From the IMG/VR virus record IMGVR_UViG_2778261574_000002: a stretch of DNA of 64,000 nucleotides, one strand, 5' to 3'. The DNA comes from a virus (lineage: Duplodnaviria; Heunggongvirae; Uroviricota; Caudoviricetes). Position numbers and translations under genes: made by a program. Under the pieces are notes generated by a model. It worked only from the letters and a program-made list of their open reading frames with translations. It was not told the origin of the DNA and did not search any database. Of this stretch, positions 1 to 64,000 are shown piece by piece (positions within the stretch are counted from its first letter, which is position 1; each line of letters starts with the position of its first letter).

Positions 1-567
1 ACAACTTATCAGACAGAAGCTGTGAACAGCGTCAACATGACCGCTGGCCGCATTATTCATCTGATTGATAAGGACATTCGCATCCAGAAAAGCTCGGGGA
101 TCAATGAGCACAGTGCGAAATACATAGAGAACCTGGAAGCAACAAAAGAGCTAATGAAGCAGTACCCGGAGGATGAAAAATTCCGTATGCGTGTACACGG
201 CTTTAGCGAAACAATGCTGCGCGTCCATTACATTTCCAGTAGCCCTAACTACAATGATGGTAAATCAGTTAGTTACCATGTGCCGCTGTGTGGTGTGTTT
301 ATCTGCGATGAAACTCTCCGTGATGGAATCATCATCAACGGTGAATTCGAGAAAGCAAAATTTAGCCTTTATGACTCTATAGAACCGATCATCTGCGACC
401 GCTGGCCGCAGGCAAAAATATATCGCCTGGCAGATATTGAAAATGTAAAAAAACAAATTGCCATCACTCGCGAAGAGAAAAAGGTCAAATCAGCCGCATC
501 AGTTACGCGCAGCCGTAAAACTAAGAAGGGGCAGCCAGTAAACGACAACCCCGAAAGCGCGCAATAG
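1..567 (+). CDS. 3' portion of an ORF that enters from upstream of the window; candidate C1-type immunity repressor
   Basis: Frame 1 is open from nt 1 (..TYQTEAVNSVNMTAGR..) to a stop at 565-567; convergent with pacB. Identity inferred only from position beside the terminase genes. Confidence 0.35.
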   Translation, partial: TTYQTEAVNSVNMTAGRIIHLIDKDIRIQKSSGINEHSAKYIENLEATKELMKQYPEDEKFRMRVHGFSETMLRVHYISSSPNYNDGKSVSYHVPLCGVFICDETLRDGIIINGEFEKAKFSLYDSIEPIICDRWPQAKIYRLADIENVKKQIAITREEKKVKSAASVTRSRKTKKGQPVNDNPESAQ

Positions 568-591
568 TTTCTATCCGGCATGGTCAATGAG

Positions 592-2076
592 TTATTCATT
601 AAGCCATGCCAGAGCTTCATCAACCTGCGCTTCGTCTTCGACGCTAAGCACTTCATCCTGGGGAACATAATCCGCCAGCATAGCGAAACAATATGTATCC
701 CAATGGTCTGGTGAGTGCAGGTTGAGTTTTTTCTTCATATCCTCCTTACTCATCACCTTCCATTGACCTGCGGAGTTAATCCCTACAGGGATTTTCGACG
801 CTTCCTCAATAGTTTCATTACCCTTATCCAGTCTCATACGACCAGATTTTACGGCCTCTGCGGCTTGAACGTTGGCATAAGCACGTTTATCAAAGTACAG
901 GCTCTTATCTTCACGGCTATGCATCTTTTTACCCCAGCGTATACGCTGTACGGTAATACCATAATACTCGTACATCAGATCCGCCGTTGCTTTACCCAAG
1001 CCATCGCCGTCTATCGCTATGGTGATATTTGGGAATCGCTCAGGATTGCATTCTGCGAAAATTTTGGCGGCAAGCTGCGTTTCTGTAACGTCTGTGTATT
1101 CCAGCATTCGATAGTTGATTACACGGCGTTTATTTCGCTGGCCGGACACCATCATGATATTGATAACGGACTTATCCCGTCCCGTACCACCAGCAACGTC
1201 CACACATGCAAGCCAGCCCCATCCTTTGGCAATCTTGACTTTCCGCCGCGTTGCACGTTCAACCTCATCACGTCCAAGAAGGAAGCCATCCTGTGATTTA
1301 GGGAATAGGCCGCGTACCTTAATCATGTACATAGGGTTATCACGCCCGCCGTACTCCGCCAGCTTCATTTTGATAAATGCTGGCGTTACCAGCGGTGATT
1401 CCTCACTGTTAAGCGTGATCGCCGTATAAACGCCATCAGGGTTACCAGGACGCTTGGCCAGTTTATGGTGTGTATCGTAGAAATAGCCGCTTGGGCGTGT
1501 AGGCTGTGACAGTAATAAGATGCGGTTATCCTGTCCGGTAAGAGCACCGGTGATGATACCGAAAGCTCTATCACTGACACCGGAGGCTTCATCGATAATA
1601 TACAGAAGATGATCTGCGTGTTCACCGGCGAGAGCTTCTTCACTTCCCAGACGAAAGCCCTTCGGTACTACAGTCCATACACCTTTACCAGTAACCTCAT
1701 AGAAAGCGGTTTCTGTCAGAACAAAATAATCAGCAAGCCATGGGAAACGGCTGGTGGCAGTAGCCCAGTTTATCTTGATGTACTTGAATATACCGGTCAT
1801 TACCTGCTGAATTTTGTTCGCAACGATAATGGCGCGGGCACCGGGATACATGATTATGAACAACATGATCATGATAGAAGTCATGTCTGATTTCCCGGTA
1901 CCGTGACCAGACGAAACAGATGTCTTGCTACCCTGTTCCTGCACAGACTCAATAATCAGATCCTGCTGCCAGGTAGGTGTTTTGCCGAACAAAACATCAG
2001 CGGCAGCAATCCAGTCATAACGATATAGCGCCACCAGCTCGCGCCAACGTGGATCCGTTACGCAACTTCTGGCCAT
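592..2076 (-). CDS. pacB: terminase large subunit (PacB-like)
   Basis: 494 aa; Walker A-like GHGTGKS and Walker B-like [11 protein letters not shown]; lies immediately downstream of pacA with a 1-nt overlap. Confidence 0.85.
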
Positions 2077-3269
2077 TAATCATCATCCCCGTATAGCTTG
2101 CGGGTAACTTCTTCGTCTTCCTCCTCGTCTTCGTCCAGGTCTTGTTCCAGCCATGGGTCGTTTGATACACCTTCAGTATCAACATCTCCATAACCGCCTG
2201 TATCAACGATATCGGCGATTTCTTCCCTACGCTGCTCAATCCACAATGCGGCATCGGCGCGGCGGTTGGCGGCCCGTTCTCGCGCAACTTTGTCCAGATC
2301 TTCAAGAGAAGGGCCACCGACGGCTGTTTGCCTTTCCTCATCATCGGTATTGGTCTTCGGAGCACGCAGATCGGCTTTGATTTGCTCCAGCATCAGGGGC
2401 GGCACTTTCCCGCCATGCGCCTCGATGAATTCAGCTGCTTCCAGCACTGACCAGTTATTTTCACGCTTTCGTTCGTATGCCAGCTTAACAATGCCAGCTT
2501 GCCCCATAGACAAAGCGTGCTTTTCCGCCTCCCGGCTTTCTTTTCGATAGTTATTCCGGATGCTGTAAATGGTGTTGATCAGGCTGCTTATCTGCGCGGA
2601 ACAGCTGTTTAGCATGCTCGCGATACGGTATTCAGGCGGAGTACCTTCATCATCGTCCTTTTGCTGATCGCGCATTTCCTGCACCAGGCGAATACACGTA
2701 TCCCTGGCGTTCTCCAGCATAAGGAGATGAGAAAGAGACTTTTCAAGAAGAGTGGTTTCCAGAACATCGGCCCCGGACCGACGCAACATAGCGCGCGCGG
2801 CCTTCCGCGCTTCAACGTTATCTATCAGGTAATCGCCAGCTTCGAATTCAAAGCGTTCACCATCATCATCCAGGGTGTCGCGTTCCAGGCGATCACGTAA
2901 GGTCCGGTGGGCGCGGGTGATCACGTCATGATCATCTGAACGATCATTTATGCGCTTATTTTGGCGCTTCGCATTCTCGACTGCGGCACTGACAACGGCA
3001 TTAACTCTCTGTTTTTCCGCTATTTCAGCCGCAATATGATCACCTGCATGTTGATCATTAGAGTGATCAATGATCATGCTTTTTAGTGGCTTCCTGACTG
3101 GCTTATTTGGCTTGCGGCTGTCCGCAGTCCTGGTGTCTTCTTTGAAGGCACGGAGATAACGACGTGCGGTATTAGGGTTAAGATTAAACTCGGCGGCATA
3201 CTGTGCGATGGTGTAACCACCATCTCGCGCCAGGCGAGCAAAATTCTTTTTGTGATCGTCCCAGGTCAC
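2076..3269 (-). CDS. pacA: terminase small / pac-recognition subunit (PacA-like)
   Basis: 397 aa; N-terminal HTH-like segment, acidic C-terminus; contains the GATC-hexamer pac site in its 5' third. Confidence 0.8.
2890..3076. other. pac packaging site: two clusters of GATC-containing hexamers
   Basis: Hexamers at 2891-2896, 2918-2923, 2929-2934, 2941-2946 and 3037-3042, 3052-3057, 3064-3069, 3071-3076, flanking a ~90-bp hexamer-free core. P1 pac is known to be Dam-sensitive hexamer clusters inside pacA. Confidence 0.65.
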
Positions 3270-3354
3270 TTATGCTTCCTTTCGTAAAAACTCTTTTTGA
3301 CGCGAGGGTAACGAAAGTCACATGTCAAAAGGCCCGGAACGGGCAAGCAATCAA

Positions 3355-3807
3355 TCAGATACGTGCGGATGTGGCATTACCGTAATGACGGTGCTGACGG
3401 GCCACCTTATTGAAAAGTTGACGCGCCATTACCCAAGGCTGGTGCTCCCGGCGTTCCTTTTCGTCCTGCGTCATATAGAGTTCGTTCTGGAGTTTTTCAT
3501 CAAACCGGCGCGGAGCGCGGCTACGGCGAAAGAATTCAGGATTCAGAGAGTGGATCTGAAATCTACGTGGGCGTGTACTGTCATCAATCAAAACAGACGA
3601 ATACTTAGACACAGCGATAGCCTTTAAGCGCAGATAAACATCGCGCTTATCGACATCCAGATGCGGGTATTCCTTTTCAAGAATTGCTGCGAGTTCTTTC
3701 GCTGATAGAAGAGATTTAGTGCGGATCATGTAATCCGCAATCTCGTACGATGTTATTCGTGAGTGTTTTATTTCCATGAAGTGGCGTCCCTGCCAGTTAA
3801 GTAACAT
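3355..3807 (-). CDS. lpa: late promoter activator (Lpa-like), 150 aa
   Basis: Sits just upstream of pacA on the same strand; AGGTGA ribosome-binding site before the ATG at 3807; operator-like site ~70 bp upstream. Assignment is by position and size. Confidence 0.5.
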   Translation of the reverse strand: MLLNWQGRHFMEIKHSRITSYEIADYMIRTKSLLSAKELAAILEKEYPHLDVDKRDVYLRLKAIAVSKYSSVLIDDSTRPRRFQIHSLNPEFFRRSRAPRRFDEKLQNELYMTQDEKERREHQPWVMARQLFNKVARQHRHYGNATSARI

Positions 3808-3877
3808 CCTGTCACCTACTGATTAGCCCATGTCAACTAATCAACGTGGAATATAATACCCTCGATTAAAGAAATAG

Positions 3878-3894
3878 CAATACATTAGAGCAAT
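3878..3894 (-). promoter_or_regulatory. C1 operator-like 17-mer (14/17 match)
   Basis: CAATACATTAGAGCAAT on the + strand against AAATTTATTAGAGCAAT; located upstream of the lpa start. Confidence 0.4.
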
Positions 3895-3895
3895 T

Positions 3896-4939
3896 TTATC
3901 TAACGCTCGACGAGTGACTTGTGATAGCGCCGACTCCAAGCGCGTAATCAAAGAACAATCGTTGATGCATCGCCAGCCTACCGTGCGTCTTCTCCCAATT
4001 ATCGCGGTCACGCTCAATATCACGCTGGCATGACTGGCACAGAGGAATTGCGTAAATGTCATGCGCGCATAATCGACTATGACGAACGATATAAGGCGTA
4101 ATGTGAGCGCCAGCTCCCGCCGCTCCACACCCACAGCATGGACGGGAAGCAACAAAGTCCATGTACTCAGGTAATTTTAGCGATTGCAGTTTTGGTATTT
4201 TGAAATGCGCCATGCCAGGGTCGGAGTCAACATCCACAGAGCATACTTTTGCACGCATCGGCGCGGCGCGTTCTTCCATCATCTGAACATATGCTGTAGC
4301 GCGATCGTCATACGGGCGAATATCTGCCTCTTTCAGAGGTCCGCTATCCTGCGTTGCGGCTTTCATCTTATTTATTGATATACGGCAAACTTCTTCCGGC
4401 ATCAGGTGCATCATGTTGCGCATGAAAGCCCACCAGCACAGTTCCTGAATACTTAAATCATGGCCATCTGAAAGCCCCATTTCCTGACGGGCGACATCCA
4501 GTATCCAGTTAACGCGATTATTATGCAGCGTTTCTTTCAGCTCATTAAAACCACGCATCCGGTAATGGTTATCGTGATGCCAGCACAACAACACCGCGCT
4601 ATTGTCTCGTTCAGCGTGGACAATATGGTTGTCACACCAACTACGATCTGCGGCCTGGCATTGACCCTCTTTCCTACGCAACCACGCCACCAGCGCGTCA
4701 ATTCCACCAATACGGCGAAACAGTTCATCGCTGTTAAAAAACGGCTGCAACGCCTCATTTGTTGCCATAGTTTGCTCGGAAACAACGAGGCCGTCGTCCA
4801 TGTGCTCGATTAACTCACGCGGCACCGGCTCCATAATAAATTTACGGCCAGCCTCCACCAGCTTTCTGACTTCCTGATCCACTTTGAATGTGGCGACGCC
4901 AAGCTCTTTTTGTACAAAGGGAGTAATTACGGCTTTCAC
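3896..4939 (-). CDS. hypothetical protein with Cys/His-rich C-terminal motif (pdcB position)
   Basis: 347 aa; GAAGGTG ribosome-binding site; C-terminal CCGCG..H..C..H..CQSCQ cluster suggests a zinc-binding or nuclease-like domain. Confidence 0.55.
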
Positions 4940-4966
4940 ATCACACCTTTCATCACTGATTGGGCT

Positions 4967-5146
4967 TTATCTGCTGCCCGGCATTCTCTGTTTAAGCACA
5001 ACCATTTCCTGACGGCATAACACAGCAATAGCGGTCCTGGCACCAATTTGCTTACCAACCAGGTATTGCTTTACCTCGCGGCGACTCACGCCATCAAGAA
5101 GCATCTTTAACGCTCTACGGGACAATTTGTTGTATTTACGTGCCAT
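4967..5146 (-). CDS. small basic HTH-like protein
   Basis: 59 aa from an internal ATG (MARKYNKLSRRALKML..) preceded by GGAG; starts 5 nt after the doc stop. Confidence 0.4.
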   Translation of the reverse strand: MARKYNKLSRRALKMLLDGVSRREVKQYLVGKQIGARTAIAVLCRQEMVVLKQRMPGSR

Positions 5147-5150
5147 TGAT

Positions 5151-5531
5151 CTACTCCGCAGAACCATACAATCTACGTAACGTGGCGGCGACAGTAGATA
5201 CAGATATCTCTCCGGTCGCAGCCCCTACGGTAAGGTCTACCAGTTCAGGGGAGTCAAATACCTGCACCCCGTTACGGCGTAGAAATAACAGCGCACTGTT
5301 TAGCGCGGTACGCTTATTGGCATCATTGAATATATGCCCTCTCGCTGTAGCCACCAGGTAGGTGGCGGAGACTTCGAAAAGGTCGGTGATCTCTTCGTAG
5401 GCAACTCTGGCCTGAACTCTCCCGATAATGGCCTCTGCCCTACCCGGATCAGACATTCCCGGCAGGCCGCCGTAGCGGCTTATATTCGCATCATGAAGCG
5501 CAACAAGTTCTTCCGGTGATATATGTCTCAT
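5151..5531 (-). CDS. doc: Doc toxin (Fic-family)
   Basis: 126 aa, [36 protein letters not shown].. recognised as P1 Doc; start overlaps the phd stop (ATGA). Confidence 0.95.
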
Positions 5532-5752
5532 TATCGGTTAACCAGTTCCTTGTTGGTGGAGTCCAGGGTGTCAAACAGGGATGCAAATTCAGCATCCAGC
5601 GCCGCTTTTTTGTAGGCTTCGAAAGTAGCCTTGCTGACAATTACTGCTGGCTCACGGCCTCTGCGGGTGATTTCAACCTCTTCCCCGGCTTCAACATTGT
5701 TGAGCACTTCAGAAAGGTTGCCACGCGCGGTACGGAAGTTAATGGATTGCAT
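5531..5752 (-). CDS. phd: Phd antitoxin
   Basis: 73 aa from [39 protein letters not shown]..; recognised as P1 Phd; the ORF-track start at 5758 adds two residues. Confidence 0.95.
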
Positions 5753-5760
5753 AAACACCT

Positions 5761-5783
5761 CGTGTACTCGTTATGTGTACACA
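5761..5783. promoter_or_regulatory. candidate Phd/Doc autoregulatory operator (GTGTAC palindromes)
   Basis: CGTGTACTCG..TGTGTACACA immediately upstream of phd. Confidence 0.45.
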
Positions 5784-5824
5784 ATTATAAACTTCACAGG
5801 CATAAAGCACCAGCACTTTGCAGC

Positions 5825-6214
5825 TTAAATAACCGGACAATCATCAAATTCCCCACTTCGGGCATCATTGATGACATGAGTGATCACACCAAAAACAGCA
5901 TTACTGCCCGTGTATCCATCGTCATCTACTGGTAACGCCTCTTTCTTCCCGGTGCTTAAGTCCTCCAGGTGCTGGCGCGGATACTTCCTGTATCTCTTTA
6001 TGCGATATTCACCCTCCATAGCGCACACAAGCAGAGAACCATCAACCGGAGTAAGCGAGGAATCAACCACCAGCAAAGCTCCCTGCAATATTCCCTCACG
6101 GTGATGGCTATCAGCTGCCCGCATGAAGTAGGTCGCTGAAGGATGTCTAATTATCTGCTGATCAAGAGAAATTCGGCTTTCAACATAATCCGCCGCAGGA
6201 GAAGGGAAGCCCAT
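5825..6214 (-). CDS. humD: UmuD-like S24 peptidase (HumD-like)
   Basis: 129 aa; LexA/UmuD-type C-terminal domain (..GDSM-like region, ..YRIKRY..); LexA box 20 bp upstream. Confidence 0.8.
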   Translation of the reverse strand: MGFPSPAADYVESRISLDQQIIRHPSATYFMRAADSHHREGILQGALLVVDSSLTPVDGSLLVCAMEGEYRIKRYRKYPRQHLEDLSTGKKEALPVDDDGYTGSNAVFGVITHVINDARSGEFDDCPVI

Positions 6215-6234
6215 AGCGTTTTACCTCAATGATA

Positions 6235-6250
6235 CTGTTTATTCATACAG
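6235..6250. promoter_or_regulatory. LexA (SOS) box
   Basis: CTGTTTATTCATACAG (CTG-N10-CAG), embedded in TACTG..CAGTA, upstream of humD. Confidence 0.7.
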
Positions 6251-6337
6251 TATACATTGAAAAGGCATAGTTTGTGAAAGCGGGGTTTGTAGGCGCGCCA
6301 CGCTGGGGGCTAATCACATTTCTCCCCCATCTTGCCG

Positions 6338-6589
6338 TTATTTTTTTGGTGCATCCTCGTTCTGATACACCGGATCGCTCCCTTTTGGCAACTGGAGGCT
6401 TAACTGCCGGTAGTGCCGTAGCCGTTCCATGAAATAGGCGCGCAGGTTTTCCGGTTGCTCACGGGCCACCTGCTCTGCAATCACAGGTATATTCAGCCGT
6501 TCTTTGTAAGCAACGCCGCTGGCGGCAAGGTCTACGTTCACCTTGTCTCGCTCTTCCTGGCTTTTAGCTGCTATATTTCGATCTGACAC
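6338..6589 (-). CDS. hot: homolog of DNA polymerase III theta subunit (Hot-like)
   Basis: 83 aa; [39 protein letters not shown] resembles HolE theta. Confidence 0.8.
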
Positions 6590-6621
6590 AAGAAACCTCC
6601 AGGAGTTAGTGGATCAGGCAC

Positions 6622-6972
6622 ATGCACAATAACGTTCTCAATGTTAGCCGTTCAATTCAGACAATCAGAGACTGCACCAGTGTGGTGGCATCAATCCCAT
6701 TGCGAAACAGCATAGACGAACTGCAAATTCGTGTATTGAATCCGAATCAGGCTAATAAGCAATTGCGCTTTATTTTGACGCTGAAAAGTGAAACAGAGGG
6801 GATAAAGCACAGCGTAAAAGTGTTTTCTGAGGCCATTCTGCTTAATGGGAAGCTCCGGCATCTGGTAAGGCCAGAACGTCAATATCCTGACGTCCTGGCG
6901 CGTGAAAAAGACCTTCTTTCTGAAGTTCAGGATAGGGTGATCGATTTCGTCAAATGCTATCCCCTGCATTGA
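6622..6972 (+). CDS. hypothetical protein (strand assignment ambiguous)
   Basis: 116-aa ORF fully overlapping a 92-aa minus-strand ORF (6691-6969); + ORF has the more protein-like composition but a weak ribosome-binding site. Confidence 0.25.
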   Translation: MHNNVLNVSRSIQTIRDCTSVVASIPLRNSIDELQIRVLNPNQANKQLRFILTLKSETEGIKHSVKVFSEAILLNGKLRHLVRPERQYPDVLAREKDLLSEVQDRVIDFVKCYPLH

Positions 6973-7241
6973 GGGCAGGTGTTCCCTTCCGCAAAGTAGG
7001 GAAAATTGCTATCAAGTTCATCACACCATCTGCGATGGTCGTAGCACCAAAACGCCTCCCACGGTGCACGGAAATACTTCATCCACCAGGACACTCGATC
7101 AGGTATATCTGCTGGTGGCAGTTCTTCTGGCAATAATTTGCCTGATAATTCCCTTTCCGCCCGCGACAGCATTTTTTTGAGGCTCGCGTTCTCTTTTTCA
7201 AGCTCATCTACGCGCACCTGTAATTCAGCTTTCGTTGGCAT
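6957..7241 (-). CDS. hypothetical coiled-coil protein
   Basis: Internal start MPTKAELQVRVDELEKENASLKK with AGGTGG ribosome-binding site; overlaps the stop of the upstream gene. Confidence 0.4.
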   Translation of the reverse strand: MPTKAELQVRVDELEKENASLKKMLSRAERELSGKLLPEELPPADIPDRVSWWMKYFRAPWEAFWCYDHRRWCDELDSNFPYFAEGNTCPQCRG

Positions 7242-7875
7242 GGTCCACCTCATGCTTTTCAGCCACCAGCGGCAATAAAGCCCTGGCCATCTTATGAACC
7301 AATAGTGCATCAATAATGCCAAGCGTATGCCCCGGCTTAATGTTTAATGCCGCCTCAAGGCGACACCTTTCCAGGCCACTTTTCTCGGCTTGTTTATGAT
7401 GATCTGGTGTAATAACGTCGCCCAAAACACGGCTTATTCTTTCTCGTAATTGCTGGGTGCCAGCACACTTGATCGCTGTATCGTGGAGACGGTTAACCAG
7501 TTCGCGATAAACATGCGGCTTAATTCGGATACGTTCACCGGTGACGCCCTTTCCTGGTGCTGGCACCGAACTATCCGGAATATCCGGATAGTTGCCAGCC
7601 TCGTAAGCTACCCGCAGCCAGTGCATGAATGTTTCAGTGGACACACAACCACAGTCCACATCGATTTTCCCGCGTTGCTGTTCCAGCCAATGCTCAAAAT
7701 TCAATCTACACGTATTACTTTCATGTTGCTCTTTTTGTCTCAAGGCCAGCATCTGCTGGGCTATTTCCAATACTTCATCTGCCGTATATCCAGCACCGTG
7801 ACCATACATTTCGATACGGGAAATAATCTCTGATATGCGCTCTTCAGTGATTCTGGTCATTTCTTTTTGCGCCAT
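7225..7875 (-). CDS. hypothetical protein, 216 aa
   Basis: Long ORF on the operon strand; no recognisable motif. Confidence 0.5.
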   Translation of the reverse strand: MAQKEMTRITEERISEIISRIEMYGHGAGYTADEVLEIAQQMLALRQKEQHESNTCRLNFEHWLEQQRGKIDVDCGCVSTETFMHWLRVAYEAGNYPDIPDSSVPAPGKGVTGERIRIKPHVYRELVNRLHDTAIKCAGTQQLRERISRVLGDVITPDHHKQAEKSGLERCRLEAALNIKPGHTLGIIDALLVHKMARALLPLVAEKHEVDHANES

Positions 7876-8231
7876 TTCTTTTCACATTCCTTAGTCCATT
7901 TTTCAATGTTCATTTTGGCAATATCAGTCATTCCATCACCTAAGAAATACTTTTTCCGGTACGTCTTGCACTTAAACCACACTACAACAGCCACCAACCA
8001 GAAAATAAAAGGCCATACAGCAATACCAACTCCAGCCGCGATAAAGCCCAATAGCCATAAATGAAGCTCTCCAACTTCTGTTTGCGGCAATATTCTTAAA
8101 GAATTAAACAGCAGACTGAAGGAATGGTCGTATGCATTGGCGGTATAAGACATGCAATCCATATAATTAAAGTCATAGCCTGCGGCTGCCGCCCATAATG
8201 GGCGGTCAAGAAAATGTTTTAGTGTCATCAT
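7857..8231 (-). CDS. hypothetical membrane protein
   Basis: 124 aa; hydrophobic stretch LWLLGFIAAGVGIAVWPFIFWLVAVVVWF; AT-rich coding sequence. Confidence 0.45.
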   Translation of the reverse strand: MMTLKHFLDRPLWAAAAGYDFNYMDCMSYTANAYDHSFSLLFNSLRILPQTEVGELHLWLLGFIAAGVGIAVWPFIFWLVAVVVWFKCKTYRKKYFLGDGMTDIAKMNIEKWTKECEKKWRKKK

Positions 8232-8237
8232 ATAAAT

Positions 8238-8627
8238 TTAAGGTTCAGACCAGTTATCTTCAATAGCAATGCTTAATCTTTGTAGCCATTCTGCTAATTT
8301 CAGCATTGCTTCTCTTTCGCTTAAACCACGAGGAAAATCATCAAGCGAAATTGTTGGCTTGAAGCCCCCGTAATTATCCATTTCAACAGTCAGATTTTGC
8401 TCCAGCACGGTATTCCTTACGCGGCTATTGTGCCGAAGCAAATATACTGAACGTGATTTATTGGTTTTATGGTCAAACTGATATTCGGTAAGTATCATCT
8501 GGCTTTTGCCATGACTATTACCTCTCCACATACCTACCTCACTTAATAAAACAACTCCATGCGTAGTTGATGATTTTTTCCTACGTAATATAAATCTGCA
8601 CTCCGGCAGTAAAACCAAAGCCAACAA
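8238..8627 (-). CDS. hypothetical protein
   Basis: 129-aa ORF, start uncertain; AT-rich. Confidence 0.4.
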   Translation of the reverse strand: MLALVLLPECRFILRRKKSSTTHGVVLLSEVGMWRGNSHGKSQMILTEYQFDHKTNKSRSVYLLRHNSRVRNTVLEQNLTVEMDNYGGFKPTISLDDFPRGLSEREAMLKLAEWLQRLSIAIEDNWSEP

Positions 8628-8709
8628 TTGCTGAAAAAATCAAAACATTTACTTTTGACATTATAAATTTTCTCTCGGTGTCGTAGGTGATAGCACCATA
8701 ATTGATAAT

Positions 8710-8961
8710 TTAGTGAGTTAGCAGTTCCATTTTTTGGATGATTTCCGCATGAGCATCATCGTTATCAACACTTAACTCGTTTAATGCCTCTCGCACCACA
8801 TCAACTTCTTCTGGTTGGAAGAAATCATCTCGGTAGTCACCAAATAGAACCGAAACAAGCCTGCCACCAGCAACATCAAGATTGGCGCTAACAGGTGGCT
8901 CTTTGCCATCCTCAAATTCGACTACAAAAGTTATTTTTCCCATCGTTACCACCAGCGACAA
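8710..8961 (-). CDS. small acidic hypothetical protein
   Basis: ~80 aa (MGKITFVVEFEDGKEPP..). Confidence 0.4.
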   Translation of the reverse strand: MSLVVTMGKITFVVEFEDGKEPPVSANLDVAGGRLVSVLFGDYRDDFFQPEEVDVVREALNELSVDNDDAHAEIIQKMELLTH

Positions 8962-9028
8962 ATTGAATACAAACCCAGTGCTGCCGCCATCACAATTCCT
9001 ACCGTTGCGAATGCTTCAGGCCAGCTCG

Positions 9029-9361
9029 TTATCTCACCTCCAGTCTCCATACCGCCTGACCAATCCGGCTGGCATGGGTATCTTTGGATACTGTTCCGTC
9101 TTTAGCCATCTCCATAAGAATTTTGCGCAAATCTGCCGAACGCCATTCTTCATCAGGAAATTCCTTCTCCATTGCCAACCGCAGATTCCAGGTTGCCATC
9201 CTGAATGGATATTCCCCGCCGAGAGCTTTATCTTGCAGGGCAGCCCGGGAACGCATCACCTGCAAAACCTTCTCTTTTACATTCATCATTTCGCCTCCTG
9301 CGGCGGTTCTGGTAGCGGCATCCAGTGTGACGGTTTCCACGACGCACCAGGAATTATCCAA
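9029..9361 (-). CDS. hypothetical protein
   Basis: 110-aa ORF; overlaps the 3' end of the upstream gene. Confidence 0.4.
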   Translation of the reverse strand: MDNSWCVVETVTLDAATRTAAGGEMMNVKEKVLQVMRSRAALQDKALGGEYPFRMATWNLRLAMEKEFPDEEWRSADLRKILMEMAKDGTVSKDTHASRIGQAVWRLEVR

Positions 9362-10401
9362 CCATCATTAGCGTCAGGATACCCCGGTATGTAAGTCGCC
9401 CATTTCATTCGCCAGTCACCTTTCCTATCAAACTCCCTGGCAACAAGAACGGCTGTTTTGCTATCCGGCATTCGCTCACTACAGCTTATCCAACCATCCG
9501 GAGTTACCGGAACTTGCGGAATGGCTGTCTGCTCTCGAACGTCATTAGGCGCTATAGGTTCTGCTGCCAACTGACTGGCATATTTGTTAATGGTAACGAT
9601 AAGCTCTTGCTCGGCCTCATCCAGACAATCACCGATACCTCGCCTGTCACCGTCAAAATCATCGAAATCGGCACGAATCTTGGCAACCTCCTGGATTGCG
9701 GACAACACTTCACCAGGAATAAGCCGAGAGTTGCCCGATAGTGCATTCTGCTCCAGTGATGCTTTTACAAACCACGCTGCCTGAACTATAACGCCATGAA
9801 TCCAGCGCAAATCAGCATCGCGATCTTTCTTTTTCATCTTTTCGCCACTTAAGGCCTTGCTTATGTGGCTGCGTACCAGGTCTTCATGTAATTCCTTCGC
9901 CTCCTCAATGGTGAAACCACCAGGCAGAAGAGCCGGAGTTACCGGAGAGCTGGTTGACGCTTCCGGGATTTCCCGAAAATTATTGGTTGACGAATTCTTG
10001 CTTTCCCGAAAGTTTCCGGACTGAAGCATGGCGGTGCGGCAGGCGTTCCATATTTCGGCAGCAATATCGCGCTCGCTATCGGTTAATTTGTACGTGGAAA
10101 CATAGCCAGAGAGCATTTCTACGTTTTCCGGAGTTGCTTCTTCCGGCACTACCGGCGCTGGCGGGGCGATGCGTCCAAGCAACTTATTTACCTCTTTCGC
10201 CATCGCGTCATATTTATCTAAATGGCGATTAGCTTCTAAGCAGACTCGGCGCATCTGATCTGAGTTAACTCGTTTAACTGGATCTGCTTCCAGCGATGCC
10301 AGCGCAATCCGTGCCAGTTCCATTTGTTCACCACGGGTAAGCCCGTTTTCAAGCGGATTTTTAATGAACAATTCAATACGTTCTTTGGTAATAGTGGTCA
10401 T
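9286..10401 (-). CDS. hypothetical protein with DUF551-like C-terminus
   Basis: 371 aa; C-terminal ..WKPSHWMPLPEPP; shares an internal module (APPxPVVPEE..WNACRxAMLQ) with the 11114-11509 product. Confidence 0.55.
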   Translation of the reverse strand: MTTITKERIELFIKNPLENGLTRGEQMELARIALASLEADPVKRVNSDQMRRVCLEANRHLDKYDAMAKEVNKLLGRIAPPAPVVPEEATPENVEMLSGYVSTYKLTDSERDIAAEIWNACRTAMLQSGNFRESKNSSTNNFREIPEASTSSPVTPALLPGGFTIEEAKELHEDLVRSHISKALSGEKMKKKDRDADLRWIHGVIVQAAWFVKASLEQNALSGNSRLIPGEVLSAIQEVAKIRADFDDFDGDRRGIGDCLDEAEQELIVTINKYASQLAAEPIAPNDVREQTAIPQVPVTPDGWISCSERMPDSKTAVLVAREFDRKGDWRMKWATYIPGYPDANDGWIIPGASWKPSHWMPLPEPPQEAK

Positions 10402-10411
10402 GTGTTACTCC

Positions 10412-10675
10412 TTAACCCGCAGTGCTTTCAACTGATGAGGGGAACAAAATCTTTTCATCAAACCCTGCATTCATATCATGAACAGCAACACACCAATCCA
10501 TCGACGAACGATTATCAAGAGCCTCCATGATTTCATCCATGCGGCGTAGGTCATACAGGTAAATGCTTTTATCGCCAATGGTGTAAAAGCCAATTTTTTT
10601 CGGTGATGGACAGCGATCAAGAACTTCCTGTAATTCGTTCAACCATGCCCGTTCTTTTTTTGTCAAAGTTGCCAT
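10412..10675 (-). CDS. hypothetical protein
   Basis: 87 aa from MATLTKKERAWLNELQ with AAGGAAAA ribosome-binding site; starts 1 nt after the upstream stop. Confidence 0.45.
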   Translation of the reverse strand: MATLTKKERAWLNELQEVLDRCPSPKKIGFYTIGDKSIYLYDLRRMDEIMEALDNRSSMDWCVAVHDMNAGFDEKILFPSSVESTAG

Positions 10676-10676
10676 A

Positions 10677-10895
10677 TCAGTTTTCCTTATACGGATTAAT
10701 TTTATTGTGCAGTGTGTTGAACGACGCCCATACCACGTCGTTATACAATTCAATAACTGGTTCAATTATTTTCCCGATTGCCCAGACAAAAATTAGCGGG
10801 GATATCGGTATCATCAACACGATAAACAGAATGAGAAACAAAAGTTCTGTCGCTCTACTTTTTCGCGGATATTCTTTTCTGAATAATGTAGGCAC
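10677..10895 (-). CDS. small membrane protein (GTG start)
   Basis: 72 aa; hydrophobic LLFLILFIVLMIPISPLIFVWAIG; preceded by AAAGGAGAGTGAT. Confidence 0.4.
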   Translation of the reverse strand: MPTLFRKEYPRKSRATELLFLILFIVLMIPISPLIFVWAIGKIIEPVIELYNDVVWASFNTLHNKINPYKEN

Positions 10896-10896
10896 A

Positions 10897-11112
10897 TCAC
10901 TCTCCTTTGTTGCTTCTCAAAATTTTATGCCCTGGCGCAAAAGCACGCGTTTTGTCGACGCTTATTCGCCACCCATCTTTACGTGCCTCTTTTGCACAGC
11001 CAGCCCATGACGTACCGATATACTCACCGAAGTCTGGCACTGGATATACACCTTCCGTACACTGGCGGCAGTCACAATAGAGATGCATGGTGTAACTTGC
11101 GGCAATAGCCAT
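10897..11112 (-). CDS. Cys-rich hypothetical protein
   Basis: 71 aa from MAIAASYTMHLYCDCRQCTEG; preceded by the recurring AAAGGAGAGTGAT junction. Confidence 0.45.
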   Translation of the reverse strand: MAIAASYTMHLYCDCRQCTEGVYPVPDFGEYIGTSWAGCAKEARKDGWRISVDKTRAFAPGHKILRSNKGE

Positions 11113-11113
11113 A

Positions 11114-11509
11114 TCACTCTCCTTTACCCTGAAGCATGGCGGCGCGGCAGGCATTCCAGCCTCTCACCTCTGCAATAGCGGCAACAGCATCGACCGCGTA
11201 CATTTTAAGAGGGTTAGGCATTGGTTTTTCTTCAGGTACTACTGGCACTGGAGGGGCGGCATAAACAGGAATAACGTCCGCTTGCTCTTTATTACTTTCA
11301 TCCGTTAAAGCCCAGAATAATTTCCCGGCCGGATGTTTGAAAATATAAGCAACTGGTTCTGCGCTATCAGCTTCGCGCCGCTTCTGTAGCTCTGCTGCCA
11401 TTGCTCTCACGACTTCAACTGGTGCCCTTGCAGCAAACTCTATGTTGGTGATCAGCTCATTAAGATATTGCTCGCTGGGATACTGTTTCTTATTGGTAAT
11501 AGTGATCAT
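11114..11509 (-). CDS. hypothetical protein
   Basis: 131 aa; ATG overlaps the upstream stop (ATGA); shares a module with the 9286-10401 product. Confidence 0.5.
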   Translation of the reverse strand: MITITNKKQYPSEQYLNELITNIEFAARAPVEVVRAMAAELQKRREADSAEPVAYIFKHPAGKLFWALTDESNKEQADVIPVYAAPPVPVVPEEKPMPNPLKMYAVDAVAAIAEVRGWNACRAAMLQGKGE

Positions 11510-12021
11510 GCCGCGTTTCCTTCTTTCTTATTAACAATTACACCGTCATATATTTCATTAAGGTGCCCTCTCAACTCCATGCGCCTTAATGCAGATAACA
11601 TGTAATCGCATTCAACCTGCTTATTCCCGGTAAATGGCTTATCGTCAGGATTACCCCAACAGCAATTACCCGTGGGCCATCCATGTACTTTCCGTACTCT
11701 TCCGTTAACAACGTGAAGTAATCCCCAGCCGGGAGGTAAATCCTCAATTGAAATAATTCCCGGCTCACTAATAAAGAATCGCCAGTCGCCCATGCCAAGT
11801 GAGGGATTTTTACGGAAACGCTTTTTTCTATCTGCCAACAAGTCAGCACGAGAACACTTCGCCTCTATCAGGCATGATGCTGAATTTCTGAATCCCATAG
11901 CATCTGGCTGTTCTCCGGTACTGGTTACAGCAACAAAGCGGTCATGAAAGCAAACCTTGAACCCGTTGCGCTTAAGGAACTTGTACGCAATCTGACAGAG
12001 TTCGTGGTGTGTTAACGCCAT
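11506..12021 (-). CDS. PD-(D/E)xK nuclease-like protein
   Basis: 171 aa from MALTHHELCQIAYKF; D..EAK motif (..DAMGF..CLIEAKCS..); preceded by AAAGGAGAGTGAT. Confidence 0.5.
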   Translation of the reverse strand: MALTHHELCQIAYKFLKRNGFKVCFHDRFVAVTSTGEQPDAMGFRNSASCLIEAKCSRADLLADRKKRFRKNPSLGMGDWRFFISEPGIISIEDLPPGWGLLHVVNGRVRKVHGWPTGNCCWGNPDDKPFTGNKQVECDYMLSALRRMELRGHLNEIYDGVIVNKKEGNAA

Positions 12022-12022
12022 A

Positions 12023-12583
12023 TCACTCTCCTTTGATGCGAATGCCAGCGGCGCGGGAATCATTCCATCGCTTTACTTCTTCACGAATTACGTCAATGCA
12101 TTCTTTCGAATCCATTAGGTAATCTTCATCAAAAAGACGTTCCTGTTCGTTTTCTATCGCAACAATGATTGCTTCAACTAACTTTTGTTCCTGAGAATCA
12201 CTTTCTAACTCTGCTATGCGCTTACTCCCATCCGAGATAACACCTTCGTAATATTCACGCTGTTCGTTGAGTTTTGATTTTGTCTCCTCAAGCTCAACGC
12301 GCAGCTTCCCTACCGTTAGCGCAATATCCTCGTTCTCCTGGTCGCGGCGTTTTATGTATTGCTGGTTTCTTTCCCGTTCATCCAGAAGCGCCAAGACGGT
12401 AGCCGGATTGGCTGCGGCGATGAATTCAGCATCACGAGATTCGTTTTCACTGAACACCATAGCTATTTGCTCATGGTTTATGCCGTCAGTGGAGTAAATC
12501 TCATCGTCGAATTCAACAGCCCACTTACCTTTCGTAGCCTTCTCTGCCGCCTCACGCAGTGCCTGATAGTCAATCTTGCTCAC
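12023..12583 (-). CDS. Ea22-like protein (paralog 1)
   Basis: GTG start after AAAGGAGG, overlapping the upstream TGA; N-terminal ..SKIDYQALREAAEKATKG and AEFIAAANPATVLALL motifs. Confidence 0.5.
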   Translation of the reverse strand: MSKIDYQALREAAEKATKGKWAVEFDDEIYSTDGINHEQIAMVFSENESRDAEFIAAANPATVLALLDERERNQQYIKRRDQENEDIALTVGKLRVELEETKSKLNEQREYYEGVISDGSKRIAELESDSQEQKLVEAIIVAIENEQERLFDEDYLMDSKECIDVIREEVKRWNDSRAAGIRIKGE

Positions 12584-13281
12584 TGGTTGCCTCCTTTGCG
12601 AATCTGTTCCGCCCATTCTTCAAGGGATTTCTCCGCATATTCACCGGACAGGCCATCAATCGGGTACGGTTCATTAGCCAACTCTTCTTTCGCTGACAGA
12701 ATCATGCGCGTAACGTCGAAAACTTCACGCAAAGACTTATTGATAAATCCGTGATTGAACGCAGCAGCAAGACGGCTGGCGGTATAGTTAATCCCCTCGT
12801 TGCGTGCTTCCGCACGAATTTCAGCCAGAAAAGCATCGGTAGCTGGAGTTTCGCTGTGGTGTAGGGCATCGTTGATAATCATTGCAGCAACTCCGGCCTG
12901 CCCTGCATCCGTGACCGACACATGATCAAGAGTTACAGCCATTGCGTGTTTCAGCCCAGCGTTCTCTGCCACCAGAGCCGCGAGCTTAGTCTCAAGCGGT
13001 GCTATTCGGCACATAGCATCAATATTTGTGTCCTCCAGGCGCTTAATTTCACCAAGTAGCTCCAGTGCAACCTTTGGGTTGAATGCGGCAATATAACGAG
13101 CGTTGTTCTCTGCGTTTTTCAGTCCATCAAAGCCGGTCCATTTGATAACGTCTTCACATCGTTTATCACCGGGCGTATGCACCGCATACGTACCAGTACC
13201 CGGCGAAATAAATGCGACCCATTCGCCCTGTGTTGCCTGTTTTGCTATCTCACGCAGTGCCCGGTAATTAATTTCGCTCAC
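12580..13281 (-). CDS. Ea22-like protein (paralog 2)
   Basis: GTG start after AAAGGAGG, overlapping the upstream TGA; ..SEINYRALREIAKQATQG and ARYIAAFNPKVALELL motifs. Confidence 0.5.
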   Translation of the reverse strand: MSEINYRALREIAKQATQGEWVAFISPGTGTYAVHTPGDKRCEDVIKWTGFDGLKNAENNARYIAAFNPKVALELLGEIKRLEDTNIDAMCRIAPLETKLAALVAENAGLKHAMAVTLDHVSVTDAGQAGVAAMIINDALHHSETPATDAFLAEIRAEARNEGINYTASRLAAAFNHGFINKSLREVFDVTRMILSAKEELANEPYPIDGLSGEYAEKSLEEWAEQIRKGGNQ

Positions 13282-13517
13282 TGGCTGCCTCCTTTGCGGA
13301 GTTGCGCTTCGATGCACGAAAAAAAAGACTCCCGAGTATGACTGTTAAGAGCTGGTGCGAACGCCGCGTTAAGAACGGCAGCATCACAGCCGTCATCAAT
13401 ATAGAGCGCAATTTTTTTCTCCAGGCGCGCTTTGGCTTGCTGCAACTGCATACCCCGGCACGCACGCGGGATATAATCAGCAATTTGAGCGATAGCTTTT
13501 TCGTTCTGTTTAAACAT
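13278..13517 (-). CDS. hypothetical protein
   Basis: 79 aa; C-terminus ..QLRKGGSQ encodes the next gene's ribosome-binding site. Confidence 0.45.
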   Translation of the reverse strand: MFKQNEKAIAQIADYIPRACRGMQLQQAKARLEKKIALYIDDGCDAAVLNAAFAPALNSHTRESFFSCIEAQLRKGGSQ

Positions 13518-13713
13518 GCTTCACCTCGATAGGCTTGATGGTGTCTAACAGCAGTCGACGGCGCGTATTTTCTGCAAAGTGGCGGCGTCCGGTATCTTTG
13601 TGGTAAAACTCATTTTTGCCGACGACCCACATCCGCTCTGTTTGGTGCAGTTTTTTTACCTGCGGCCCGTCTTTGGTGATCACGGTGCCGGTATGGGTTT
13701 TTACGATTGTCAT
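13510..13713 (-). CDS. hypothetical protein
   Basis: 67-aa ORF on the operon strand. Confidence 0.4.
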   Translation of the reverse strand: MTIVKTHTGTVITKDGPQVKKLHQTERMWVVGKNEFYHKDTGRRHFAENTRRRLLLDTIKPIEVKHV

Positions 13714-13796
13714 GCCACTACCTCTTCGAACAGATGAACGAGACAGGCCGATGTTCGTCCACCTGAAAAACTGACGATTTGATGCATACTCACGGT

Positions 13797-14525
13797 TTAT
13801 TCCTGAATGCGCTTAAACTCGATTACCCACACCCAGGGATTAGCGTTCCAGCTTTCTTCACCATAGATGGATTCCCACAGGCGCTGGAACGCAACCTTGG
13901 CCATTGCGAAATCCCCCTTGGGAGTAAGGAATGTTCCCGGGTGATCAGGAAGCAAACTTCCAGCAGGCGGAACGCCCTCAGCCCTTGCATCGCATTCGCT
14001 GATATCGTTCAACCGTTCAACGCGCACGTTGGTAATTTCCAACAGAATGCGTGATGCCCATCGCGGCATGTGAATTGATGGACGCCACCCACCATCAAAC
14101 TTTTCATTCACAGTGTGAGGTTTCCAGTCGGCATCATCGGGTATCGACCATAAGCCGTAATCACCAGGTTTTTGCTCGCAACTGGCCCGATAAATCCTTG
14201 CTGCGTTCTTCTCATCGCCACGACAAAGGTTGTCGTTCCAGTCCACACTGCAACCATCCTCATTGCCTAATATCGCCCATGTTTCACGAACCCAAATTCG
14301 ATCGCCGACGATACCAAATGGGCAATTGAAAACACTGCTTACACCATCAGCCCCGTACCACTGAAAACCTGCACCAATTTTTCTAACCATCACTGGTGCT
14401 TCTGGACCAACTTCCGCAGGCTGATTTTTCATTATCCGCCGCGTCTGCGTTTTCCTTCCTTCGAGGATGGCCCGGACCATCTCATCGTTAAAAATCATGC
14501 CGCGCTCTTTCACTTCGCCTTTCAT
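13797..14525 (-). CDS. ASCH-domain-like protein
   Basis: 242 aa; N-terminal MIFNDEMVRAILEGRKTQTRR resembles the ASCH fold signature. Confidence 0.5.
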   Translation of the reverse strand: MKGEVKERGMIFNDEMVRAILEGRKTQTRRIMKNQPAEVGPEAPVMVRKIGAGFQWYGADGVSSVFNCPFGIVGDRIWVRETWAILGNEDGCSVDWNDNLCRGDEKNAARIYRASCEQKPGDYGLWSIPDDADWKPHTVNEKFDGGWRPSIHMPRWASRILLEITNVRVERLNDISECDARAEGVPPAGSLLPDHPGTFLTPKGDFAMAKVAFQRLWESIYGEESWNANPWVWVIEFKRIQE

Positions 14526-14649
14526 GCATCCCCCTTACCCATGTGCGACGATGCCGCCAAAAGTGATAGAGAACAGCCAGAAATAGATCGCGGCCATAAT
14601 GATTTTGAATGCCGTGTTCATATTTTCAGCTCCTGTGATTGATTGGATA

Positions 14650-14680
14650 CATGCCGCGCCTTGCGGCATGTTTTTATTTT
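14650..14680 (+). terminator. hairpin plus T-tract (plus-strand orientation)
   Basis: CATGCCGC-GCCTT-GCGGCATG followed by TTTTTATTTT. Confidence 0.45.
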
Positions 14681-14703
14681 CACTTTCTCTGTTTTAAAAA
14701 TCA

Positions 14704-14720
14704 AGATTTATTAGAGCAAT
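14704..14720 (-). promoter_or_regulatory. C1 operator-like 17-mer (16/17)
   Basis: AGATTTATTAGAGCAAT on the + strand. Confidence 0.55.
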
Positions 14721-15226
14721 TATTGTTGGTGGAGAAGCGCGTTTTCATACTCCCTGACCATTAACGTAAGTACGCCGTGACTCCTGAAAACACGCGCCAC
14801 TTCAATCTTATCTTCCAGCGCGAACGCAATTTTACTTAGACCAATTTTCTTCAGGAGATCAATCTTTGCTGGACCGTCATTTCTGTCATCGGTGGCAGGA
14901 CGCATAGATAGCAAAGGCTCAGCCCCATTTGTTACGTGCTTACGCAACCAGGCTCGTGTTTTATCCCTGGCTATCTCACAGCGCCCGGTTACAAACCAGA
15001 GGGTGTAAATGCCGGACAACTGGCGCACCATATCAATAACTGGAGTGATGGGAGCATCAGTGTCACAGGCAAGGTTAAACTCGTTCCAGTGCTCTGTTAA
15101 TGCACCTTTGCCAGGTGGTGGAAGTAAATGCAGCCTGTCTTCCGTTGCCTCTGATATCGTCCCATCAATATCTACTATGACGATGTACGGACGTTCCTGG
15201 TGTGCGTGTTTATTGAAAATACTCAA
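14720..15226 (-). CDS. HAD-superfamily phosphatase-like protein
   Basis: 168 aa; DxDGT motif (IVIVDIDGTIS) near the N-terminus. Confidence 0.55.
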   Translation of the reverse strand: MSIFNKHAHQERPYIVIVDIDGTISEATEDRLHLLPPPGKGALTEHWNEFNLACDTDAPITPVIDMVRQLSGIYTLWFVTGRCEIARDKTRAWLRKHVTNGAEPLLSMRPATDDRNDGPAKIDLLKKIGLSKIAFALEDKIEVARVFRSHGVLTLMVREYENALLHQQ

Positions 15227-15298
15227 ATGCCCTCCTCATTGGACGAAAAAAATGCTGGTGGGCGCACTCCACCAGCATTAAATGTGACACTGTAACTA

Positions 15299-16561
15299 TC
15301 AGCGAACGTAAATAGTGCCGCCGTTCTCTTTTTCCCATGCATCGCTACGTGCATAGCAAACATCGAGAAGTCTTCTTGCCGCAGTTTCCTCTAAACCCAA
15401 TTCAACAACCAACTGCTCATGACGGCGGGTAACTACATCAAATAGGCTATGCAGCCCTTTATTGGCCAGTTCATCAATGAATTCCGGTTCGAACGGCAGC
15501 TCTACCTCTGCCAACATAACCTCTTGCGCCCACTCAACTCGACGGACCAGTTCCGGGCGGCGGCTTTCCATCTCTTTACAGATCAATTCATGGAAGAACT
15601 CTACCCAACCTTCCGGCTGGAACTCGCGGAAAATGGCCAACGGCTGGAAGTTTGGCATCAACCATTCGTTGATCCGGATATCAATGGCATAGCCCATGTC
15701 GCAGCAGAACTGATAAGCAAAGTCCAGCTTAGAAACGATATAAGGACGCTCGTTATTGAACTCTTTAGGCGATGAGATCCCATAAGCCAGGAGGCGCGGG
15801 AAGAAGGAGATTTGCCCTAACGTCGGATGAAGTTTGCTTGCAGGGAAACGGCGCTCAGTAATGCCATACATTTCCTTCTTGAGCGTCGCAAATTTGGCAT
15901 TCTCATTAACCAGCGCGGTAACCTCTGCTTTTTTATTAGCAAATGCCACGCGCGCTTCGCTTGCATCTTTAATAGTTTTTTTGAGCTGTTGGTTAAGGTC
16001 GGCGACCTGCTTACGCAGTTCCTGTCGCTCGCTTTTAGCTTTGTTATAGCGTTTCTCAAGGTTAAAAGGATCAAGTTTCATGATCTCTTTATATTGAGAT
16101 TTTAGCGTTGAAATCTGTGAGTTCCGCAGTTCAACCATCGCGGTCATTTCATTGAGTTTTGTTTCCAGCTCAATGCTTATACGTTCGGCATTATCAGCAC
16201 GCTGGTTGGCGTCATGCGTCGCATCGTCGATCGCGTCCTGTTGCTGGCGTTTCAAATGTTCAATTTGCAGCTGAAGCTCTTCAATTTCTTTACCCTTCAG
16301 ACCGAGATCCAACTGCATATTTTCAGCTGCATCTACCAGGGAGTTATGGCTATCAGCTTCTGCGTTATAAACATCAATAAGCTGTGCGTGAAGCATCTCC
16401 GCTGACTGAACCGCATTATCAAAAAAACGTGCTGTGAGGTCATCACAACTAACGCGGCGTTGCGCGGCCCGGATGTTCTGGATAATGGCCGGGATACCGG
16501 CATTCAGGACATCAGGGATAGATACATTTTCGATTGATTGGTTTTGTGCTGAAGTGCTCAT
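15299..16561 (-). CDS. hypothetical protein with N-terminal coiled coil
   Basis: 420 aa; heptad-rich, Q/E/K-rich N-terminal half. Confidence 0.5.
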   Translation of the reverse strand: MSTSAQNQSIENVSIPDVLNAGIPAIIQNIRAAQRRVSCDDLTARFFDNAVQSAEMLHAQLIDVYNAEADSHNSLVDAAENMQLDLGLKGKEIEELQLQIEHLKRQQQDAIDDATHDANQRADNAERISIELETKLNEMTAMVELRNSQISTLKSQYKEIMKLDPFNLEKRYNKAKSERQELRKQVADLNQQLKKTIKDASEARVAFANKKAEVTALVNENAKFATLKKEMYGITERRFPASKLHPTLGQISFFPRLLAYGISSPKEFNNERPYIVSKLDFAYQFCCDMGYAIDIRINEWLMPNFQPLAIFREFQPEGWVEFFHELICKEMESRRPELVRRVEWAQEVMLAEVELPFEPEFIDELANKGLHSLFDVVTRRHEQLVVELGLEETAARRLLDVCYARSDAWEKENGGTIYVR

Positions 16562-16562
16562 T

Positions 16563-16781
16563 TCAAAGTTCCGTATTAGCTTGTGCTTCGGTCATTTTTC
16601 CTAAGTATGAAGGAGGAAGGACTACGCAATTTGTATCCAGTCCCTCACCTATGGCAGCCTGTAAAATTCTGGCTAAGGTGAGTCTCTTGTTGCGATACTT
16701 GGTGATGACATGCCTGATACCGCCGGTCGGCGTAACAAAGGCGATCAGCCAGTAGTGATATTTCCGTCGGAATGGCCACAT
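16563..16781 (-). CDS. small hypothetical protein
   Basis: 72-aa ORF between the operator pair and the 420-aa gene. Confidence 0.3.
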   Translation of the reverse strand: MWPFRRKYHYWLIAFVTPTGGIRHVITKYRNKRLTLARILQAAIGEGLDTNCVVLPPSYLGKMTEAQANTEL

Positions 16782-16795
16782 AGTGCACCTTGTAG

Positions 16796-16861
16796 ATTGC
16801 TCTAATAAAAAACGTGATGAGTGTACATCACGTTTTAAAAATATGGAATTATTAGAGCAAT
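16796..16861. promoter_or_regulatory. inverted pair of C1 operator-like 17-mers flanking a palindrome
   Basis: ATTGCTCTAATAAAAAA (16796-16812) and GGAATTATTAGAGCAAT (16845-16861), with AACGTGATGAGTGTACATCACGTT between them. Confidence 0.5.
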
Positions 16862-16868
16862 ATTATTC

Positions 16869-17564
16869 TTATTCTCGCTCAAAAAACGAGCTAATAAGGG
16901 GAAGCCAATCCTCTGACACTTCGCGAGGTCGCGGTTTGCCGTGGAAAAAGATTATTCGGCAGTCCTTTGGTAATGCCCCATTCCCCCTGGAGTAACGCGC
17001 GCTCGCATATTTTGAACCAGGTTCCACAACATCGGCCTTGTAACTTACAAACCATCCTGGATACAGATCCTGAAATGCTGGTGTATCATCGCCCATAACC
17101 TTCCGTAAGAACCCCTGATCACCCCAGCACTCAGTAGTGACACAACGAGAAATCCAACCTTCCGGATCTTGCCAGAATGAACTCCAGATATGCGCTTTTA
17201 CACTATTTGGTATCCACAGGGCACCGCTACCACGATATTGTGGATGGTAAAAATCCCTAAGCATGGTGAAGCTGGTTGGTGGATTCTCAAGGATTGGGCG
17301 TATATCACCGGCAATAACTGTGTCCAAATCCAGATAGAACAGATCATCTGTTATATCCGGTCGGAACAACTCGATTTTCGCCCACCAGCCACGGCACTTT
17401 TGCCACTGGTTGATCAATGGGACAACTTTGACGCCAGGTACATGTAAACGCTTCAGGTCTGTCAGGCAAATAATTTCATAGCCTTTTGGCAGTTGATTAA
17501 CCAGCCACTGCACATCGGAAGCGTTATAGTCACCACCAGAGCGAAAAACTAAAGCAATCTTCAT
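16869..17564 (-). CDS. hypothetical enzyme with DxD-like motif
   Basis: 231 aa; [11 protein letters not shown] suggests a nucleotide-sugar transferase-type fold; stop overlaps the next start. Confidence 0.45.
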
Positions 17565-18253
17565 GCTGCACCATCACCTTTCACTTTCATCAATGTCAGG
17601 TTTCCGCAAAATACGGCACCAGTGTCGATATACTGCTGATTCCAGAATGTCTTCGGGCTTTTCACCGGAGTGTGACCAAAGATAAAACGATCTGCGCCCG
17701 AAATTTCGCCACCAATATCATCCATCGAATCACTGATACGCTCGCGCGCCCAGACAACGTTGAAAAGCGGCACCTCCTTACCGAATTGGTATTCATTATC
17801 CGGATAGTCGGCATGGGCTATAACGATAGTTTCTTGCCCGGTGTTCAACTCAATGATATAGGGCAGACGCTTTACCAGCTCCACCAGCGCCCAGGCTAAT
17901 ATTTCCTGATCAGTGTCCAGCATGAAGAACCATTGTCCGCCATTCATTAGCCAGTTATTCACGTTGCCATCTGGACTTAACGCATCAATCATCAGCCGCT
18001 CATGGTTCCCCATCACTGCCCTGAACCAGGGCATCTGCAATAGTTCCAGACATTCGACATTTTCAGTACCGCGATCGATAAGGTCGCCGACCGATATCAG
18101 TAAATCCTGCGCCGGGTCAAAATCCACACGATGGAGTTCGGACATCAGTCTGGTGTAGCAACCATGCAGATCACCAACAACCCAGACATTCCTGTATTTG
18201 GTACCGTCGATACGGTGATAAATTGTGGGTGCCATCATGTATTCTTCAGCCAT
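17561..18253 (-). CDS. ppp: Ser/Thr protein phosphatase (calcineurin-like metallophosphoesterase)
   Basis: 230 aa; GDLHG, GDLIDRG and GNHE motifs. Confidence 0.75.
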
Positions 18254-18861
18254 TCTTTAAGAGTCATCTGCGGAATACCTCCCATTTTCCCGCATGAAAC
18301 AACGTCAATCTGTTCACGCGCAGACTGGAATAACAAAGGCAGGTGACTTAGATTTTTTGGCGTGCCGCCGGAGTGAACGCGTGGTTCTTGTGTAGCGTCA
18401 ACGCCCACCAGGGCGACATGTTTGAATCCGATATGGAAAGCCAGGTTCAGAGCGCCATATGCACTATTGCCGCTGGCAATTTCATTCTCATCTTCGCAAA
18501 GTCCGAAATGTGCGGACCAGCGCCACGCCCACCACTCGGGAGAATTCGTATTTTTTGGCTCCATGCCACGTTCAGCCACACGACGGAAGCACAGAACGCC
18601 GTCTCTGACTTCACGTTCTTTAACATCGGGTAGTGCCATGCAATAACAAACACCACGGCGACGGCGGCCACGACCAACGCGCCGCATATTGTCTGGCGAT
18701 GGATCAAGTGTGAAAAAATAAGAAGCGCGGTTCAGCCAGTCGATGGCCCCATTGACCGCTATAATCGGCACTCCGCGCGGCGCAACAAAGTTTGCGGCGC
18801 TTGGGCCACTGCCGACGATAATAACGCGATCACTGCCTCTAAATTTATTCTTGGGAAACAT
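18235..18861 (-). CDS. Rossmann-like protein with GSGPS motif (paralog A)
   Basis: 208 aa; [20 protein letters not shown]. Confidence 0.5.
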
Positions 18862-40277: not shown

Positions 40278-41279
40278 ATGTCAAAGAAAAACAGACCAAC
40301 AATTGGGCGAACCCTTAATCCTTCAATATTAAGCGGATTTGATAGTTCTTCAGCCTCTGGCGATCGAGTCGAGCAGGTATTCAAGTTATCAACTGGTCGC
40401 CAGGCCACATTTATTGAAGAGGTAATACCTCCGAACCAGGTAGAAAGCGATACCTTTGTTGATCAGCATAACAACGGGCGTGACCAGGCATCTCTTACGC
40501 CAAAATCATTAAAAAGTATCCGAAGCACTATTAAGCATCAGCAATTTTACCCTGCAATAGGTGTCAGACGGGCTACAGGGAAAATTGAAATTTTGGATGG
40601 TTCCCGGCGTCGAGCTTCTGCCATCTTAGAGAACGTAGGGTTGCGGGTTTTAGTCACGGACCAGGAGATCAGCGTTCAGGAAGCGCAAAATTTAGCGAAA
40701 GACGTTCAGACAGCATTGCAGCACAGCATTCGAGAAATAGGTCTGCGTTTGATGCGAATGAAAAATGATGGGATGAGTCAGAAGGATATTGCAGCCAAAG
40801 AAGGGCTGTCTCAGGCGAAGGTCACGCGTGCTCTCCAGGCAGCGAGCGCTCCGGAAGAATTAGTCGCCCTTTTCCCTGTGCAGTCGGAATTAACCTTTTC
40901 GGACTACAAAACGCTTTGTGCTGTTGGCGACGAAATGGGGAACAAGAATTTAGAGTTTGATCAGCTTATTCAAAACATATCCCCGGAAATAAACGACATC
41001 TTATCCATTGAAGAAATGGCCGAAGATGAAGTTAAAAATAAAATCCTGCGCTTGATAACAAAGGAAGCCTCACTACTCACGGATAAAGGTTCTAAAGATA
41101 AGTCCGTAGTTACTGAATTATGGAAATTTGAGGACAAGGATCGCTTTGCAAGGAAGCGCGTGAAAGGCCGTGCATTTTCTTATGAGTTTAATCGACTCTC
41201 AAAAGAGATACAGGAAGAACTCGACAGGATGATTGGGCATATCCTTAGAAAGAGCCTCGATAAAAAGCCGAAGCCTTAA
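40278..41279 (+). CDS. parB: partition protein ParB
   Basis: 333 aa; ParB/Spo0J-type region (..ILDGSRRRASAI..) and HTH. Confidence 0.95.
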   Translation: MSKKNRPTIGRTLNPSILSGFDSSSASGDRVEQVFKLSTGRQATFIEEVIPPNQVESDTFVDQHNNGRDQASLTPKSLKSIRSTIKHQQFYPAIGVRRATGKIEILDGSRRRASAILENVGLRVLVTDQEISVQEAQNLAKDVQTALQHSIREIGLRLMRMKNDGMSQKDIAAKEGLSQAKVTRALQAASAPEELVALFPVQSELTFSDYKTLCAVGDEMGNKNLEFDQLIQNISPEINDILSIEEMAEDEVKNKILRLITKEASLLTDKGSKDKSVVTELWKFEDKDRFARKRVKGRAFSYEFNRLSKEIQEELDRMIGHILRKSLDKKPKP

Positions 41280-41283
41280 ACTT

Positions 41284-41370
41284 TCGCCATTCAAATTTCA
41301 CTATTAACTGACTGTTTTTAAAGTAAATTGCTCTAAAATTTCAAGGTGAAATCGCCACGGTTTCACCTTG
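41284..41370. other. parS partition site
   Basis: Hexamer TCGCCA (41284-41289, 41352-41357) and heptamers ATTTCAC/ATTTCAA/GTGAAAT around an AT-rich bend-like core. Confidence 0.75.
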
Positions 41371-41429
41371 GATTTTACCTTCCTCCCCTCCTCCCGAAAA
41401 AATAAAAAAATTGCTTGTCACGAGAAAGT

Positions 41430-41452
41430 CAACAAGTGACTTTCAATAAAAT
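41430..41452 (+). promoter_or_regulatory. late-promoter-like motif
   Basis: CAACAAGTGACTTTCAATAAAAT, preceded by inverted repeat GAAAGTCA..TGACTTTC; upstream of the capsid gene. Confidence 0.5.
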
Positions 41453-41482
41453 CTCTTCCGAAAAGGGATTCACACAAGTGCC

Positions 41483-43210
41483 TTGTGTTTAAGGAAGAGT
41501 AAATTGAGTAACTTACGCGAATACCAGAATCGTATTGCAGATATCGCAAAACGCTCTAAAGCAGTGCTTGGCTGGGCAAGCACTGCGCAGTTCGGTACTG
41601 ATAACCAATTCATTAAAGATGATGCCGCGCGTGCCGCATCTATCCTTGAAGCTGCACGTAAAGACCCGGTTTTTGCGGGTATCTCTGATAATGCCACCGC
41701 TCAAATCGCTACAGCGTGGGCAAGTGCACTGGCTGACTACGCCGCAGCACATAAATCTATGCCGCGTCCGGAAATTCTGGCCTCCTGCCACCAGACGCTG
41801 GAAAACTGCCTGATTGAGTCCACCCGCAATAGCATGGATGCCACTAATAAAGCGATGCTGGAATCCGTCGCAGCAGAGATGATGAGCGTTTCTGACGGTG
41901 TTATGCGTCTGCCTTTATTCCTCGCGATGATCCTGCCTGTTCAGTTGGGGGCAGCTACCGCTGATGCGTGTACCTTCATTCCGGTTACGCGTGACCAGTC
42001 CGACATCTATGAAGTCTTTAACGTGGCAGGTTCCTCTTTTGGTTCTTATGCTGCTGGTGATGTTCTGGACATGCAATCCGTCGGTGTGTACAGCCAGTTA
42101 CGCCGCCGCTATGTGCTGGTGGCAAGCTCCGATGGCACCAGCAAAACCGCAACCTTCAAGATGGAAGACTTCGAAGGCCAGAATGTACCAATCCGAAAAG
42201 GTCGCACTAATATCTACGTTAACCGTATTAAGTCTGTTGTTGATAACGGTTCCGGCAGCCTACTTCACTCGTTTACTAATGCTGCTGGTGAGCAAATCAC
42301 TGTTACCTGCTCTCTGAACTACAACATTGGTCAGATTGCCCTGTCGTTCTCCAAAGCGCCGGATAAAGGCACTGAGATCGCAATTGAGACGGAAATCAAT
42401 ATTGAAGCCGCTCCTGAGCTGATCCCGCTGATCAACCACGAAATGAAGAAATACACCCTGTTCCCAAGCCAGTTCGTTATCGCGGCTGAGCACACGGTAC
42501 AGGCGGCGTATGAAGCACAGCGTGAATTTGGTCTGGACCTGGGTTCCCTACAGTTCCGCACCCTGAAAGAATACCTGTCCCATGAACAGGATATGTTGCG
42601 TCTCCGCATCATGATCTGGCGTACTCTTGCGACCGACACCTTTGACATCGCTCTGCCGGTTAACCAGTCCTTTGATGTATGGGCAACCATCATTCGTGGC
42701 AAATTCCAGACTGTATATCGCGACATTATTGAGCGCGTTAAATCTTCTGGTGCGATGGGGATGTTTGCTGGTGCTGATGCAGCATCTTTCTTCAAACAGT
42801 TGCCGAAGGATTTCTTCCAGCCAGCCGAAGACTATATCCAGACTCCGTATGTTCACTACATCGGTACCCTGTTCGGTAACGTGAAAGTGTACGAAGTACC
42901 TGCTGGTATTTGTAAGAACTTAACGACAGAGAACATTCAGTTCAGCTCGATGGATGTGCTGTGCTACGTCCGTGATGAAAATCCGGGTAAAGCAGGCTTC
43001 GTGACTGGTGATGCTGTCCCGGCCATCCCGTTCCAGCATCCGACCACTCCGGCGCTGGTCAACCGTACCACGCTGTGGGGTTCGGCTATCAACGATATGC
43101 ACCCACGCAACGGCGCTGATTACTTCACTCGTGTAACGCTGACAATGGCCAAAAAAGGCGGGCTTAACTTCATAAGCGGCGACACGATTGATGCCGGTGA
43201 CTCTGAGTAA
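41483..43210 (+). CDS. major capsid protein candidate
   Basis: 575-aa ORF (true start may be a few codons in); first gene after the late-promoter motif; assignment by size and position. Confidence 0.5.
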   Translation: MCLRKSKLSNLREYQNRIADIAKRSKAVLGWASTAQFGTDNQFIKDDAARAASILEAARKDPVFAGISDNATAQIATAWASALADYAAAHKSMPRPEILASCHQTLENCLIESTRNSMDATNKAMLESVAAEMMSVSDGVMRLPLFLAMILPVQLGAATADACTFIPVTRDQSDIYEVFNVAGSSFGSYAAGDVLDMQSVGVYSQLRRRYVLVASSDGTSKTATFKMEDFEGQNVPIRKGRTNIYVNRIKSVVDNGSGSLLHSFTNAAGEQITVTCSLNYNIGQIALSFSKAPDKGTEIAIETEINIEAAPELIPLINHEMKKYTLFPSQFVIAAEHTVQAAYEAQREFGLDLGSLQFRTLKEYLSHEQDMLRLRIMIWRTLATDTFDIALPVNQSFDVWATIIRGKFQTVYRDIIERVKSSGAMGMFAGADAASFFKQLPKDFFQPAEDYIQTPYVHYIGTLFGNVKVYEVPAGICKNLTTENIQFSSMDVLCYVRDENPGKAGFVTGDAVPAIPFQHPTTPALVNRTTLWGSAINDMHPRNGADYFTRVTLTMAKKGGLNFISGDTIDAGDSE

Positions 43211-43270
43211 TCAGGGGAAGTTCTCCGTTTAACATAGCGCCCCCGTGCGGGGCGCATAACAGGGAAAGTT

Positions 43271-44860
43271 ATGTCTCAATATTCAATTCAACAGTCATTA
43301 GGTAATGCATCCGGCGTCGCGGTTAGCCCGATCAATGCCGATGCGACGTTATCTACCGGTGTTGCATTAAATAGCAGCTTGTGGGCTGGTATTGGCGTAT
43401 TTGCGCGTGGCAAGCCGTTTACTGTTCTTGCGGTTACTGAGTCCAATTACGAAGATGTTCTCGGCGAACCGCTGAAGCCGTCTTCCGGCTCACAGTTCGA
43501 ACCAATTCGCCATGTATACGAAGCTATTCAGCAAACGTCTGGTTATGTTGTCCGTGCTGTTCCGGATGATGCGAAGTTCCCGATTATTATGTTCGATGAA
43601 TCAGGCGAACCGGCTTACAGTGCGTTGCCATACGGTTCTGAAATTGAACTTGATAGTGGCGAAGCCTTTGCTATCTACGTTGATGATGGTGATCCGTGTA
43701 TTTCACCTACCCGTGAGTTAACCATCGAAACGGCAACAGCGGACAGCGCGGGTAATGAACGCTTCCTCCTGAAACTGACCCAGACGACTTCGCTCGGCGT
43801 GGTAACGACCCTGGAGACACACACTGTGTCTTTGGCGGAAGAAGCGAAAGATGACATGGGCCGCTTGTGTTATCTGCCTACGGCTCTGGAAGCCCGTTCT
43901 AAATATCTGCGCGCGGTTGTTAATGAAGAGCTGATTTCGACGGCGAAAGTAACAAATAAAAAATCGCTGGCGTTCACTGGCGGTACCAACGGCGATCAGT
44001 CGAACATTTCCACTGCTGCTTACCTGCGTGCGGTGAAAGTGCTGAACAATGCGCCGTACATGTACACCGCTGTTCTCGGCCTGGGTTGCTATGACAATGC
44101 GGCGATCACTGCGTTAGGTAATATCTGTTCTGATCGCCTGATTGATGGCTTCTTTGATGTCAAACCGACATTGACGTACACGGAAGCGATCTCTGCTGTT
44201 GAAGATACCGGTTTACTTGGTACCGATTATGTAAGCTGTGCTGTCTATCATTTCCCGTTCTCCTGCAAAGACAAATGGACCCAATCCCGCGTGGTCTTCG
44301 GTCTGTCTGGCGCGGCGTATGCGGCGAAAGCTCGTGGCGTCAAGAAAAACTCCGATGTCGGCGGTTGGCATTACTCACCGGCTGGTGAAGAACGTGCCGT
44401 CATCGCTCGTGCATCACTTCAGCCGCTGTATCCTGAAGACACCCCGGACGAAGAAGCTATGGTCAAGGGCCGACTCAATAAAGTATCTGTAGGTACTTCG
44501 GGCCAGATGATCATCGATGATGCTTTAACTTGCTGCACGCAGGACAACTATCTGCATTTCCAGCACGTCCCATCCCTGATGAACGCAATCAGCCGTTTCT
44601 TTGTCCAGTTAGCCCGACAGATGAAGCATAACCCGGACGGCATTACTGAGTCTGGCCTGACTAAAGGGATGACCAAACTTTTGGATCGCTTTGTCGCCTC
44701 CGGCGCTCTGGTGGCTCCTCGTGATCCTGATGCTGACGGTACAGAACCGTATGTGCTGAAAGTTACGCAGGCGGAATTCGATAAATGGGAAGTAGTCTGG
44801 GCCTGCTGCCCGACTGGCGTAGCCCGTCGTATCCAGGGCGTACCGCTGCTTATTAAGTAA
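43271..44860 (+). CDS. contractile tail sheath protein candidate
   Basis: 529 aa; size and position after the capsid gene; no motif confirmed by search. Confidence 0.5.
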   Translation: MSQYSIQQSLGNASGVAVSPINADATLSTGVALNSSLWAGIGVFARGKPFTVLAVTESNYEDVLGEPLKPSSGSQFEPIRHVYEAIQQTSGYVVRAVPDDAKFPIIMFDESGEPAYSALPYGSEIELDSGEAFAIYVDDGDPCISPTRELTIETATADSAGNERFLLKLTQTTSLGVVTTLETHTVSLAEEAKDDMGRLCYLPTALEARSKYLRAVVNEELISTAKVTNKKSLAFTGGTNGDQSNISTAAYLRAVKVLNNAPYMYTAVLGLGCYDNAAITALGNICSDRLIDGFFDVKPTLTYTEAISAVEDTGLLGTDYVSCAVYHFPFSCKDKWTQSRVVFGLSGAAYAAKARGVKKNSDVGGWHYSPAGEERAVIARASLQPLYPEDTPDEEAMVKGRLNKVSVGTSGQMIIDDALTCCTQDNYLHFQHVPSLMNAISRFFVQLARQMKHNPDGITESGLTKGMTKLLDRFVASGALVAPRDPDADGTEPYVLKVTQAEFDKWEVVWACCPTGVARRIQGVPLLIK

Positions 44861-44869
44861 GGAAATACA

Positions 44870-45685
44870 ATGAGCAAAAACTTTTTTCAATCCGGGGCAT
44901 TTTTGGGGAATGGACTGTCTCGTTTCGCTTTGAACTCTGATCCTGTGCAGTTGATGGAGTCTGCCCGAGCAAGCGCCGAACCGACAACAGATCCGGTTAT
45001 TAATAATAATCCGGAACCGGAGCCACAGACTAACGATAACGTTCCATCTGCCACGGCTCCTGAGCAAATCCTGGAAGGGAAAGACGGTAAAGAATGGACC
45101 GTCGAACAGGCGCACCAGATGATTCTGGAAGCTGCAAATCGAAGTGCTATGCAGAATGCGTTGAGTGATGCGGCCGACGCCGTTTTCGCCTGGGCTGATA
45201 GCGGTGATCTGACTTTCGACTCCCTTGATGGTTTCGTTCAGGCTATCGCTGGTATCTCTGATGACGACGACTCCGAAGTTACAGAAGAACAGGACGATGC
45301 CTATAACGAAGCATGGGCAAATGTTGCTGACTTCCTCGCGGCATGCGGTGTAGATGATGACCTGATCGAAGCACTGGCTGACGATGAAGACGACGACGCA
45401 GCTGCTGATGTTGGTGCCTCTATCGCTGGTTTAGATAGCGACGACCGTGACGAACTGGAAGCGGCGTTTGTTGTTGCTGGCACTTCTGATGAAATGCTGA
45501 CTGAAGCATTTAAGAAGGTTGTTCGTAACGGTGAGATCAAACTCATCCGTAAACGCCTGCGTAAAAAACGTCTGACTGCGGCTCAAAAATCGGCGCTGAA
45601 AAAAGCGCGTCGTAAAGCCCAGACCGGCGCGGCAAAACTGGCCCGCAAAAAGTCAATGAAACTGCGCCGTAAGCGCCTCGGCTAA
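44870..45685 (+). CDS. hypothetical virion protein with acidic core and basic C-terminal tail
   Basis: 271 aa; C-terminus RKRLRKKRLTAAQKSALKKARRK.. Confidence 0.5.
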   Translation: MSKNFFQSGAFLGNGLSRFALNSDPVQLMESARASAEPTTDPVINNNPEPEPQTNDNVPSATAPEQILEGKDGKEWTVEQAHQMILEAANRSAMQNALSDAADAVFAWADSGDLTFDSLDGFVQAIAGISDDDDSEVTEEQDDAYNEAWANVADFLAACGVDDDLIEALADDEDDDAAADVGASIAGLDSDDRDELEAAFVVAGTSDEMLTEAFKKVVRNGEIKLIRKRLRKKRLTAAQKSALKKARRKAQTGAAKLARKKSMKLRRKRLG

Positions 45686-45720
45686 AGGAGGAGGCCGGAG
45701 AACTCCGGCCTTTAACTTGA

Positions 45721-46302
45721 ATGGCACCTATACCTTATGGGGTTTACAGCCAGGCTGACGGTGTATCGCCATATCTGAAAGTTACTTTAACGAACTCTCA
45801 GTACCAGGTTACCGGATATATCAGCCAGGGAGCGGCAATGAACATGGCCCAGAATTGGGAAGCGCCGTTTACCGGTATGTCCATGGGATCTGTTGCTGGT
45901 GCCTTCAGTGGTTTTGCGCAGGTTGGTACTGAAACAACGTCGGTTGCCCGTTGGAACAGCTTAATGGTTTGGGAAGGGGGAACACCGCCGACTTTCACGC
46001 TGCCAGTAACTTTCATCGCTTTGTTTGACCCATTCACGGAGGTTTCAGGAGCTATCGCCGCATTGTCAGCGATGATTAGCCCGGAACTTAAAGATGCCAG
46101 TATTGGTGGTCGAATCCCGGAGCGTGTGACGCTAAACATTGGTCGCCGGATCAACATCATTGATGTCGCTATCCAGGACATAAGTTTCGATCTCGATGCG
46201 CCCAGGGACAGCAATGGGCATTTCCTGAAAAACACCGTCAACCTCCAGTTGACCGGTTCTTCGATATATAACAGCTCCGATATTGTTCGGGCGTTCCAGT
46301 AA
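45721..46302 (+). CDS. hypothetical structural protein
   Basis: 193-aa ORF in the late operon. Confidence 0.5.
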   Translation: MAPIPYGVYSQADGVSPYLKVTLTNSQYQVTGYISQGAAMNMAQNWEAPFTGMSMGSVAGAFSGFAQVGTETTSVARWNSLMVWEGGTPPTFTLPVTFIALFDPFTEVSGAIAALSAMISPELKDASIGGRIPERVTLNIGRRINIIDVAIQDISFDLDAPRDSNGHFLKNTVNLQLTGSSIYNSSDIVRAFQ

Positions 46303-46313
46303 AAGGATTTTAT

Positions 46314-46823
46314 ATGGGGCACAATAATACTAAGGGAAACCGTAAATTTATTAAGGGCCGCTATACTGCCAACGCGGCCAAAGGCGAACGACTGGTATCT
46401 TCTGAATTCCAGCTCACTTTTGCAGGCCATGAAGATATCAGCGTACTGGTTCGCACGTCGCAAATTCCTGAAATGACCCGCGAGGATGTGGAGGACTATG
46501 GTCCGAATGGTGTGAAGTTCAACCAGCACGGTCCAATTCGAAACTCTGGGGAAATCCAGGTCCAGTGCGTGGAGACTATCGAAGGCGATATTCTTCAGTT
46601 CATTAAAGATCGCATTGCGGCGAAGGACTATGTTGATATCACGATGGCTGCGACCCCTGAATCCAAATCTTCCGGGGTTAACGCTGTGACAAAAGCTGCT
46701 ACAACAATTGAAATGTTGGACTGCAAAATCTACAGTGATGCAATCGACTTTAGTACCGAAGATGTGACTGCTGCTGTGCGCCCGTCACTTCGTATCGTCT
46801 ACAACTGGATTGAGTGGGATTAA
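46314..46823 (+). CDS. hypothetical structural protein
   Basis: 169-aa ORF; followed by a strong terminator. Confidence 0.5.
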   Translation: MGHNNTKGNRKFIKGRYTANAAKGERLVSSEFQLTFAGHEDISVLVRTSQIPEMTREDVEDYGPNGVKFNQHGPIRNSGEIQVQCVETIEGDILQFIKDRIAAKDYVDITMAATPESKSSGVNAVTKAATTIEMLDCKIYSDAIDFSTEDVTAAVRPSLRIVYNWIEWD

Positions 46824-46842
46824 GAGTCATCCCTTGTATTTT

Positions 46843-46867
46843 AAAGCTCCTTCGGGAGCTTTTTTTA
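46843..46867 (+). terminator. rho-independent terminator
   Basis: AAAGCTCC-TTCG-GGAGCT followed by TTTTTTT. Confidence 0.7.
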
Positions 46868-46958
46868 TAACTATTTTATATAAACATGCATCGATAACAT
46901 TGTCTGGAGTTTTATGTTAGATTATTAATGTTCTAATAAACTACAATTATTGAGGTAG

Positions 46959-47591
46959 ATGTTTGTGCCTGTACTGTTAAAGGGGGACTCTAAAATGGCT
47001 GTGATTCCAATGTCGTACTCCCCGGGTACTGTTGCTCGTCGATTTTCGATCCTGGACGGAGTTACCATCCAGGGTGTGCTTTACCAGGTTATATGGGATT
47101 CCAAAACCCCATTTGCAGCTGTAATAGAGGCTGCGCCTTCTATTATCGATGGTGATATGCGCCATAAGGTTGTCGCTACTCTTGAACTTCAACGTCGCCC
47201 GCAGCTTGAAGGCGTACTGGTAAGGAAGTTCTGGGAGGATAGCGATGTTGCCCAGATTGAAGGTATCGTGGTTGATGGAACCGTCCGGGATGTCGGTTTA
47301 GCTACTTTTGTTTACGAAACCGTAGCCTCAAAAGCTGGTGTTGTTTTGCTCAGTGATAATGAGCAATACGAAGGTGGAAAAGCTCTTTGGCAACACATCG
47401 CCCGTCGCTCTTCCGAGCTAAAAGTGTTTATCCTTGACACCGATGCCGCTCAGTATTACCCGTTTGACGGCGAACGTGTTTGCTATGACGGGGTAAGTAT
47501 TCCTGAATCCGAGATATGGAGTGAACACCCAGATCGAAGTAAGCATGGGGTTGTTCTGGTCGCTGAATCCATAATTGGAAATGCGGCATAG
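46959..47591 (+). CDS. hypothetical protein
   Basis: 210-aa ORF, start uncertain. Confidence 0.45.
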   Translation: MFVPVLLKGDSKMAVIPMSYSPGTVARRFSILDGVTIQGVLYQVIWDSKTPFAAVIEAAPSIIDGDMRHKVVATLELQRRPQLEGVLVRKFWEDSDVAQIEGIVVDGTVRDVGLATFVYETVASKAGVVLLSDNEQYEGGKALWQHIARRSSELKVFILDTDAAQYYPFDGERVCYDGVSIPESEIWSEHPDRSKHGVVLVAESIIGNAA

Positions 47592-47773
47592 CAGTAAAAA
47601 ATTCCTTGCTCCTTAAAAGGGGAGAGGGTTAATCTACGTATGCTAAGCATAGAGATGGCCTCAGATTAATGTTAAGCGTCTTGCAGGACGCGTAATGTTA
47701 TCTGGGGCTTTCTTCTATCTGCTTTTCGGGTAATGCCTGAAGCAGATAGCCTCAAGCACCCGTAACGATTGTA

Positions 47774-48100
47774 TCAATGTCTGGCTTTTTTTCTATAGAA
47801 ATCACCAGGAAGGGTGAATATCCACATCAGAAGAAATGTTGCAGCAAACATGATCCCTAATGGCCAGACCGCGCCAAAGAAAATCCATACTAAGATCTCC
47901 TCTGTTCGTTCTTTGCGGTCGATATCGACAAGCATTCTTCGGCTGATCATGTATACACAGAAGCCAATACAAACATATCCTGCAAAAGCGATCGCTAACT
48001 GTAAAAAATCAGATTGCATCTCCGACCTCAAACTGAAAACGCCAGGTGACTCCAGATTAGAGCAATCTATCACCCTCTGAATCCTGCCGGTATACCCCAT
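47774..48100 (-). CDS. small membrane protein
   Basis: Two hydrophobic helices (..FAGYVCIGFCVYMI.. and ..FGAVWPLGIMFAATFLLMWIF..); start uncertain. Confidence 0.35.
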   Translation of the reverse strand: MGYTGRIQRVIDCSNLESPGVFSLRSEMQSDFLQLAIAFAGYVCIGFCVYMISRRMLVDIDRKERTEEILVWIFFGAVWPLGIMFAATFLLMWIFTLPGDFYRKKARH

Positions 48101-48915
48101 TGTTCGTTATCTTTATTTTTGGCTAATACCGCATTAAGAGCTTCGTTTACTGTCATGCAATGCGGCAGATTATCGAAGTTTGATATCCCGCCAATATCAG
48201 GAGAACGCTTGTCCTTCAGGTAAGCATATTTCCGCGCTGCCGCCTCTACTTTCTGCTTGAACTCATGTTTTTGAGCGCGTTTTTTGGATAACCGCAGATT
48301 GTCAGCCTTTGCTTTTGCCTCGGCGATCCATGAAGTCAGTTTTTTGAGGCTGGTCGTTCCGGCACCGCCGGAAACTGATCTTTTTGTTTTTTTAATTTCT
48401 GACTTCTTATTCTTTATTGCCACGTCATCCTGACAGGGGGAGGGGGTATCATTTTGACATGGGGGTGTGGATAAAAAATCAAATAAAGCCAATGTCTTAG
48501 CGAGAACAGCTTTAACCTTGGTTGCCGCTGAAGAGATCTTTAATTTGCTTTCAATCAGCGCATTTTTGGCTTGTTGTGCGAAGGCCAAAAAGGATGGCGT
48601 AAACCGGTACAGGTTAGCGCGACGTTCACGGTGATCGCCGATAACAATCTCTACAGACAGAATTCCTTTGTTTACAGCTTCACGGAATGCACGAACGACG
48701 GTTGATTGACTATAACCAGTTTCTGCCGCGATCAGGCGGTGAGGCTTGTGAATGAAGTATTCACTGGTTGTTGCCGCGAGATTTGCACATTGCGACAGGA
48801 TATGCCCGGCGCTACGGGATAGACCGGAGTGTGTTACAAAGCAGGCCAATTCATAGCCAGAAAAAGTAAAATCGCTCATCGTTATACAGCTCAGGAAAGT
48901 GACTTTAGCCAGCAT
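48070..48915 (-). CDS. repL: lytic replication initiator RepL-like
   Basis: 281 aa, immediately downstream of kilA; assignment by size, order and operator-controlled operon. Confidence 0.75.
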   Translation of the reverse strand: MLAKVTFLSCITMSDFTFSGYELACFVTHSGLSRSAGHILSQCANLAATTSEYFIHKPHRLIAAETGYSQSTVVRAFREAVNKGILSVEIVIGDHRERRANLYRFTPSFLAFAQQAKNALIESKLKISSAATKVKAVLAKTLALFDFLSTPPCQNDTPSPCQDDVAIKNKKSEIKKTKRSVSGGAGTTSLKKLTSWIAEAKAKADNLRLSKKRAQKHEFKQKVEAAARKYAYLKDKRSPDIGGISNFDNLPHCMTVNEALNAVLAKNKDNEQWGIPAGFRG

Positions 48916-48944
48916 TACAATGCTGGTGGTTCTTACTACGTCTG

Positions 48945-49745
48945 TTAGCGCATTGCCGCGACAGGTACCAGCACACCAGCGTCAAGCAATCGCTTCATCA
49001 GCCACTGCTGACCTTTGCCGGTTATACGAGTCGTGAAAGAAATCCTGCTTCCGTTGCTTGTATCGATCACGGTTTCTTTAAGGGTGAAATACCCACGGGA
49101 TATGTATTCTTGTTTGGGGACGTTCCTGCGTTCACCGGTTGCGATCAGAATTCCGTTATCACGCAACCAGGTGAAGAGATAGTTTTGGCCCAGGCCGAGC
49201 ACTTTGGCATAGTTGCCGATTAGAACCCCGCTGGCGGTAGCAACGCGTTCGGCGAATTCGACTTTAGGTGCATCCATAAGCATTTTTTGCTCCAGCCGTT
49301 GCTTTTGCTCTGCCAGGTCGGCAGCCAAACGGAGAGCTTCAGGGAGACTCTGCGGAATAGCAGGTTGTAATCTTCCAGCTCGATAGTCGATAAATGTCTG
49401 GTTTACCTTCAGCCGAAACGCGGGAGAAATCCAGCCTGCGTACTCCACTGCGAGCAATTCATGGGCAAAAGTGCCGCCGCCACGGCCTTCGAACGAAACT
49501 ATGCAATTCTGCATAGTTTCTTTTTCAAGCTCTTCGATGAGCTGTTTAGCTGACAGCGTTCTTAGCCATTGAGCTGGCGCTTTATGGGCACCGAGTCCGC
49601 TCGCTCTGTGTAGAGCATTAAGGTTGTAACGGCCAGCGCGGTCGGTCGTAATTTCAACACCACAAATAACGGGCAGAGTGGTTGAAGGATCGACATTTTG
49701 ATGAAGGTTTGATATATTCATATCCGCATTGAATGTTTGTTGCAT
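48945..49745 (-). CDS. kilA: KilA-like protein
   Basis: 266 aa; C-terminal domain shared with the antirepressor (..PEALRLAADLAEQK..GKGQQWL..). Confidence 0.75.
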   Translation of the reverse strand: MQQTFNADMNISNLHQNVDPSTTLPVICGVEITTDRAGRYNLNALHRASGLGAHKAPAQWLRTLSAKQLIEELEKETMQNCIVSFEGRGGGTFAHELLAVEYAGWISPAFRLKVNQTFIDYRAGRLQPAIPQSLPEALRLAADLAEQKQRLEQKMLMDAPKVEFAERVATASGVLIGNYAKVLGLGQNYLFTWLRDNGILIATGERRNVPKQEYISRGYFTLKETVIDTSNGSRISFTTRITGKGQQWLMKRLLDAGVLVPVAAMR

Positions 49746-49814
49746 TTTTTCTCCAAATTTGCATCAACCTTCAATCACCAGCTCGAAATGGTGATTCTTT
49801 GCACTTAGAAAACA

Positions 49815-49831
49815 AAATTTATTAGAGCAAA
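49815..49831 (-). promoter_or_regulatory. C1 operator-like 17-mer (16/17)
   Basis: AAATTTATTAGAGCAAA on +; upstream of kilA. Confidence 0.6.
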
Positions 49832-49909
49832 TTTTTCTGACCCGATCCAGATCGGGTTGGACGATCTGCTCAGAAACCTGCCAGTTTGCTGGCAGGTTTT
49901 TTTCTTTTG

Positions 49910-50947
49910 TTAACCTATTGCTACTGGTTTTAACAAACCAGCATCAAGTAGCTTGCGAGTTAACCACTGCTGGCCTTTACCCGTTAATTGGGGCGTCAGC
50001 CGTATCTGGTAGCCATTTTCATCATCCAGCACCACTTCTTTCACCGTGAAATACCCGGCGTTAATGTACTGCTGGCGCGGTACGTTTTTGCGCGCACCAA
50101 AAGCCATGAGAATGCCGTTCTGGCGCAACCATGAGAAAAGGGCGTTTTGCTTAAGTCCAACGACCTTTGCAAAGTTCCCGATCAGGATTCCATTAGCCGC
50201 TGATACCCGGTCGGCAAAATCGACTTTAGGGGCTGCGGCCACCAGCTGTTGTTCCAACTGCATTTTCTGTTCTGCCAACTCGGCAGCCAGGCGTAGAGCT
50301 TCTGGTAATGTTTGGGGGATCGATGGGGCAGGGGAGTTTGCCTGCTGCAATTCTTCCAGTTTGTCGATCAGCGAACGGCGGACAGCTTTTGATTCGCGCG
50401 CGGCGACTCGCATGGCTTGTTTGAAAGTCATGGTTATGACAAGCATTGATGTTTTGTTCATTTTTTCCACTACACTTTTTGTGTAGTGCTCACCATCAAG
50501 CTCATCGAGTATTTTTTCTATGAATTTGTTGTTCCGAACCTCTGGTTCCCCACATAACTTACGCGCTTCATTGACCATCTTTAACAGTGTCAGGCTGTCG
50601 ATTGTGTCTCCGGTGTTGGGGATGATATTCACGGCTGGTGCTGGCGTAGCTGACGTAACAGGTGCTGTTTTTTCAACATTCAAATTATTACCGGTCATTC
50701 TATGTGCCTCCTTTCTCATTTCTGCTGCCACTGTTGCGTAACGTAGACGTCCTTGTTCAATCAAATAATCCCTGATCTCGGCTATCAGTAGCTTGTTGAT
50801 CACAGCCTTATCTGTTCGGGTATAAAAACGTCTGGTTATCATGAAATAGTTGGCAATTGCGCCGGGGATCTCCCGTGTCGGCATACAGGCAGTGTGCAGG
50901 GCGATCGCTTCGGCTATGTCATTACGGGTGACGAGAGGTTTTTTCAT
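49910..50947 (-). CDS. ant: antirepressor Ant
   Basis: 345 aa; shares the KilA C-terminal domain; start overlaps the icd stop (ATGA). Confidence 0.75.
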   Translation of the reverse strand: MKKPLVTRNDIAEAIALHTACMPTREIPGAIANYFMITRRFYTRTDKAVINKLLIAEIRDYLIEQGRLRYATVAAEMRKEAHRMTGNNLNVEKTAPVTSATPAPAVNIIPNTGDTIDSLTLLKMVNEARKLCGEPEVRNNKFIEKILDELDGEHYTKSVVEKMNKTSMLVITMTFKQAMRVAARESKAVRRSLIDKLEELQQANSPAPSIPQTLPEALRLAAELAEQKMQLEQQLVAAAPKVDFADRVSAANGILIGNFAKVVGLKQNALFSWLRQNGILMAFGARKNVPRQQYINAGYFTVKEVVLDDENGYQIRLTPQLTGKGQQWLTRKLLDAGLLKPVAIG

Positions 50948-51165
50948 AAACCCCCCTGAACGTCGGCAGAGAAGGGGAGGCTCCAGTAACTAAGTGAATT
51001 GCGCGAGTTAGTTGAAAAACGGGCAGTAAAAATGCAGGGGCCGTCAGGCAATTGAGAGCGTGCTTCGTCTTCTGTTGCTGCGATAACGAAGTGATAGTGG
51101 TGTTTTTTACAGGAATAGAAACGCCAGATGAATTCTTGGCGTGCGCAAGGATTGGCATTAACCAT
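50944..51165 (-). CDS. icd: Icd-like small protein
   Basis: 73-aa ORF coupled to ant; size and position match the cell-division-interfering gene of the immunity operon. Confidence 0.55.
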   Translation of the reverse strand: MVNANPCARQEFIWRFYSCKKHHYHFVIAATEDEARSQLPDGPCIFTARFSTNSRNSLSYWSLPFSADVQGGL

Positions 51166-51189
51166 AGTTACGGCCTCACAATCAGGTTT

Positions 51190-51400
51190 AACAACCTGCT
51201 ACCCGCTGTCAAACAGGTGGCAGGACGTGACAGGGTTGACAGACTGGCGATTGTGAAACCAGCAGGCCGAAGCCTCCCCATCACGCCCCACCATAATTTG
51301 GGCGTAACGCGGTTTAACGGACACAAAAATACCGCAATATCGGAAATCTGCGGTTGTCCGCACAATCATTCAGGCTGTCAAACCTGGTCGCAGAATTTGC
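51190..51400 (-). ncRNA. candidate C4-type antisense RNA region
   Basis: Leader between operator and icd with GCTGTCAAAC at 51205-51214 and 51374-51383 and a near-complementary GTTGACAG at 51235-51242. Confidence 0.35.
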
Positions 51401-51479
51401 TACGACGGCGGAACTATAAGCCTGAACGATTAAAAGGTCAATATGATGCGAAAAGATAGCATTCGTGACTTAAAAATAC

Positions 51480-51496
51480 AAATTTATTAGAGCATT
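51480..51496 (-). promoter_or_regulatory. C1 operator-like 17-mer (16/17)
   Basis: AAATTTATTAGAGCATT on +; upstream of the antirepressor operon. Confidence 0.6.
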
Positions 51497-51592
51497 GTTT
51501 GTTTAATAAATGCACAATTGGATCTAATAACCTCTTTTTTTTAAAGGCGAAAATATGTACCCTAAATGAGTTATAAGGCAGGTGAGGTTATA

Positions 51593-52084
51593 ATGAGAAA
51601 ACTATTACTACCGTTATTATTTATGGCTGGGACTGTTAATGCAGCATCAAGCGTAAAGGAGATTTGTACCGATTATACGAAATACCTTGGGCACGTTTAC
51701 GGATTTGCTGTCAGTGAAGACGAATCCATGCGCAAGAAGTTACTGTCAGATATGAAGCGCCTTAAACTTTCTGAAGCGATGGTGCAGCAGGAACTGTATA
51801 AAGTCTCAACCAACGCAAATGCTAAATACCAATATTCTCGCCTATTAAACCCCGATGCAAATGAGATCAATCGAAGCACTTTCGATTATATGGTAAAGGC
51901 ATGCGAAACCGCTCCTGATTTTGCTATCCCTAGCTGGGGTGTGCTGGTGGCGAGCAATGCCGTTAATAAAGAAGATGTTGGAAGAAATGGCATTGACTCA
52001 ATCAGAAATGCCCCAGGAATGCGCCATCAAAACGTGCAGGGTACGCTTGAAGAACGAGCCAGGGGGCCGGGTGTAGCTCCATAA
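51593..52084 (+). CDS. exported protein with Sit-mimicking C-terminal tail
   Basis: 163 aa from MRKLLLPLLFMAGTVNA (signal peptide) after GGTGAGG; C-terminus ..GIDSIRNAPGMRHQNVQGTLEERARGPG. Confidence 0.55.
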   Translation: MRKLLLPLLFMAGTVNAASSVKEICTDYTKYLGHVYGFAVSEDESMRKKLLSDMKRLKLSEAMVQQELYKVSTNANAKYQYSRLLNPDANEINRSTFDYMVKACETAPDFAIPSWGVLVASNAVNKEDVGRNGIDSIRNAPGMRHQNVQGTLEERARGPGVAP

Positions 52085-52172
52085 TTTAATGAATAATATT
52101 AAATTCTCTGGGCATAGTGGATCTAACAATATGGACTATGCCTATAATATCTAAAACAAAAAGGATAAAAAT

Positions 52173-52679
52173 ATGAAATTATATAAGTCATTGTATAGCT
52201 TTTTATTAATGTCCTCTTTTCTGCCATTATCAGCAATGGCAGGTTCTACCGTTTGGACGGTAGGAGGTGAGCAAGGGTGGAGAGAAATCTCTGCAACCAA
52301 TGACGATGGTTATACAATTAACTTTTCTTGTGATGCTGGAGCAAGGGAAGGTTCAGAAGATCATATCGCTGGAAGAAATTTGTATGTAAGCGGAGGAAAA
52401 GAGAATGCCGATTTTTCTACACGCGACACAATATCACGTAAAGCAGATGTAATTACTTTAATTGTTGGCCCGGATAGTTTTAATATTGGCACGCAAAACA
52501 CTGCTCCTAATCGTAGGGAATGGTATTCATTTTGGAAGGCAGTGTCATCTACAAATGAAAAAAACATAGATGTATATATCGGTTCGAGTCGAATCACATC
52601 ATTCACTCTGGATGGTATTTCCAGTATTTATACAGAAGCTAAAAATGACGGGTGTTTAAAACAAGATGACGGTGAATAA
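52173..52679 (+). CDS. exported hypothetical protein
   Basis: 168 aa; signal peptide MKLYKSLYSFLLMSSFLPLSAMA; AT-rich. Confidence 0.55.
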   Translation: MKLYKSLYSFLLMSSFLPLSAMAGSTVWTVGGEQGWREISATNDDGYTINFSCDAGAREGSEDHIAGRNLYVSGGKENADFSTRDTISRKADVITLIVGPDSFNIGTQNTAPNRREWYSFWKAVSSTNEKNIDVYIGSSRITSFTLDGISSIYTEAKNDGCLKQDDGE

Positions 52680-53739
52680 AGTGAAGGATATTAAACACAT
52701 TTCGCTTAACTCTAATAATAAAGCTGAAGGCACTGCCTTTTATGATTATTTAAATGAAATTAAAGGAGTGAGGCATAAAAAGATAAGTGGTTTATTAAAT
52801 TCAGAATATATTTACAAGAGTTTAGTTAAACAGTTTGGAACAGTTAAAAAACAAGAATTAATTAATGATTGTTTTCGAAAAGAACTTGAGTCTTTACCAA
52901 AAGTTACGAGAATTGCACACCAGTTTCGTGAACAAATGGTATTTTTACAGAAACAGTATCAGGCGGCTTTTCCCAGTGATGCAAATGAGCATATTCAAAT
53001 AATTAAAAATCAAGCTGAAATGGCTATGCCGTTACGAAAACACTCAGAAGCCATTAATAAGATAGCTGGCTTAAATAATATGGAGGAGGTATTTAAAGAA
53101 TTACACTCTAATATAAATTACAAAATTAAGATAAGCAAAGATATTAAAGAAATAATAAAGCAGTATAATAAAACAAGAAGTGTATTATTAGAGCAAGTAG
53201 TAGAGCTTGGGCTTGTTACTATCGCGCAGGCTTATGCTAATGATTCTATAAAATCAGCGCATACCGAAAGTGAGCATCAAAACAAAGGATTTAATAAATC
53301 TAGTTCGACGTTTTTTGATTCATTTAAGGCGCTTCCTTCTCCTATTCAGATCTTCCTTCTGTGGATTTTTTATCAAGTGGTGCTTGGCGCTATAACTGAT
53401 TATGCAAAAGAAAAGACATTATCGCAAATTTACAAGATGGAATCATATCTTCTATCTCTAAATGAGGATAAGCCAATATCTAAGCAAAAGCTAACACAAG
53501 AAAATAAAGATATTCAGTGGGAGGATCTTAATAATTTTAGAGCTATAACAGGTGATAACGTAAGGTTGCATGTCGGCCCTTCTTTAAATAGTGAAGTGAT
53601 TGAATGCATTGGCAAAAACACAATTGTTGCTATTTTAGATAAGAAAGATCGTCAATGGCTTTACGTGCAGGTTAAATCAGGGGATGAGTTTATTACTGGT
53701 TGGATTACACGAACATACACAAAGCCTCTTAAGGCTTGA
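52666..53739 (+). CDS. membrane protein with C-terminal SH3b-like domain
   Basis: 357-aa ORF (start uncertain, ATG 52666 or GTG ~52681); hydrophobic IQIFLLWIFYQVVLGAI; C-terminal ..RLHVGPSLNSEVIECIGKNTIVAILDKKDRQWLYVQV... Confidence 0.45.
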   Translation: MTVNKVKDIKHISLNSNNKAEGTAFYDYLNEIKGVRHKKISGLLNSEYIYKSLVKQFGTVKKQELINDCFRKELESLPKVTRIAHQFREQMVFLQKQYQAAFPSDANEHIQIIKNQAEMAMPLRKHSEAINKIAGLNNMEEVFKELHSNINYKIKISKDIKEIIKQYNKTRSVLLEQVVELGLVTIAQAYANDSIKSAHTESEHQNKGFNKSSSTFFDSFKALPSPIQIFLLWIFYQVVLGAITDYAKEKTLSQIYKMESYLLSLNEDKPISKQKLTQENKDIQWEDLNNFRAITGDNVRLHVGPSLNSEVIECIGKNTIVAILDKKDRQWLYVQVKSGDEFITGWITRTYTKPLKA

Positions 53740-53839
53740 ATTTTATCTCCGCATCTTCGGATTGGGTGTTGATGACGATGTGCTACTTGAAGCACTTGAG
53801 TTGTTTTAACGTAGTATCTGAAATGTGTAGACTGACCGG

Positions 53840-53862
53840 TAACAAATGACAACTCGTAGAAT
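53840..53862 (+). promoter_or_regulatory. late-promoter-like motif
   Basis: TAACAAATGACAACTCGTAGAAT upstream of the tail operon. Confidence 0.5.
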
Positions 53863-53869
53863 CGGTTAA

Positions 53870-54460
<591 letters not shown>

Positions 54461-54470
54461 GGGGGCTGAT

Positions 54471-55082
54471 ATGGGGCTTAATGTTGCTTCAGTAAAGTCT
54501 TATGTATCTTCGGCATTAACGACGACATTATTTGGCTCCGGCGTTGGTGAGCGGGAAGTTGGTAAGCTGACGTCAATCATCATGAACAAAATGCTGTTCG
54601 CGCAAGGATGGCAGTTCTCTGTCGAAGTTGATGGACTGGAGGGGGCAGATTTCTTTGCCAAAGATATTACCTACCACGATTACAGCATCGAATATGAAAC
54701 GATTAAAATCGGCGGAGGGAATATCCTTCAGCCAACGGAGCGTTCGCCTGGGCAGATAACGATGATGGTCAGGGATACCGTTGATGGCCTCGTTTTGGAC
54801 TGGTTTAAGACGGCAAAAAGTCGGGTGATCAATCCGGACGGTACCGGGAATATACCGTCTAAATATTTGCTCAATGTGCGTATTTATCGGTTGCTGTCCT
54901 CCGGTTTAACCAAACTGGAAAATGAGATGACGGTATTCCCGGTCACTACCGGCGATGTCACCTATGCGCGAGATCAGGTTACTGAATTTAAGTCATTCCC
55001 AATGACCTTCGCATTGCACAGCACGTTTAACCAATCCTCAAGTTCTTTGGCTTCCCTTCTGGGCTTTAGCTTTTCTCTTTGA
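54471..55082 (+). CDS. hypothetical tail protein (tube candidate)
   Basis: 203 aa; position upstream of the tape-measure gene. Confidence 0.45.
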   Translation: MGLNVASVKSYVSSALTTTLFGSGVGEREVGKLTSIIMNKMLFAQGWQFSVEVDGLEGADFFAKDITYHDYSIEYETIKIGGGNILQPTERSPGQITMMVRDTVDGLVLDWFKTAKSRVINPDGTGNIPSKYLLNVRIYRLLSSGLTKLENEMTVFPVTTGDVTYARDQVTEFKSFPMTFALHSTFNQSSSSLASLLGFSFSL

Positions 55083-55096
55083 ATTAAGGAGCAAGG

Positions 55097-55978
55097 ATGC
55101 TTTTACCTCTTTTCCCGCTACCATCGCGGCCAACTGAATTGATCCAGTTCCGTCAGCCAAATATTGCTGATGCGATGCGTTTCAACTCGATAACACCGGA
55201 GGAACAAGAACAACAGACAACGGCGTATTTAAAAGCCTTGCTGGCTGAACCCGCGAAACATGATCCCCTGACATGGACGGCGCAGGACCGGATTACCGCG
55301 TTATGGTGGATATTTACCGGCTCCCGTGAAACACCGGTCGAGACATTCACCTACACCTGTAAACATTGCGGTAAAGAGCATTATTACGATTGCGATATGA
55401 ATGCTCTGGCTGAAGATATCCAGGTCCTGGAAGTGGAACCGTTCATTGACGATATTGAGGTGTCTGTAGAGGGAGTGCCTTATCAATGGCGTATCGTGCC
55501 GCTTGATGGTTGGGCAATGGAAATGCTGGAGATGCGCCGTGCAGCATTGCCACCTGAAGACGACGCGGAATTCAAAGAAGCGATCGTTGATTTGCGTTTT
55601 TGGGAATTCGCTTATCAGTGTGAGCTTTATAACGATGTTAGTGGTACTCGTGAAGATCAGGCTGAGCGTCGTTATGAAACGATTAAACGGATGGCCATTG
55701 ATACTGAATTTATGAAGCTGGCGGCACACATCCGACTGGCTCATGAAAAGCTCGAACATGGTTTACCGTGCTACATCGATAAAGGTGAAATGCGTCTTCG
55801 TCTCCCGCCGCACAAATGCCCAAACCAGGATAAAAAGGAGTCCACAGAGGGTGCGTTTACCCGTCTGTGGGTGCCCTTTCGGGCTACCGACTTCATTCCA
55901 CAGGTGGGGATTGAAAAGCTATCAGACCTTAGTATCCAACCTGGTTTTGTATGGGGGTATACCGATTCAGGACGCTGA
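55097..55978 (+). CDS. hypothetical tail-assembly protein
   Basis: 293-aa ORF immediately upstream of sit. Confidence 0.5.
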   Translation: MLLPLFPLPSRPTELIQFRQPNIADAMRFNSITPEEQEQQTTAYLKALLAEPAKHDPLTWTAQDRITALWWIFTGSRETPVETFTYTCKHCGKEHYYDCDMNALAEDIQVLEVEPFIDDIEVSVEGVPYQWRIVPLDGWAMEMLEMRRAALPPEDDAEFKEAIVDLRFWEFAYQCELYNDVSGTREDQAERRYETIKRMAIDTEFMKLAAHIRLAHEKLEHGLPCYIDKGEMRLRLPPHKCPNQDKKESTEGAFTRLWVPFRATDFIPQVGIEKLSDLSIQPGFVWGYTDSGR

Positions 55979-56059
55979 AAGGCTTACTGAATCCTATGCG
56001 TTTTTCCTGTTGGAGAAACTGGAAGAAAAACTTAAACCGAAACGGTAGGCGATAAGATC

Positions 56060-59000
56060 ATGGAAAGAAAAAACGCCAACATTGACGATGTTATAAGGAC
56101 AGTTGAAACCGCCAGCGCAAAAGAGCTGGAAGAGCTTGCAGGTATCCGGGAAGCTGTTGAAGATTTGAAAGGGGGACGCGTTGCAACTGTTGATCCTGTC
56201 TCTCACAGTGTGTCGGCATTAAATCGCACAATCGAAAATTCCAGGCCAGACTTTGTGGCCAATGCGCCATCAGTGGCCCCTATTGTTGAGGCAATGAAAC
56301 GGCTTAATTTAGGGGACGTTTCTCGTGTAGTTCAGGAGGATGTTGCTCTACAGGAACCGCAGGCCAAATCAACTACGCGAAAGGGTAAAAAACGACGCAA
56401 GAAGGCTATAACAGAAGATGTAAAGGCGCAACGGACCGAAGCAGCCGAACACGCTCGCGAAATGTTCGGTCAAAAAGGCGGTGCGCAAAAAAGCCAAAAC
56501 CAACGCGATGCGCGTGGTCGTTTTATTGGAAAGCCAGGGAGTAAGGCCGCAGCGGAAGATGCCCGTGCTGAACGTGCTGAAAAGGCCAGGCGCAAAGAGG
56601 ATGATGAGCGTCTAAATGCTGAATCAGGTTTATTAAAAAAACTGTCAAAAGTAGCTGAAGGCATAGGTAACCCTTCAGAGACTCGCGCCGTCGATGCGTT
56701 AGGTTATGCCGTTGCTGGTCCATTGTGGGCCGCAGGGAAGGAGCTTGGCGGGATATCAAAAGAAGTTGGTGGATCGCTTAATGGTGCCAGAAAGTCTATT
56801 GCCGATGTGATTCGTGGCAATGACGATAACAGCCGTAGAAAAGGTTTTTTTAGGCGTAAATCGCAAAATAGTGCCGATGTCGTTCAGGTTAACACCCAAA
56901 AACGGACGGTTCAGGAACTTCAGGAGCAGACCAGCGAAATTAAAGAGGGCAATGACAAGATTCTCAGCGCCCTTGATCAGATAGCCAAAAACACCGGGAA
57001 AAAGAAGGGCGGCTTGCTGTCCAAACTATTTAGCCTGTTAGGGAAGGGGGCCGGTGGCGTCGCGTCGTTGTTAATGGGGCGTGGCATGCTGAAAAAAGCT
57101 GGAGCACTCGCTTTTGGCGCTCTGGGGGCAAAGAAACTTGTAGGAATGCTACGCGGTGGTGGCAAGAAGACTCTCGCCCATGAAGGCGGAGATTTGGCTG
57201 CCCGGGCAGCAGGTAAACTTGGATTAAAGGCAGTTGGTAAAGGGGCGTTACGCGCAATTCCCCTAGTCGGCACAGTGGCTGGAGGTATTTATGATGCGGT
57301 AACCGGTTGGAATGATACAGAAGCGCAACGTCGAGCGTTTGGGCTTAAATCAGGACAAGATCCATCATTCCAGCAAAAAGCCGCTTATACGTTAGCCAAT
57401 GTTCTTGATTTGGGGGGACTGGTATCTGGTATTAGCAGTGCTATTGGTGATGTTCTCAAATCACTTGGATTTGAGGATATCGGCAATATGTTGCAATCAT
57501 TTTCGACGGAAAGTATTGCCCAGGCCATTGATAGCGGGGTTACCAACTTAGAAACATATATTTCTAACCTTGGCGACACCATTTCTACCAAGTTCGATGA
57601 TTACACAGCAAAGATTGGTGATGCTGTTTCAGCATGGTTTAGCGATACATCTAATAAGTTGCTTGAAAAGCTGGATGCCATAAAAGACTTCTTTACTGTC
57701 GATAACCTGAAACAGGTTTTCAGTGATGCAATTGATAGTGTAATTGATTTCATTAAGAACCCAGGGAAACACATTAAAGAGGCGGCTGGTAATATTTGGG
57801 ATGGGGTTAAAAATTTACCAGGTAAAGCATTAGATGCAGCGGTTGATGCCGTTAAAAATACCCCTGCGGCAATGATTGTATCAAAAATACCCAATCCGAT
57901 CGGCGAGGCTAATGCGAAAGAAATCACTCCAGAGTTAAAAGTTCCGGTTAATAGCCACCAGGGGACATCTGATTCTAAAACTGAATACGATGCCAAACAG
58001 ACTAATATTGCTGCCCGCGTGATAAATGCGGCCCTGGATATGGTGAAAGATAGCAATAAAACAGTTAAAGAAACTGCTAATCAGATTATCAATGCAAATA
58101 CCGTAGATACAGGAAATAAAGCAGCACAAACAATTGATGCTGCCTTGGGCCAGTCTGCTACAGGCAAGGAGGAAGCATTAAGTGCATATGAGATAGATAA
58201 ACGTCGATTTAACAATGGCAAGGATGTTTCTTTGCCAAAATTAAATGCTGCCGGATACCAATGGATTTCTGACAATGCCGATTATTTTGATGAGCTTGAA
58301 CGTAAGTATGGGCTTGAAAAAGGGATTCTGTCAGCAGTTGCATCCGCAGAGTCTAGTGCAGGCCAGAGAACTGGAAATCCAGTAGACAAAAACGGGAACA
58401 AACTTTCATCTGCCCTTGGGGCTTTTCAGATCACTAAAGGTACAAGGGAGGATCTTGGACTCAGCGATGCTGATGCCATGGATACACGAAAAGCAGCTGA
58501 TGGTGCCGCCAGATACCTAAGTATGCTGATGAACCGTTATAACGGTGATCAGGGTCGTGCAATAGCTGCCTATCATGCTGGTATGGGGCATGTTGATAAG
58601 GGGAGAGTAGTCGCAGGTACCGGCGAATATGTTACTCGTGTCAGAGGGTATCAGCAGATGCTCAATAATGGTGCCGTTTATGGCTCTAAGGTAGATCATA
58701 GCGCACCAGCAATTTACGAAAAGATACCTGATAACGCTGTTATCGATCAGTCTACTGGCCTGGCGTTTACCCCTGGTGATAGCCCGTTTGAGAAAGGCGG
58801 TCTGGTAGACAAAATTGGCAATGCTGTTGGCGTTAACGATCTGGTCAACAAATTCATGAATGGCCGGGGTATGCGTCGGGAAGTCGTTCAGGGAACGCTC
58901 GAAGAACGTGCACGAGGGAAGGGGACCGCAACAGCAGCTGGCAATGTGTATGTTGATACTCCTATGCCAGTTGAAGAGGCGCGTCCGGTGGCCAGCAACT

Positions 59001-59434
59001 CAAGTTACTTTGACCAACTCGGCGCACAAATGGGGATTGATGGACTATTCGATAAACTCCGCAACTCGCCGGGGATGCGGAAAAATAATGCGCCTGAACC
59101 AGCCTCCACGTACCAGGTGACGACTGCCGCCAACGATTTGCAGCAACCAACCGGTCGTATGCAGATAGACGGACAGGTTATTAGTGACCTTGGCGGCTCC
59201 GGTGCCAAGCCGACAATGCAGTTGGCTGATAATACCGTTTCACTTGATGGTGAAACGAAGCGGCTGTTTGCGCAGATGACCTCATTGCTTGCCAGGATTG
59301 AAGAGCACACTAAAGACTCGGCGAAAGGCCAGGGAACTGTCGTAAAGGTCAGCACGCCTCAACCGGGCGTTATGCGCACGGTGCCACTGTCAATTGATGA
59401 TCCGTTGATGAATGACTACGCGAGAGTTGATTGA
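56060..59434 (+). CDS. sit: tape-measure-like injection protein with lytic transglycosylase domain (Sit-like)
   Basis: 1124 aa; Ala/Gly/Lys-rich helical repeats; SLT-type segment ..AESSAGQ..GAFQIT..AYHAGMG. Confidence 0.85.
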   Translation: MERKNANIDDVIRTVETASAKELEELAGIREAVEDLKGGRVATVDPVSHSVSALNRTIENSRPDFVANAPSVAPIVEAMKRLNLGDVSRVVQEDVALQEPQAKSTTRKGKKRRKKAITEDVKAQRTEAAEHAREMFGQKGGAQKSQNQRDARGRFIGKPGSKAAAEDARAERAEKARRKEDDERLNAESGLLKKLSKVAEGIGNPSETRAVDALGYAVAGPLWAAGKELGGISKEVGGSLNGARKSIADVIRGNDDNSRRKGFFRRKSQNSADVVQVNTQKRTVQELQEQTSEIKEGNDKILSALDQIAKNTGKKKGGLLSKLFSLLGKGAGGVASLLMGRGMLKKAGALAFGALGAKKLVGMLRGGGKKTLAHEGGDLAARAAGKLGLKAVGKGALRAIPLVGTVAGGIYDAVTGWNDTEAQRRAFGLKSGQDPSFQQKAAYTLANVLDLGGLVSGISSAIGDVLKSLGFEDIGNMLQSFSTESIAQAIDSGVTNLETYISNLGDTISTKFDDYTAKIGDAVSAWFSDTSNKLLEKLDAIKDFFTVDNLKQVFSDAIDSVIDFIKNPGKHIKEAAGNIWDGVKNLPGKALDAAVDAVKNTPAAMIVSKIPNPIGEANAKEITPELKVPVNSHQGTSDSKTEYDAKQTNIAARVINAALDMVKDSNKTVKETANQIINANTVDTGNKAAQTIDAALGQSATGKEEALSAYEIDKRRFNNGKDVSLPKLNAAGYQWISDNADYFDELERKYGLEKGILSAVASAESSAGQRTGNPVDKNGNKLSSALGAFQITKGTREDLGLSDADAMDTRKAADGAARYLSMLMNRYNGDQGRAIAAYHAGMGHVDKGRVVAGTGEYVTRVRGYQQMLNNGAVYGSKVDHSAPAIYEKIPDNAVIDQSTGLAFTPGDSPFEKGGLVDKIGNAVGVNDLVNKFMNGRGMRREVVQGTLEERARGKGTATAAGNVYVDTPMPVEEARPVASNSSYFDQLGAQMGIDGLFDKLRNSPGMRKNNAPEPASTYQVTTAANDLQQPTGRMQIDGQVISDLGGSGAKPTMQLADNTVSLDGETKRLFAQMTSLLARIEEHTKDSAKGQGTVVKVSTPQPGVMRTVPLSIDDPLMNDYARVD

Positions 59435-59790
59435 TGGCCAACAATAACGAAATTGATCCTTTGCTGACGCTGGAGTTATCCGGCGTAAAAACGTATGAGT
59501 CCCAGGAGGAGGCCTGGGGCGCTCGTTTATATGAGTGGCTAAACACTTATCAGGGTGAGGTATACGGGGATCCGTCATGGGGCAATGTTTTACCGCAGTT
59601 TAAACACGAACCGACCAACTTGTCGCATGTTCAAATTGCGGTTGAGGCAATGCTGTTGCAAAAACTGACGGTAGATTTACCCGACATACCGATTTCTGGC
59701 TTGTCAGTAGCCGAGGGAGATGCTTTTGATAAGTTGAAAATATCCATTCGTATCAGGGATATAACTATCACACAGGACGTGGTGCTATGA
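59431..59790 (+). CDS. baseplate wedge protein (gp25/GPW-like)
   Basis: 119 aa; size and position; overlapping start/stop with neighbours. Confidence 0.5.
   Translation: MMANNNEIDPLLTLELSGVKTYESQEEAWGARLYEWLNTYQGEVYGDPSWGNVLPQFKHEPTNLSHVQIAVEAMLLQKLTVDLPDIPISGLSVAEGDAFDKLKISIRIRDITITQDVVL

Positions 59791-64000: not shown

What the first reader, a model, noticed from the sequence alone, without database searches (positions are those of the whole stretch)
51566..53739. AT-rich cassette of three exported/membrane proteins between the immunity operon and the tail operon
Three plus-strand genes (two with cleavable signal peptides, one membrane protein with an SH3b-like C-terminus) have visibly lower GC than the flanking phage genes and sit where P1-family phages carry superinfection-exclusion functions. 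Their sizes do not match what I recall for the P1 sim product, so this looks like a different, possibly undescribed, periplasm-targeted exclusion or defence module.
Basis: partly seen in the sequence, partly recalled or inferred. Interest (0 to 1): 0.75.

Follow-up and report, generated by a model that had tools for sequence, protein, structure and literature searches.

The report
Alternative cassette at P1 sim locus
In this P1-like phage-plasmid, the site where phage P1 carries its superinfection-exclusion (sim) genes holds three unrelated, uncharacterised cell-envelope proteins, one of which ends in a peptide copied from the phage's own DNA-injection protein, giving a testable idea for how related phages are kept out.

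Summary
Three plus-strand genes lie at 51566-53739: O1 (likely start 51593), O2 and O3. They form the most AT-rich 2.2 kb of the window (GC 0.363 vs 0.475). O1 and O2 have Sec-type signal peptides. O3 has one transmembrane helix and a C-terminal SH3b domain.

The site is exactly the P1 sim locus, between the C1 operator Oc4/immI operon and the late promoter LPsit/pmgC-tub-pmgB-sit. None of the three resembles SimB or SimC. O1 is the full-length form of P1 "SimA"; P1 keeps only its first 45 codons.

The unit is composite. O1 is resident (GC 0.447) and clipped at its 3' end. O2 (YfjT family) and O3 are the imported AT-rich pair. At least five alternative cassettes of exported proteins share one right-hand junction. 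About 34 of roughly 500 P1-like plasmids in PLSDB carry this one.

O1 is a confidently modelled helical domain plus a disordered tail. The tail matches a motif in the tape-measure/injection transglycosylase Sit.

Best reading, inferred and untested: an envelope-level superinfection-exclusion module against P1-like phages, with O1 as a periplasmic Sit mimic. Rated a new variant of a known kind, of moderate interest.

The parts
51480..51496 (-). C1 repressor operator (Oc4/Op51 equivalent) in the divergent control region shared with the c4-icd-ant (immI) operon
   Evidence: AATGCTCTAATAAATTT matches the operator consensus at 16 of 17 positions. It aligns with the annotated P1 Oc4 at L001 3081-3097.
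51501..51527 (+). Position equivalent to the predicted P1 promoter PsimA (weak sigma-70-like)
   Evidence: Placed by 96% DNA homology to the P1 annotation. My consensus scan did not call it, so it is predicted only.
51593..52084 (+). O1: exported protein, the full-length form of P1 'SimA' (163 aa from ATG 51593; the alternative upstream ATG 51566 gives 172 aa). A helical domain followed by a disordered C-terminal tail.
   Evidence: It belongs to PHROG 3933 (E 2e-113). Its GC is 0.447.
51593..51643 (+). O1 signal peptide (MRKLLLPLLFMAGTVNA, predicted cleavage after VNA)
   Evidence: Read from the sequence. It is conserved in the family alignments and has low pLDDT.
51956..52078 (+). O1 C-terminal Sit-like motif (NAVNKEDVGRNGIDSIRNAPGMRHQNVQGTLEERARGPGVA)
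   Evidence: BLASTP against the window's Sit gives 51% identity and E 8e-8. It matches the PHROG 2533 (Sit family) profile at positions 927-963, E 1.8e-5. The Smith-Waterman score is 90 against 32.8 +/- 4.4 for 2000 shuffles. N148, G151 and R153 are invariant in A1 and at least 90% conserved in A5.
52173..52679 (+). O2: exported 168-aa protein of the YfjT family (Pfam PF27224), with a beta-sheet plus two helices and two invariant cysteines
   Evidence: It belongs to PHROG 3429. Its GC is 0.381.
52666..53739 (+). O3: bitopic inner-membrane protein. It has a variable, repeat-containing N-terminal region (about 220 aa), one TM helix, and a conserved periplasmic linker plus SH3b domain. Its start overlaps the end of O2 by 14 nt.
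   Evidence: It belongs to PHROG 7086. Its GC is 0.326.
53329..53406 (+). O3 transmembrane segment (about aa 222-247)
   Evidence: Kyte-Doolittle 19-residue windows score above 1.4. The segment is conserved across the family.
53554..53718 (+). O3 SH3b domain (aa 297-351)
   Evidence: Pfam SH3_3, E 3.1e-6. The precomputed annotation of homologues lists PF08239. Most invariant columns of the family fall here.
53722..53737 (+). Small hairpin overlapping the O3 stop codon, with a weak terminator-like shape
   Evidence: Consensus scan only. Function is not shown.
53833..53841 (.). Common right-hand recombination junction of all sim-locus alleles, just upstream of the late promoter LPsit
   Evidence: Homology to P1, P7 and p1303_95 resumes at 53841, 53839 and 53833. 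The P1 annotation places LPsit at the equivalent of 53844-53862.
58820..58930 (+). Sit motif copy 1 (Sit aa 921-957), C-terminal to the SLT domain (aa 742-847)
58988..59089 (+). Sit motif copy 2 (Sit aa 977-1010). This degenerate copy is absent from the Salmonella/Klebsiella-type Sit.

Best explanation
What it is (shown). This is one allele of the cassette-exchange hot spot at the P1 sim locus in an IncY P1-like phage-plasmid. It is composite. O1 is a resident exported gene, the intact form of P1 'simA', clipped at its 3' end. O2 (YfjT family, periplasmic) and O3 (inner-membrane anchored, periplasmic SH3b) are an imported AT-rich pair.

How it most likely works (inferred). The proteins are made from their own promoter region upstream of the late tail operon and sit in the envelope of the lysogen. 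There they interfere with entry of superinfecting P1-like phages after adsorption, as P1 Sim does.

The specific proposal concerns O1. When an incoming phage contracts its tail, the C-terminal part of its tape-measure/injection transglycosylase Sit emerges into the periplasm. O1's flexible C-terminal tail displays the same ...N-x-(P/R)-G-M-R-x-x-x-V-Q-G-T-L-E-E-R-A-R-G... motif that lies just after the Sit lytic domain. O1 would therefore act as a competitive decoy for whatever that Sit segment must bind. Alternatively, it would dock onto Sit itself. Either way, wall penetration or DNA transfer would be blocked.

O2 and O3 are modular additions acting in the same compartment. O3 probably tethers to peptidoglycan through its SH3b domain.
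For: Position.
- The cassette occupies exactly the P1 sim locus. That locus is flanked by the C1 operator Oc4/immI operon and by LPsit/pmgC-tub-pmgB-sit.
- Every allele seen there encodes exported or membrane proteins: SimB/SimC; the P7 lipoprotein with weak TraT-like similarity plus a DUF5384 protein; and a multi-TM protein plus YfjT-like plus SH3 protein.
- P1 simABC is dispensable for plaque formation, while sit, pmgB, tub and pmgC are essential (PMC10695390). This fits an accessory role.

Compartment.
- O1 and O2 have signal peptides, and each family conserves a pair of cysteines.
- O3 has a TM helix and an SH3b domain.

Link to Sit.
- The O1 tail matches Sit by BLASTP (E 8e-8) and by PHROG profile (E 1.8e-5). 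Its alignment score lies 13 sd above shuffles.
- The core N/G/R residues are invariant in A1 and at least 90% conserved in A5, across O1 homologues only 58-66% identical overall.
- The motif is present in every P1-like Sit examined from Escherichia, Salmonella, Klebsiella and a metagenome. That Sit C-terminal region occurs only in P1-like phages.
- AlphaFold gives O1 a confident helical domain (pLDDT above 90, about aa 30-130). The motif sits in a low-confidence, flexible tail, as expected for a displayed linear motif.

Synteny. The O1 plus YfjT-like pair lies directly upstream of pmgC-tub-pmgB-sit in all divergent P1-like elements examined. This holds even where the ant operon is not adjacent.

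Divergence. YfjT-like proteins are only 28-40% identical between subtypes, and the O3 N-terminal region is highly variable. This would fit an arms race.

Precedent (my own knowledge; only the T4 case is cited from a paper). T4 uses periplasmic Spackle against the tail lysozyme together with membrane Imm (reviewed in PMC11436027). HK97 gp15 and TP-J34 Ltp are aimed at tape-measure proteins.
Against: - There are no functional data of any kind for O1, O2 or O3.
- No PADLOC hit was found.
- Expression in lysogens is assumed. The promoter is only a weak prediction carried over from the P1 annotation.
- O1 tails do not match their own element's Sit better than other elements' Sit.
- About half of O1 homologues keep only the N-x-(P/R)-G-M-R-(H/Q)-Q core and lack the GTLEERARG part.
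- O1 here has lost the roughly 50-aa C-terminal extension present in the 215-aa form.
- The three genes are not an obligate unit, so a joint mechanism is not implied.
- Even P1 sim exclusion was, as I recall, demonstrated from multicopy clones.
Confidence: 0.4

Rival explanations
1. The genes are lysogenic-conversion ('moron') envelope proteins that change host physiology, for example envelope stress tolerance, serum or colicin resistance, or adhesion. They would not block phage entry. The locus would simply be a permissive cargo site.
For: - The locus is a low-GC hot spot with a fixed right-hand junction that accepts unrelated cargo, including a DUF4760 gene.
- The P7 allele has a lipoprotein with weak TraT-like similarity. 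TraT is associated with serum resistance as well as surface exclusion (my own knowledge).
- The YfjT family takes its name from E. coli yfjT, which as I recall lies in the chromosomal cryptic prophage CP4-57 and has no phage phenotype reported.
Against: - It does not explain the Sit-like motif conserved in O1.
- It does not explain the conserved placement of O1 plus a YfjT-like gene next to the sit operon across genera.
- All three families are essentially confined to P1-like elements: 26, 19 and 42 clusters in libraries of billions of proteins.
Confidence: 0.25
2. O1 and O2 serve the phage's own lytic cycle or virion function. For example, they could restrain or guide Sit's transglycosylase activity, protect the producing cell against lysis-from-without by progeny, or prevent progeny loss on debris. 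O3 would be an unrelated passenger.
For: - Strict synteny of O1 plus a YfjT-like gene immediately upstream of pmgC-tub-pmgB-sit on the same strand. In L018 and L019 no immunity operon or C1 operator lies nearby, so co-transcription with late genes is possible.
- The peptide motif shared with Sit.
Against: - In P1-type genomes the late promoter LPsit lies downstream of the cassette.
- P1 and P7 lack O1 and O2 entirely and are fully functional phages.
- simABC at the same site is non-essential.
- Tail proteins assemble in the cytoplasm, so an exported protein cannot meet them there.
Confidence: 0.15
3. The Sit-like tail of O1 is a recombination relic with no function, and the three genes are independent decaying passengers.
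For: - The locus shows repeated nested truncations of O1: P7 lost all of it, P1 keeps 45 codons, and this window lacks the last roughly 50 aa.
- There is no covariation between an element's O1 tail and its own Sit.
Against: - The ORFs are intact and highly conserved in many independent plasmids.
- The motif core is invariant in A1 and at least 90% conserved in A5 within an otherwise variable tail.
- O1 and O2 give confident AlphaFold models.
- Apart from one 20-nt stretch, sit and O1 share no nucleotide-level similarity, so this is not a recent DNA patch.
Confidence: 0.1

Closest known systems
Phage P1 sim locus (simA-simB-simC; SimC is the processed periplasmic superinfection-exclusion protein)
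   Same: - It occupies the identical genomic site and orientation, between Oc4/PsimA and LPsit.
- All its products carry signal peptides.
- The locus is accessory and non-essential.
- O1 aa 1-45 is identical to SimA aa 1-45.
   Different: - O1, O2 and O3 have no detectable similarity to SimB or SimC by BLASTP, and a YfjT-family (O2) profile finds none by hhalign.
- P1 SimA is a 52-aa remnant, whereas O1 is a 163-aa protein with a folded domain and a Sit-like tail.
- There is no membrane SH3b protein in P1.
Phage T4 Spackle (Sp) plus Imm
   Same: The logic would be the same: a small exported periplasmic protein aimed at the tail-borne cell-wall hydrolase of an incoming phage, working alongside an inner-membrane protein that blocks DNA transfer (PMC11436027; details from my own knowledge).
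   Different: - The link to the hydrolase-bearing protein here is a shared linear motif, not a demonstrated inhibitor interface.
Tape-measure-directed entry blocks (HK97 gp15, S. thermophilus TP-J34 Ltp, and the SNIPE defence system)
   Same: Envelope-located proteins that act at genome injection and are associated with the incoming phage's tape-measure protein (SNIPE: PMC13190303; gp15 and Ltp from my own knowledge).
   Different: - They are unrelated in sequence and architecture.
- None is known to carry a copy of a tape-measure motif. The mimicry idea is specific to O1 and untested.
YfjT family (Pfam PF27224; named after E. coli YfjT, which as I recall is a CP4-57 prophage protein)
   Same: - O2's 95%-identical cluster representative and all neighbouring homologues carry the precomputed PF27224 annotation.
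- They share a signal peptide, a length of about 150 aa, and the invariant W28, G35, C53, W117 and C161.
   Different: - The family has no known function.
- It is tiny: 19 representative clusters at E up to 1e-3 among 1.84 billion proteins.
- O2 is only 28-52% identical to other subtypes.
Phage P7 upf50.5/upf50.0 and the other sim-locus alleles
   Same: They share the same right-hand junction (53833-53841) and the same kind of exported or membrane cargo.
   Different: - The protein families differ: a glycine-zipper/TraT-like lipoprotein and a DUF5384 protein.
- The P7 replacement removes O1 completely, up to the operator.

Membership tests
P1 Sim (SimB/SimC) superinfection-exclusion proteins | Sequence homology to SimC (264-aa precursor) or SimB | tested here: not met
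   BLASTP of O1, O2 and O3 against SimB and SimC gave no hit better than E 0.68. hhalign of the YfjT-family (O2) profile against SimC and SimB aligned only the signal peptides, with probabilities of 0.3% and 2.6%.
P1 Sim (SimB/SimC) superinfection-exclusion proteins | Location between the immI control region (Oc4) and LPsit/pmgC | tested here: met
   Flanks are 96-97.5% identical to P1. Homology ends at 51732 and resumes at 53841.
P1 Sim (SimB/SimC) superinfection-exclusion proteins | Exclusion of superinfecting P1 after adsorption | not testable with these tools
   This requires expression and phage challenge.
P1 SimA | Identity with the SimA ORF | tested here: met
   O1 aa 1-45 equals SimA aa 1-45. 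The P1 ORF ends 7 codons later at a TAA created by clustered substitutions. The P1 simB ATG aligns with the O1 Met55 codon. O1 is therefore the intact gene and P1 SimA the fragment.
Pfam PF27224 YfjT (O2) | Match to the family model | tested here: inconclusive
   The precomputed annotation lists PF27224 for the 95%-identical representative P0043 and for syntenic homologues. The local Pfam scan reported no YfjT match for O2 or for a syntenic homologue that carries the PF27224 annotation, so the model is probably not in that copy. Independent phmmer hits and the alignment support one family.
Pfam PF08239 SH3_3, bacterial SH3 (O3) | Domain match above the gathering score | tested here: met
   27.7 bits against a cutoff of 27, E 3.1e-6, aa 297-351. 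PF08239 is precomputed for nearly all 42 homologue clusters. The margin is narrow.
PTP-like phytase, PF14566 (O1) | Score above the gathering threshold and the catalytic CX5R motif | tested here: not met
   25.2 bits, below the cutoff of 27, and only a partial profile match. Neither cysteine of O1 is followed by R at +6 (read from the sequence). The hit is treated as spurious.
Known anti-phage defence systems (PADLOC-DB) | Match to any defence-protein model | tested here: not met
   No hits at E up to 1 for any of the three proteins.
T4 Spackle-type periplasmic inhibitor of a tail lysozyme | Structural similarity to Spackle, or binding to the hydrolase domain | tested here: not met
   [not shown]

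The most novel reading that the evidence does not exclude
O1 (full-length 'SimA') is a periplasmic molecular mimic of the P1 tape-measure/injection transglycosylase Sit. Its disordered tail would present the conserved N-x-(P/R)-G-M-R...GTLEERARG motif and so out-compete the incoming phage's Sit for an essential envelope partner. This would be a decoy-type superinfection exclusion specific to P1-like phages. It would also be the ancestral function of the sim locus, which P1 itself lost when simBC replaced it.
Probability: 0.2. Interest if true: 0.75.

Novelty: new variant of a known kind. Interest (0 to 1): 0.5.

Why it matters
P1 is a workhorse of bacterial genetics, and P1-like phage-plasmids spread resistance genes. 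Even so, how P1 DNA crosses the envelope and how Sim blocks it remain unknown.

This locus offers three handles on that problem:
- It shows that the textbook P1 'simA' is only a gene stump, and that the common occupants of the site are O1 plus a YfjT-like protein.
- It links an exported prophage protein to a defined short motif in the injection protein Sit. That gives a concrete mutational target in both partners for dissecting entry and exclusion.
- It defines a set of at least five interchangeable envelope cassettes. These may set cross-exclusion groups among co-circulating P1-like plasmids, and so which resistance-carrying phage-plasmids can superinfect which hosts.

If the cassette has nothing to do with phages, it is an ordinary cargo hot spot.

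Tried and rejected
- **Known families.** Pfam, NCBIfam and PADLOC scans gave no informative family except SH3_3 for O3. PHROGs returned only unknown-function families plus the Sit match.
- **PTP-like phytase.** The weak hit for O1 was rejected: it is below threshold and O1 has no CX5R motif.
- **Solved structures by sequence.** Single-sequence searches of PDB with all three proteins and a YfjT-family profile search found nothing below E 0.07.
- **Remote homology to Sim.** hhalign of the YfjT profile against SimB and SimC aligned only the signal peptides.
- **Covariation test.** I asked whether O1 tails resemble their own element's Sit more than other elements' Sit, using 7 elements. There was no diagonal excess, so neither mimicry tracking nor gene conversion is supported at this sample size.
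- **Chromosomal YfjT context.** The only contig recovered was 2.9 kb and uninformative.
- **Literature.** I found no paper that characterises these three proteins. The Lobocka 2004 P1 genome paper is not held.
Full report
**1. The observation**

ORF listing confirms three plus-strand ORFs at 51566-52084, 52173-52679 and 52666-53739. I call them O1, O2 and O3.

The segment has GC 0.363 against a window mean of 0.475 (sd 0.026 for windows of equal size). It is the lowest-GC stretch of the whole 64 kb (profile). The drop is uneven: O1 0.447, O2 0.381, O3 0.326.

The export signals can be read directly from the sequence.
- O1 begins MRKLLLPLLFMAGTVNA|AS if translated from ATG 51593. That codon has a GGTGAGG Shine-Dalgarno sequence 8 nt upstream, while 51566 has a poor one.
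- O2 begins MKLYKSLYSFLLMSSFLPLSAMA|GS.
- O3 has one hydrophobic segment at about aa 222-247 and a Pfam SH3_3 match at aa 297-351 (E 3.1e-6, just above the gathering score).

**2. Where it sits**

The window is a P1-like IncY phage-plasmid. The 2.5-kb region is 100% identical to plasmids of E. fergusonii and E. coli.

The left flank is the P1 immI operon (c4, icd, ant1/2), then kilA and repL. The right flank is pmgC-tub-pmgB-sit.

Homology to P1 ends at 51732 and resumes at 53841. P1 carries simA-simB-simC between those points. The C1 operator Oc4 lies at 51480-51496, and the late promoter LPsit lies just right of the junction. The cassette therefore occupies exactly the sim locus, upstream of the late tail promoter and not inside the late operon.

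**3. Relationship to sim**

O1, O2 and O3 have no similarity to SimB, SimC or the P7 proteins Upf50.5 and Upf50.0. A YfjT-family profile against SimB and SimC aligns only the signal peptides.

O1 aa 1-45 is identical to P1 SimA aa 1-45. The DNA alignment shows what happened in P1.
- The two sequences are identical up to codon 45.
- A cluster of substitutions then creates a TAA in P1.
- The P1 simB start codon (ATGCGTAGG...) aligns with the internal Met55 codon of O1 (ATGCGCAAG...).

P1 'simA' is therefore the 5' stump of an O1-type gene, left behind when the simBC cassette recombined in.

**4. A nested cassette-exchange hot spot**

All alleles share the same right junction (53833-53841). The left junctions differ: P7 at 51494, which removes O1 entirely; P1 at 51732; and p1303_95 at 52072.

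The junction at 52072 lies inside the 3' end of O1. In p1303_95, O1 is 215 aa and continues past ...RGPG for about 50 more residues. Here it ends ...RGPGVAP. PHROG 3933 likewise matched only positions 1-162 of 213. The unit is therefore composite: a resident O1, clipped at its 3' end, plus the imported AT-rich O2-O3 pair.

I sampled records at even steps down the ranking of the 786 PLSDB records that match the 8.2-kb region. Reading the span of each match gives at least five alleles:
- this cassette (about 2.2 kb);
- O1 plus a YfjT-like gene (about 1.1 kb);
- simABC (about 1.34 kb);
- the P7 type with DUF5384 (about 1.2 kb);
- a multi-TM protein plus YfjT-like plus SH3 variant.

Some plasmids carry an extra DUF4760 gene at the right junction.

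Counts by tblastn in PLSDB:
- O1: 267 records, of which 126 are full length and the rest carry only the first 48 residues.
- YfjT-like: 177 records.
- O3: 64 records.
- The whole cassette: about 34 records.

A published survey already lists simABC as low-GC variable region 4 of P1-like plasmids (PMC9603915).

**5. The three proteins**

*O1.* The family has 26 clusters, all from P1-like contigs of Escherichia, Salmonella and Klebsiella.
- AlphaFold (20-sequence alignment, mean pLDDT 79) gives a confident all-helical domain at about aa 30-130 (pLDDT above 90). A low-confidence tail follows from about aa 140.
- C34 and C113 are invariant.

*O2.* Its 95%-identical cluster representative carries Pfam PF27224 (YfjT) in the precomputed annotation.
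- An exhaustive phmmer search of 1.84 billion representatives found only 19 clusters.
- These are proteins of about 150 aa with a signal peptide and invariant W28, G35, C53, W117 and C161.
- Subtypes are only 28-40% identical to each other.

*O3.* The family has 42 clusters, almost all on contigs of about 90-100 kb.
- The C-terminal roughly 130 aa (TM helix, linker and SH3b) are highly conserved and hold most of the invariant columns.
- The N-terminal region varies in length and sequence. It shows internal periodicities of 13 and 17 residues (z up to 7.5 in homologues, 3.2 in O3).
- With no signal peptide and a 220-aa N-terminus, an N-in/C-out topology with a periplasmic SH3b is the likely arrangement. 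This is inferred.
- The O3 start overlaps the end of O2 by 14 nt.

**6. Modularity**

O1 plus a YfjT-like gene, without O3, lies directly upstream of pmgC-tub-pmgB-sit in divergent P1-like elements. These come from Salmonella, K. aerogenes, a metagenome and short-read assemblies. Two of them have no ant operon adjacent.

A YfjT-like gene plus O3 occurs with a different first gene. An O3 homologue also stands alone elsewhere in Salmonella elements. The three genes are not an obligate system.

**7. The link to Sit**

O1 aa 131-171 aligns with aa 921-957 of the window's Sit (51% identity, E 8e-8). More weakly, it aligns with a second copy at aa 977-1010.
- hmmscan places the O1 tail on positions 927-963 of the Sit PHROG (E 1.8e-5).
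- The Smith-Waterman score is 90, against 32.8 +/- 4.4 (maximum 59) for 2000 shuffles.
- The motif lies C-terminal to the SLT domain, which spans aa 742-847.
- It is present in every P1-like Sit examined, with two copies in the E. coli type and one in the Salmonella/Klebsiella type.
- That Sit C-terminal region occurs only in P1-like phages.
- Within O1, N148, G151 and R153 are invariant in the 13-sequence alignment A1 and at least 90% conserved in the 20-sequence A5. The GTLEERARG half is kept in only about half of the variants.
- Similarity at the DNA level is limited to about 20 nt, so this is not a recent patch.
- A test for within-element matching of O1 tail and Sit motif in seven elements showed no diagonal excess.

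**8. Interpretation**

Shown:
- the anatomy, position, ancestry and distribution of the cassette;
- the envelope targeting signals;
- the motif shared with Sit.

Inferred:
- that the genes are expressed in lysogens;
- that they interfere with entry of P1-like phages;
- that the O1 tail acts as a decoy for, or a dock onto, the incoming Sit.

Four points support this reading. First, the one characterised occupant of the site is an exclusion protein. Second, every allele encodes exported or membrane proteins, including a weakly TraT-like lipoprotein in P7. Third, the locus is non-essential in P1 (PMC10695390). Fourth, there are precedents: T4 Sp/Imm (PMC11436027) and envelope defences that associate with tape-measure proteins (SNIPE, PMC13190303).

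Against it: there are no functional data, no defence-database match, uninformative folds, and only a predicted promoter. The rivals cannot be excluded. These are host-directed lysogenic conversion, a role in the phage's own lytic cycle suggested by the tight synteny with sit, and a functionless relic.

**9. Novelty and score**

The sequences are common in databases as hypothetical proteins, and the locus is a known variable region, so nothing here is categorically new.

What appears to be new:
- P1 simA recognised as a stump of O1. Databases already label O1 homologues 'simA domain protein', so the resemblance itself has been noticed.
- O1 plus a YfjT-like gene as the widespread occupants of the site.
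- The Sit-like tail, which turns a vague 'exclusion cassette' into a specific, testable mechanism.

I rate it a new variant of a known kind, with interest 0.5.

Noticed in passing
window 51566-51732; L001 (P1) 3167-3345: P1 simA (52 aa) is the 5' stump of an O1-type gene. The two are identical to codon 45, then clustered substitutions create a stop. The P1 simB start codon aligns with the internal Met55 codon of O1. The P1 annotation of simA as a 'putative superimmunity accessory function' probably describes a gene fragment.
   Followed up: yes
window 58820-59089 (Sit aa 921-1010); L015-L020 Sit: Sit carries two tandem, degenerate copies of a roughly 35-45-aa motif (…GMR…) after its SLT domain in E. 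coli-type elements. Salmonella/Klebsiella-type Sit has only one copy, the difference being an indel of 45-70 aa. The role of this region of Sit is unknown.
   Followed up: partly
window 53833-53841: All sim-locus alleles compared (P1, P7, p1303_95 and this window) share one right-hand junction within 9 bp, just upstream of LPsit, while the left junctions differ. This suggests a preferred recombination point. I did not look for a site or repeat there.
   Followed up: partly
L022 (CP057476.1) 3162-4124, between O3 and pmgC: One plasmid with this same cassette has an extra minus-strand DUF4760 gene (320 aa) inserted at the right junction. Two other sampled plasmids also have DUF4760 at the locus.
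   Followed up: partly
L002 (P7) 3379-3900: The P7 lipoprotein Upf50.5, which RefSeq labels 'DNA methyltransferase', shows weak similarity to the F-plasmid surface-exclusion lipoprotein TraT (E 7e-5, below cutoff) and a glycine-zipper motif. The RefSeq product name looks wrong.
   Followed up: no
window 52666-53330 (O3 aa 1-220); homologues P0025, P0027: The cytoplasmic N-terminal region of the O3 family is hypervariable in length. It is built of units with periodicities of about 13 and 17 residues (…KQAGFGG.L…), possibly amphipathic membrane-surface helices. The periplasmic SH3b end is almost invariant.
   Followed up: partly
L008 (Salmonella, GCA_037491995.1) 5001-6344: A 447-aa O3 homologue sits alone on the opposite strand to its neighbours, in a different part of a Salmonella P1-like element, near an HNH gene and a 2262-aa helicase/methylase-like gene. 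It behaves as an independent moron.
   Followed up: no
L018 and L019, upstream of 10001: In two divergent P1-like elements the O1 plus YfjT-like pair follows same-strand structural-looking genes directly. No ant operon lies beside it in either, and no C1 operator was found in L018 (L019 was not searched). Regulation may therefore differ from P1-type genomes.
   Followed up: partly
window 14704, 20470, 31137, 31148, 34670, 49815, 51480: Seven matches to the 17-bp C1 operator consensus with at most 2 mismatches, against 0.03 expected. One pair overlaps at 31137-31164. This fits the dispersed C1 regulon of P1.
   Followed up: no

Follow-up and report, generated by a model that had tools for sequence, protein, structure and literature searches.

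An exported SimA-family protein of a P1-like phage-plasmid carries a module homologous to the tape-measure transglycosylase Sit and may act in superinfection exclusion

The first gene of the sim locus in a P1-like phage-plasmid encodes a protein whose C-terminal tail resembles a segment of Sit, the tape-measure protein and structural injection transglycosylase of the same element. The similarity is significant by four independent tests (BLASTP, shuffled sequences, PHROG profiles and hhalign), and from the sequences the homology of the module in the two proteins is very probably genuine. We tentatively propose, with somewhat less than even confidence, that the product may be a periplasmic exclusion protein that uses a mimic of the tape measure against Sit during DNA injection. 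An earlier note on this DNA had suggested that the tail, as a periplasmic decoy of a Sit interaction motif, could plausibly block injection by a related phage; overall, that interpretation is partly supported by the results presented here.

P1 has long been a classic among model phages and is a tool in wide use, and the Enterobacteriaceae commonly harbour P1-like phage-plasmids. The window (the whole stretch of DNA analysed, 64,000 nucleotides) is a P1-like phage-plasmid, and a megablast search with its 51400–53800 region matched Punavirus (P1-like) phages and phage-plasmids. Comparison of the ORF map of the window with the annotated records of P1 and vB_EcoM-Ro157c2YLVW placed the 51593–52084 ORF as the first gene of the sim locus, between c4/icd/ant on the minus strand and pmgC-tub-pmgB-sit on the plus strand. 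In the annotated P1 record the slot between c4-icd-ant and pmgC is filled by simA-simB-simC, the superimmunity locus. The synteny around the SimA-family gene is the same in Salmonella- and Klebsiella-type elements as in the window, and the sim locus is among eight highly variable regions in a survey of P1-like phage-plasmids (PMC9603915). The features of this part of the window are as follows.

49910–51165, minus strand: icd and ant1
51593–52084, plus strand: full-length SimA-family gene, 163 aa from MRKLLL (ORF list and sequence)
51593–51643, plus strand: Sec-type signal peptide MRKLLLPLLFMAGTVNA, predicted to be cleaved between VNA and AS
51647–51976, plus strand: all-helical domain (aa 19–128) with invariant C25 and C104, an orphan fold
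51956–52078, plus strand: Sit-like module (aa 122–162, NAVNKEDVGRNGIDSIRNAPGMRHQNVQGTLEERARGPGVA), from BLASTP, shuffles, PHROG cross-matches and hhalign
52072–52073, no strand: mosaic junction, where DNA similarity to a 215-aa variant ends three codons before the stop
52173–52679, plus strand: ORF2, an exported 168-aa protein (phrog_3429), with counterparts in other lineages labelled PF27224, YfjT-like
52666–53739, plus strand: ORF3, followed on the same strand by pmgC, tub, pmgB and sit (56060–59434)

A GGTGAGG ribosome-binding site lies seven bases 5' of the ATG at 51593, and another ATG is present upstream at 51566. A scan for promoters and terminators gave no promoter above background. 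The sequence AAATTTATTAGAGCATT (51480–51496) fits the C1 operator consensus at 16 of 17 positions, and it is the counterpart of the annotated P1 C1 operator Oc4 (Op51). Since this Oc4-like site has the divergent c4 promoters on one side and the predicted PsimA on the other, C1 might influence transcription of the sim locus. An 8-bp inverted repeat (52111–52142; GGCATAGT and ACTATGCC around a 16-nt loop), read from the sequence, is found directly 3' of the 51593–52084 stop, in the 88-nt gap upstream of ORF2.

The 51593–52084 ORF encodes a full-length SimA-family protein of the P1-like sim locus, and its product matches the phrog_3933 profile over residues 1–162 (E = 1.9e-113). P1 SimA (MSYKAGEVIMRKLLLPLLFMAGTVNAASSVKEICTDYTKYLGHVYAFAINDY) is identical to the N-terminus of the ORF (about its first 45 residues, or up to about residue 36 of the MRKLLL form) and then stops; at the DNA level, identity to the P1 simA region is 95.8% over the first 333 nt of the 51400–53800 query. 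Because P1 SimA corresponds to the N-terminus of the family only and then ends, P1 simA is a truncated stub, and its 52-aa product has neither the helical domain nor the Sit-like module. The P1 gene is annotated 'putative superimmunity accessory function' (52 aa; NC_005856 47912–48070, equivalent to window 51566–51730). As this stub is non-essential, the SimA family is dispensable for the phage. SimA-family proteins are 163–246 aa long. Plasmids with a full-length homolog numbered 126, those with the stub were about as numerous, and a large protein collection held 28 further clusters of the family, some labelled 'simA domain protein'.

The family alignment divides into four parts, the signal peptide, the domain, an N-x-x-G-M-R-x-Q core and the second half of the module, after which the C-terminus is variable: some members have a coiled-coil-like extension, some a Cys-pair type and some no extension at all. 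Domain and module always occur together in cis. The window copy is a short form, truncated directly after the Sit-like module: the megablast match to vB_EcoM-Ro157c2YLVW spans query positions 1–673 (window 51400–52072), and the 215-aa homolog of that phage continues past the junction with RGPGTNSPMGNLSPEEL. The description of the module as a C-terminal tail in the earlier note thus holds for the truncated 163-aa variant alone; in most family members the module is internal.

The signal peptide has a basic n-region, a hydrophobic core and an AxA-like site, features read from the sequence and not from a dedicated predictor. It is of typical Sec type (MRKLLLPLLFMAGTVNA followed by AS) and conserved family-wide, with N16, A17 and S19 invariant in 21 homologs, in agreement with the earlier claim that the product is exported. 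Together with the two invariant cysteines, the conserved signal peptide suggests that the protein is located in the envelope. AlphaFold2 gave a confident all-helical domain at aa 19–128 (pLDDT 92–97), with aa 1–15 at pLDDT <50. Structure comparison returned no informative structural relative of the helical domain, and a search of solved structures by sequence returned none for Sit and a chance match only for the SimA family. PADLOC and NCBIfam gave no match for the 51593–52084 product, PADLOC recognised no sim-locus protein of the window, and no family of known exclusion function in Pfam, PHROG, PADLOC or NCBIfam was matched by the ORF. A hit to PF14566 (PTP-like phytase) scored 25.4 bits against a threshold of 27, and as no phosphatase signature (HCxxGxxR) was noticed it was treated as spurious.

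BLASTP aligned ORF aa 122–162 with Sit aa 921–957 (21 of 41 residues identical, E = 8e-8) and ORF aa 134–147 with Sit aa 997–1010 (8 of 14 identical, E = 0.006), so that the tail matches Sit in both of the places where the earlier note had seen a resemblance. The Smith-Waterman score of ORF against Sit was 90, compared with a mean of 37.5 (sd 5.0) for shuffled ORFs, none of 1000 of which reached 90; for the tail alone the score was 85 against 28.6 (sd 3.8), a value reached by none of 2000 shuffles. Profile comparisons agreed in both directions: the ORF matched the Sit PHROG (phrog_2533) at profile positions 927–963 (E = 1.6e-5), and Sit matched the PHROG of the ORF (phrog_3933) at positions 129–169 (E = 4.4e-6). 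An hhalign comparison of the SimA-family and Sit-family alignments gave a probability of 94.5% (E = 7.6e-8, 31 columns).

When more divergent family members are aligned, the shared region extends over about 55 aa, from K-G-G-L-V-D-K-I-G to M-G-N-V. The window module is closest to a Klebsiella-type Sit (64.9% over 37 aa), closer than to its own Sit. The 51593–52084 product is not itself a Sit-family protein, as 31–41 columns align and there is no SLT domain, and it alone is Sit-like among the sim-locus proteins compared (ORF2, ORF3, P1 SimB and SimC, and ORF2 homologs). AlphaFold2 gave no confident structure for the module in either the ORF product, where it is predicted to be flexible (pLDDT 54–60), or Sit; such predicted flexibility in both proteins would be as expected for a linear interaction motif. 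The corresponding features of Sit are listed below.

56060–59434, plus strand: sit, tape-measure/structural injection transglycosylase, 1124 aa (full-length phrog_2533, Pfam SLT, syntenic P1 annotation)
58283–58600, plus strand: SLT lytic transglycosylase domain, Sit aa 742–847 (PF01464, E = 1.8e-14; confident in AlphaFold2)
58730–58954, plus strand: Sit conservation island, aa 891–965, about 75 aa, containing the module
58820–58930, plus strand: module copy 1, Sit aa 921–957, collinear with the ORF tail
59012–59089, plus strand: module copy 2, Sit aa 985–1010 (DQLGAQMGIDGLFDKLRNSPGMRKNN), a partial tandem duplicate in a P1-lineage insertion

In an alignment of six Sit lineages, overall 49–57% identical to the window Sit, sliding identity is 0.54–0.84 in the island and 0–0.38 in its flanks, and conservation of the island exceeds that of the SLT domain (aa 742–847). 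Among 22 Sit homologs, conservation is at least 90% at most island positions. By these alignments the Sit module appears to be part of the most conserved segment of Sit, just downstream of the transglycosylase domain. In a model of Sit aa 701–1124, AlphaFold2 was confident for the SLT domain and gave pLDDT <55 for the island and the C-terminus; Sit is unresolved even in the 2026 cryo-EM structure of P1 (PMC12810830). When a 139-aa piece of Sit was run in a word-indexed protein search, the matches were fragments only. Around the SLT domain (window ~58160–58720, Sit aa ~700–890), E. coli P1-like elements have one of two old alleles, which share ~71% identity over the C-terminal 424 aa; the window type is the rarer, and the other allele has 'GEIYTPGAGAQGGAQYGVRG'.

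The two Sit segments named in the earlier note proved to be of different standing. One is the conserved module; the other, copy 2, is a partial duplicate of it (Smith-Waterman score 52 against the first half of copy 1, compared with 21 ± 3.9 in shuffles) within a ~43-aa insertion that is found only in the E. coli P1 lineage and is absent from five divergent Sit lineages. The ORF tail is collinear with the first segment, and its first half resembles copy 2 more closely. Among E. coli P1-like elements copy 2 is dimorphic (FDKLRNSPGMRKNNAPEP or YDKLINARGMRSNNSPQP), with local pS ~0.6 and pN 0.15.

When 1.84 billion (1.84e9) representative proteins were scanned with a profile of the module, it turned up in Sit proteins, SimA-family proteins and fragments of both, and nowhere else bar one unrelated repetitive protein. 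In all of the contexts recovered, the element was P1-like and its genes included a Sit with the module. Nearly every aligned in-frame homolog keeps the N-x-x-G-M-R core, at identities as low as 52%, and so does a Pantoea member; the module as such is retained in lineages down to ~40% identity, Pantoea included. There, a distant pair of Sit and SimA-family proteins is encoded on a single 94-kb element, with the modules NAPGMRHQVATGSMADRAYG in Sit (from a ~98%-identical cluster representative) and NAPGMRHQAVKGSMAERARG in the SimA-family protein. The second half, V-x-G-T-L-E-x-R-A-R-G-x-G, is present in roughly half of the aligned SimA-family members, and about a third (7 of 21) have only the first half, up to GMRxQ.

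The shared peptide is under purifying selection comparable to that on the folded domain. Between lineages, pN is 0.17–0.32 for the module and 0.22–0.45 for the domain, with pS saturated (0.75–1.0); in copy 1 of E. coli P1-like Sit alleles, pN = 0 and pS is 0.07–0.29. Over 24 aligned codons of ORF and Sit, 16 residues and 48 of 72 nucleotides are identical (27 of 45 nucleotides against copy 2), and since just 7 of the codons are the same, the module is not a recent copy. The low pN and saturated pS likewise uphold the earlier argument, drawn from the many synonymous differences, that the peptide has been kept by selection.

Co-variation between the module and the resident Sit was not significant (permutation p = 0.08–0.12 for five lineages over 28 aa and eight lineages over the first 15 aa, one row of the eight-lineage set being out of register by one residue). 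Among E. coli elements the Sit copy-2 alleles occur with all Sim states and assort fairly freely. A rare 'type B' SimA protein (QFLNARGMRTQN) occurs with the matching INARGMRS allele of Sit copy 2 (allele B) in 4 of 5 elements. This association is weak (4/5 against 7/30, Fisher p = 0.026), with linkage and relatedness uncontrolled.

Loci spanning the whole sim region fall into cassettes. The full-length SimA gene is followed by an ORF2-family gene (phrog_3429/PF27224) in 38 of 40 loci, and ORF2 homologs adjoin the SimA-family gene in the E. coli, Salmonella and Klebsiella lineages despite 29–52% identity; such conservation of the neighbour at low identity suggests that the two may form a two-gene module. 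The stub is followed by simB-simC in 18 of 18 loci, which suggests that a cassette replacement cut the ancestral simA gene. Two loci (e.g. NZ_CP027575.1 43297–44079) have a full-length SimA-family gene and a SimC-like gene without ORF2, so the two kinds of cassette are not strictly exclusive. ORF3 (52666–53739, 357 aa, phrog_7086) is present in 14 of the 40 loci with a full-length SimA gene; it has a C-terminal bacterial SH3_3 domain (E = 3e-6) and an apparent hydrophobic segment, IQIFLLWIFYQVVLGAI, read from the sequence. Short contigs with the E. coli P1-like version of the SimA-family gene have been assigned to a 'Candidatus Paenibacillus intestinavium' MAG and to a Bacillota MAG; contamination during binning is the most likely reason.

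Studies from 1989–90 reportedly attributed the exclusion activity of P1 to SimC. In the P1 record SimC is annotated as the exclusion protein. BLASTP of SimC and SimB against the sim-locus ORFs of the window gave no match at E ≤ 1e-3, tblastn found no SimC in the window, and simB is absent as well.

These observations can be assembled into a possible mechanism. A small helical domain and a flexible Sit-homologous module of ~40 aa are combined in a Sec-exported, probably periplasmic protein. As a P1-like phage injects, Sit would be expelled into the periplasm, where the resident mimic may engage the partner of the Sit module, which could be a host factor in the envelope or else another part of Sit or of its oligomer. 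With penetration of the envelope or the opening of a channel disturbed, DNA entry would fail, resulting in superinfection exclusion. Because Sit is assembled into tails in the cytoplasm and the SimA-family protein is Sec-exported, the two would meet only in the envelope, at injection. From sequence we infer that the SimA-family protein may be periplasmic and expressed in the lysogen, and that it may take part in such an interaction and confer an exclusion phenotype.

Exclusion is the best-supported reading on the grounds of the locus, selection, restricted distribution and the logic of export, and the position of the gene in the sim locus, a recognised variable region, fits it. Against it stand the attribution of P1 exclusion activity to SimC, which is unrelated and absent from the window, the non-essential stub that is P1 simA, and the lack of significant co-variation with the resident Sit; so do the 7 of 21 members with the first half of the module only, the low-confidence structure of the module, and a domain without an informative relative. 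As a true decoy, the module would titrate a host periplasmic or inner-membrane factor that is needed, via Sit aa 891–965, to open the inner membrane; we hold this particular form to be rather unlikely.

The module might alternatively be an address, a common element that directs the two proteins to one and the same site or ligand in the envelope, such as peptidoglycan or a protein of the inner membrane, with the N-terminal domain as effector, for example by inhibiting the Sit transglycosylase or channel formation. No other part of the protein is as confidently folded or as invariant as the domain, and the module is flexible; loss of the second half of the module is tolerated with the domain and the GMR core kept; and a conserved third-party ligand would be in keeping with the lack of co-variation between module and resident Sit. 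However, no fold or family match points to an inhibitor and no host protein has the module, so that we place this model as a whole on the unlikely side, although sequence alone does not separate it from the decoy model. A related possibility makes Sit itself the target: the helical domain would bind the Sit module, with its own copy as an intramolecular placeholder that is displaced by incoming Sit, which would then be captured directly. The constant linkage of domain and module would suit such a pseudo-ligand, as would a module that is near-consensus for the Sit segment, with the window copy sharing more with a Klebsiella-type Sit (64.9% over 37 aa) than with the Sit of its own element. AlphaFold2 did not dock the tail confidently onto the domain (pLDDT 54–60), however, and no co-variation was detected, which leaves the idea quite improbable.

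Two further explanations dispense with exclusion. The SimA family and ORF2 could be envelope accessories in cell-wall remodelling, lysis control or host fitness, the Sit-like module reflecting a shared biochemical property such as peptidoglycan contact beside the transglycosylase. This would account for a locus with several exported proteins, one with an SH3_3 domain and none recognised by PADLOC, and for ORF2 as a conserved partner. Such a role, taken whole, is nonetheless unlikely: the module is confined to P1-like Sit and the SimA family, the gene lies at a locus genetically defined as superimmunity, and for an exported protein the one occasion to meet Sit is an incoming infection. The module could also be a relic of old recombination between sit and the sim locus, without present function. 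The sim locus is highly mosaic, with a recombination junction at 52072, and P1 itself has the stub only; but purifying selection on the module comparable to that on the folded domain, at saturated synonymous sites, its retention to ~40% identity including Pantoea, and a truncation in the window that spares it make a relic very improbable.

The gene annotated as simA in P1 proves to be the stub of a larger, widespread family, and a ~75-aa island of Sit is marked as functionally critical. Mimicry of a tape measure by an exported protein would add a new means by which prophages block injection, and if the proposed mechanism is correct a peptide of 30–40 aa would be a ready probe for the partner of Sit. 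If the decoy form is true, the module would be bait for the long-missing post-adsorption host requirement of P1 DNA entry, and, among exclusion proteins, this would be the first on record that is made from part of the very injected protein it blocks. In the literature searched (the 2004 P1 genome paper being outside it), we found no paper on a resemblance of SimA to Sit or on a copied tape-measure segment.

Among known systems, the sim locus of P1 is the nearest in position. SimC is a processed periplasmic exclusion protein, and the window ORF shares with this locus its slot, the SimA N-terminus and, as in all of the P1 products, a signal peptide. The P1 locus differs in that its SimA stub has neither domain nor module and in that the window has no simB or simC; the window ORF is not homologous to SimC. 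Ltp of TP-J34, the Sie2009 lipoproteins and HK97 gp15 are prophage envelope proteins that block DNA entry, with escape mutations or interactions that map to the tape measure. Unlike the window protein, they are siphophage proteins with other folds and anchors, and to our knowledge none of them has been reported to contain a tape-measure-derived segment. No homology of the ORF to known tape-measure-acting exclusion proteins (T4 Imm, Ltp, HK97 gp15) was found in Pfam, PHROG, PADLOC or NCBIfam.

T4 Spackle (Sp), which inhibits the gp5 tail lysozyme in the periplasm, is small, exported, helical and disulfide-containing. The window protein is likewise a small exported helical protein, and Spackle neutralises the cell-wall-degrading part of the incoming tail. 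Spackle works, however, through a folded interface, without mimicry of the enzyme-bearing protein, and fold comparison gave no match to a Spackle-like fold in the window ORF. T4 Imm binds gp29, the tape-measure protein of T4 (bioRxiv 10.64898/2026.03.06.709160). Unlike the window protein, Imm is polytopic in the inner membrane, and what it binds on the tape measure is a helical bundle; it has no sequence relation to the window protein and copies no tape-measure segment. Like the putative envelope protein of the window, Imm is encoded by a phage with a contractile tail; it is proposed to act on the tape measure and thereby to halt translocation of the genome. It is a recent precedent for tape-measure-directed exclusion in a myophage.
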